From Mobula hypostoma (taxonomy: Eukaryota), in the NCBI RefSeq assembly GCF_963921235.1, contig NC_086097.1, forward strand, positions 158,350,001-158,414,000: 64,000 nt of DNA. The letters are read 5' to 3'. Both the position numbers and the translations under genes were made by a program. This document shows positions 1 to 64,000 of the stretch, in pieces; the stretch's first letter is position 1, and every line of letters begins with the position of its first letter. Under the pieces are notes generated by a model. That model ran no database searches. It had not been told where the DNA came from and worked only from the letters and a program-made list of their open reading frames with translations.

Positions 1-256
1 ATAGGTCCTTCCGACTCTTTGAGCTGCACCACTCAGCAAACCCCAATTTAACACTGGTTTATTGACAGGGCAATTTACAGTGCCCAGTTAACCTACCCAC
101 TGGTACATCTTTGGACTGTGGGAGAAAACCGCATCACTTGGAGGAAGCCCATGCGGTCACACGGAGAATGTACAAAATCGTTACAGGCAACAGCAGGAAA
201 TGAACCCAGGTTGCTGGAACTGTAAAGAATTATGCTAACTACTACGTTACAATGCC
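1..256 (-). mobile_element. tRNA-derived V-SINE (HE1-like)
   Basis: Minus strand reads GGCATTGTAACGTAGTAGTTAGC (A-box-like) ... GGTTCATTTCC (B-box-like), then the V-domain-like GGTTTTCTCCCACAGTCCAAAGATGT; truncated by the window edge. Confidence 0.75.
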
Positions 257-1194
257 ACCCTCTGTCCTTGAGACACTCGGAGTGATGGTAGTTTGTGGAT
301 TTGCTGAAATGATATTTTATATTCATTCTGTGCCTCTGGAAATAAAGCCAAACTTGCCTTAGAAATGCATCACCTACCAATTCCCTTACCCTGCTCACCT
401 GGGGAAAGACTGGAAGTTGGGTGGGTGTGGGTGGGAGTGGGTGGAAGTGGTAAGGGAGATCAGGAGAGCTAGCGGAAGACTGGAGGTCAGAAGGTTGGGG
501 ATAGTGGTTAGAAAGTTAGGACTGGGTTGAGGAGGGGCAGTGCTAGGGAGGGACGAGAGGTCAAGTGGTGCAAGACATTACAGAAGTACAGCAGATATTC
601 TGAAGATGTAGCTCATGGGAAATCGGATGCTGCTTGTGCCACTCCATGATCTGATTACCTGACCATTAATTTTGTCATAAATTGTAACAACTCTCTTTAG
701 CACACATCCATTCTTTTTCACTTTACCCCAAGCCAGAGTGGCGACAATATCCATTTCAACTTGGGTCTGTCCCCTTCAGCATCAACTTCTCTTCTGCTTT
801 CATTGTAGGATGTTTGAAAGGATACGCTGCTGCGGTGTTTCTTCCCTCCATGCGTGTCTCTGTATTTATTACTAATGGAAATCGTCAGCTTTCCTAATCC
901 ATCACGTTGTGGCAAGCAGACATTAGGCATCTCCATAAATAGAGAGGGGAGCAAGTGATCTCAGTTCACTCGTCCAAGTTTCTCGGGCTCTCTGCACAAT
1001 TGCACTGCTCACGTAGAATGCTATTCAACGAGATTTTAAAGGAGGAAAATGCGGTGATTTAAGATCTTCCACACTTTAAGTGAAATGGTAATGTTTAAAA
1101 ATATTTTTGAGCAGAGCAAGCAATGATTCTTAAAATAATCAAACGTTAATCTCTCCATCTCTGGATTAATGCTGCTTGAATATTACAGTTCTAG

Positions 1195-1380
1195 TCGGCT
1201 TGTTTGTTGGTTCAATTCCCACTCAGGGAGTTGAGCCTTCCTTCAAATGAAGTGTCAAGCTGAAGTCCTTTGCCCCTGAGCAGGCGATCACAGCAGACTC
1301 CCTCAGCGATATTCTCAGGTACGGAAGTTGAGTTCTCCCCTGAGCTCTGACAAATATTTATTTTGTGGCACTCTTAGTTT
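1195..1380 (+). mobile_element. Degenerate DeuSINE/SacSINE-like SINE
   Basis: GGTTCAATTCCCACTC B-box followed by Deu-domain-like GAGTTCTCCCCTGAGCTCTGACAAATATTTAT; highly decayed. Confidence 0.4.
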
Positions 1381-1689
1381 AAATTGGAGTTACTGGTTGT
1401 GAGTAACAACAGCAGTTTCCATTTGCAGAGTAACTGGAAGGTAGCAAAGAATGAGCCAAGGTGATTCGTGGGAGTGTGATCAAACAAAAATCTAAAGCCA
1501 AGGAGAAAAACAGATAGAAGCTTGGTTGAAAAGGAGAGTATTGTTATCTCTCTTTCTTTAACTATCTTACATGAAGAAAGCGATTTTTCAATTGGTTTAT
1601 TGAATACATTGCTGACATTACATGGTTTGTGGTTTCTCGCACTGTACAAATTAACTGTGTTCTTCTCTGTTCCTATATTCATTGATATC

Positions 1690-2289
1690 AGTCATATCGT
1701 TATATCGAATAGACTACATTACTGCAATACACTTTCTACGGGTCTTCCAAAGCAATCTGTTGATAAACTTCAACTCATTCAGAATGCCTCTGCGAGACTT
1801 TTAATCAAAACCAGTATGAGGGAACATGTCATTCCCATACCAGCTACTCTACATATCTTTTAGAATTGATTTTTTAAGTTCTCTTGTTTTTTAAAGCTCT
1901 TAATGATCTGGGATCAGAGTACATCACAGAATCATTTGTGTTTTATAATCCTGCTTGAGCTTTCTGGTCTTCTTCGGCTGGTCTCTTAAATTTAAACAAT
2001 CTCCCTTAAAAGATAATTAGCAAGTCAGTTTTTTGATCTATGCTCCTAAAACGTGACATTCAATACCTAAAACTATAAGGGATGCACTCACTTGACCCTT
2101 TTAAATGTTAGCTCAACAGCTATTATTTAACCTTGCTTTTACCTAACTTCTGTTTGTCTTTTAATTTCATACTTATTTTTATTTTAATTTTATTTTCATT
2201 GTTTGTACCTTTATCCCATTATAAAGCACTTTGAACTTCATAATCTGTATGAAAAGTGCTCTCTATATATAGTTATTGGTATTATTATT
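1690..2289 (+). mobile_element. L2 LINE 3' fragment
   Basis: RLHYCNTLSTGLPKQSVDKLQLIQNASARLL matches the L2 ORF2 C-terminus (RLDYCN..LQLIQNAAARL); ends in a (TAT)n tail. Confidence 0.85.
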
Positions 2290-2719
2290 TTACTTCATTA
2301 TGAAATTCCATTGGGCCAGGAGAGATACTGACAGATTGCAAATCCTTTTTATCATTATGTTTTACTCCTGATTTTTAAAGGCGAAGAAGATTACCCCTAT
2401 TTGTGGTGAATTGACTGATGAGAATGCAAGTCATTTTGTGAAAAGGAACAAGCAGTTCTGCTTATTTTTTGATTGGCCTTTTTCCCTTTTGTCTCAGGAG
2501 ACAGATCTAAGGTCAGGAAACATGAAGAATTTTTGCCTTTCTCAGTAAGAAAACTTCAAATGCTGAGGTTGTGAAGCAAGAATCGAAAATGGCAGGAATG
2601 CAAAAGAAAGCTGTCACCATTCATGTATTAGAAATAAATTATTGCACGCAGTAAACTGGCAGGAAATGAAATTTAATTACTTCATAGGACATCTCATAGC
2701 ATGAATTAATGTATGTTTA

Positions 2720-5700
2720 AGACCATAAAACCATAAGACCATTAGACGTAGGAGCAGAATTAGCCCATTGAGTCTGCTTCACCATTCAATCATGGCTGAT
2801 CCTTTTTTCCCCTCATCAGCCCCACTCCCCTGCCTTCTCCTCATAACCTTTAATGCTTTGTTCAATCAATGAACCTATCAAAGCTCTGCCTTAAATACAC
2901 CCAGTGACCTGGTCCACACAGCCGCCTGTGGTGATAAATACCACAAATTCACCACCCTCTGGCTAAAGTAATTTCTCCTTTAGCTCTGATTTAAATGGAC
3001 GCCCCTCTATCCTGAGGCTTTTCTGTCTTGTCCTAGACTCCCCCACCAGGGTAAACATCCTACTTTGTCCAGGCCTTTGAACTTTCGAAAAGTTTCAGTG
3101 AGATGCTGCCTCATTTTTTTAAATTCCAGCGAATGCAGCCCAGAGCCATCAGGCCTTCCTCGTATGATAAACTTTTCATCTCTGGAATCATCATTGTGAA
3201 CCTCCTCTGAACCGTCGCCAATGCCAGTACATCCAACACATCTTAAATCAGGAGCCTAAAGCTGTTCACAATACTCAAGGTGAGGCCTCACCAGTGTCTT
3301 ATAAATCCTCGGCATCACATCCCTGCTGTTGTATTCTAGACCTCTTGAAATGAATGCTAACATTGCATTTGCCTTCCTCACCACTGTCTCTACTTGCAAG
3401 TTAACCTTTAGGGTGATCTGCACAAAGATCTCCAAGTCCCTGTGCATCCCAGATTTTTGGATTTTCTCCCCAATTAGAAAATAGCATGCACACTTATTTC
3501 TAATACCAAAGTGCATGATCATGCATTTTCTAACATTGTATTTAATGTGCCACTTCTTGGCCATTCTCCTAATCTGTCCAAGTCCTTCTGCAGCCTTCCA
3601 GTTTTCTCAACACTACTTGTATCTCCACCAATCTTTGTATCATGTGCAAACTTGGCAACAAAGCCATCTATTCCATCGTCTAAATCATTGACATACAGCA
3701 TCAAAAGAAGTGGTCTGAACACTGATCCCTGCGGATCACCACAGGCAACCAACCAGAAAATTATCTTTTTGTTTCCACTCGCTGCGTCCTACCAATCATA
3801 ATGCTGTAACCATGCCAGTACAACAGCCCTGCGTCCCCTTTATCTATCCTACGTGTAATCTCCTCAAAGAATTTCAACAGGTTCGTCAGGCAGATTTTCC
3901 CTTATGGAAACCATGTCGACTTTGTCCTATTTTGTCCTGTGCCACAAATACCCCATAACCTCATCCGTAACAATTGACTCCAACATCTTCAACCACTGGG
4001 GTTAGGCCAATTGACCTGCATGTTAAAATCTCCCATGACTATCATAACGTTGCCCTTTATGACATGCCTTTTCTTTTTCCCATTGTAATCTGTGGTCCAC
4101 ATCCCAGCTACAATCGGAAGGCCTGTATATAACTGCTATTAGGGTGGTCCTTTTTACCCTTTCTTAACTCAACCTACAACAATTCAACATCATTGGATTC
4201 TACGTCACATCATTCTACTGATCTTATGTCATTCTTTGCCATCAGAGCATGCGGCCCCCACTGCCTACATTCCTATCCCTTCGATACAATGTGTAACCTT
4301 GGACATTCAGCTCCCAACTACAACCATCATTCAGCCATGGTTCAGTGATGGCCACAACATCATACCTGCCAATCAGAAATAGTGCAGCAAGATCATCCAC
4401 CTTATTTCTTATGTTCTGTGCATTGAGACTCCTTGCGTGTGGTATTTTCTACTCTTTTTGAATCTGCATCCCTAATACACTGATACTCACCCTGCTGGCT
4501 GCATTTTTTTTCCTGTCATCTGCCTGCCCTTCCTGACAGTCTCACTGCCAGCTATCTTTGCTTTTTTACCATGTGTCCTATCCTGAGTCCCTTCACTCTG
4601 GTTCCCTACCCCCCATGCCAAACTAGCTTAAACCCTTCCCAACAGCTCCAACAAACCTGCTTGTGAGAATATTGGGCTCCCTCAGGTTCAGGTGCAACTT
4701 GTCACATTTGTACAGGTCAGAAGAGATCCCAATGATTCAAGAACGTGAAGCCCTGCCCCCTGCACCAGCTTCTTACCACACATTAATCTGCCAAATCATC
4801 CTGTTTCTACCTTCATTGGTGTGTGGCACAGGCAGCAATCCAGAAATTACTATCCTGCTTCTCAGCTTTCTACCTTGCTCTCTGAATTCTCTCTTCAGGA
4901 CCTCTTTGCTTTCCCTTCATATATCATTGGTACCAATCTGTACCAAGACATCTGGCTGCTCTCCCTCCCCCTCCAAAATGCTGTGCACATGATCAAAGAC
5001 GTCCCTGACCGTGCTAGGCAACATACCATCTGGATGTCCTGTTCATGTCCACAGAATCTCCTGCCTGATCCTCTGACTATTGAGTCCCCTATCACTACCG
5101 CTCCGCTCTTCTCCCTCTTCCCCTTCTGTACCACGGGAGCAATGCCTAGTTTCAGTAGCTTGGTCTCCGTGGCATTCCCCTGGGTGGTCACCTCCCACAA
5201 CAGTATACTTATTTGTGATGGGAATGACCACAAGGGTGCTCTGCGCTAACTGCCTATTCAAATTTCCATTTCTCCTGACAGTCACCTAGCTACTCACCTC
5301 CTGCAACTTAGGGATGATTTTGTAACTATGATTGATATCTCCTCACTCTCCCATAATAGCCGAAGTTCGTCTAGCTGCTGCTGCAGATCCCTAACATGGT
5401 CTTCAGGGAGCAGCAGCTGGATGCACTTCATGCAGATGTCGTTCCCTGGGAGACTCTGGGTCTCCTCGGATTCCGACATCTGGCATGAAGAACAAACAAT
5501 AACTATTTACTGCACTAGGTACAGTAAGAGATTTTAAAAAGGGAACCTTAACAGAAGCTTAGTCAGAGCCAAAGCTTCTTTTGAATCGAATCACTCCCAC
5601 CCTCACTACTGGCCTACTTCTAACAATGACCCTTCTGCAATTTCACTTAATTCGCTGTGCTCTACTCCCGCTGCTGATTGGACCACTGGAATGAACCTGA

Positions 5701-5810
5701 AGACCCACAAAGCTCTCCTTTTAAACAAGTGTCGCTGACCTGCAAGAAGCTTTATTGCTGTGCTCTGCTCCGGCTACTGACTGGTTCGCTGGATGACCAG
5801 CTGTGCTGAA
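2720..5810 (-). mobile_element. CR1 LINE, internally deleted, with esterase-type ORF1
   Basis: RT motifs PQGSV and KFAHDTKIGG (3519-3752); LVRPHLEYC (3256-3564); ORF1 SGNH-like AVVIGDSIVRG (4895-5233); N-terminal CxxC (5294-5479); CCATAAGA-type tail repeats at ~2720-2745. Confidence 0.92.
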
Positions 5811-6944
5811 TGATGGCTATCCGCTGGTTCCAGCTGTGATTCTCATCCCCTACAAAATCTTCACGGAAAGTCCTTTCATTGCAATGGTTTGATTGTGTTC
5901 GATTATTTTTCCTTGGGTTTAGTGTTCTAGATTATGCAAGTGTGGTATAAGCCAAGTCAGTACACACACTCAAAGTGGAATTGGGGCAATTTAGAAGAGG
6001 GAAGAAAGCTGGAGTGTGGAGAGATGGATTATTTGATGGTGCTGTAAGTGTTGGAGGAAGCAGAGTGTGCTGATTAGTTTTCCTCTGTGCTGTGTCATTT
6101 TATGATATATCCCTTTTCCTATTGCTAGGTGGTTCATTTAATCATAATAAGACAAACATGTTGACACAGCCAAATAATGGGTTATTTGGATGGGTGACTG
6201 ACGATTTGAACTGAGAGGTAGGAGGGTTTTAAGGAGTGAGGATAAAGGTAACATGAAAGTGTATATGGACTCCATTCTGGGACCAATAACTGTCATAATA
6301 CCCATTTCCACTACATTTTCTGATTGTATTTTTGTTTTCATTTTGTCTTGATGGCTAAGTGAATAAAACACAATACATCAGCCTACTATGGGCTTAAACC
6401 TATTTAATTTCTTTTGGTGCAAAGTTTATTGTTGTAGTTTCCTTGGCAACAGGCCTGCAAGACAGACAAATGTACAATTTTCAAATATTTCCTGCCCTTA
6501 TGATTAGTTAAGTGATAAATTTGACAGAGTGTTTCCATTTGAATGAGTCACAATTTTATAAGAAGCCTTTAGCAACAAGCTAGGCATGTTAAAAGTAAAA
6601 GGCCAAGTATAGTTCGATGCTCAGAATGTATTGAACAGTGACAGTTCTCTTCAAGAGGGAGTTAGATGCCAGCTGGTATTCTCTCAGCTTAAAAGAAGAG
6701 AAAGATAGAGGTTACATGGTAACATGCATTGATCCAAATGTTGGTGTGTATATGCACTGGATGCTTAGCATTTTCAGGGCCTCTTGCAGAAGTCTTTTTA
6801 TTCACGGATGGGTGTGAGCGTGAGAAATTTCCTTAATTTCTACTTTTCTGGATTTAAATGAAAATTTTCAAGAAGTGTATGCTAGAAATCTGAAATAAAA
6901 ACAGAAAAAGCTAAAATGTCACCTTATGTGATCAACTCATACAC

Positions 6945-7245
6945 AGAAACAAGTTGCTTTTGCTCCGGAGTCTGTGCTGACCATCAAGCACGTATTTACT
7001 GTAGTTTCAAATTATTTTGCCCAAATTCCCATCACCTTTTTCAAGATTCCACCACTCATCTGTACACAAAAGATAATTTGTAGCGGCCCGTTAATCTATC
7101 ATGTCCTTGGGACATGGGAGAAAATCAGAGCATTTGGGGAAACCCACATGGTCACAGGCAGAATGTATAAGCTCTGTATGTGTGGATCAGGATTGAAACT
7201 GGTTTGCTGGAACTGTGAGGCAGCAGTTCTATTCACTGCACCACA
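6945..7245 (-). mobile_element. V-SINE (HE1-like)
   Basis: Shares the GAAACCCACATGGTCACAGGCAGAATGTATAAGCTC block with the element at 1-256. Confidence 0.7.
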
Positions 7246-7611
7246 GAATCCATGCACCACATGTCCTGAACTGTCGAAGGGGCACCAACTAAGAAATTCT
7301 TGACTTTCTGCTGGTTCAGTTAATCATGTTGGTCCTGCAGCAGACTTATCAGTCATGCATAAGGAGAGGATTGTTAGCTGAGCTGAAGTACAGTCTTCAA
7401 TATGATGATTTCATGATGAGGCATCTAGCCAGTACATGCTGTGGATGAGAAATTTAAGTGAGGTGTCCTCAAAATACTTCAGTACTGGTGAGCAAAACTC
7501 AACTGTGAGATGATAAGGTAAGCAGTAGTCATTGTCAGAGGCATTGCTGGTGTTGGCAACTTTAGTGTTTGGCTTTAAGAATCAACATGTTTTGAGAAGT
7601 AGCATAAAATG

Positions 7612-7944
7612 GAACTTAAAAACCTAGATAGAATGGATGCGGAGAGGATGTTTCCTATAGTGGGCGAGGACCAGAGGGCACAGCCTTAGAATAGAGGGAT
7701 GTCTATTTAGAATAGAGATGAGGAGGTATTCCTGTAGTTAGAGGGAGGTGAATCTGTGGAAACCAAATCATTGGGCATATTTAAAACAGAAATGACAGTT
7801 TCTTGATTAGTCTGGGTGTCAGAAGTTATGGGGAAAAGGCAGGAAAATGGGGTTAAGAGGGATAATAAATCAGCCATGATGGAACGGAGGAGCTGAACTG
7901 ATGGACCCAGTGGCATAATTCTGCTCCTATGTCTTATGGTCTTA
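7612..7944 (+). mobile_element. CR1 LINE 3' end
   Basis: GGACCAGAGGGCACAGCCTTAGAATA and terminal CTGCTCCTATGTCTTATGGTCTTA, the reverse complement of the CR1 end at ~2720. Confidence 0.85.
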
Positions 7945-8125
7945 ATTCTGCTGATCATAGAACCAGTCAAAATATAAATTTTTACTTCTTAGCTCTTGTA
8001 TATTCAGTAAAAAAAAAAGTTCTTGTCTGTTTCATTTGTAGAAAAATGCATCTAGGCTTTCTTGTGTAAAATCCTTTTCTTCCAGGACTTTAAATTGCAG
8101 TTTATAAGGATTTGACTTAGTTGTA

Positions 8126-9398
8126 CAGGTGGCCCCCGTTTTCCGAACGTTCGCTTTACGTCACCTCACTGCTACAAAAGACCTACGTTAGTTACCTGTT
8201 TTCGCTAACAGGAGGTATTTTCGCTGTGACGTAAAAAGACAGCGTGCGCCCGAACAGCCAAGCTCCTCCCCCGGAACTGCATTCTAGCCAGCAATGCTTA
8301 AACATGTGCTTTATCTCGATTTATTTTGTGCATCCGTTAGCAAGATGAGTTCTAAGGTATCAGAAAAGCCTAAAAGAGCTCGTAAGGGTGTTACACTTAG
8401 CATAAAACTAGACATAATTAAGTGTTTGGATCATGGTGAATAAAGTAAGGACATTGTCCACGCATTGAACTTGCCTGCGTCCACCATTCGCACTATTTAT
8501 ACGTAGAGAGAAAGAATTTTGAAAGCTGCCGATGTTGCTGTTGTTTCGGCTCGTAGCAAAGTGGTCTCTCTTAGTCGGCATCCAATAATGGATAAAATGG
8601 AAAGTCTATTGTTTGAATGGATTGATGGGTGTACAAAGCGTGGTGTTCCATTAAGTTTTCTTATACTTGAGGAGAAATCAGTCAGTCTTTTTAATAAGCT
8701 GAAACAGAAGGTACTGGACGCTGGTGACGAAAGTGTTGCGGAAGTGGAATTTAAAGGTAGTCATGGGTGGTTTGATCGGTTTCTGAGGCGAGGAAAGCTT
8801 CATAGTTTAACATTTATCGGAGAGAGTGCTTCAGCTGATACTAAAACTGCCGAAAAGTTCCCAGCAGAACTGAAGAAAATAATTACAAAAGGTAGTTATT
8901 CGTATAAGCAAGTGTTTAACGGTGACGAAACTGGCAATTTATTGTTGTATTCCCGATTCCGGTAAGTGAAACTACACTGTACATACATTATTTGTACTTT
9001 ATATAGGCTGTGTATTTTTATGTGTCATTTGGTATGATTTGGCAGCTTCATAGCTTAAAGGTTACTGGAGAGAGTGTTTCTGCTGAGAGCGCTTGCACCG
9101 TGTTTGTGCCGAGAGCACTGCCATGAGATTTTCGCTGCGCTAGACAGTGCTGCAGAACAGAATTTCTACTTTATATAGGCTGTGTATTTATCATATAGTT
9201 CCTGCTTTTACTATATGTTACTGTTGTTTTAGGTTTTATGTGTTATTTGGCATGATTTTGTACGTTTTTTTTGGGTCTGGGAAAGCTCAAAAATTTTTCC
9301 CATATTAATAAATGGTAATTGCTTATCCACTTTACGACATTCCAGCTTGCCAACTGTTTCATAGGAACTCTCTACCTTCAGATAGCGGGGAAAACCTG
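8126..9398 (+). mobile_element. Tigger/pogo DNA transposon, internally deleted
   Basis: TA on both flanks (8124-8125, 9399-9400); imperfect TIRs CAGGTGGCCCCCGTTTTCCGAACGT / CAGGTTTTCCCCGCTATCTGAAGGT; transposase remnant inside. Confidence 0.92.
8345..8965 (+). pseudogene. Tigger transposase remnant (CENP-B-type HTH domains, truncated after the first catalytic D)
   Basis: MSSKVSEKPKRARKGVTLSIKLDIIK..ASTIRTI with 2 in-frame stops, in frame with ORF 8519-8965 containing FKGSHGWFDRF, GESASAD and QVFNGDETG. Confidence 0.9.
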
Positions 9399-9571
9399 TA
9401 CATTTAATACTTTATTAGCATTTAAGTAATATTCTAAATATGTTGTTGATTAAGCAGTCTTTATTTCAATACTTAATCATCATGTAAAAATACATGAATT
9501 GCGTACAGCATGATGTTACCACATGGTATGTGTGTGCCTTTCTTTAAACACGAGCTAAGACTCGCATTTAA
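9399..9571 (+). repeat. 5' LTR remnant of the Gypsy element (first few bases lie upstream of the Tigger; 3' end and PBS apparently deleted)
   Basis: Direct-repeat blocks shared with 11875-12119: CATGTAAAA(A/G)TACATGAATTGC (9481-9502 vs 11969-11990), TAAGACTCGCAT (9556-9567 vs 12048-12059), ATTTAATACTT. Confidence 0.8.
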
Positions 9572-9770
9572 AAACAAACCCAAGATGGCTACCAACTTGT
9601 TGAAGTGCAGCTAGATGTTTGAGTTAACAAAAAACACAGTGAGAAACAGTAGAGTAAAAAAAACACAGCCCATGCAGAAGCAGTTGAGTTAAACAAAAAG
9701 TCAGAAAATGGATGAATTCCTGGGTTCACAAACTGTGAATACCAAGTAATAATAAATAAAAGGAGCAGAA

Positions 9771-10988
9771 ATGGCTATCTATATCTGAAGATTGACACAT
9801 TTGATTGTACAATGGATAACTAGATTTTGTATACTAACTGGATTTAGCAGTATTTTAATGAAAGTGGAACAGCCAATGAGAAACAAGTACCAATTTTGCT
9901 GAGTGCTTTGCAGTTTGCTTCTAAGTTTAACTGCTCCAACCAAACCAGCTGAAATGAACATTGTTGAACTTATGAAAGTAGTGCAAGAACATTTAAAACT
10001 GAAACCATTGCTGATTACAGAACTCTGGTTTTATAAGTAGAATCAAAACGAAGATGAGTCAATTTCAGCATAGAATTGAAGAGATTGTTTGAGCATTGTC
10101 AGTTTGGTAACGGTCGTAATGATGCACTGAGAGATAGTGTAGTTTTGTGGAATAGTATAACAAAAGCATTCAAAAACGTCTCCTAACTAAAGCACAACTT
10201 GCATTTAAAAGAGCAGTTGAAAGTGCTGTGTCAGTAAAACAGCAGACAGAGGCATAATTGAGTTGTAGCCAGGAATGAAAGTAACCATGAACAAAATTGC
10301 AAAGTGTAAACAGAAACCGGCTTGAATGAACAAATTGCTTTACTGTTCTGACTGGGGCTCACATACACCAGACCAATGCAGGTTTAAAGGCAAAAATTAG
10401 ATAAAATGTGACAAAGTAGGACACATACAAAGAGCATGTCAGACAGACAAAAAACAAACTGTCCAGGGAAGAGAAAAAAGATAAAAAGTCAAGTTGCAGT
10501 TTTAGAAAGAGCACTAAACTGCATGCTGTTGATGAAAAATTTGATCATGATGAGAGTGACACAGGACTAAGATCCTTGAGATTTACCATGTGAAAACTAA
10601 CAATAGACAGGCAATATGGCTTATATCAGTAGTGAATGACAAACTAAAATGGAATTGGACTCTGGTTGGGCTGTTTCATTCATACCACAAAATGAGTTTG
10701 AATGGAATTTCAAAGATACTAAACTGAAGCCTGCAGATATCCAAATAAGAACTTAAATTGAAGGAAAGACAACACCTGTGGGAATGACATTCATAACAGT
10801 GAAATACAACAACCAACAAGCCACATTGAGCTTGAATGTGGTTAAAAAAAACAGGAGGACCAGCATTGAGGGACATGATTGGCTGAGACAACTACAACTT
10901 GACTGAAGATCCATTCACCAATTGCATGCCACATCCCCTGCGATGAAGCCACATGTAAGTGAATTAAGAAAGGTACTGGATAATGCCA
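9771..10988 (+). pseudogene. Gypsy retrotransposon gag-protease remnant
   Basis: Frameshifted translations LTAPTKPAEM, QEHLKLKPLLITE, ELKRLFEHCQFGNGRNDALRD, SIQKRLL; knuckle KCDKVGHIQRAC (~10404-10439); protease MELDSGWAVS (DSG at 10658-10666). Confidence 0.85.
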
Positions 10989-10989
10989 T

Positions 10990-11567
10990 GACCATCTCTA
11001 TGCTGTACACATAAACCGTTACCCAACAGAGGATAAGCAAATGTTGTGCCAACCTTTGTGCCTCTAGTTGGAAAGCAAATTGGTCAAGGAAGGACCATAA
11101 TGCTCAGAGAAATCATGAAGGTGGTGAAAGCAGTGGTCCAACTACAACGAATTTGTACAAAACTTATCTGAGAAAGCTTCTGATATGCTAAAGTGGCTTG
11201 GTTTTAAACTAGAAGAGAATTCAATGCGTTTCAGGAAAGTTGTAAGCATTTGGCTTTTGTGAGTGTAAAGTGCCAGAATCTACTCTGTGTGTATTAAAGT
11301 TATTGCATGAACTTAAAGTGGGAGACAAGAAGCTGCTTGCAGAAGTAGATACAAAGGCCAAAGCCCAGCTGGATGGATGGAAGGCCAAAAATAAAGGAGT
11401 CAGTGGAGATGAGAAAAAAAAGAGGATTTGTCAGATGATGATGTGGATGCGGAGTCCAAGAAGAGAGATCGGATCATAAAAGTAGGAATAGAAGGATCAA
11501 TAAGAGAAATGCACCTTCCCAAGATCAAGATGCACACGCTAGAAAAAGAAAGGGAAGGCAAAGAGAG
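10990..11567 (+). pseudogene. RBM25: Intronless RBM25 fragment (RRM region) embedded in the Gypsy element
   Basis: Pieced-together translation VGKQIG.RKDH..GPTTT.FVQNLSEKASDML..GLVLN*KRIQCVSGKL*AFGFCECKVPESTLCVLKLLHELKVGDKKLLAEVDTKAKAQLDGWKAK..ESKKRDRIIKVGIE..NAPSQDQDAHARKRK parallels RBM25 as I recall it (GPTTTVFVGNISEKASDML..CGLVLSWKRVQGASGKLQAFGFCEYKEPESTLRALRLLHDLQIGEKKLLVKVDAKTKAQLDEWKAK..ETKRRDQMIKGAIE..NAPSQESDSHPRKKK); contains stops and frameshifts; the first ~50 bp are less certain. Confidence 0.93.
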
Positions 11568-11874
11568 GTTTACTGAGCTGTCAGAATCACTTCCTCAGTT
11601 TCAGAGCCATCACGAAGAAGGCCCCAGAACCTGAGATTGTTTTCATAGCCTCAAGTCTCACCTGCCAAGCAGCATGATCACCCTTGTCAGGAAAGACGTT
11701 ATGTCACATGAGTAAGAAATTCTCCACAGTGATTAAATCTTTAGGCCTGAATGAAACATTTTAAAATTTACTATGCAGTGGATGTCTGTATATAGTAGTT
11801 GTATAATATAGTATACCGTGTATATAGTTGAGATGCATTCTATATTGAATTGTTGTTTATACCTGAGCAAGGAG
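11568..11874 (+). mobile_element. Gypsy integrase C-terminal tail, 3' UTR and degenerate polypurine tract
   Basis: ELSESLP..EEAPEPEIV..QVSPAKQ..CQERRYVT*VRNSPQ*LNL* fits the RRYxxRxRxPPxRL tail of vertebrate Gypsy integrases; purine-rich GAGCAAGGAG (11865-11874) abuts TGTTGT. Confidence 0.7.
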
Positions 11875-12119
11875 TGTTGTTTATTTAATACTTCAGTAGT
11901 ATTTGGGTAATGTAAATACAGTATGGTGTTGTAAAGCATTATTTGTTTGAACAATTCATTGTGCGTTACATGTAAAAGTACATGAATTGCAAACATCATG
12001 ATGCTACCAAATTATATGTACATGCTGTGCTTAAAGTAAACATGAATTAAGACTCGCATCTCTTGGCTCTCTTGTTTTCCTTTGAATTAGTTTATTGTTT
12101 TGGAGCTACAAAGCATAGC
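11875..12119 (+). repeat. 3' LTR of the Gypsy element
   Basis: Begins TGTTGT after the purine tract; direct repeat of 9399-9571; 3' end approximate. Confidence 0.8.
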
Positions 12120-14349
12120 TGACTTTACTATTCATGCTCATGAGCTTGTTTTTAGGCATTTTTAAATATACTGAGAAATTAAGACAACTGGCGCTGCACA
12201 TTAGACATCTTAAATCCTGTGCAACCAATTTCAGTAGCAAAATGTCTCTCGAGATAAGTGAAATATTTTGAAATATAGTGAGCACTCTTTTTGGAATATT
12301 GTGAGACAGAAAAGGAAAATATAAATGCTGGAAATGCCTAACAGGTCTGAAAGATGAAAATGGATTTTCATTTGAAGTATGGCTTCTGAGGGAAAAATAT
12401 ATTTCTTTTTGCTCTTTAGATATATCAATTCTTTGTGTGGGTAGGTTCTATTGGCAGAGGTATATTTTGATCATTTGTGTGCAATATTGAACTCATTTGT
12501 CTGCAGGGTTTGTCACCATGGAACCTCTCTTCAGCTGCATTTCTGACTGGGCTAATACAATGTGCGAAGGGCTGATTTTTTTACTCTGTACTTTGAGGAT
12601 ATCGTGACCAAAGTGGCTCCTTTTAATAACCTTCAGCCTCGCATCATCAAACTTGATGTTAGTGGGGAGAAAGATGTTTGATGTCCAAAAGCTTGTTGGT
12701 TTGGTGAAGTAGTGGAGAGTGTCAAGAAGCACTTTGGTAAGGTGAGAAATTTCTGATAATATGCTGGTCTGGGTGCAGTTGGCGAGGCGTTGAGGGTAAG
12801 TTTGAGAGCACATCATTATTGTGGGTGGATATCCATTGGTGCTCTGCCCTTGCGGGTCTAGATAGAGAATGGTTCCACACTGCCCTTGTCTTGTGGAGTG
12901 GAGATTGAATGGCCCAACAATGTACTTGTCTGGTGGAGAGGATGCTGAAGAGAGGGCAGAGAGGTATAATTTGACAGGGCTTTGTCCGGAAGTATGTAGA
13001 GTAAGAATTAAATAATTCTTGGAGAAGTTAAAATGAGTAGCAATGAATAGTTTGTTTAAAAGTTTGATATTCTTGAACACAAAATTCTCTGCTGAACTGT
13101 GGCTGATAATTGAAAAGTAGTTCATGGCTCTGGATTAATGGATCCCTTCAAACTTTGGTCCTGCGGAATTCAGTCTGTTTCATTTTTGCTGTTTTCTTTC
13201 TTAGCCTCTGAGTTTGCATGATTTTTTTCTTCTTTTCTTCTTGCCTTGTCCCTCAATCCACATATAAAGGTCCATGTGTTGAAAAACTCTAGATATCAGA
13301 AATCTGAAGTAAAAATTGAAAATGCTGTAAATGGCAAGTGGCGGAATGAAAAGGGACTTTCACTGTTCATTAATGGTCCTTTAATTTCGTTTGCTTCAGT
13401 GGTGAAAAATGCCTCTGCCACTTAAGACACTAAACGCCACCCAAATCCGTTCAGCCACAGTTTATCATTACATCCCTCATACAGATTACTCACATAGTTT
13501 GGGTCGCTCCAGTTTTATTTGCAAACATTTTAAAATGAACCGGCACCACAGCATTTCTTCAGGTACTTATAAAACCAAAGAAATTTATCACCGTTAACAG
13601 AAGCAGCAGCATGTGTGTGGTTTATATATAAGGTGTCTGATACATATGCACTTCTTCTGACCATGCTGACTGGCTACAGTTTTACAACTACAGTGAACTC
13701 CAACAATCCAGCTTGTCACAGACAGGTGTGATTCTGGACAAGCAGATGTCCTGAGCTATTAGATGCTGTTCACTATTAGCATTCCAACACACTTTGAATT
13801 CATTTAAAAAAAAATTCTTCACAGTGTAATTTTTTTCAATGATCCTGATGTTTAAATGGACTGTGGGAAATACAGCCCCTGCAAGTTTGACTGCATGCCG
13901 AACAGAACAGAGTGATTTTCGAGGGACCACAGGAATCAGCCTCTGGTGAGTCACTTGCTGACTTGTAGGAGCTTCTGATTCTGGCGCAGGTGGGGATCCA
14001 AAGTTGTTGTCTTCCGATCCCAGAGCTCTTGCAGCCCCCAGTACTGCTGCTTCCCCACATTCTGAAGGTCCATTCATATGAGTCACAAGCACATTGCCAA
14101 GTCCACCATCCTAAACTCTGAACTCTCTTGCGATTTCCAGTAATACTTTCACCTGAACCTGACAGTTGTGCTATTTCCACATTGCCTCGATATATCAAAC
14201 TTGTGGCATGTAGTTGTCCCCACTGTTCAAGAACTTGTCGACTTTCAATGCAAAGGCAGAGAACTTTGAAGTAATTGGGTGATAAATAACGAAGTGTGCC
14301 ATCTTATATCCAATCGAGGGCTGTTGATGGATGCAGAGGAAAACTGAGG

Positions 14350-14925
14350 CTGAGGAGCTGAATTAAATCTCTTAAAGTAAATTTGAAAGGGACATATGCA
14401 GGCAAACAGAGCACTTTTGTCTTTCGATAAAGGGCATTGTATACTAGAGTAGAGAGAGAAGCATTAGAACATCAGGTGTAGTTTGTTGCCCTGATTTACA
14501 GAAAGAACATTGTGACATACAGCTTGCTTCACCACTTTGATGTCAAGGGTAGGGAGATTTGGTTATGAATAGAGGTTGAAAATGTGGGACTAATTTTGCA
14601 GCAGTGGAGTGGCCTGGAGAGGTCTTTTTTCAATTCTGAAAGATTTTCATTTTCAATAGAAAAGGAGCTGAGTCAAGTGATGGGTCAAGTAAAAATTTTG
14701 GGCTTGAGTTTGGGAGAAATCTTTATGCAGAAAGTGTTGGAACATGAAATGCATTGATATTAGGAAAGTTGAAGAAACAACTATTGAAATCTTTTTAAAC
14801 TGTTTCAATAAAATACTAAAGCCAAGTATGATTCGGAATGGTAAGGAGTGAGCATGCCAGAGGGATCAGTTTAGGATTACTCTTGAAATGCGCTGACAGG
14901 CACGTGGGACAAATGGCTTCCTGCA
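14350..14925 (+). mobile_element. Ancient CR1-like LINE 3' fragment
   Basis: Decayed AAAGGGCATTGTATACTAGAGTAGAG and terminal GGGACAAATGGCTTCCTG resemble the other CR1 copies. Confidence 0.45.
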
Positions 14926-15284
14926 TATACAGTAAATATTTACAATGATAAATGTAAAGTCCAGAAGTAGATTTAGATGTTTATAAGAAAAATGGCATAG
15001 GAAAATAAGTTAGACTAACTTGTCAGTTCATTTTCTAAAGAGCTTTTTCCATATCAGACCCAAATAAACCTGTTAGTTATCGATGGACTTAATCGTTGGC
15101 AAAGTCTGATGTGTTACAAGATCAATGCTAAAAAAGTAATGTGGCCGATGAGAAATTTTTCGAGGCTATGGACAACATTTACTGGAAGCTCTGTGTGCAA
15201 TCTCAATGTCCATATTGTCAAGTTATGATTCTGGCAAATCTCAATTATGATTCATACATACTGGTTATTTTGAATGAAAATTAC

Positions 15285-15480
15285 AATCTGCAGATGCTGC
15301 AAGTCTAAAATAAAATCAGAAAAGGCTGGTCAGGCCTTTCCTGCAACATTAATATTTCAGGTCAGTTCTGACAGAGGTTCTTTGACCTACAGTGACAACT
15401 GTGTCCCTTCCTACACATGCTACCTGACCTGCTGAGTATTTCTAGCATTTTCTGTTTTTATCTAGTGTCTTACAAACTTG
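15285..15480. repeat. Short fold-back Penelope-3'-end-derived repeat
   Basis: CTGCAGATGCTG... and ACCTGACCTGCTGAGTATTTCTAGCATTTT in opposite orientations. Confidence 0.55.
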
Positions 15481-16239
15481 AGAGTATTGCATGCTGAGAA
15501 TTGCAATGTTACTTCCATGAATAGTATTTTTAAATATATCAAAACTCTTGTAGTGCTTCATTAGAGCATTATGAAAATTCAGAACACTATCTTTAGACTT
15601 GCTCTTAATTAAATTAGATATTGAAGCACTAGCTCTGAGAACTTTAAAGTTGTATATTAGGTTGTACTTAAAAATTTTATGTGGTTGTCCTGGCAAGAAA
15701 AAACATCCTGCCCTCAACCTGCATTTGCCATCCATTCTCGTTCTCAGAGAGCTTCTCTGGGCAAACTGCAGTATCATGATATGAGCAACACACAGCTATC
15801 ACAGCACACTGATGAAGCCTTGACCTTCAAAATCTTGACAGCCAACCAAACCACCCCCAGCTGCTTAATGGTATGGCTCATTCAGTGTACATGAAAAACC
15901 ATTGGAAATGAAATAGCTAGTTTAAAAAAATCTTGCATATTGACCTCAATTAACAAGACTTTTATGGCCCCTTTATCTTTCCTGTCTGCAGCTCTGTAGC
16001 CCTCAGTGAGCTCATGGATCTAGTGGTCGGTGCAGGATTGAAGGGTTAACTCCCCGTGTAAACGCTGGGCAACCTCAACAATGGTGAATTCCCAAGGGAA
16101 TCTAGCAGAAGAGCATCTTAGCAAAAATGGTCGCCAAAATTGCAGATTTGGGACTTCCCTTTTTGACTATACAGCCAGAATGAAATATTTAAGAGGAACC
16201 TGATTGGGTGATTGGTGGGGGGAGGGGGGGTGAGTGTGT

Positions 16240-16438
16240 GTCTTCTTCACTCAGCAGAAGTGGTGGATGTGGGTTTAATTGCAACATTTAGGAGATGTTT
16301 GGATAGGTACATGGATGGGAGGGGTGTGGGAGACTATGGTCCAGGTGCAGATGGTTAGGACTAGGCAGAAAAACTGGTCAGCACAGACAAGATGGGTCAA
16401 ATGGCCTGTTTCTGTGCTGTAACACTCTGTGACTTTAC
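16240..16438 (+). mobile_element. CR1 LINE 3' end
   Basis: TTGGATAGGTACATGGATGGGAGGGG...ATGGCCTGTTTCTGTGCTGTAA. Confidence 0.7.
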
Positions 16439-16459
16439 TGAACCTTTGGTAATTACCAG

Positions 16460-17330
16460 TGTGACAAGAATACACATAGATGTTAGCTGTCCTGTGTGAT
16501 CAGCAGTTGGTCTGCCACCTGTCTTCGGGAGAGAGAGAGATAAGGAAGACAATGGAGCAGCATTTGGAGATGTGTAATGAAGGGACGGGGGAGAGAGAGC
16601 TGTCTAGAGCGGCTCCCCCTTTGAACCCTGAACTGTTTGAAGTGATGGACAGGCGATACCCCAGCAGGGGGATAAAAAGGGACAGGTTCGCTAAGGCAGC
16701 ACACACACGACACCACGAGGTAACGAGACCCTGGAAGCGGTGCCCCCCCCCCCCGCAAGTTGGCGGGAGTCGTTTGGAAGGCTGGTTGCAGAACCAAGCC
16801 TTAGATGCACAGGGTGGAAAGGTACGATCAGCGGGAACCTGGTGTGTGTCCACCCTCGCTTGGGTGCCAGGTTCACTGCAGAGGATCAACCGCATCTGGA
16901 GGAGGGGTCACAGTCAGTGACCTCAGGTGACATCACAAAGGACGCGCCCGAAAGCTGCTTGTGAGCAATATCGCAGGTCTGTGTGTGGAAGCCGTTTTGA
17001 ATGATCATTCGTTCTTGTTCTCTCTCTCCTTCCCCCCACATTGTCCATCGCCATGGCAACCATTACTGCGAACTGAACTAAATTGAACTGGACTTTGTGT
17101 CACTTTGAAATTGGTCATTTACCCCTAGACAACGATAGAGCTGGATTGATCCTGTTATCTTAATTCTGTGCACATGTGTGTTTATCATTGCTGAACTGTT
17201 GCATTTATTATCCTTTCGATTACTGTGTTGCTTGTTTCTTTAATAAAACTTTCTTAGATCTAGTAATCCAGACTCCAACTGAGTGATCCATTTCTGCTGG
17301 TTTGGCAACCCAGTTACGGGGTATGTAACA
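16460..17330 (+). mobile_element. Solo LTR (871 bp)
   Basis: TGTGACA...TGTAACA termini; 4-bp TSD CCAG (16456-16459, 17331-17334); GATAAAA TATA-like at ~16672; AATAAA at ~17242; CpG-richer than the flanks. Confidence 0.9.
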
Positions 17331-18447
17331 CCAGTAAAACATAAGCCAACATATACTCGTGGATCAGTCTGTGGGTGAGTATAGAACAATTTTGTTGGAT
17401 TTGACCATACAATTATGGGCAATTAAGCTGACCACAATTGACCAAGCTCTCAATTATTTCACAGTTGAGAAATAATTACAGCCAATTTCTTCTGAGTATA
17501 AGTCACAGCAATGCTTCAGTTGCAAAAATACCAATACTACAATTGCTGCAGTAGTTCAAAGAGAAGGCTAAGCACCATTTTCATGGAACATCTGGGATTC
17601 CGCAAGATTTTTATGCTCTGAAATCAAGAAAGGAAAGCAGAAGGGAGTGAATAAAATTGCATAGAGGATTATGATCCATCAAAAATAGCTACAGTATTCA
17701 TTACATCTAAACTTTAAAACAGTTTTCAGTTCAGTGCTATCAGAGTGTTGTGTATAGTGACAGGTTTATTTCTGGAAAAGAAAATAAAGAGCTGTAACTT
17801 CTCTAGTGCTAAATAGTATATAATGTTCAAATTATTTATAGATTTTAGGCACAAATATATATGAAATCATTGTACAAGTGTGGCAAGATGTTCATTCAAT
17901 CAACGCTGATTTTTCAACAGAATGTACCCAATAATATAAGTAACTCATTAAAATCCTGCTTCACGTTCCCTTGCAGCGACACTGGATTGGCTGGATAACC
18001 TACAATGCACTGTTCCAGTGCAGGCAATTCTCAGGGCAGGGCGCATTTTAAAACTGTTTATAAGCTTTGATATCCATTTCATCTAATCTAATTGATTAAT
18101 CATCTTGGCTGCGGCAACTTTTATCAGTGCCCTGTAGATGTCTCTTAAGTCTTTGATGTTAATTTCAGCCTTTCCCAAACACAAAGATTAAAGGAAAAGC
18201 GTCCCACACAAAGTGCTGGAGGAGCTCAGCAGGTCAGGCCACATCTATGGAAATAAACAAACAGTTGACGTTTGTTCATTTCCATTGATCAAGGAAAAGC
18301 ATGGCTAGTGTTTCATTGTATAAACTTGCTGAGAAAGTGATGAGATAATGGTAATGAACCACTTGCTGATGCTAAGGAGTAGTTTCAGATGTCTTTTAAA
18401 ACTCTGTGCACTTTGGCTTGTTGAAGTCTTTTCTTGTAACAAGATAC

Positions 18448-18917
18448 CTGATGGCATGAACATCGACTTCTCTAACTTCCGCTAATGCCCCACCTCCCCC
18501 TCGTACCCCATCCATTATTTATTTTTATACACACATTCTTTCTCTCACTCTCCTTTTTCTCCCTCTGTCCCTCTGACTATACCCCTTGCCCATCCTCTGG
18601 TTTCTGCCCCCCCTTGTCTTTCTCCCTGGACCTCCTGTCCGATGATCCTCTCATATCCCCTTTTGCCAATCACCTGTCCAGCTCTTGGCTCCATCCCTCC
18701 CCCTCCTGTCTTCTCCTATCATTTTGGATCTCCCCCTCCCCCTCCCACTTTCAAATCTCTTACTAACTCTTCCTTCAGTTAGTCCTGACGAAGGATCTCG
18801 GCCTGAAAAGTTGACTGTACCTCTTCCTAGAGATGCTGCCTGGCCTGCTGTGTTCACCAGCAACTTTGATGTGTGTTGCTTGAATTTCCAGCATCTGCAG
18901 AATTCCTGTTGTTTGCG
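18448..18917 (+). mobile_element. Penelope-like element, 5'-truncated 3' end
   Basis: Encodes DGMNIDFSNFR* then a pyrimidine-rich UTR; near-identical to 63048-63517; 7-bp TSD AAGATAC (18441-18447, 18918-18924). Confidence 0.9.
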
Positions 18918-19329
18918 AAGATACAAATGAACGTCATTTGGAAGAACCTGCTGAGACTCTCCTGAATATGAATATCTAAATAAAAGAGAATCATCTAGAT
19001 TTTCCTTTCAATCCAGCAATATTGTACAGAGTTTATATTTTTTAATCTTGTGTTTTATGGACGATATTATTATGTGGGTAGTTTGATTTGAGAACAAATA
19101 ACTAAAAGATATATTCGTATATACACACACACACACACAATGTGAGCAATTTTCATTGTTCTGTGATGTTTCATTACATGGTTATGTCATATGAAAAGTG
19201 ACAAGACTTTTGCTGTTTAAAGAAGTATATTTGCTGTTGCATATTCATCCCATTTACATTCTGGAGAAGTTTGAAACAACAATAAGAAACAATACTGAGC
19301 ATGAAGAAAAAGGAATCTCAAAGGAGATT

Positions 19330-19845
19330 GGACTTTTGGAGAAAGAATAAGGGAGTACCAGAGGGAGGTATTGGGCAGGTCAAGAGAAGAAGAGTAAGAG
19401 GAGAGCCGAAATGGAAAAATAGACAAGGGAGAGGGGTGGCGGGGAGGGGGAGGAATTATTGGAAGTTAGAGAAATCAATGTTTATGCCATCAGGTTGGAG
19501 GCTACCCAAACAGAATATGAGATGGTGTTCCTCCAACATGAGAGTTGCCTCAACACAGCAGTAGAGGAGGCCATGGACCAACATAAGAGAATGGGAAGTA
19601 GAATTAAAATGGGTGGTCACCAGGAAAGACCCCTTTTTGTGGTGGAAGGAGCTAAGGTGCTTAACGAAGTGGTAACCCAATGTATGTCAGTTCTCACTGC
19701 TATAGAGGTGGCTGTATCAGAAGTACTTGGTTCAGATGACAACACTGACAGATTCACAGGTGATGTGTCACGTCACCTGGAAGGACTTATTTTTGGCCCT
19801 GACTGGTTGTGAGGGTGGCGTAGGAGTAAGTGTAGTACTTGCAAG
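19330..19845 (-). mobile_element. Older Penelope-like GIY-YIG fragment
   Basis: THFNSTSHS..HGLLYC..LEEHHLIFCLGSLQPDGINIDFSNFQ, homologous to 62776-63085. Confidence 0.85.
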
Positions 19846-20109
19846 CATGAAATTGTTTCAGTATGAAATTTCCTCAATGTAGGAGTAATACATTGTCGTA
19901 TTTGGCTCCAACTTTAATAGTAAAGACTTGGTATTTCCAATGCAGCAGATAATATTCAATAGAACTCAATTTCAGTTACAAATGTTATTCAGAAACACAA
20001 ATTGCATTTGCAGATGATGGCAGGAGCAAGTACGCACATGGTTCATTTATAGGCAATTCCAGAATTGGAGCTGGAATTTCTCAGTTTGGGAAGGACAAGT
20101 TTAGAAGTG

Positions 20110-20421
20110 TATTTGTCAATGCAGACAAGTTTGAGGTGTTGTACTTCTGTGGACAAACCAGAGTAGGGCTTACACAGTGAATGCCAGGGCACTGAGGAGT
20201 ATGGTAGAACTAAGGGATCTGGGGATACAGGTCAATAATTCTTGGAAAGTTGTGCCACAGGTGAGGTAGATAGGGTCGTAAAGAGAGCTTTTGACATACT
20301 GGCCTCATAAATCTAAATATTGAATATAGGAGTTGAGATGTTATGTTGAAGTTGTGTAAGATATTGGAGAGGCCAAATTAGGAGTACTGTGTAGAGTACT
20401 GGTCAGGTGTCTACCGGAAAG
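20110..20421 (+). mobile_element. CR1 LINE ORF2 fragment
   Basis: Decayed AAGATATTGGAGAGGCCAAATTAGGAGTACTGTGT (KTLVRPxLEYC-like). Confidence 0.75.
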
Positions 20422-21730
20422 ACCATAATAAATAGTTGCAGATTTAGGCTTTTTGGTCCATTGCATCTGTTCTGCCAATCTATCGTTGCAAACTTCTTAT
20501 TCCTCTCAACCCCATTCTCCTGCCTTCTTGCTGTATCCTTTGATGCTCTGACTAATCAAGAACCCGTTAATCTCCACTTTAAATATACTCAATAACTTGG
20601 TCTCCACAGCCACTTGTGGCAATGAATTCTACTGATTCACTACCCATATGGCGAATGAAATTCCTCTTTGTCTCTTTCATTCCCGGAATCATTCTCTTGA
20701 ACCTCCTCTGGACCCTCTGCAATGCCTACACATGTTTTCTTGAATAAGGAGCCCAAAATGGTTCACAATTCTCCGTGTGGTATGACCAATACCTTATAAA
20801 ACCTCGGGATTACATCTTTGCTCTTATATTCTAGTCCTCTCAAAATGAATGCTAACATTGCATTTGCCTTCCTTACCACCGACTCAACCTTCAAGTTAAC
20901 CTTCAGAGAATCCTGCAAGACTCCCAAATCCCTTTGCACCTCAGATTTTTAAATTTTCTTCCAATTTATACAATAGTCTATACCTTTATTCCTTCTACCC
21001 AAGTGCATGGCCATCCACTTCCCTACAACATATTCCATCTGCCACTTCTTTATCCATTCTCCCAATGTGTATGAGTTCTCCTGCAAGCTCCCTGTTTCCT
21101 CAACACTACCTGGTCATCCAACTATCTTCATGTCACCTGCAATTTTGGCTTCAAAGCCATCAATTCCGTCATCCAAATCATTAACATATAATTTAATAAG
21201 GCGTGCTGTCAACATTGGACATGCGAAATGCCACTAATCACTGGCGCCAACCAGAAAAGCCTCACTTTATTTCCACTTTAGCTACCTGCAGTCAGCCATC
21301 CATTCAGGTATTTTTCCTATAATACCATGGGCTCTTATCTTATTAAGAAGCCTCATGGGTGGCTCCTTGTCAAAGGCCTTCTGACAATCCAATTGAACAA
21401 CGTTGACTCTTCTTTGTTGATCCTGCCTGTTATTTCTTCAAAGAATTCCAACAGATTTGTCAGGCATGATTTCCCATGAAGGAAACCATGCTGGCTTTGG
21501 CCTATTTTATCATGTGCCTACAAGTACCAAAAACCTCATACTTAATAATGAACTCCCAACATCTTCCCAACCACTGAGGACAGGCTAATTGGCCTATCAT
21601 TTCCTTTTTTAGGCATTTCTCTCTTGTTAAAGAACGGAGTGTTATTTCCAGTTTTCCAGCCCTCTGGTACCATGCCAGAATCCATTGATTCTTGAAAGAT
21701 CATTACTAATGCCTCCACTATCTCCGTAGT
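20422..21730 (-). mobile_element. CR1 LINE 3' portion
   Basis: Colinear with 2720-4020 (AAATGAATGCTAACATTGCATTTGCCTTCC; AAGCCATCAATTCCGTCATCCAAATC). Confidence 0.88.
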
Positions 21731-22103
21731 CTTTCTTATGCATATGATTTACTGTTTTTTTTCCTGAAAGCATAATGCTGATACAGTTACATCATTGCAA
21801 AGCCAAGTTTTGTTGCAGTCATCTTTGTTAGAATTCTTTCTTTGGAAATTGCTACTCCTGTTGGTACACATTTATTCCTTGTGATTTTTTTAAGGCTGAT
21901 AAAAATAGCCATTGTTGCCATTGTATGGTTGCAACAAGGCCCTAGGCATGCTTAGGAACAACACCACATCGTCTAAGTGGACTTCGTCCAAGTTTTCTGA
22001 ACTTGGAAACACATTACCTGATGATTGGTAGCTCAGTCGCTCTTTCCATCTGTATCAAAACTGGCCATTCTTTCCTGTGATTTTTTTTTAGCTCAGTTCT
22101 TTC

Positions 22104-23101
22104 AGAATCAGAATCAGAATCTGGTTTATTATCACCGGCATGTGTCGTGAAATTTGTTAACTTAGCAGCAGCAGCAGTTCAATGCAATACATAATATAGA
22201 AGAAAAAAAACAAATAAAATAATAATAATCAATACGTAAATCAATTACAGTATATGTATATTGAATAGATTAAAAATTGTGCAAAAAATAGAAATAATAT
22301 ATATTTAAAAAGTGAGGTAGTGTCCAAGGGTTCAATGTCCATTTATGAATCAGATGGCAGAGGGGAAGAAGCTGTTCCTGAATCGCTGAGTGTGTGCCTT
22401 CAGGCTTCTGTACCTCCTACCTGATGCTAACAGTGAGAAAAGGGCATGCCCTGTGTGCTGGAGGTCCTTAATGATGGACACTGTCATTCTTTCTGAGACA
22501 TTGCTCCTTGAAGATGTCCTGGGTACTTTGTAGGCTAGTACCCAAGATGGAGCTAATTAAATTTACATCCCACTGCACCTTCTTTTGGTCCTGTGCAGTA
22601 ACCACCCCGCCTCCCCCCCCCCATACCAGACAGTGATGCAGTCTGTCAGTATGCTCTCTATGGAACATCTATAGTAGTTTTTGAGTGTATTTGTTGACAT
22701 ACCGAATCTCTTCAAACTCCTAATGAAGTATAGCCACTGTCTTGCCTTATTTATAACTACATCAATATGTTGGGACCAGGTTATGTCCTCAGAGATCTTG
22801 AGACCCAGGAACTTGAAACTGCTCACACTCTCCACTTCTGATCACTCTGTGAGGATTGGTATGTGTACCTTTGTCTTACCCTTCCTGAGGTCCACAATCA
22901 GCTCTTTCATCTCACTGACATTGAGTGTCAGGTTGTTGTTGCGACACCACTCCGCAAGTTGGCATACCTCATTCCTGTACGCTCTCTCATCTCCATCTGA
23001 GATTCTACCAACAATGGTTGCATCATCAGCAAATTTACAGTTGATATTTGAGCTATGCTTAGCCACACAGTCATGGGTATAGAGAGAGTAGAGCAGTGGG
23101 C
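22104..23101 (-). mobile_element. Rex1/Babar-type LINE, 5'-truncated
   Basis: KFADDATIVGRISDGDERAYR..WCRNNNLTLNV..KELIVD; FKFLGLKISED; (AGAATC)n tail at 22104. Confidence 0.9.
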
Positions 23102-24184
23102 TTTCTTCATGTATTTTTCTACTCTCGTGTGTTGGGCATTTCCTAGAGCCTCACCATTTACAACATATTACACTAAGAACCCTAAAATACTGTAATGGTC
23201 CATATTAACCTATTTGGACATCCTATCAGAGCTATTCTTGTTCAAGCTACACCCTTCCCACCTACTGAAAATTAATACTTTCAGTTCTGATGAAGGATCC
23301 TTGACCTAAAATGTTATCTGCCTCCTCCTTCCCTCCACTCCCCTCCTCTGTTCCCTCCACCCTCTCCCCTCCCTCCTTCTTCCCCCACCCTCCAGTGATG
23401 CCTAACTTGCTGAGTGTTTCCAATGTTTTCTGTTTTAATTTCATATTTTGAGCATTCGCACTTTTTTCTGATTTTGTATCAATCATGTTTTTCCCTCTTT
23501 CCTGTGTGCTTTTGTGGATTCCTCCCCATTATGAAATCTCACTTATCCTTCTAACTTTGCTGCTGTTTTCTTATTTGTGCTGTTTTTTATCTTTTCCTCC
23601 TTCCTGTTCTACACTTGACAACAGACTGTGGCACCGGGCTGGAGTTGAAGCAATAATTACGTTCATGGACAAATAACACAAAGAAAACTTACTGATACTT
23701 GCAACTTTCCAATTTGACATGATTTCCTTCGCTAATTCATTGCATGCAAGGCTTTGAAATATTCTCCCATTGATCCCGACTGTAGTTAAGCTTCCACTTG
23801 CATTCAGTTTAGTCAAGTACCAGCTAGCATTTTATTTTGATACCACCAGTTCTGAAATGAGAAATGGTTCAGATTGCTCCTGCAGACACCAGCTTTGCTG
23901 TGTGATCATGTCCCTTGATCCCTCTCCATGTTTCAATTGCCTGAGTGAACTAGATGCGTTGGAGCAGAAATTGCCTTGAGTTAAATATCAGGAAGACTTT
24001 GGTTCTCAACTCAAACTCTGTCCCAATAGCACATTCTAATTCTTAACATTGTGAAACTGAGCCAGACTGTCTACAAACCGGCTGTCATATTTAGTTGTAA
24101 GTTATGTTTTGTACCAACTATCCATATCACCTGAAGAAACATCAACTTCCATCTTCATAAATAGGCCTGATTTTGGCCTGGAAT

Positions 24185-24860
24185 CAGTTTTCATCCAAGT
24201 CTTTATTGCATCCAGACTTGGCTATTCGAACACACTCTGGCTTCCTCATTTTAAGTGCATTAAAAAACCCCAAAATTTGGGCATGTGCTATCTATTGATA
24301 TATGTATGATACCGTGTGGAACAGGCCCATACGGCTCAACAAGCTGCACCAGGCAGCAACCCACCTACAAATCACAGGGCAATTGACAATGATCGGTATA
24401 TCTTTGGACTGTGGAAGGAAACCAGAGCACCTGGAGGCTCGTGGGGAGAACGTACAAACTCCTTGCAGATGGTAGTGAAATTGACCACCGAACTTCGGGA
24501 CGTCCCAAGCTGTTATAGTATCGTACAAACCACTGCACTACTGTGGTGCCTTAATAGTTAATCACTTTTGAGGTGATATAGTTTTCACTGAAAAAGCCAG
24601 AAACTATTGTCTATCCCTTGAGATAAGTGGCTTGCTGAGGTTATTTCACAAAACATTTAGCCATGTGGGATGGGTTTGGATTCTCATTTATGTGAGACTG
24701 GGATGGAAAATTACCTTTTCTGATGGACATTAGAGAACCTCATGCAGCTTCATAGTGCAGCTCTATTTGTACAGAGGATCAGTTTTAAAATTCTTAACTT
24801 TGTTTTCAGATTCTTTTATGGTCTTGCCACTTACTATTTCTATCATTTCTTCCTGCCATA
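24185..24860 (+). mobile_element. Old L2 fragment split by a SINE
   Basis: FIQVFIASRLGYSN (~24190) and QRISFKILNFVFRFFYGLATYY (~24770) resemble consecutive L2 ORF2 motifs. Confidence 0.6.
24300..24550 (-). mobile_element. V-SINE (HE1-like)
   Basis: TCTTTGGACTGTGGAAGGAAACCAGAGCACCTGGAGG shared with 1-256. Confidence 0.8.
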
Positions 24861-25394
24861 TCTTAAGAACAAAGTTATAAAGATTATGAAGTTTAGCTTT
24901 ATTTGTCATGTGTACATCAAAATATCAAAACATGCAGAGAAATGTGTTGCAGGTTTGTTGTTATATGCACAGGTACAATGTTAAACATGCTTGTAGCATC
25001 ATAGGCGCATAGCGTTTGAGATACAAATTCCCAAGGAAAGCTTATATCAAAACATAAATTGTGCAGAGTTATACAGGAAAGAACAATGTAACAGAAGATA
25101 ATCCATTTCAGTACAAAGTAGTCAAAGTGATCATAGTATTGCTATTATGCAGTAGTTATTAGGGTTGTGCAAATTGGTCAAGAAGCAAGATTGAGTTCTT
25201 CCAATTGTTGTGCATTCTCAGATACAATTTGTTGTTGATTTTCTTTTAATTGTTTAGTATCATATGCTTACTGTGTTTTAACATTAAAATCTCAACCATC
25301 TGCTGTTCCCAGCAATTCATTGGTGAGGAATTGGAAATCCACTCTTTCAATATTTGGTCGAGAGTAAAATCTGTGAGGAATTGGAAATGATGTC

Positions 25395-26375
25395 TCCACC
25401 TTGATGACAATTAACACTGGTGCACCTCAGGGGCGTGTGCTTAGCCCACTGCTCGACTAGCTCTACGCCCATTACTGTGTGATAGGCACATCTCAAATAC
25501 TATCTATAAATTTGTTGATGATACAACTATTGTTGGCAGAATCTCAGATGGTGACGAGAAGGTGTAGAGTGAGATATACCAGCTAGTTGAATGATGTTGC
25601 AACAACAACCTTGCACTCAACATCAGAAAGACCGAAGAGCTGATTGTGGACTTCAGAAAGGGTAAGACAAGAGAACACACACCAGTCCTCATAGCAACAT
25701 CATAAGTGGGGAGAGTAAGCAGTTTCAAGTCCCTGGATGTCAATATCTCTGAGGAGCTAACCTGCTCCCAAAATATCAACGCAGCTATAAAGAAGGTAAG
25801 ATAATGGCTATACTTCATTAGGAGTTTGAGGAGATTTGGTATGTCATCTAAGTCGCTCTCAAATTTCTGCAGATGTACCATGGAGAGCATTCTAACTGGC
25901 TGCATCACCATCTTATATCGGGGGGTGCTGGGGTGGGGGTGAGGGATACTGCACAGAATCAAAGTAAGCTGCGGAGGGTTATAAAATTAGTCAGCTCCAT
26001 CGTGGCCGCTAGCCTTCATAGTATCTAAGACATCTTCAAAGAGTGATGCCTCAGGAAGGCAGTGTACATCATTAAGGACCCCGACAACCCCGAATATGCC
26101 CTGTTCTCATTGTTCCCGACCGGAAGGAGGTAGAGGAGCATGAAGGCACCCACTCAGCAATTCAGGAACAGTTTCTTTCCCTCTGCCATCTGATTTCTGA
26201 ACGGACATTGAACCCACAAATACTAGTTTTTAAGTTCTGTTTTGGTACTACTTTTCTACTTTTTAATTTAACTATTAATTATATATATCACTGTAATACA
26301 CAGTTTTTTCTACATTATTATGCATTGCATTGTACTGCTGTCACGACATACACCAGTGACATCAAATCTGATTTT
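25395..26375 (+). mobile_element. Rex1/Babar-type LINE, 5'-truncated and decayed
   Basis: ACTGGTGCACCTCAGGGGCGTGTGCTTAGCCC (TGAPQGxVLSP); AAATTTGTTGATGATACAACT (KFxDDT). Confidence 0.88.
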
Positions 26376-26542
26376 CAAACCCCCGACCCCACCACTCATA
26401 AGCCTAACTAGCTGCTTTAGGTTACCCCTGCTGTAGGAGAATCTGGACGATATTGGTGGACAAGTGAAGAAAAATGGATCAATGGAAAATAACTGCTCTG
26501 TGTTTGCATGAGCATGATGAACTGAATTGTCTCTTTTTCCAT

Positions 26543-27250
26543 CATCAAATTTCAAAGTTCTAAGTACGTTTATTATCAAAAGTACGTGTCCATTATACAA
26601 CCTTGAGTTTGTTTCCTAACCAGCAGCCACAAAACAAAGAAACCCAAAAACAAACCCCATATATGTATATAAATAAACCCTTTCTAACACCCAATGTGCA
26701 GAGAATAAAGTCCACATGAAGCCCATAAAAAAATAAAATAACCCATAAAAAAGGTTGTCGAATACTCAATGTTGAATGGATTAAAAAAAACACGCAAACA
26801 GTAACTGCAAGTGAATAGTCTTCCTGAACTGAAGTCTGTAAAGAGTCCCATAGTTCACTGCAGAGCCGGGTACACATCTTGGAGCAGTGATCTGAACCAG
26901 CCTATACTTCACCTCAGGCCCCAACATCTTGACCTTTTCAACCTGGCCCAGTGCTTTACTCTCTGTCCAAACAATGGGTTCTGCCACTTTGGGCAACAAT
27001 CTGAACCGGCCCGTACCTTGTCTTGGGCCTTGACACACTGACCTTTTAAGTACCAACCTGGTACTTAAATCTCATTCTGATATGGGTTCTACCGCATGGA
27101 TAGGCCGGACTTCACAAACTTGATTCAGCCTGTAAATCTCCATCGTGTCGATATGCGCTGGGGCCTAGACCCCTGCAGCTTCAATTTGGCTTGTGCCCAA
27201 GCTCTTCTATGCTCCCGGTGACAGGCTCATCGTCTCACCGCGCTTCAGTT
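26543..27250 (-). mobile_element. Non-coding retroposon with a Rex1-like 3' tail
   Basis: Left end TCAAAGTTC..TTTATTATCAAA..ATACAACCTTGAG is the reverse complement of the tail type at 51270-51335; body has no recognisable coding similarity. Confidence 0.5.
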
Positions 27251-28679
27251 TTGCCGCATCAAATTGCCTCCATGTCCAAAGGGAAGTAATAGACTATTAC
27301 TGCTGATGATTATTTGCCAAAAAAAATCGTGGTTAACAAAGTATTTCATTGCTATTCTTGTTTCATCAGCTACCAGCCAGAAGTTGCTGAGGTTCTCCAG
27401 TTCCATCTTAAACTGGAGCCACTTGTGCATAAGGCAATACGATGATTGGCTGGAAATGAAGCCACTGGTTCTGAAAGAAGTTGAGTTGTGTATGTTTGAA
27501 AAATAAAGCTATTCATGCAACATTAAAAGAAAATAATGAATTTACATTTTATGTTTTCATTCAGTGCCTCAGGTTTGTGATAAGTTTGGAATTCAGTTTT
27601 AATTTCGCAGCTCAGCCTGGCTTCCAAGGGAATAGTTCGGCTTTACTGAACACAGAGATTTGCTTTTTCTTTTTTTTCATGTATAAGAACCTTCTTCTGT
27701 GATTAACTTTAATCGGAAACCTGCAAGTGGATTAATAATTGTTGTCTTTGGAATGCTATATTGGAGGAAGATCTGAGGGGATAAGGACATCAGCCGTTTC
27801 TGAATGTAGAATGTCTTGCAGAAATTAATCATGAAAGCCCTTGCTAATTCCTTTGTAGGTACAAATTGAAGCAATGCAAGAGCTGTAGCTTTTTGCTGAC
27901 TACATCAACCAGCAATTCTCAGCTATGTCCCTTTCCATAGTTGCCAGTAAAGCTTGGAATCTCTGTGGATTAATTTGGTTCCTGCACACGCAGTTACTTT
28001 TTATTTGCAAACATGCACCCGAGCACTGATTGGGGTACTGCTATGATTCTTCTTTTCTGAGGAGAGTCGGCTTCAGTCTCTTCCTGCCTATTTACAGCCA
28101 ACTTGTTAACATGACAGATGTATGATTATTGATGCCATCCCTTGGCACTATCCCACTGACAAGGAGCCATTTGTGTGGTAACAGGTAACAGGCTGATAAT
28201 AGATGTAGAGGAAGTGTCATCTTGGAGTATCACAGTCGCAGAATGGCTGCATGAAGTGACGACACACTTGAAGTAATCCCACCAAGGTGAGTGTGCCTGC
28301 TTGCTTGTCAATCCTTGGTATAGCCCTTCTTGTCTTCTTGCAGCAGCCACTTCTGATAGAAAGCTCATAGAAACAGCTTGCAAAAACACACCATGGCAGG
28401 CTGTAAAAATGAAGCTGGATTAGACATATGCATAGTGTCTGTGGGTGCAGATCCGATGGAGAGATGAAATGTGTATTGTTGAGAGGATTACAGAATTGTA
28501 TCCTTGCCTTCTCTATAAAGAGTGTTCCAGCAGAATCATATACCGTGCACAAAGGGATAGAAGACCACAGTCAGTGCAGATTGGTAATAACATCTTGCTG
28601 GCAATGGGCACAGGCACACCTTAAGGATGCGTGCTTAGTCCACTGCCTTACTCTCCCTGAACTCATGACTATGTGGTTA

Positions 28680-29007
28680 GGGCATTTTCAAAGGTGGTGC
28701 TGCAAGAAGGCAGGATCCCTCGTTAAGGACCCCTGTCACCTGGGACATGCCCTCTCCTGATTACTTCTTTTAGGATGGAGTACAGGAGCCAAAAGACACA
28801 CTACATTTTAGGAACAGCTTCATCGCCCCTGCTATCAGATTTCTGAGCGGTCCATGAACACTGGTTTGCTACTCCTCATTTGCACTATCTATTTGTTTTT
28901 TTACTGGAACTTATAATAATTTTTTTACATCTTGCATTTTGCTGCTGCCACAAAACAACAAATTTCATGACATTGGTCAATGATAATAAACAAGATTCTG
29001 ATTCTAA
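28680..29007 (+). mobile_element. Rex1-type LINE 3' end
   Basis: TTAAGGACCCC..GGAACAGCTTC..ATAATAAACAAGATTCTGATTCT tail. Confidence 0.75.
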
Positions 29008-30391
29008 TGTGTTCTCACTGTTGGATTGGTACTGTTGCTGATACCATAAACACCTGGTGACTCTTGGCTGTTGAGCTCTTGGAATCATGGCGATTTTTTT
29101 GCCACAGAATGAGGCCGTTTCACCTATTATGTCTATGCAGGCCTTAAAAGGTTTTTCAGATTAATGCTGTTACCCTGTTCTACTGCATATTAAATTGTCA
29201 TTGGGTGTTTCCGGATGTGCGTATTTCTGTCTCTGGTACCCTTTCCAGGAAGTAGGTTCCAGAATCCCACCATTGTTTATACTTATCCGACAAATACTTC
29301 CCTTGGCATCTCTTTAATTCTTCTACCTTTGACCATGGACATAATCCCCAAGGGAATGAGGGAAGTGAGCATTTCTGAAAGGCAGAAGGTGCAAACGGAA
29401 AGGGCAAGGCCAAGAGATAAGTTTATCTCAGTACTGCATGATTGACAGTCTTCTTATTGTGAAATGAAACATCATAATGGGTATTTTTCAGTCATTCTAG
29501 AATATTAGTTGGGCACTTTAAAAATGGGATATGTGCATAGGTGACAGGTGGTCAGTGTGGGCTTGGTGAGCTGAAAAGGCCTGTTTCTATGCTGTATTTC
29601 TCTACGGCGCGTGACCATTTTGTGATATGAGTTGAGCTTCTTGGCTGTGTACCAGATTATTTCATTGCTTGCAAAACAGTTGTCATTGTAAAGACAGTTA
29701 ATGCACATTGTTCTGGAAGCACCTGATGGCCAGTCTGAGGTAACAACATTGTGAGTCCAATCTTTATCTTCTGTTCTCTGGGCTTGTTCTATCCTCTCCC
29801 TCCAGACCCTACCATGTACTGATCCCCTGGCCACAGCACTCACCTTCCTCCCTCTCCTGTTCTGAATATCTGATCATCTGAAGCCTCTGATCCAGATGTT
29901 CACCATATGGAGTAGGTGTTCATCATTCCTCTAGACTACTGAACTGATTGCTGGTTCCTTCTCCAATCCATCCTATACACCCTGACCCACTTCTTGATGT
30001 CCACCAGAGCCCAAGCCCTTGTCAGGTGTAAGAACTTTAACTGTCTGTCCCTATAGTACCAAATTTGCCATTTCAGCATGTTTTCAAGTGCACAGAATTC
30101 CAGTGACCATTAGGTAATATTTGAGCATTGGGTTTTTTTTGCAGTAGCCAAGTTTACAGCTGAGGAACCGCAACTGTCATAGTGCCATTGTCTCATTGCA
30201 TGCCATTGCTATTTTCATCCAGCACATCTTTTAATTAGGGTAAATGTGCCAGGTCTGGCTAAACGTTGTAACAGTTCATTGTAGAGGAGATGTTCAGTGC
30301 TACAGGGAAAAATTTGATTAGAAGATGGAAGGAAAAGCCGGAGAGATTAGTGCTGGAGTGAAATGCTCCCCAGAAACCAGAATGAAATTCT

Positions 30392-30558
30392 AAACACCAG
30401 AGATTCTACAGACACTGGAAATCCAGAGCAACACACGCAAAATGCTAGAGGAGCACAGCACGTCAGGCAGCCTGTACGGAAGGCCAAGACCCTTCGTCAG
30501 GACTGTTTATTCCATTCCATTGATGCTGCCTGGCCTGCTGAGTTCTTACAACACTTTT
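30392..30558. repeat. Short fold-back Penelope-3'-end-derived repeat
   Basis: CAAAATGCTAGAGGAGCACAGCACGTCAGGCAGC ... GATGCTGCCTGGCCTGCTGAGTTC inverted arms. Confidence 0.75.
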
Positions 30559-30717
30559 GAAGAAAATTCTTGCACGTAAAGTGTTTTGAAGAGCATTGCA
30601 GGTTTTTGATTCTCAGACTGTCCATTGCTTGTTCTGAATACCACTTCTGAATTAGAATAGAACTGCTTTCTTAAAGCTTGTGCCTCACAGCAGGTTGCTC
30701 TGATTACAGATTATGAG

Positions 30718-30718
<1 letters not shown>

Positions 30719-30751
<33 letters not shown>
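30719..30751. repeat. (TG)16 microsatellite
   Basis: Perfect TG run. Confidence 0.98.
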
Positions 30752-30756
<5 letters not shown>

Positions 30757-30899
30757 GCTGTAAGATATCGCTGAAGCTGCAGACACCACTTCCTAACTGA
30801 GCTCTTTTTTGCCTTGCAAATGCAAGCAGGTGAGTGAAATGGAAATTCATGTAAGCCTTCAAAATTCAAACAGGACAGAATAGATTTGTGAAGGTTGTT

Positions 30900-31520
30900 A
30901 GAGAGTCATACAGCACTTCAGCTGAACCTATCCATGCAGATCAAGATGTCAATCTGAGCTAGTCCCAATTGCCCGCATTTGGCCCATAAACTTCCAGCCT
31001 TATTATTCATGTACCAGTCCAAATGTCTTTTCATTGTACTTGTGGCCACCTCTACAGCTTCCTCTGGCAGCTCATTGCACATACCCTTTGTTTGAAAAGT
31101 TGCCCATCAGGCTTCTTTTAAGTCTTTCCCCTCTCGCTTTAGGTCTGTGCCAGCTAGTTTCAGACTCTCTTGAACTGGGTAGTCTAAAATTTTATTCCTG
31201 ATAACTGGGAGTTCAGTACATTAGGATAAGGGTTATGCCTTTCAAGACTACAATGAAAAGAAATTTCTTCTCTCAGAAAATAGTGAACCTGTGGAATTTT
31301 CTGTTACAAAACAGTTGGAGCCAAATTGTTTGGTATTTTCAAGAGGAGTTAGATATATTCAAGAAGGAGTTGGATATTGTTCTTGGGTCCAGAGTGATCA
31401 AGGATTATGGGTAAAATCTAGCTAGAAAGGGGTATCAAATATTGATAGTCAGCTGTGATGATATTGAATGGTGGAGCAGCCTGAAACAGTTGGATGTTAT
31501 TACTCATGTTTTCGATGTTC
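30900..31520. mobile_element. Two CR1 3' fragments in opposite orientation
   Basis: Minus-strand tail ~30900-31180; plus-strand AAATTTCTTCTCTCAGAAAATAGTGAACCTGTGGAATT ~31260. Confidence 0.65.
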
Positions 31521-32699
31521 CTCCCACACCATTATGTGGAAGACATAGAATATGCAACACTAATTGGACTTTAGAATTCCACATTAGATTGTAGGTAATT
31601 AACCACAGTCAACCATGCAGAATCCAATCATAATCCTACTTAATGATGTGAAGATTTCCCAACTAAAATAATGATAGTCCCTTCCTCTAGTCTAGATATA
31701 CAAAAACCTATTTTCAGATGGTGAAATAAATTAGATGTATTATTTATGCACAGGAAGAGTTTTTGATCCAACTTACACATGCGTGAATGGATGTTAGAAG
31801 CAGATTTGATAACCTTAGTCTAAAGATAAAATGTCTTGATGGGAAAAATATACTATGTTTTGAAAAATATGCATGAATCAAGGACTAATTGGGTAGCTGT
31901 ATCAAAGACTTATCATGGGCACAATCTGGAAAGTAGACTTTTGTGTTGTAACATGCAGAACCTTTCTATTCAGTCTGACTCTGCGGAGGACTGAGCTTTC
32001 ACAGAAATTGTATTTTCTGCTCTTTGACTAGGCCTCCTATGATGCCCAAAAGGCTAATGTGTAACAGGCATCATAAATGTAAAAGTCAGACTTCTGTCTA
32101 AGAGTTTTAAATTGGTTTCTCTATTATTATATTGAATGAATCTCTTATTCCTGGGTAATCTAAACTAATCAGCAGTAATTGCTGCAATTCACTTCCCTTC
32201 TAGCTCTTGAGTTCTGGCTTCCAAAGCAGATATCTGAACAAATTATTCTTCAAAAAGGTAATTGTATTTTACTGATTGCAGAGAAGTATCCAATCTTCAT
32301 AATAATAAGTTTTGTGTGGTAGAAAATACATCCTGAAAAAATATGGCTGATTTTTATGATAGCAGGTATTTTTTAGTTAATTCCCTATTTGATGATTCTC
32401 TTTTACATGAGTATGGAGAAGTCTTAATTGTTTAAAAATCAATTGTTGATTCAAAATCACTTCTATCTTCCAGTATTCTTGAAAATGTCAAAATGATTAA
32501 TGTTAATGGGGGGGGGGTATTTCCCATATTCTGCATCTTATCGTCATAGATTACAGATTTAGTCTCCATTGTTAACTAGAAGTTGGTAAAAGAGAAGTAG
32601 GAGCATTTGACTCCATGAAGTATCTTCTGCACTCCAGGTGGAGTTGATGGAGCAGGAATTCATTTTCCTTCAACAAGACAGCTCACCATCATCTTCTAT

Positions 32700-34260
32700 A
32701 GGAGAGGACAACAAATTCTGCTTTTGAATGTGGCTACACATGTTGATGGGGGTAGTTAAGAAGGCATATGGCATGCTGCCTTCATAAACTGCAGTACAGA
32801 ATACAAGAATTGGGACATTCTGCGGCAACTTTAAGAAACACTGGTTATGCCGTACATGGTGTATTGTGTACAATCAATTTTCAAAAGAAGACAACTTGTA
32901 CAAATAAACAAAAATACTGAGGACATGAGCTGTAGAGTTCTTGAATCAGAATCAGGTTTATTATCATCGACGTGTCATGAAATTTGTTAACTTAGCAGCA
33001 GTAGTTTAGTGCAATAAATAATATAGAAAAAATAAAATAATAACAATAAATAAGTAAATCAATTACAGTGTACCTATGTTAAATAGATTAAAACTCGTGC
33101 AAAAAAACCCCAGAAATAATATATAATTTAAAAAGTGAGGTAGTGTTCAAGGGTTCAATGTCCATTTAGGAATCAGATGGCAGAGGGGAAGAAGCTGTTC
33201 CTGAATTGCTGAGTCTGTGCCTTCAGGCTTCTGTAGCTCCTACCTGATGGTAACAGTGAGAAAAGGTAACCGTGTTGGAGGTCCTTAATAATAGATGCTG
33301 GCTTTCTGAGACACTACTCCTTGAAGATGTCCTGGGTACTTTTTAGGCTAGTACCCAAGATGGAGCTGAATAAACTTACAACCATTTACAACTTCTTTCG
33401 GTCATGTGCAGTAGCCCCCCCTCCCCCCGCCATACCAGACAGTGATGCAGCCTGTCAGAATGCTCTCCACGGTACATCTATAGAAGTTTTTGAGTGTATT
33501 TGTTGACATGCCAAATCTCTTCAAACTTCTAATGGAGTATAGTCGCTGTTTTGCCTTCTTTATAACTGCAGTGATATGTTGGAATCAGGTTATGTCCTCA
33601 GAGATCTTGACACCCAGAAACCTGAAACTGCTCACTCTCTCCACTTCTGATTCCAACATGAGTCTCTGGATTGTGGAATCAGTTCATTATTGTGGTGAGT
33701 GACATTATCCATGCTGGTTAGGGAGTTTGATGGTTGTATGGTTATAAAACTTCTGAATCTGGTGGTGTGAGACCTAAGGCTTCTGTATCTCCTGCTCAAT
33801 AGTAGAAGCAAGAAGAGAGCATGGCCTGGATGCAAGGATATGAATGGGCTGAACAGAAGAAAGGAGAAATTCACCAGGATGTAGCCTTGATGGAAATATG
33901 AGGTTATGAGGAGCATAATTAGGGTAGATGGTTAAATTCTGTTTCCCATTGGTTGGAGTGTCTAAAACATGAAGGGGTTGGTTTAAGGTGAGAAGGATAT
34001 GTTTTAAAGAGGACCTGTAGGGCACATTCTTTAATACCTGAAGTAGTTGATATCTGGAATGTGCTACCAGAGAAGGTATTGAAATCACCCATAATTATGG
34101 TGGTTAAAAGGTGTTTTGATATACACTTAAAAGGTCAATACATAGAGATTACATTAAGGTTCTAATGTGGGCAGGTGAGATTAGTGTGTCTAGGCTTAAA
34201 GGATTCCATGAAGGTGGAGGACCAGAAGGCTCATTTCTGTGCTGTACAGCTCTGTGGTTC
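32700..34260. mobile_element. Nested cluster: plus-strand CR1 interrupted by minus-strand Rex1-type LINEs
   Basis: CR1 AAGAAGGCATATGGCATGCTG (32758) resumes at AAATTCACCAGGATG (~33868); Rex-like 3' sequence at 32872-32943 and 33655-33850 flanks a younger copy. Confidence 0.7.
32944..33652 (-). mobile_element. Rex1/Babar-type LINE, 5'-truncated
   Basis: Colinear with and highly similar to 22104-22841, including the GAATCAGAATC tail. Confidence 0.9.
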
Positions 34261-36579
34261 TGTTAGTAACAGACATGTTCCATGGATGAAAACCAAGAAC
34301 CCAGTGGATCCTCTGTACAGCCCTCCTCCATTTACTGCTCCACGTTATTTTTCTCCTCTTTCTTTTCAGACTTCCATTTGTGTCCTCTGGATTCTTGTGA
34401 ATTATCAGCAACCATGCCTGGAGTGTGCCCTCCTTTCACTAGTTTTCCCTTCTGACCAGCAGCCAGGCTGCCCAGTTTATTGTTCGCACTAACTCCTGCC
34501 ATCATGTTGACCTGTCACAAGCTAACTTGGGTTAGGCTATTCACTAGACAACTTAAATTAGTTCAAACCTTGTACTTTATTGTCTCCACACAAGTGTCAA
34601 TATATCTGTGTTGAACCCAAGCCAATCATGAATCCTATTGTTCCCTTTGTACCGATGCTCACTCTTTCCACCTCTTCAATTTAAGGCACAGAAATAGGCA
34701 CTCTGTCATTGGTCAAATAATTAATCATCCTTCTCCCTGCCCCTGGCATGAGGGTCTTCCTTGTGGTAGTCTCCAGTTTTCTCACGGATTTGTGTTCGAA
34801 GTCCCTCATTTTATGTGTCTCCTTATCAGTTCAAAATGTGTTTTGTGCTTGTTGCCTTTGGCCTATCTAGCTAATGTGTCAGCTTTTTATTGGCTGTAGT
34901 CCAAGGCAGCATCATTTTATTGTCCTTCTCACAAGTAATGACTTACTTTATTCCCCCTCAGTCAGAGCAGTTCAGCCAGATCAGCCATTTGCTAGGCTCA
35001 GGTTACCTCAGGTGATAGAGACAGACTGCCCTATTCATAGACCTGCACGTTCTATCTTACCAAAGAACATCTTGTAAGCAACTTCTTATTTGGAAATGAT
35101 CTGTAGTTCAGCTGATCATCAGTAAAAGGGTCATTGTATCCACTTTTAAGTAACTTGATCCTGCTATTCCTGGGCAAAATCAGTTCGCAAGACAGTTCAC
35201 AAAATGGAGGTTGTAGAACAATTCACAAAACGGTGACCTCCATTTCTTCCACTGTATGGCATGAGCAAAGACATTTAGTTTGTCTCCTTCTGCTGTCCTT
35301 GACTCACTCCAGTTAGATGTTTTCTTTCATATTTTAATTCCTTCATTGCCAACAATTAACTTGCCCTTGCAGAGTTCTTCAGTTATATTTGATCCACATC
35401 CCAGCTCCTCTTGTGTTTCAAGGCTAACCTGACATAATAGCACTGCTCTGAATCAATTTCAGCTTGAAAGCAAATCCCTTCATACATCACACAATTGCAA
35501 AGTTAGAGACCTTTTGTATTCAGAATCCCAACATTGATTTACATCAATAGATTCATTGCACAGAGAGATCAATTTAGTTTCAAGTAGTTAATTTGAGTGG
35601 AAATCATGATCATACAATTCAGACACAGACAAATGTGGTTTGTTCCTCTGTGGAGTATTGGCTGTTTTTTTCATCATTTAACTGATGATGAATCCAGTTT
35701 GCTAAAGTCTGGTACTTGTTTCTTTGGTATTCAACTAGTTAGGAATGATCAAATCAGTGGTGACATGTCAGGGCTAAGATCTGTTGATTTCAGTTGTGAA
35801 ATTGTATCAAGAGTTAAGGAGGAAAAAGAGTTGAGGCACAGATTGCCCTTGACCTAATAGAATGCCCAAGCTAGCTCGAGGATCTCAGAATTGACTCATG
35901 ATTCTCTTTATTCTTTCTCTTGTTTTGAACAAGGGAGAAGTTTGGAAGTGCAAGTTAGATCCAAGGGCAAAAAGGAACTGAACAGATGAAATTCCCATTT
36001 ATTACCTTAGGGAAGTTTGAAACGTGTATGTTGACATCAGGGGCAAGGCCATTGGGAGTACCTAATGCCCTAAAGATGCATCACCTAAACTGTCTAACAT
36101 ATCAAAGCTTAAAGTTCTACAGCGAGAAAGGCAATAAAAAGATCCAAAAATTTAACATTTTCATCAAAGCAGCGTGTTTCACCCACAGGATTAGTTGGGA
36201 ATTCACTGACTTCACTCATTAAAAGCTGTAACATTTCTATAATTCAATGAAAGGTTGCTGTAATGTTGGAAATTCTGAAAGGTAGCGTTGCAGACTGGAA
36301 CATAGAGGTGATTGATCAAGAGAATTCCCCTATTTCAGTATGCCTTTGTAAACTGCTCAGTACGAATCCTAATTGATTAAGTTCATGTAAAAAGAAAATT
36401 GTTAGGAATTATTGGCCACAAAATGTCCAAGAAGGCAAATTCCAATGATTTCAAAGTTAACCAAATCTATCAAGTGAGATACAACAGGTATTAAATTACT
36501 TTGATGGCTTTGAGCACAGATTACTTGTGTCCATACTTGGAGACAATGCAGATGGTGAACCAGCAGCAGTATGGAGAGC

Positions 36580-36725
36580 ACTGTAGAAACTCGGCAGATC
36601 AGGCAGCATTTATGGAATGAAATGGGCAGTTGATATTTTGGGTCCAGATAAAATGTCGTCTGTCCATTTCTCTCCATAGATGCTGCCCGACCCACCAAGT
36701 TCCACCGGTGCTTTGTGTGTGCATC
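36580..36725. repeat. Short fold-back Penelope-3'-end-derived repeat
   Basis: CAGGCAGCATTTATGGA..AAATGGGCAG / CTGTCCATTT..TCCATAGATGCTGCCCG inverted arms. Confidence 0.75.
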
Positions 36726-36879
36726 CATACATGGTTGTTTGTTTTTCTGTTAGTGTAAATGAGCAAATGCTTTGCAGATCAGAACAAGAGGGAGTGGTAG
36801 AACATCACCAGCCTACTACCTGAAGTTATCTCATATATTCCATTGTCAGGAAAGAAGGCTGTACAATCCACTAAGTCTC

Positions 36880-37096
36880 TGCTGGCTCTCAGAACGTTCC
36901 CATCAATCTCAGTTTCCCTATAATTAATGCCTGTACTGTGTCCGTCAGTTCCAGAGATCAGAGCATCCAGGGACACCCCAGTGGATATGATGAGAATATG
37001 CAAATTACACGTATGTAGACAGCATCCAAAGCCAGGTCTGAACCCAGGCTTCCTGAGCAGTACCACAGCAGCACCAATTACTACACCACTGTGCTG
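36880..37096 (-). mobile_element. Degenerate tRNA-derived SINE
   Basis: GAACCCAGG..CTACACCACTGTGCTGC is the reverse complement of a SINE head. Confidence 0.55.
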
Positions 37097-37989
37097 CTCA
37101 CAAACTTCACTATGAAATGTGGATGAGGAACTTATTCTTCTATAAAGATGGCCCCTTGTAGACTTGATATCTAGCAAGTAACAAACCACAACCATAACCT
37201 AAGAACTGAGCAAGGATTCTCTTTTTCCAGAGCTGTGAAGGCCACTGGACTCATAAACACTTGTGCTGCAGCAAGAGGAAACATGCTGGAGAATATTTGC
37301 ACTCTCACGCTTTGCCACTTATTCTTGCATAAGGAAGTTTGATCAGGCTATCCTAAGAGGGATGAGAAACAGTGGTGTGAGTTGGCAGCAAACAGCAAAG
37401 ACTCTGGCAATGTAACAGTGGTGAGATCATAAATGCTGTTGTAAGATTAATGCTCCAAGGAATTGTTGCCATGTACCCAGAATGGTGCCTGACCAACTCC
37501 AGCACCATCAGAGGAAAGATTGCTGGACTTTAGTAGGAGCCTGCAAGTCCTTGTCAGTAACTAAGCAGCTGAACAGGACTTAAATAGAAACAATCTAGTT
37601 TGTTTCACTGCAGTTGTGAGTGAGCATCTCCTTTTATAATGCAGATTGAGATATCGGTTGTCAGGTGTTCCATTACGATTGGCTCTGGAACTTTGCTGAT
37701 GGAGTCACCCAGGAGTTATATGCTGGATAGGATGGGCTTGAACTCTATGCATGCTGATTCACATAGGAACATGAATTAGCATGCTCAAGGGTGTGGGGTA
37801 AATAGGATTTTGTGCATTGCAGAAGAGTTTTAAATGAACTCAACTAGGGTAGAACAAAACAACTAATGCAGGTGTATGATGGAATAAAGTGGCTTAAAGG
37901 AAGTGGAGTGTGATTGTAGGTTTTTGAAACTGAGATATGGGAGAGCCAGGCTACATAATGGTGATAGAAATAGACGGGCCTTGTGAAAA

Positions 37990-38258
37990 CGCAAACATGA
38001 GGAAATCTGCAGATGCTGGAAATTCAAGCAACACACACAAAATGCTGGTGAACGCAGCAGGCCAGGCAGTATCTATAGGAAGAGGTACAGTCGACATTTT
38101 GGGCCGAGACCCTTCGTCAGGACTAACTGAAACAAGAGATAGTAAGAGATCTGAAAGTGGGAGGGGGAGGGACGAGGGGTCTCAGCCCGAAACGTCAGCT
38201 GTACCTCTTCCTATAGATACTGCCTGGCCTGCTGTGTTCACCAGCATTTTGTGTGTGA
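37990..38258. mobile_element. Fold-back Penelope-derived insertion with 13-bp TSD
   Basis: Two inverted copies of the Penelope 3' end; GGCCTTGTGAAAA at 37977-37989 and 38259-38271. Confidence 0.9.
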
Positions 38259-38298
38259 GGCCTTGTGAAAATGTGGCCATCTGGTTCTAATAGAATAT

Positions 38299-38517
38299 CA
38301 ACACACACAAAATGCTGGAGGAACTCAGCAGGCCAGGGAGCATCTAGGAAAAGAATATAGTCGATGTTTTTGGCCGAAACCTTTTGGCAGGAGTGGCAAA
38401 GAGTTTCGGCCTGAAACGTTGACTACTCTCTTTTCTTGGATGTTGCCTGGCCTGCTGAGTTCCTCCCTCATTTTGTGTGTTTTGCTCAGATTTCTAGCGT
38501 CTGCAGATTTTCACTTG
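38299..38517. repeat. Second fold-back Penelope-derived repeat
   Basis: ACACACAAAATGCTGGAGGAACTCAGCAGGCCAGG / CCTGGCCTGCTGAGTTCCTCC..CATTTTGTGTGT. Confidence 0.85.
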
Positions 38518-39880
38518 TCATGAGGCACATCAAGACCCTGCTGCCCCCCTCACTGGAACCCCTGCAGTTCGCGTACCATCCCAACCGTTCAACAGATGAC
38601 GCTATTGCCATCACCCTCCACCTGGCCCTAACCCACCTTGACAAAAAAGACACGTACGTTCGAATGCTGTTCATAGACATCAGTTCAGTGTTCAACACAA
38701 TCATTCCTCAGAAACTGATTGGAAAGCTGATCCTGCTGGGCCTGAACACCTCGGTCTGCAACTGGATCCTAGGCTTCCTGACTGGGAGTCCTCAGTCAGT
38801 CCAGATTGGAAGCAGCATCTCCAATACCATCACACTAAGCATGGGGGCCCCCCTGGGCTGTGTGCTCAGTCCACTGCTGTTCACTCTGCTGACCCACGAC
38901 TGTGCTGCAACACACAGCTCGAACCACATCATCAGGTTCGCCGATGACACGACCGTGGTGGGTCTCATCAGCAAGAACGATGAGTCAGCATACGGAGAGG
39001 AGGTGCAGCGGCTAATGGACTGGTACAGAGCCAACAACCTGTCTCTGAATCTGAACAAAACAAAAGAGATGGTTGTTGACTTCAGGAGGACACGGGGCGA
39101 CCACTCTCTGCTGAACATCGACAACTTCTCCGTGGAGATCTTTAAGAGCACCAAATTTCTTGGTGTTCACCTGGTGGAGAATTTCACCTAGTCCCTCAAC
39201 ACCAGCAAAGAAAGCCCAGCAGCGTCTCTACTTTCTGCGAAGGCTGAGAAAAGTCCATCTCCCACCCCTCATCCTCACCACATTCTACAAAGGTTGTATT
39301 GACAGCATCCTGAGCAGCTGCATCACTGCCTGGTTTGGAAATTGCACCATCTTGGATCACAAGATTCTGCAGCAGATAGTGAGGTCAGCTGAGAAGATCA
39401 TCGGGGTCTCTCTTCCCGCCATTACAGACATTTACACTACACACTGCATCCGCAAAGCAAACAGCATTATGAAGGACCCCACGCACCTCTCATACAAACT
39501 CTTCTCCCTCCTGTCATCTGGCAAAAGGCACCGAAGCATTCGGGCTCCCATGACCAGACTATGTAACAGTTTTTTCCCCCAAGCCATCAGACTCGTCAAT
39601 ACACAGAGCCTGGACTGACACCAACCTACTGCCCTCTACTGTGCCTATTGTCTTGTTTATTATTTATTGTAATGCCTGCACTGTTTTGTGCACTTGATGC
39701 AGTCCTGGGTAGGTCTGTAGTCTAGTGTAGATTTTGTGTTATTTTTACATAGTTCAGTGTAGTTTTTGTATTGTTTCATGTAGCACCATGGTCCTGAAAA
39801 ACGTCTCGTTTTTATTGTGTACTGTACCAGCAGTTATAGTCGAAATGACAAAAAAAGTGACTTGATTTGACTTGACTTGA
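38518..39880 (+). mobile_element. Rex1/Babar-type LINE, 5'-truncated
   Basis: [52 protein letters not shown]; (GACTT)n tail. Confidence 0.95.
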
Positions 39881-41280
39881 AACAATATCAAGTAATTTTC
39901 AAGTAGTTTTTTTCATTGCCAGTCCGGTTCTCAGTGGGTTAAAAGTATTATCCAGCATGTGGAATGGATGCCTTTATCATATTTAACTTCACTGCAGTGC
40001 ATTCTGATGAAGGGTCTCAGCCCAAAGTGCTACCTTACTTGCTCAGTTCCTCCAGCATGCTCTGTGGGTTGCTCTGGATTTATGGCATCTGCAGAATCTC
40101 TTGTTTATAGCATTTTCATTGTCTTTGAGATGAAGGAAAGTTGTGTCTGTGGATCACAGATGAGTGTTCTGTTCTGTTTCCTCAACCAAAGTGGCTGGGG
40201 TTGCAAGTGTAGTGATTCTGTCTGAAATGTAACTGCTGAAGTGTAAGTGTAATTTCAAGATTAAATTTAATTTGTCAATATTTTGATCATTATAAGTAAA
40301 TGCAGAGTGAGAATTAACCATTCAACCCATTAAGTCCATTCTAGTATGTCTTCATGTATTCTTTGTCTACAGTATTCTTTGATTGTTTCTTTAAAATACA
40401 CTAATAGTGGGTACTGCCACAGCTTCACATGCAGTTTAGTGGGCCAAACCAATAGACTTTTCTAGTCATTCCTCTGAAAAAAGAAAATTAAACAATGTTA
40501 TCCCTCCCTCAATCTCCCTCTTGTGAAATGTCAGCTAATTGTATCTTGTCTGAGTATTCCCATTACTGCAGCTAATGTTTCTTAAATGAGTGGTAAAAAT
40601 TAATTTTGCATAAGACTTGCAGCTATTGGAGGAAGATGTCCTTGATATAACTTAGGTGGATTTGAATGAAATAAATGTTGTAAGCCATTACACTGCTTGG
40701 TTTATTTATTACATAAACTAAATTTCCTTGATGTATCTTTGACCAATTTATTTTGTTCGTGAATACAGATGTGTGGTTGCTTGAAATTCTGTATTTGAGT
40801 GAACAAGTGAAGGCATCTGCCCTTTTGTCACATTAGAAAGACCATGATCATCCAGTTCACACCTGTTCAAAAGGGAGTAAATTTTTAATCTGCCAGCAAA
40901 TGTTCCTTTTAAAATATTCTAGTTCTTGATTATCGAACAGTATTGTTCACTTAGTCCTTACTTCATAACAGATCGTTGATTCCACAAATTTGCCCTTTTG
41001 CTTCTTTGTCCAAATATTAAAGAGAAAAATTATAATTGAAAAGCATAAAAAGTTGACTGCTGTGAAGAATGATGTGTGAGGCAAAAGATTACAGTCTTGT
41101 ACAAATCATGGTCTAATTGTGTAGGCCTACTGTGCACAATTTGATTTAGATGGGGTATGTATTTTGCTAGGGAATTTGAAGCTAATTGCATTATAGTTCG
41201 CCATGAGACATACAGTTACAGTTCTGATCTCAGGAAGCAGATCATTTAACAATAGCCTACTCTTCCACATTTTCAGGCAT

Positions 41281-42761
41281 TCATAGTCATAGTCATAGTC
41301 ATACTTTATTGACCCCGGGGGGAAATTGCTTTTCGTTAGAGTTGCAGCATAAATAATTAAATAGTAATAAAACAATAAATAATTAAATAATAATGTAAAT
41401 TATGCCAGGAAGTAAGTTCAGGACCAGCCTATTGGCTCAGAGAATCTGACCCTCCAAGGGAGGAGTTGTAAAGTTTGTTGGCCACAGGCAGGAATGTCTT
41501 CCTATGATGCTCTGTGTTACATCTCGGTGGAATGAGTCTCTGGATGAATGTACTCCTGTGCCCAACCAGTACATTATGTAGTGGATGGGAGACATTGTCC
41601 AAGATGGCATGCAACTTGGACAGCATCCTCTTTTCAGACACCACCGTGAGAGAGTCCAGTTCCATCCCCACAACAGCACTGGCCTTACGAATGAGTTTGT
41701 TGATTCTGGTGGTGTCTGCCACCCTCAGCCTGCTGCCCCAGCACACAACAGCAAACATGATCGCACTGGCCACCACAGACTCGTAGAACATCCTCAGTAT
41801 CGTCCGACATATGTTAAAGGAACTCAGTCTCCTCAGGAAATAGAGATGGCTCTGACCCTTCTTGTAGACAGCCTCAGTGTTCTTTGACCAGTCCAGTTTA
41901 TTGTCAATTGGTATCCCCAGGTATTTGTAATCCTCCACTATGTCCACACTGACCCCTGGATGGAAACAGGGGTCACCGGTGCCTTAGCTCTCCTCAGGTC
42001 TACCACCAGCTCCTTAGTCTTTTTCACATTAAGCTGCTGATAATTCTGCTCACACCATGTGACAAAGTTTCCTACCGTAGCCCTGTACTCAGCCTCATCA
42101 CCCTTGCTGATGCATCCAACTATGGCAGGGTCATCCGAAAACTTCTGAAGATGACAAGACTCTGTGCAGTAGTTGAAGTCCGAGGTGTAAATGGTGAAGA
42201 GAAAGGGAGACAAGACAGTCCCCTGTGGAGCCCAGTGCTGCTGATCACTCTGTCAGACGCACAGTGTTGCAAGCACACGTACTGTGGTCTGCCTGTCAGG
42301 TAATCAAGAATCCATGATACCAGGAAAGCATCCACCTGCATTGCTGTCAGCTTCTCCCCCAGCAGAGCAGGGCGGATGGTGTTGAATGCACTGGAGAAGT
42401 CAAAAAACATGACCCTCACAGTGCTCGCTGGCTTGTCCAGGTGGGCGTAGACACGGTTCAGCAGGTAGACGATGGCATCCTCAACTCCTAGTCGGGGCTG
42501 GTAGGCGAACTGGAGGGGATCTAAGTGTGGCCTGACCGTAGGCCGGAGCAGCTCCAGAACAAGTCTCTCCAGGGTCTTCATGATGTGGGAGGTCAATACC
42601 ACCGGTCTGTAGTCATTGAGGCCGCTGGGGCGCGGCGTCTTCGGCAGCCGGACAAGGCAGGACATCTTCCACAGCACAGGAACCCTCCGGAGCCTCAGGC
42701 TCAGGTTGAAGACATGGCAAAGTACTCCACATAGCTGAGGGGCACAGGCTTTGAGCACCCT
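41281..42761 (-). mobile_element. Rex1/Babar-type LINE, (TGACTA)n-tailed family
   Basis: LNDYRPVVLTSHIMKTLERL..VMFFDFSSAFNTI..LQKFSDD..YKYLG; (TAGTCA)n at the left end. Confidence 0.95.
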
Positions 42762-44224
42762 GTTACTTTCTCAGATCTTTCTCAGACCTGAAACCTTTCT
42801 TAGTCTTTTAAAGGTGGCCTTCTAGTTCAGATGAAGAACCAAAACCAAGTCGTTAATTTAGTTTTCACTTCTGAATGTAATTTCACTGCTGTGTATTTTC
42901 AGCCATCTACATTTCACTTCTACCTTCTGCCCAGTGTTATGTAGGACATTTGGTTCTAATCATCTCGCAGCAAGGTTTTATATGTTGACATCTTCATCAC
43001 TGACACCACACCTTTTTTCCCAGCAGTTTAATCTGCAGTTCACCATTAAGCAAAGATTTGTCTGTAATTTCCTTCCCTCCCCCACCCCCCAGTAATTCTG
43101 GAGTTGGGCTGAATAATTGTCTATCTGTCTAGAAGACAGGTTCTCAACTACACAGCAGGTGTTTGTCCGTGTATCAAGTTACATCAGTTACAGCCGCTTG
43201 CTATCATTTGTAGATTATATTCTTGAGGACTGCAAAAAGTGGCATTACACTTTTGTAGAATTACTAATGAGGAAGGTTTTGCTAGTTGAATCATTGCACA
43301 ATGTAGTAATGTAATACTATGAAGTCTGCATGAACATATATAGAAGTCCTATTTTAATAATGCTGCGTTTCTACCATGCATGACATACAAATAGCATATC
43401 TAATAGCCTCTTGATAATCCTTGCTCTCTAGTCTGTTTCAGGGGAAAAAAGCCATTGAAATATTTTACTTTTAATCCCAAAAGCAAAACTCACAGCATTT
43501 GTTATGCAAACCACATCTATTCTTTTCTTTTGAGTAGGAGTTAAGTACTTCATCCAGTTGCGATGCCTCTTCTGGATATGCACGTGGTGTGAACATGACA
43601 AGCACAAAGCGCGCTTCACTCACTTCCATTATATTGTATCATAAATGGTCATTTTGATAATTATCTACATGGTTGGTTCTTCAGTATCCAACTTCATACG
43701 CACCATTGCTGAAAGCATTTGAGAGTGAAAAATTGCCTACAGAACTAAAAAGCTGCCTTAAACAGTGTTTCAGAAGGTTCTTTTACCCAAGTTTATGCAT
43801 CATAAATTTACAACTGTGTAGATAGTGAACAAATTTGTTAGTTCAATGATTAACTGTGTAGGTAATGGACAAGATTGTTGTAGTTCAGTGATGTAAATTA
43901 AACTGTTGGCATTCAATCATGTTAAAGTAGTGGGTTTTTTTGTGCAAAGTACACACTTCAAGTTAGCTTGTTTTCTTTTAAGGCAAAAAGACCATTTGGC
44001 ACATCAGAGCTATGCCAGCTCTCAAAGCAATGCCATGTGCTGGGAGGAGGCCAGGTAGCATCTTTAGATGGGAATTAACAGATGACATTTTGGGCTGAGA
44101 CCCTTCATCAGGACTCCCATCCATAGATGCTGATCTCCTCTAGCACGTTGTGCGTATTGCTCTAGATTTCCAGCATCTGCAGTACCTCTAGTGTCAATAC
44201 CATCAATTGCACTCCCCCACGTAT

Positions 44225-44355
44225 TTCCCTTTAACTTATTCTCTGTCACAGAATCAGAGTCGGATTTAATATCACTGACATATGTCATGAAATTGGTTGA
44301 TTTTTATGGCAGCAGTACAGTGCAATACATAAAAAAATGTAAATTACAATGAGAA
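44225..44355 (-). mobile_element. Rex1-type 3' tail fragment
   Basis: CAGAATCAGAGTCGGATTTAATATCACTGACATATGTCATGAAAT matches the tails at 22104 and 32944. Confidence 0.65.
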
Positions 44356-45958
44356 ATATGGTCACTGGGAGAGCATGCAAATTCCACACAATCAGCACTC
44401 CATCACATAATACAAAAGGAGCCGAGAGAGGGATAGTATATGGAGACCTGCACACATAATGGGGTTATAACTATCATGAAAGATGGAATTGGCTGGATAA
44501 TCTTTGCTCTGGGAAAGAAAATAAAAGCTGAGGAAACTAATTGAAGTTATTTGTAAATGTGAAACAAGACCTGGAGGGAAGATGTGGAGTTGTTGGATGT
44601 AGGGTGAATCTACAATTAGAAAGCACAAATGTACAATAGTTGCTACTAATTCTATGTGGAACTTGGGAGAAATATGTTTATCCAGAGAATACCTCAAGTA
44701 TAGGACTTGCTGCTTTATGGGATAGTTGAGATGAATAGCGCAGGCCTAAGTATGAATATATGGATTAGTATGAAACAGTTGGGCTGAATGGCCAGTTTCT
44801 CTACTGTAAATTGTGTGTAATTGTAAAATTTGAAGTTGAATACAACATTCCACCTCATTTTGTATTGAAAATCATCAGGCAGGTTTTGCTGATCTATGGG
44901 ACTTGCATGAACTCTCAGCCAGAGTCACAACATTAATTGTTAACTTTGACGACAATGGAGTATCCATATAAGATACTGTTATTGAGAGCAAATGGCTTAA
45001 CAGCGTAACTACTTTACCTGAACTCATAGTCAGTCTACTGAGCCTCTAGTGGTGCAATGCAGATGTTTGCTTTTGACCAGGATGCTTTTTCTTGGTATTT
45101 ATTGTTACCAATGGCATTCTGTTAGACTGGACATTGCCAGACACATCAGATCACTGCAACAATGAATAATGAAGTTATTGTTTGGTATGTGTTATTGAGG
45201 CAAGAGAATGAAAGTGAGGAAGAGAAGAAATTGATGGAAATAGAGAACCGGGTTTAGAGAAAAAAGGAAAATGGGGCTTGGAAAGAAGGAGAGGTTGACA
45301 ACACCCAATCATTTCCTCCTGAAAAAGCAGACCCTCCATTCAAAACCTACTTCACCACATGAAATACATCGAGAGGCTTTAATAGTTGCAAATATGCATA
45401 TTTTTCTTTGCTTATGAGAAAGCCTATCAAATCTGACTTTTTCTCGGTTAATCCTTTCTTCACAGTATTTATTAACCTTGTGATTAACTAAATATTGAAG
45501 CTATTCTGAAGACTCATCTGGTTATCTTTTCAAATGTTTTTCACCCCAGACTTTCACCCAAATCTAGAACAACTATAAGTAGCAGAGTCTAATTTATCAA
45601 TGATATTGAGACCACATTATTTGCACCTCAATTCCTATTATATAGCTACAACATTTTGTCTCCCAAACTGAGCCTCAAATAGTTTCACCTATTCTAAACT
45701 TGCTATTATGTGTTCATCCACTTTCTCTACCCTCATGTTGCAATAGTCATGGGAGATTTCAAATGTAGGTAGATTGGGAAAATCAGGTTGGTGATGGATC
45801 CCAAGAGGGGAATTTGTAGAATGTGTACAAGATGACTTTTTAGAGCAGCACATGGTTGAGCCCACTAGGGGATCAGTATTCTGAATTGGATAATGTGCAG
45901 TTAACCGAAATTGATTAGAGAGCTTAACGTAAAGGAACACTTTGGAAACAATGATCAT

Positions 45959-46163
45959 CCACGTGGCCAAGTGTTAATGGGGTTCGTCTAGTTATCTCAG
46001 GGTCACTAGTTTGAGCCTCAGCTGTGGCAGCGTGTTTGTGCCCTTGAGCTCTAGTCTGTGCAAGGAGTGGCGCCCCACACAGACTTCCAATTTGTGCCTT
46101 GTAAGGCATGAAAATACCCGACGCAGGCCTCTCATGGTCTGAGTCGACGTTCCCTCCCTCCCC
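45959..46163 (+). mobile_element. tRNA-derived SINE inserted in CR1
   Basis: GTGGCCAAGTG A-box, AGTTTGAGCC B-box-like, CORE-like TGTGCCCTTGAGC, (CCCT)n tail; interrupts CR1 colinearity. Confidence 0.75.
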
Positions 46164-47011
46164 ACACTACAATTTGAAAAGCAGAAGCTATAAAGGCAGA
46201 TGTATTACTATTGTAGAGTAAAGGTAATTACAGAGGAATGAGAGAGGAGCTGTCTAAAATTGATTGGACGGGAACACTAGCAGGTATGATGGCAGATCAA
46301 CAATGGCTGGAATTTCTGTGAGCAATTCAGAAGGCACAGGATAGATACATCTCAAAGAAGAAAAAGAAGTAGTACTCTAAAGGCAGGATAGTGCAACTGT
46401 GGCTGACAAGAGAAGTGAAAGCCACCATAAAAGCCAAAGAGAGGGTATGTAATGAAGCAAAAATTATTGGGAAGTTTTCAAATACCAACAGAAGGCAACT
46501 AAAAATGTCATTAAGATGGAAAGGATGGAATACAAAGATAAACTAGCCAATAATATACTGGAGGATACTAAAAATTTCTTCAGGTATATGAAGTGTAAAA
46601 GGGAGGCAAGAGCGGATATCGGACCGCTGGAATATAATGCTGCAAAGATAACACTGGCATCAAGGACATGGCAGACAAACTGAATGAGTATTTTGCATTA
46701 GTCTTCACTGTGGAAGACACTAGCAGAACGCTGGAAGTTTGAGAGTGTGAGGGGGCAGAAGTGAATGATGTTCCCATTATCAGGGAGAATGTGCTTGGGA
46801 ATCTGAAATGTCTGAAGGTATAAAAGACACCTGAACCAGATGGTCTACACCCCAGGGTCTTGAAAGTGGTGACTGAAGAGATTGTGGAGGCATTAGTAAT
46901 GAATGATATTTCAAGAATCAATGGATTCTGTCATGGTTCTGGAGAATTGGAAAATTGCAAATGGCACTTCACTCTTCAAGAAGGGAGAGAGACAGAAGAA
47001 AGGTAATTATA

Positions 47012-48709
47012 ATAGTCATAGTAGTCATAGTCATACCTTATTGATCCCGGGGGAAATTGGTTTTCGTTACAGTTGCACCATAATAATAAATAGTAATAGA
47101 ACCATAAATAGTTAAATAGTAGTCAGTAAATTATGCCAGTAAATTATGAAATAAGTCCAGGACCAGCCTATTGGCTCAGGGAGTCTGATCCTCCAAGGGA
47201 GGAGTTGTAAGGTTTGATGGCCACAGGCAGGAATGACTTCCTATGACGCTCTGTGCTGCATCTCGGTGGAATGAATCTCTAGCTGAATGTACTCCTGTGC
47301 CCACCCAGTACATTATGTAGTGGATGGGAGACATTGACCAAGATGGCATGCAACTTAGACAGCATCCTCTTGTCAGACACTACCGTCAGAGAGTCCAGTT
47401 CCATCCCCACAACATCACTGGCCTTACGGATGAGTTTGTTGATTCTGTTGGTGTCTGCTACCCTTAGCCTGCTGCCCCAGCACACAACAGCAAACATGAT
47501 AGCACTGGCCACCGCAGACTCGCAGAACATCCTCAGTATCGTCCGGCAAATGTTAAAGGACCTCAGTCTCCTCAGGAAATAGAGACGGCTCTGACCCTTC
47601 TTGTAGACAGCCTCAGTGTTCCTTGACCAGTCCAGTTTATTGTCAATTCGTATCCCCAGGTATTTGCAATCCTCCCCCATGTCCACACTGACCCCCTGGA
47701 TGGAAACAGGGGTCACTGTTACCTTAGCTCTCCTCAGGTCTACCACCAGCTCCTTAGTCTTTTTCACATTAAGCTGCAGATAATTCTGCTCACACCATGT
47801 GACTAAGTTTCCTACCATAGCCCTGTACTCAGTATCATCTCCCTTGCTGATGCATCCAACTGTGGCAGAGTCATCCGAAAACCTTCTGAAGATGACAAGA
47901 CTCTGGGTAGTAGTTGAAGTCCGAGGTGTAAATGGTGAAGAGAGAGGGAGTCAAGACAGTCCCCTGTGGAGCCCCAGTGCTGCTGATCACTCTGTCGGAC
48001 ACACAGTGTTGCAAGCACACGTACTGTGGTCTGCCAGTCAGGTAGTCAAGAATCCATGATACCAAGAAAGCATCCACCTGCATCGCTGTCAGCTTCTCCC
48101 CCAGCAGAGCAGGGCAGATGGTGTTGAACGCACTGGAGAAGTCAAAAAACATGACCCTCACAGTGCTCGCTGGCTTGTCCGGGTGGGCGTAGACATGATT
48201 CAGCAGGTAGACGATGGCATCCTCAACTCCTAGTTGGGGCTGGTAGGCGAACTGGAGGGGATCTAAGTGTGGCCTGACCATAGGCCTGAGCAGCTCCAGA
48301 ACAAGTCTCTCCAGGGTCTTCATGATGTGGGAGGTCAATACCACCGGTCTGTAGTCATTGAGGCCGCTGGGGCACGGCGTCTTCGGCAGCCGGACGAGGC
48401 AGGACATCTTACACAGCACAGGAACCCTCCGGAGCCTCAGGATCAGGTTGAATACATGGCGAAGTACTCCACATAGCTGAGGGGCACAGGCTTTGTGCAC
48501 CCTGGTACTGACATCATCCGGTCCTTCAGCCTTGCTTGGGTTGAGACGTTTCAGCTGTCTTCTCACCTGTTCAGCTGCGAAGCCCACCGTGGTGGTTTCG
48601 TGTGGGGAAGGGGTATAGTCGTGAGAGCAGGGTGGGGGACTGTGAGAAGGGGTAGGAGGGGAGAGTGGAATATGTGTTGGTTGGGGGTCGACAACAGATG
48701 GCTCATGTC
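47012..48709 (-). mobile_element. Rex1/Babar-type LINE, same family as 41281-42761
   Basis: Near-identical RT ORFs (47871-48587, 47279-47818); TAGTCA tail. Confidence 0.95.
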
Positions 48710-50129
48710 AGTTAGTCTGACCTGACTGTTTGGGAAGATAGTTGAATCCATTGTTAAGGATGTGGTTTTGAGATACCTGGAGGCTCATGATAAAATAGGT
48801 CCCAGTCAATATGGTTTCCTCTAGGGGAAATCTTGCCTGACAAATCTAATAGAATTCTTTGAAGAAATAACTAGCAGGATAGACAAAGGAGAATTGGTGG
48901 ATGCTGTGCACTTGGATTTTAAGAAGGCTTTGGCAAGGTACCACTCATGAAGCTGCTTTACAAGTTAAGAACCCATGGTATTACGGGAAAAATACTAGCA
49001 TGGATAGAGGATTGGCTGATTGGCAGGTGGCAAAGGGTGGAAAGAAAGGGAACCATTTCTGGTTGTTGCTGGTGACTAGTGGTTTTTCACAGGGGTCAGT
49101 GTTAGGACTGCTTCTTTTGAGGTTACATATCAGTGATTTGGATGACAAAATTGATGGCTTTGTGACCAGATTGGTGGATGATACAAAGATAGATGGAGGG
49201 GCAGGTAGTGTTGAGGAAGCAGGGAGGCTGCAGATAGACTCAGACCAATTAGGAGAATGGGCAAAGAAGTGACAGATAGAATAGTGTTGGGAAGTGTATG
49301 GTCATGCACGTTGGTAGAGGAAGTGAAAGCATAGACTATTTTCAAAATGGGGAGAAAATTCAAAAATCTGAGCTGCAAAGGGACTTGGGAAGCCTCATGT
49401 GAGATTCCCTAAAGGTTAATTTGCAGTTTGAGTTGGTGCTGAGGAAGGAAAATTCAATGTCAGCGTTCATTTCAAGAGGGCTTGAACTTAAAAGCAATTA
49501 TGTAATGTTGAAGCTTTATGAGGTATTGGTGAGGCCTTATTTAGAGTATTATTTTGGACCCCTTTTCAAAGAACGGATGTGCTGACATTGGAGAAGGTTC
49601 CAAGGAGGTTTGTGAAAATGATTCCAGGATTGAAAGGCTTTTCATGTAAGGAGAGTTTTGCTTTGGGTCTGTACTCACTGGGATTCAGAAGGATGAAGGG
49701 GGATCTCAATGAAACCTTTGGAATGTTGAAAGGCTTCAGTAGAGTGGAAGTGGAGAAGATGTTTCCTATGGTATGGGAGTCTAAGACCAGAGGACACTGC
49801 CTCTGAATAGAGGAACATCCATTTAGTTCAGAGAGGCGGAGGATTTTCTTTTGTCCAAGAAAATGGTGAAGGCAGATGCCGAATACTGAAGACAGATGTT
49901 AATCAGCTGGCTGGAGTGTTTACAAACATCTTCAACCTCTAACTTCAGCTGTCTGGGGTACTTCTTCTTGGATTGAAGCCTGCTCCAAGCAGGCTCCATT
50001 TTTCTCCTCCTTTTAATTATCCAAATCTGTGATTTTGATTAAGCTTTTTGTCTCCTGTCTTAATAATTAAAGCACGAATTTGATTCTAGAAGTGACTTGA
50101 AAAGTTGGTTTCGTAGCAAATCTAGCTCC

Positions 50130-51337
50130 TTAAGAGTGACATGGATCCACTATCAAAACAGGTCAGCAGAGGATCCTATTTGATTGACTCCTCATTCAGC
50201 TCTGGAACACCTAGTCAATGAAGATGCACATATCAAGATGCTCTTCATTGACTACAGCTCAGAATTCAACACTATCATTCTCTAAACACCCCGGCCTCTT
50301 CATCTCCCCGTGTAACTGAATCCTTGATTTCCTTGCTGGCAGAACCCAGGTAGAAAGGATTGGCAACAACATCTCTTCCACTCTCACATCAGCACAGGTG
50401 CACCACAAGGGTGTGTGCTTAGTTCCTTGCTTTACTCACTTCATAGCTATGCTTGTGTGGCTACATACAGCTCCAATGCCATAGTTAAGTTTGCTGACAA
50501 CACCACTGTTGTTGGCCAAATCTAAAGTGATGACGGTGACTCAGCATATAGGAGGGTGATTGAACGTCTAGTTGAGTGACACCAAAACCACAACCGCTCA
50601 GTCAACATCTGCAAAACCTAAGAGATAATTATTGCCTGCAGGAAGAAGGAACTGGAGGTCGCTGAGCCAGTCCTCATTGGGGGATTGCAGAAAAAGAGGG
50701 CCAGTAGGTTTAAATTTGTTGCATTATCATATCAGAGTTTCTGTCCCGGGGTCAGCATGTAAGTGTCATTACAAGGAATGCACTGCCGTGCCTCTACTTT
50801 ACTAGAAGACTGAGTAGATTTAGCACATCACCAAAAACTTTGACAAACTTTGATAGATGCACAGTGGAGAGTATTCCAACTGGTTATATCATTGCTTTAT
50901 ATGAAAACAGCAATGCCCAGGAACAGAAAAAGTAGTGGATGCAGCCCAGTGCATAACAGGCCGAACACTCCCCATCAGTGAACGTATTTACATGGAGCGC
51001 TGCCATAATAAATCAGCATCCATCATCAAAGACCCTTAACATCCAGGTCATTCTGTCTTCTTGCTACTACCATCAGGATAGCTTTACTCAACCTACTCTT
51101 GAACTGATTCTATGATCTACAAATTAACTTTCAAGAACTCTTTACAACTCATGTTCTCAGTGTTATTTTTTATTTGCTCAGTTTGTCATCTTTTGCACAT
51201 TTGTTTGCCAGTCTTAGTTTATGTATAGTTTTTCATAAATTCCTGTAAAAGCTTGCAAGAAAATGAATCTCAAGGGAGTATATGGTAATGTATACAGACT
51301 TTGATAATAAATTTATGTTGAACTTTGAACTTTGAAT
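50130..51337 (+). mobile_element. Older Rex1-type LINE
   Basis: MLFIDYSSEFNTII, STGAPQGCVLS, KFADNTTVVG; (TTTGAAC)n tail. Confidence 0.85.
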
Positions 51338-52188
51338 TACTCTCTGTGTGATTGAGGGCATTCCTGCAAAGCATCATGGCCGGTTTTCTCCTATCAATTA
51401 TAAATAAATGATACGTAACTATTTCCAAACTAATTTTAACTCCAAAAGTCTGTTCCGACAATATGTATCTTCTTTTTTGGACTGCAGAGCAGTAAATGTG
51501 AAACTGTCCATAATTCCTCTGGCATGGAATTTCACAACTCCCACTCTTAGTGTTCAGACTCATCCTGTACACAGTGAAGGATGCTGGCCAGCCCCATATG
51601 TGCATGTGAAAACAAATTCAGAGAATCTACCAAATTGTGAATAGTTTCCTTATCCAGGGGCTGTAACAAGGGTCCGCAATACATCACCAGAAGCTAAGAA
51701 TAGCTCTGAGAACATGGGCCTCAGATTTCTACATCCATTTGAAATAGACTAATGAAATACTCAGTTCTGCCTGTTGATATTGTGGTGAACATGAAGAAAG
51801 AGAATTGGAAGGTTGGCTGGTTTGAAAGTGATCCAGGAAGTGATGGTTTTGTTGAAGTCTGTCCTTTCCTAATAATTGTGCAGAGGGAAGGATTTGCAGG
51901 GGTTGGTATTGATAAGTGAGACCTGATGTTTCTAGCAAGCAAAATGGGTGGTATACAATGTCAAATTGTTTTTTGTTTATTGAACAGTTGAACAGCGAAA
52001 ACTGCAGGTGCTGGAAATGGAAAAAAAAATACTGGAAAAACTCGGCATTTCAAACAGCATCTGCACATCTGTGGGGAGATGAACAGAATGAACACTTGAG
52101 GTTGATGATCTGTCATCAGATGATAGGCCAATGAGATATGGGGCAGGTTTTGATGTGCATCCACTTTTACTGTCACCCTTGCTACTTG

Positions 52189-52760
52189 CTACTTCCTGAG
52201 GAGGCTGAGGTCCTTCAACATCTGCCAGACGATGCTGAGGATGTTCTACAAGTCTGTGGTGGCCAGTGCTATCATGTTTGCTGTTGTGTGCTGGGGCAGC
52301 AGGCTGAGGGTAGCAGACACCAACAGAATCAACAAACTCATTCATAAGGCCAGTGATGTTGTGGGGATGGAACTGGACTCTCTGACAGTGGTGTCTGAAA
52401 AGAGGATGCTGTCTAAGTTGCATGCCATCTTGGACAATGTCTCCCATCCACTACATAATGCACTGGGTGGGCACAGGAGTACATTCAGCCAGAGACTCAT
52501 TCCACCGAGATGCAGCACAGAGCGTCATAGGAAGTCATTCCAGCCTGTGGCCATCAAACTTTACAACTCCTCCCTTGGAGGGTCAGACACCCTGAGCCAA
52601 TAGGCTGGTCCTGGATTTATTTCAAAATTTACTGGCATAATTTGCATATTACTATTTAACTATTTATGGTTCTATTACTATTTATTATTTATGGTGCAAC
52701 TGTAAAGAAAACCAATTTCCCCCTGGGATCAATAAAGTATGACAATGACTATGACTATGA
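52189..52760 (+). mobile_element. Rex1/Babar-type LINE 3' end, third copy of the (TGACTA)n family
   Basis: MLRMFYKSVVASAIMFAVVCWG...SDTLSQ; TATGACAATGACTATGACTATGA tail. Confidence 0.95.
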
Positions 52761-52899
52761 TTGATTTTGTCAACTTTAAATGTAGAGAAAGTTGATCAAG
52801 CTTGTGTATCGGGGTTTTTACTCATGTGAAAGACTTGCTTTCAGCTACATTTCTGTGATCCCTTTTAATGAAAGATAGCCCTCCATCCGATGGTATATT

Positions 52900-53250
52900 C
52901 TTCATATGCCTCAATATGTTTTGCAAATACTTTGAAGTTTAATCCATGTAAATTTAATCTAAACACTCTAATTTGTTTGGAGTAGCATTCCACAGTAATA
53001 TTATGCTTGTGAACAAAAATCGTAAGTGATCGCTGAGTGATAAATTAATCGCCAGGTCATTTGGGCAGAATCCGCTGTTCTTTAAGACAGTGCCACTGCA
53101 ATTTTTTTTTGTTCATCTGAGGCCATAGGGAGCCTCTTGTCTGGAAGGTGACCTCCGCGACTGTGTGGGTTTTCAGCCTAGGTTATGTGCTTATTTTTGT
53201 AGTGTGCAGCTTAAATACATAATCTGACTCTGAAATGCTTTCTAGTGATC
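52900..53250 (-). mobile_element. DeuSINE/SacSINE-like ancient SINE
   Basis: CAGTGCCACTGCAATTTT..CATCTGAG..GCCTC..CACC-like block and TCAGCCTAGGTTATGTGCT..CTGACTCTGA resemble the reverse complement of the Deu-domain SINE as recalled. Confidence 0.6.
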
Positions 53251-54049
53251 CAGACACCCTAATGTTCCATAACACAGCCACTGACTGGATGGCCAGATCC
53301 TTCCACCTTAACTGTTGTTAAGTTTTCACTGTCATTAGCCAAAATCCATCTCCGTCAGGTAACTGCAAGGTCCAGAATGTCAAATTCAAATCTGATGGAG
53401 TCTGCTGATCAGAAGCATTTATTAAACATCAGTCTTTCTCCCTATGCTTCTGGTCACGACCAGTTTAAGCACTATTTGTACTTGCTAAGTAATTTGAAGC
53501 TGTCATCTCAACATGGAGCTGTCAAAAGGATGACATGCCCTTGCTCTATTATGCTCATTGTATATAATCCAGGAAGGTTACAGAGTCTTGACAGGAAGAA
53601 AATACTCCTGTCCTTGAAAGGCAATTCGCATCTCAATGACAAAATCCTATCTCCTGTTCCTGTGTCTGTTAAAATTAGTTGATTCAGCACGGACTGTGGA
53701 ACTAAACTGGCACCTTTTGTGATCTGTGTAGTTCAGTTTCATATCAAGCTTTGAACCTGCCAACTGTAACATGACAGAGCCGTAAACACAATGCTTGATT
53801 CCACCAGGTGAACAAAACCCCTGCTGACATGGTCACTGTCAGATAAATTTTAATATTCAAGTACTGACATTAGTTACAGAATGCTTCATAATAACTAATT
53901 ACATGAAATTATAGTACTTTCTTCTAATGAATACTTCATTTACTGACATATATTCATTTGAGACTTCAGTGGAATATAGTTGACTGTTTCTAGTTTCCTG
54001 CTAACAGGAGTTCAGTTGCTTCGTAATGCCAAGCTAAACTGTTCCTCAA

Positions 54050-54182
54050 ACAGGAGAAAATATGCAGATACTGGAAATCTAAGCAACACACCCAAAATGC
54101 TGGAGGAGCTCAGCAGGCCAGGTAGCGTTCATGGAAAAGAGTAAGCAGTCGAAGTTTCGGGTCAAGACCCTTCATCAGGACA
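54050..54182 (-). mobile_element. Penelope 3'-end fragment with hammerhead core
   Basis: Minus strand GTC CTGATGA AGGGTCTTGACCC GAAA CTTC GAC at 54181-54148. Confidence 0.8.
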
Positions 54183-55829
54183 TTTGTTCCTCCTTCATTT
54201 GTTGACTTAACCCAACTTGCATAAGAATATTGAGGAAAATGATCTTTTATCATTTTGTATTTTGAATGCTTGTCCAGTTGGACATTTATCAATGCTGATA
54301 TATTTATTCAGTAGAATAGGTTTTGAATTAACCTTAATTTTAAAGCCAAATTTTGAATAGTTGGATAAAAAGAGGCTACTTGTAGGAGGAAATGGGGCAC
54401 TTCCAGTAGAGTAGCCTGATCGTTCCCTTCTGAACCATACATGTAATGGACTTTTAATGAAATTTGTCCCATTTGCTTCACACCTGCTGGATATAATATG
54501 GCCTCAAAGTTAAATTCAACCCTTTAACAGATTATGATGAATGGTCAACATACTTTCTCTTTTCTTCCTCAGACAGTGAATGCTAGTTGCGCCTTGAGGG
54601 AGAATTCCACACTGTCTTGTAATACAATTCTAAGCAATAAAAACAGGATGGTGAAAATATACACCAAGTCAGGCAGCATCTGTGAAGAAAGAAACAGTGA
54701 ATGTTTCAGGAAGATGATCATGCTGCAGGATAGTGCATTTCTGGAAGCGACGTGTTGATTTATTGAGCTAATAATGCAGAAGAAACATATTTTGGGTGCT
54801 GGAAACTAAACCAAATCATTAACTTTGTTTCTCTATCCATAGCTACTGCCAGGCAGGCTGATTTTCTAAACGGCTTTTTTTTTGCCTTTATTTCAGATTT
54901 ATAGCACACAAAACATTTCTCTTTTAGAAAATAAAATGAAGTACCATACTGCAGCCAGAAATTGTCAATGGCTCTATTGACGGTCATTCATCCTCTTGGT
55001 GCTGTCTTTTAATAATTTTGTACTGAAACTACTTTCCTGTGTCAAAGTGTTGATTTTCTTTAATTACACATTTAAATCAGCTTTGTGGATAAACATTGAA
55101 TGGTTTAGGGTGGGAAGGCTTACAATGAACTGGAATTGTACTTATGAAGCAAGTTAGTTTCAGCATCACCAAATCCAAATGTGCTGAAATTCAGGCAGCA
55201 TCTCTGCATTAACAAATGGTTAGCATGTCTGATCAGTGAGAACCAAAGAATCAATGACTGCCACTACTGGTTGGCACCAAGGAAGGATAATCCTGCCCTC
55301 AAATATAGTGACTCCAATGTTATATCATCTTTCATTTTTTTTATCATCTGTGTAGATTGCTATTTGGAATAGGCACAGGAGGGTTGCCAGCATCTCTGAG
55401 AGGGTAATTTTGGATGAAATGAAAGAACCAGCAGGATTAAAAAACACACCTCCCTCTAACTATTAGGAACAATTAATGCTCTCCATTCTTGAAAACAATT
55501 GCCTCCTAGGTATCTTTCTACTCCACTGGATGTTAACTTTACTGGCTGCAGACCTAATATAAAACTGATGGTTACTCTACTGTATGTGCTGAGTGAAATA
55601 TGTTTTATTGAACATAGAGCTCCAGGTTCCTTTGGCCTTTGCTATTAAAGACTAAATTACTGAGATTAGGGAAATATCTTGTGTTGCAAGGTGCTAAGTT
55701 ATTTAATCTGTGGTTTCTGCACATGTTTCACAGGATGCAAGAATTCTGTTCAAATATGACCATGAAATTTACCTCAGTAGAAAGAAACACATTCTCTTGC
55801 CCATTCACTTTGATGGCTGATAACATTAG

Positions 55830-56240
55830 GAGGACTTTTATGACTTGTGGACACGCCAAGATCATAGTTTTAAACTTAGGCCAGTGTCCTCCACATTCAG
55901 AAACTAATTATTCTGTTGTTTGCAGACCTGACTCCTATAATTGATGCTATTCTGAGCTCCCCTAAAAGGAGAGATTATCAAATTGATGAAGAAAAGGATT
56001 AAAAGAAGTCATGGATTTAGCGGGTGCTCAAAGTTTCCTTGAAGAAATTCATTGTCCCCTCCGACTCCTGGAAAACTCTTGTCCCTGACTTCCCATAGTG
56101 GAAAAGGTAAATTTGGATGATGTTGACAAACTTTAGCCACATATGAAGAGCGCATGGATGTGCTATCTAAGAAATGGAAGGAGCACACTATCTGGTAAAC
56201 CACTAATTGCTGGGTCCTTTAGCAATGGGTTCTTCAGCAC
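55830..56240 (+). mobile_element. Ancient RTE-like LINE 3' fragment
   Basis: VLKVSLKKFIVPSDSWKTLV..WKR resembles the RTE ORF C-terminus (DTLKxxLKKxxIxxxSWExLAxDRxxWR). Confidence 0.5.
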
Positions 56241-56707
56241 CTATAAAGGTAAATGGAAGGTCAGTGTTTCCAGTTGAGACCCTGCATTCAGAACCTGCTG
56301 TGAAGTTGTTGTGAATATCTTTGACCATTCTTCTGTCTCCATAGATGCTTCTTGATTTGTTAACTTCCTCTATCATAGTTTGCTTTTTGCTCCAAATTAC
56401 AGCACCTGCAGCCTCTTGTGTCTCTACCTTGTAGACTACCCACCTTTGCACAAGGCACTTCCTTTCATATATGTGGAATAACAGTTCTCCAGCACTTAAA
56501 CAGATTTTTTGGGGGTTAGTACCATTTCTGAACATGTCAGAAACTAAAGCAAATTTGTGAAATTTGAAGATTGCATATACTGGGAGTGTGCAGTGCATGT
56601 TAACAGATTTGAAACAGAATGAGGAATCCTACAACATTTTCAACGAGAACAGCACTCTGGCATCTAAGTTGCTGCTGAATCAAATAGGCAAGGTTGTCGT
56701 CAGTTAA

Positions 56708-56769
56708 AGTTTAACTGTGCACAGCTTAGTAAGACTGTAGTTTAACTGTGCACATCATAGTAAGACTAT
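56708..56769. repeat. 31-bp tandem duplication
   Basis: AGTTTAACTGTGCACAGCTTAGTAAGACTGT / AGTTTAACTGTGCACATCATAGTAAGACTAT. Confidence 0.9.
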
Positions 56770-58146
56770 AACTTAAGGACTGTGACTAATTCCGTCACTG
56801 AGCCATAAATTAAATATAAATGAATGCATGCATCCTTCATCCTCTTAAGGAATTTGTCCCTCAGATCACTATTCATTCAAGTATTTCTGCAACTAAATTT
56901 AAAATTAGGTTGTCTTGTAGTACAGGTCATGTCACCTTATTCCAGTATTCTGAACACGATGAAATACGTTATGATCCACACTACATAATCTCTCAAGTAA
57001 TGGGAAGACTTCTAATCTCCTTATACATGCAATGTAATCTAATCCCTGCATACCTTGACTCATTTTGGTTGTCCCCTTCTGCGACCTCTCATTTTTCCTT
57101 CTGCACCCCGCACTAATGTTTACGAAGATCAGGATGTTGTCTACTTAATACAATGGTTTACCTGTATACAGAGCACACTGCTAAGACTATTCAAATTTAT
57201 TGTTAAATAAGTTATATTTTTATTTGTACTATGTCTTTTCTATTTAAAAACTGTCCATTATTTATTGTCCCATATAAGATAATTTGCAATTTACTATCTA
57301 ATGTTCTTTTACTGTGCCCAAATATCAAATGTTTAAGTGCCCCTGATCTTGTCCTGCCATTTGCCATTCACTTGGCAAAAAAGTCCCCAACTCTGTCCTT
57401 AGGTTCACCGGGTGGAAATTTGCAATGAGAGTTATTTTATTCACTGTGGGAAGGTACTGATCAGCAGTTGGTCCTTTGGTGATGTCTATGGAATTGTGTG
57501 CATGCAAATTGAGAATCATTCATAAAACAACTTTGAAATCTGTTTAAACCATTCCCATTGGCTCAGTTGTCTTTCAAAGCCAATGAATAACATTTGTGTC
57601 TCTGGCATTTGGAAACATTCAGAGACACTAAAATATATTGTAAATGATTTAAACTATATCTGTTTATATTAGTGAATTGTTATAATAAATGCTAAAGCAC
57701 TTAAAAGTATTCAAAATTATTTAAAGTAAAACTAGTATAGAAAATTCTGATGCTTATAGATACTTGAATATCTCACTTGCCATCCTTCCTTTGAAATCAA
57801 TGAGGAAGCTTGTCAGTGAGGACAGATTTAGTGTAATTTGTTTGTGTGGATTTCCCACCATTAGTCATAGAAAATGGCCATAATGTTGCACTGCTTTTGT
57901 GCCCCAGTGATAAAACACAGTCAGAAGGAACTACAGTGAGCAACTTTGGGACTTCCACACTTGGTGGAAATCACCAAGCTGCAAATAGATGGAGGAAATT
58001 CAAGCCACCTTCCTGCAAAACTGCACCCTGAGGCAACTGTAGAACCATACTCCGAGTTAGAAGGAACTCAACATTTTATAGTTTTCCAGGTCAGTTTAAG
58101 AATTAGGGTAGCATCTGCTTATTCTTTTCAATATTCATGTTATATT

Positions 58147-58817
58147 GAGGAGAAGATGGCGGTGCGACGCAGCGCATGCGACCTCTCCGGTGATGAATAT
58201 CTGTTATCTGTCAAGTAGGAGGTCGTGCACAATTCCGATTTGATGGAGGCAGATGTGAGAGCATGGAGGAACATCTGGTGAAACTTCTGAAATGCCTGCT
58301 TCACTGCCGCTGCTACTGTGCAATCGAGAATCTCTGGATGGGAAGGCCCCGAATCCTCGGCTTTGCCTGTTGCTTGGCGGCTGCGGCCGGGGTTGAAGCG
58401 CTCTGCAGAGATGGTGCTCGGTGTTGGAGGGCTCGTCGGAGGCTCGAAGTTTTCGGATGGACTCAGAGTCGGACTGTGGTTGGGTGCTTCCAGTATGCTG
58501 CATCGGCAAGTTTGCGGCGCTGGAAGCTCATGGCAGGGAAAATTTCTTCCTTCTTCCGTCTGCGTGAGACGATGGGCTATCGGGACTTTGAGACTGTTTT
58601 TTACCGTGCCCATGGTCTGCTTTTATCAAATTACAGTATTGCTGTGCACTGTTGTAACTATATTTTATAATTATGTGTTTTTTGTCAGTTTTAGTCTTGA
58701 TCTGTCTCGTGTTTCTGTGATATCATACCGGAGGAACATTGTATCATTTTTTAATGCATGCATTTCTAAATGACAATGAATGAGGACTGAGTGTCCTCAT
58801 AATCTAATCTAATCTAA
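58147..58817 (+). mobile_element. CpG-rich non-autonomous retroposon
   Basis: Sharp compositional boundary; starts GAGGAGAAGATGGCGG; ends AAATGACAATGAAT..(AATCT)n. Confidence 0.7.
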
Positions 58818-61800
58818 TATGTAGGTTATTTGTGCTGGATTTTATTCACTCCTCTCACTGACCCCATCCACCCATCCATTGGTACCCCAGAGGTTTAGCA
58901 CATTTGATTACCAATTTGCATCTTCTGCACATCAAGCTTCTGCCTACAACTGCAACTTGCCTCTGCCTCATATTTCTAGATTACCAGCTAGGTTTTCTGT
59001 TTAGTTAAAAGTAAAAAGCAGGTATTTTTGATAATGATGATGGCAAATTACCTTTTTATGTGGATATCAGTGTTAAAGCCAGGATTTATTGAACATGCTC
59101 ACTTAGTCTGTTAGTGGTAGAGGACTAAAGTTTGGAAGGTCAAGATATGTGAGCGAGTAACCTTCATGCATTCTGGAAATGCAACATACTGCATATATTA
59201 CTTTCGGCTTAAGGTGTCCCTAGTGGTCAAGAATGGAACATTCCTTCCAGTTCCCTGGGTGCTGACCTGTCCACTGAGGCCAAAGTAGGAAAATGCAGGC
59301 TAACACTGATGGGACAGGACATGTCTGACAGTCATAGAGCTCTTTGGAATTCTTCGCAGGTCATGTATTTTAGTTTTCCCAACTCCTAAATAAGCACAAA
59401 CATAGTTTCACAGTTTTGCTCTTCTCATTTACAGAATTAGTATTTTTAGTTCAATCTTTTTGGATGTCATTGGAATTCGACATGTACTTTGACTTGTATT
59501 TACACTGGAACTGCTCTAGCTTTTGCTCTTGCTTTAATTGCTGTGAAATCTTGTTTACATTCCTCACAACCAACCCTGAGAGGAAGAAAGGCTTTTTATG
59601 GATCAGAGAAAAATCATCCCAATCATTTTTTTTACACAATAGAGTACTTTTGAATTGTACTCCGTGATGAAAATAGATAACAATGTTTCTGTGATAAAGA
59701 CAAGATAATCTATTGAATGGATTTTGGTGGCGGCGTTGGCATTACATATTAGCCAGAAGTCATCAAGAGCAATTGCTTATTTGGCTGAGGCAGCATTAGG
59801 TTTAAAAAGAGCTCAGTGCCTTTCAGGACTCTTCAGCGGACTATGATCATTGCAAGTGCTTGTTTGTTCGGCTGATGCAGTACAAGGTTTAAAAAGGTCT
59901 CGGACCTTTCAGGACGATTCAGTGGACAGTAATCATAATGATTTATTTGGCACAAAGCAAAGGTCAATAAAAAGAAGGAAGCTGTAAGTGGAGTGGCCAT
60001 TTTTGGAGTGAACAGTGTTACAGTGGTCAGGCTTTGACTCAACAGGCTTGGGCAAGAACAGGCAGAGGCTCTAAATAAGTTTCTACAATTTTTTTTCTCT
60101 TTCTTCATCTATTAGTACATAGCTAATGCAGTGAGAATGGGTCCAGGGTTAGTGATAAGTCCTTTGTGTGAGATGTCCTCCAGTCTCCCTGATAACTACA
60201 TTTGGATGAAGAACGTTGAGCTGCAGCTCCTTAGAGACGGTGTTAAGGAACTGGAGCTGTAGCTGGATAACCTTCAGCCCATACCAGGTGATCGACAGGT
60301 GCTACAGGGAGGTAGTCAGGAGGCAGGAACCTGGCAACTGTCAGGAGAGGGAAAGAGAATAGGCAGCCTGTGCAGAGTACTCCTGTATGCTGTTCCCCTC
60401 AATAAGTATACTGCTTTGGGCAATGTTGGAGGATGCACGATATACTGGGGGAAATGTGCAGGAACTGGGCCTAAGACAGTAAGTCCGGCTCTGTCGCTCA
60501 GAAGGGAAGGGGGAGAAGAGGAGAAGAGGAGTGCAGTGGTGATAGGGGATTCCATAGGTAGAGGAGCAGACAGGAGATTCTGTGGTTTGAAAGAGATACT
60601 TAGATGGTATGCTGCCTGCCAGATGTCAGCGTCAGGGGATGTCTTGGATTGGATCCACGGTATTCTTAAGAGTGAGAGTGAGCAGCTGGAACTGGTGGTA
60701 CATATTGGTAGCAGTGACATAAGTAGGAAAAAGGAGGAGGTCCTGAGGAGAGCATAGATGGTGTTAGGTAGATAGATAAAAGCATGACTTCCAAGGCAGT
60801 AATTTCTGGATTGCTGCCTGAGCCATGTGCCAGTGAGGGTAAGTATAGGATGATTTGTAGGTAAATATGTGGCTGAGGAATTGGTGGAAGGAACAAGATT
60901 TCATATTTCTGGATCATTAATTTCCCTTCTGGGGAACGTATGAACTGTACATAAAGGCTGGTTATACCTGAACCCAAGGAGGTTTGCTAAAACAGTTGGG
61001 GAGGGTTTAAACTAATTTGGCAGGAGAATGGAAACCAGAATGATAGGGCTGAGGGTGGGGCAATTAATATACAACTAGATGCAGTGTGTACTGAGTTTGG
61101 GTGTTGAAGGACAGGCAGATGATGGACTAAAACTGTAGTGAGTCGGATGAGTTAAAGTGTAGCAGGGGGGTTAACATCAAAAAGGGTGATGAATACAGGC
61201 CTGAAGGTGTTATATGTGAATGAACACAGTATATAGAATAAGGTGGATGATCTTGTAGCACATTTAGAGATCAGCAGGTATGATGTTGTGGATATCACTG
61301 AGTTATGGCTGAAAAAAGATTACAGTTGGGAGCTTAACATGCAAGGATACCTGTATCCTTGAATTCAACAAGGTTTGTTGAAAGGACAGACAGGTAGGTA
61401 GAAGGTGAGGGATGGCTCTGTTAATAAAAAATGAAACCAAATCCTTAGAAAGGGGTGACGTAGGGTCAAAAATGTAGAATGCTTGAGGGTAGAGTTAAGA
61501 TACTGCCAGAGTAAAAAGGCATTGGTGGATTTATACACAGTCCTCCAAACAGTAGCCAGGATGTGGGATTAAAATTACAATGGGAGCTAGAAAAGGCCTA
61601 TGAAAAAGTCAAGGGGGATTTCAGTACACATGTCAGGTTGTGCTGGATAGCAGAAAAGAAATTGCTTTTTAGAGCAGCATGTAGTTGAGCCCACTAGAGG
61701 AAAGGCAATTCTGGATTGGGTGTTAATGTAATGAAGTGGATTTGATTAGGGACCTTAAGGCAAATCAACCCTTAGGAGGCAGTGATCATAATATGATAGA

Positions 61801-61849
61801 ATTCATACTGCAGTTTGAGACGGAGAAAATAAAGTCAGATGCATCAGTA

Positions 61850-61989
61850 TGAGGGGTGATTGATAAGTTTGTGGCCTAAGGTAGAAGGAGATAAGTTATA
61901 CAGCTCTCTTTATGTGCACGTGCATTTCAACTCTTTGAGTGCAAATGCGGAAAGTTTGAAGTTAATAACTCATCTCCTTCTACCTTAGG
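61850..61989. mobile_element. Tc1/mariner-type MITE, right end truncated
   Basis: TA then TGAGGGGTGATTGATAAG; internal inverted repeat CCTAAGGTAGAAGGAGATAAGTTA / TAACTCATCTCCTTCTACCTTAGG. Confidence 0.8.
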
Positions 61990-62775
61990 AAGTATAATAT
62001 AGCAACAATTAGTTGGAAGTCAGTGGATTGGGAAGCTTTTGTAAACCAACAAAAAGCAACTCAAAAGCCACTTAGAGATAAAAGATGAAATATGAAGGTA
62101 AGCGATCCCATAATGTAAAAGAGGATACCAAAAGTTTTCTTTTCAGATATATAAAGAGTGAAAGAGAGGCAAGAAGATTAAGGATATTGGATCACAGGAA
62201 AATGACGCTGGAGAGGTAGTAATGGGGGATAAAGAAATGGCGGATGAACTCTTAAGTATTATGCGTTGGTCTTCACTGTGGAAGAGGCTGGCAATATGCC
62301 AGAAATTTGAGAGTGTCAGGGGGAAGAAGTGAATGTAGTTACTTTAATTAAAGAGAAGCTGCTTGGGAAGCTGAAAGGTCTAAAGGTAGATAAGTCACTT
62401 GGACCAGATGACTACACCGAGGGTTCTAGAAGAGGTAGTTGAAGAAGTTGTGGAGGCATTGGTAATGATCTTTCAAGAACCACTAGATTTTGGAATGATT
62501 CCGCAGGACAAGAAAAGTGCAAATAACATGCCACTCTTTATGAAAGAAGGGAGGCAGAAGAAAAGAAATTATAGGCCGGTTAGCCTGACTTCAGTGGTTG
62601 GTTGAAAAAATGCTGGAGTCCCTTGTTAAGGAGGCGGTTTCAGGGTACTTGGAGGCACGTGATAAAATGGGTGAAAGTCAGTATTATTTACTTAAGGGGA
62701 AATACTGCCTGACAAATTTGTTGGAATTATTTGAGGGAATAACAGGCAAGAATGCCAAAGGAAAGTCAGTTGATG

Positions 62776-63517
62776 ATGGCAGTCGGCTGGGGTGATATAC
62801 TGCGTCCGGTGCTCTCGATGTGGCCTTCTATATATTGGTGAGACCTGACGCAGACTGGGAGACCGCTTTGCTGAACACCTACGCTCTGTCCGCCAGAGAA
62901 AGCAGGATCTCCCAGTGGCCACACATTTTAATTCCACATCCCATTCCCATTCTGACATGTCTATCCATGGCCTCCTCTACTGTAAAGATGAAGCCACACT
63001 CAGGTTGGAGCAACAACACCTTATATTCCATCTGGGTAGCCTCCAACCTGATGGCATGAACATCAACTTCTCTAATTTCCGCTAATGCCCCACCTCCCCT
63101 TCATACCCCATCCGTTATTTATTTTTATACACATGTTCTTTCTCTCACTCTCTGTTTTCTCCCTCTGTCCCTCTGACTATACCCCTTGCCCATCCTCTGG
63201 GTTTCCCCCCACCCCTTGTCTTTCTCCCTGGGCCTCCTGTCCCATGATCCTCTCATATCCCCTTTGCCAATCACCTGTCCAGCTCTTGGCTCCATCCCTC
63301 CCCCTCCTGTCTTCTCCTATCATTTTGGATCTCCCCCTCCCCCTCCCCCTCCCACTTTCAAATCTCTTACTAACTCTTCCTTCAGTTAGTCCTGATGAAG
63401 GGTCTCGGCCTGAAACGTCGACTGTACCTCTTCCTGGAGATGCTGCCTGGCCTGCTGCATTCACCAGCAACTTTGATGTGTGTTGCTTGAATTTCCAGCA
63501 TCTGCAGAATTCCTGTT
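62776..63517 (+). mobile_element. Penelope-like element, 5'-truncated (GIY-YIG domain + 3' UTR), inserted in CR1
   Basis: SAGVIYCVRCSRCGLLYIGET*RRLGDRFAEHLRSV..VATHFN..LEQQHLIFHLGSLQPDGMN..* (stop 63083-63085); TSD GTCAGT(T/G)GATG at 62765-62775 and 63518-63528. Confidence 0.95.
63388..63423 (+). ncRNA. Minimal type I hammerhead ribozyme motif
   Basis: AGTC-CTGATGA-AGG-GTCTCGG-CCT-GAAA-CGTC-GACT: helix I AGTC/GACT, helix II AGG/CCT, minimal helix III, GUC cleavage triplet. Confidence 0.8.
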
Positions 63518-63821
63518 GTCAGTGGATGCTGTTTACTTGGATTTTCAGAATGCCTTTGAGGATGCTTAACAAGCTAAGAGTCCATGGTATTACAGAAAAG
63601 ATACTATCATGGATAAAAGATGGGCTGACTTGCAGGAGGCAAAGTTTGGGAATAAACTTTTCTGATTGGCTGCCAGTGACTAGTGGTGTTCTGCTGGGGT
63701 TGGCATTGGGACCGTATTTTTTCACATTATATGTGAGTGATTTGGATAATGGAATTGTTGGTTTTATGGCCAAGTTTGCAGGTACAAAGCTATGTGGAGG
63801 GACAGTAGTGTTGAGGTGTCT

Positions 63822-63829
63822 CCCCCCCC

Positions 63830-63896
<67 letters not shown>

Positions 63897-63900
63897 TCAC
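63822..63900. repeat. Compound C-run/(TC)n/(AC)n microsatellite
   Basis: Directly visible. Confidence 0.97.
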
Positions 63901-64000
63901 TCTTCTGGCCTTACAAAGGTTTTTGTGTGTGTATTTATTTATTTATCTGTTTACCTTTAGTTATTTAGTTAGAGATACAGCACAGTTCAGGCCCTTCAGG

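Follow-up and report, generated by a model that had tools for sequence, protein, structure and literature searches.

An old LTR retrotransposon of Mobula hypostoma with a spliced RBM25 fragment in place of its pol core, probably captured by template switching and amplified as a family

How did a spliced piece of the host gene RBM25 come to lie inside an LTR retrotransposon, and did it multiply there? The question is raised by a locus in a 64,000-nucleotide stretch of Mobula hypostoma DNA (contig NC_086097.1), referred to here as the window. The element was read within positions 6800-12800 of the window and translated in three frames. Positions 9399-12700 were compared with four public runs, three DNA runs from organisms A, B and C and a fourth, X19, that is only guessed to be RNA. 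We consider it probable that the locus is an LTR element with RBM25 in place of the pol core, acquired by template-switch capture and followed by amplification of a family. The features are listed in Table 1.

Table 1. Features of the LTR element and of the transposon nested in it (window coordinates).
Feature	Position	Strand	Basis
Left TSD copy, GACTT (5 bp)	8114-8118	+	Identical to 12121-12125
5' LTR, first 7 bp, severed by Tigger insertion	8119-8125	+	Matches 3' LTR start at 11875
Tigger/pogo-type DNA transposon inside 5' LTR	8126-9398	+	TA duplicated on both sides; TIRs; Tc5 domain
5' LTR, rest; last ~60 bp and primer-binding site absent	9401-9567	+	Alignment to 3' LTR
gag-like region, decayed; two degenerate CCHC knuckles at 10341-10445	9771-10445	+	Translation; putative identity
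Aspartic-protease remnant (DSG at 10658-10666) and linker to 5' junction	10649-10988	+	Atlas match
RBM25 coding fragment, spliced, truncated 5' and 3' (Pro-rich leader, RRM, following charged exon)	10990-11567	+	phmmer; frameshift-aware alignment
3' remnant of retrotransposon ORF, likely integrase tail	11568-11745	+	Position, motif; high depth like gag and protease
Polypurine tract	11865-11874	+	Purine content; directly 5' of 3' LTR
3' LTR, ~246 bp	11875-12120	+	LTR alignment; records diverging at 12117
Right TSD copy, GACTT (5 bp)	12121-12125	+	Matches 8114-8118

The limits of the element differ from those of the original prediction, which had placed the 5' boundary at 9399 and the 3' end at 12119. 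The 5' boundary was misplaced by ~1.3 kb: the 5' end is at 8119, and a Tigger transposon splits the 5' LTR. The 3' end was corrected to 12120. The element-wide GACTT duplication has a chance probability of 0.002 if the ends are fixed, 0.011 if 1 bp of slack is allowed and 0.049 if 3 bp are. The shared word grows to 6 bp once a single base of slack is granted. The outermost bases at 8119 and 12120 are both non-canonical in this copy, though the TSD is perfect, and the terminal base of the 5' LTR is unlike the start of the 3' LTR. The two predicted LTRs were recovered, with 131/183 identical positions in the alignment of the pair (E 1e-25); over 166 columns they are 23% different (K2P 0.28). Both LTRs are present, and the 5-bp TSD around the whole element indicates an integrase-type insertion. 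The purine tract expected before the 3' LTR was also found (9/10 purines). The sequence after 9567 has no convincing match to 12060-12120, leaving the last ~60 bp of the 3' LTR without a counterpart in the 5' LTR, and one public-run contig jumps from 9539 to 12060. At the 3' end of the element, 179 and 178 records from two runs depart from the window sequence at 12117, and their continuations are heterogeneous.

The nested Tigger inserted 7 bp into the LTR. Its terminal inverted repeats match at 18/25 positions, and it carries HTH_Tnp_Tc5 (E 2.7e-7, Pfam profile search). Since the CpG observed/expected ratio is 0.87 in the Tigger versus 0.18-0.29 in the LTR element, the Tigger is the younger of the two. 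Its transposase is internally shortened and internal direct repeats lie near 8796-9258. Elsewhere in the window, well preserved LINE-type reverse-transcriptase remnants were seen by eye at 38415-39618, 41429-42770, 47279-48707 and 51977-52603, some of them nearly identical to one another.

The interior had been predicted to run from a gag with a CCHC motif through a DSG protease and the RBM25 fragment to an integrase tail, in an element of the Gypsy type. The protease stood. The first Atlas match of its remnant was a retroviral aspartyl protease cluster (0.96), with a recognition value just under the tool threshold. The CCHC knuckles fared less well, the zf-CCHC profile giving E 0.048, below the cut-off, and the PDB search produced no match for either the protease or the knuckles. 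The word-index protein search with the protease was blank, a weak result given the decayed query, and no protease relatives were found in metagenome and viral contigs. The gag body was not recognised in Pfam, PDB or the Atlas, in which the gag stretch gave nothing above 0.81. The putative integrase tail had no Pfam match, and the Gypsy label had no library match, the domains diagnostic of Ty3/Gypsy being those that were lost. The label, the gag body and the tail are therefore assignments that we take from position and motifs. The order of a CCHC gag and then an aspartic protease also occurs in BEL/Pao. Chance Pfam matches on the 12 frame readings of the element (IL5, 7TM, Toxin_R_bind_N and HLH) were below the cut-off and were rejected, as was a match to Bee_toxin (E 0.18).

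The enzymatic core is absent where the RBM25 fragment sits, as had been proposed. The same 12 frame readings gave no Pfam match to reverse transcriptase, RNaseH or integrase families, and the distance from the protease end to the purine tract is only ~955 nt, of which ~578 are RBM25. The pol core was thus replaced rather than interrupted.

The host fragment was identified with phmmer: the query 11087-11422, compared with 1.84 billion proteins, gave 254 matches at E <= 0.001 (best E 3.4e-25). The best matches are RBM25-type RRM proteins, which places the fragment in the RBM25 orthologous group. The third-best is P0004 (E 1.4e-24), which bears the name RNA-binding protein 25 and has the domains RRM_1 and PWI. 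When frameshifts are allowed for, the alignment to P0002 spans 11037-11567 with 100/174 aligned residues identical and a score of 391, compared with 27-34 for 8 shuffles. A V-H motif at 11005, by its spacing, pushes the likely start to about 10990-11000. The identity, the coordinates and the strand, which is that of the element, agree with the original prediction. Since the protein has up to ~825 aa and the insert breaks off near residue 215, the RBM25 piece is truncated at both ends. Five frameshifts and two stops interrupt it over 11037-11567, and this copy cannot code, again as predicted. The word-index protein search found no match for the RBM25 piece or for a reading that spans the junction; as both queries are decayed, little weight attaches to these negatives. 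The PDB search with the RBM25 piece gave only weak RRM matches (E 0.18-0.36), and the RBM25 query identified two distant loci among metagenome contigs. One contig of run X19, at depth 123.9, covers 11115-11160 with many differences and may be real RBM25 mRNA. Another X19 contig crosses the 3' junction at depth 2.1; it was rejected as a sign of expression because the run is only guessed to be RNA.

Exon borders were inferred from the protein matches of other vertebrates, not from the Mobula RBM25 gene. A vertebrate-type RRM exon occurs in 38 of the 150 matches listed (254 in total). The upstream exon is absent in 34/38 of these, and 31/34 of those without it read V right after the RRM exon, as a GT donor would. 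We read the matches without the upstream exon as gene calls that enter from an intron and leave again, and they would then mark both borders. The window passes through these borders, at 11245/11246 and 11407/11408, without introns (the RRM exon takes up 162 nt of it), which argues that the fragment is spliced. The predicted lack of introns, for which the crossing of exon-exon junctions had been proposed as a check, holds for at least these two borders. We take the whole fragment to correspond to exons 3-7 of human RBM25, with four junctions, two of which were examined here.

The ends of the fragment were compared with exon borders in the same way, with the limit that one copy with ~12% decay cannot fix a junction to the base. 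On the 3' side, the RBM25 similarity ends at 11567-11570, within ~3 nt of an exon end indicated by four proteins: P0004 skips the exon, P0043 diverges after it, and P0002 and P0005 continue into the next exon. On the 5' side, the junction at 10988-10994 is within ~4 nt of what we take to be an exon start, near the G-T-P-M motif at the human exon 2/3 border. Read in the protease frame, the codons at 10994-11002 differ from T-P-M by at most two substitutions (chance ~0.12 over ten offsets). They are only a hint that protease and RBM25 may have been fused in frame in the founder. In accord with the prediction, the insert has no poly(A), the longest A run being 5, and no flanking duplication was found. 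An 8-bp repeat (10966/11546) did not qualify as a TSD of the insert, since it lies ~20 nt off both junctions and does not flank the insert.

Is the chimera confined to this copy? Both junctions are covered by contigs of organism B, the 5' one over 10963-11262 with 6 differences and the 3' one over 11358-11650 with 3. Organisms A, B and C share one flank beyond the end of the 3' LTR (7/628 differences; 31 differences and 20 gap letters), which dates the insertion to before they diverged. The flank has a single-copy-like depth of 10-23. Relative to it, bins containing only RBM25 reach 116-1,455x in A, 185-1,991x in B and 205-2,233x in C, with a peak that is 0.26-0.27 of the protease peak. Because copy number cannot be read directly from summed contig depth, we claim no more than hundreds to low thousands of sites.

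Among the 15 of 2,175 joints listed, those from 11536, 11544 or 11551 to 11619 (RBM25 to tail) occur in 6, 5 and 6 contigs of the three DNA runs; the sides of these 3' bridging joints are only 24-38 letters at 80% likeness, and the tool flagged them as weak. At least 5 non-self records in 3 runs end at 10988. No non-self contig that spans the 5' junction in register was seen among the records listed, and the sharing of this junction is indicated only indirectly. Single contigs join protease to RBM25 sequence. In other copies an internal deletion (10753-11343) fuses protease and RRM sequence, and a joint that runs backward (11537-10886) leads from the RBM25 end into the protease. Rearranged derivatives thus exist. 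Two records, 664 and 1,535 nt long, align on the protease side and then continue for 442 and 1,161 nt without alignment; they are likely intact relatives. The depth, the 3' bridging contigs and the occurrence in three organisms support the predicted amplification, and a non-autonomous RBM25-carrying family at hundreds to low thousands of sites is likely. The present copy differs from other copies at 323/2,722 places (12%); half the LTR-LTR distance (0.14 each) is in line with this value, and the age is coherent. It is old and dead.

For the origin of the chimera we infer a single event, in which reverse transcriptase would have switched templates twice onto a co-packaged RBM25 mRNA. Enzymes of intact relatives would then have copied the hybrid in trans to hundreds or thousands of sites. 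After insertion, ~12-14% of the bases of this copy were substituted, the 3' end of its 5' LTR disappeared together with the primer site, and the Tigger struck. The anatomy fits LTR-mediated retroposition as set out in extracts of Tan et al. 2016 (PMC5131818). Microsimilarity at the switch points is diagnostic of such switching. Because both junctions are near exon borders, splice-assisted capture fits as well. An element transcript in or near RBM25, a trans-spliced RNA or a circular RNA would have joined whole exons to splice sites of the element, with reverse transcription and amplification to follow. Such a route would account for a 3' end of similarity that falls at the exon end shown by four proteins, and for a 5' junction near what we take to be the human exon 2/3 border (G-T-P-M). 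Splicing is also the process that produced SVA_F1 (84 copies) and pt_SVA_D6 (94 copies), according to extracts of PMC6139936. However, Tan et al. also describe template switches close to exon-exon junctions (PMC5131818, in extract), so that junction position does not decide between splicing and switching, and the ~12% decay of a single copy blurs its junctions at the level of the base. Splicing would further require that functional splice sites lie on each side, or that one gene received two insertions, and the open literature contained no paper on 'circRBM25' that we could find. We regard this route as rather unlikely. In an extension of it, splicing or a circRNA would have guided the founder's capture of complete RBM25 exons, which became joined in frame to Gag-protease; as protein or RNA, the RRM cassette would then have helped an element without enzymes to escape silencing or to be packaged. 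We think that quite unlikely.

A LINE could instead have inserted a processed RBM25 pseudogene into the LTR element, with a later deletion of its 3' part, the poly(A), one TSD and most of pol, and with amplification after that. LINE remnants are plentiful in the window, and the amplification of a retrogene within another transposon is documented for bat Helitrons (118 copies, PMC4224331, in extract). Against it, the insert has neither poly(A) nor a flanking duplication, the 8-bp repeat being off both junctions. The source of the fragment is the 5' quarter of the coding region, well away from the poly(A) end, and a second event with its breakpoint at an exon end is needed. These points make a LINE origin very unlikely and are consistent with the original prediction, which had argued against a LINE-made processed pseudogene: there is no 3'-anchored copy, and no poly(A) or TSD at the insert. 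It could also be argued that the locus is a one-off chimera or an assembly artefact, its depth contributed by unrelated RBM25 pseudogenes or by segmental duplication, as depth by itself does not show linkage. The contigs of a second organism nevertheless span both junctions, the flank stays at single-copy-like depth, and each of the three DNA runs has non-self contigs in which RBM25 is connected to the tail. The public-run contigs largely refute this reading, which we hold to be extremely improbable. Template-switch capture with later amplification is the explanation that we retain.

The mechanism of capture has already been published; the scale seems unusual for a host fragment carried by a vertebrate LTR element. 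As described in extracts of PMC5131818, LTR-mediated retrocopies also have a doubly truncated, spliced mRNA in place of part of the internal ORF, both LTRs are kept, the insert lacks poly(A) and TSD, and the product can remobilise as a non-autonomous element. In those extracts they are young and occupy one or few sites, whereas here old copies are present in three organisms and the depth suggests hundreds or thousands. Maize Bs1 and other maize LTR elements with gene fragments share the presence of host exon pieces in an LTR element, amplified with shared switch points (PMC5131818 and PMC2774510, both in extract). Bs1 has 1-5 copies and three donor genes (PMC5131818), and 425 maize LTR elements derive from at least 189 captures (PMC2774510), again in the extracts; the RBM25 element drew on a single donor gene, lives in a vertebrate and is apparently much more numerous. 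SVA_F1 (MAST2, 84 copies) and pt_SVA_D6 (STK40, 94 copies) are, like it, vertebrate non-autonomous retrotransposon subfamilies marked by a captured host exon. Unlike it, they are non-LTR elements that, in the extracts of PMC6139936, have one first exon spliced on at the 5' end, whereas the element here is of the LTR type and has several internal coding exons in place of pol. Bat Helitrons likewise multiplied host sequence to thousands (12,382 in all) in a vertebrate. They are rolling-circle DNA transposons with mostly genomic pieces, and their retrogene cases, with poly(A) and TSD, number 118 copies (PMC4224331, in extract). Among the host-fragment carriers compared, only these Helitrons reach thousands of copies, as far as the extracts of PMC4224331 go. 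A search of the open literature, with subscription papers and repeat databases outside its scope, found no description of an RBM25-carrying LTR family.

If there are hundreds to thousands of datable, shared copies, the capture junctions could be mapped to the base and template switching separated from splicing. Such a family would also allow the advantage of a captured cassette for a parasite to be tested, and it would raise the apparent number of RBM25 pseudogenes and mislead both the mapping of reads to these genomes and their annotation. Were the quite unlikely splice- or circRNA-guided, in-frame RRM cassette true, it would explain how a host coding cassette on an LTR element reached about a thousand copies in a vertebrate, and the essential RBM25 gene would be exposed to anti-transposon small RNAs.
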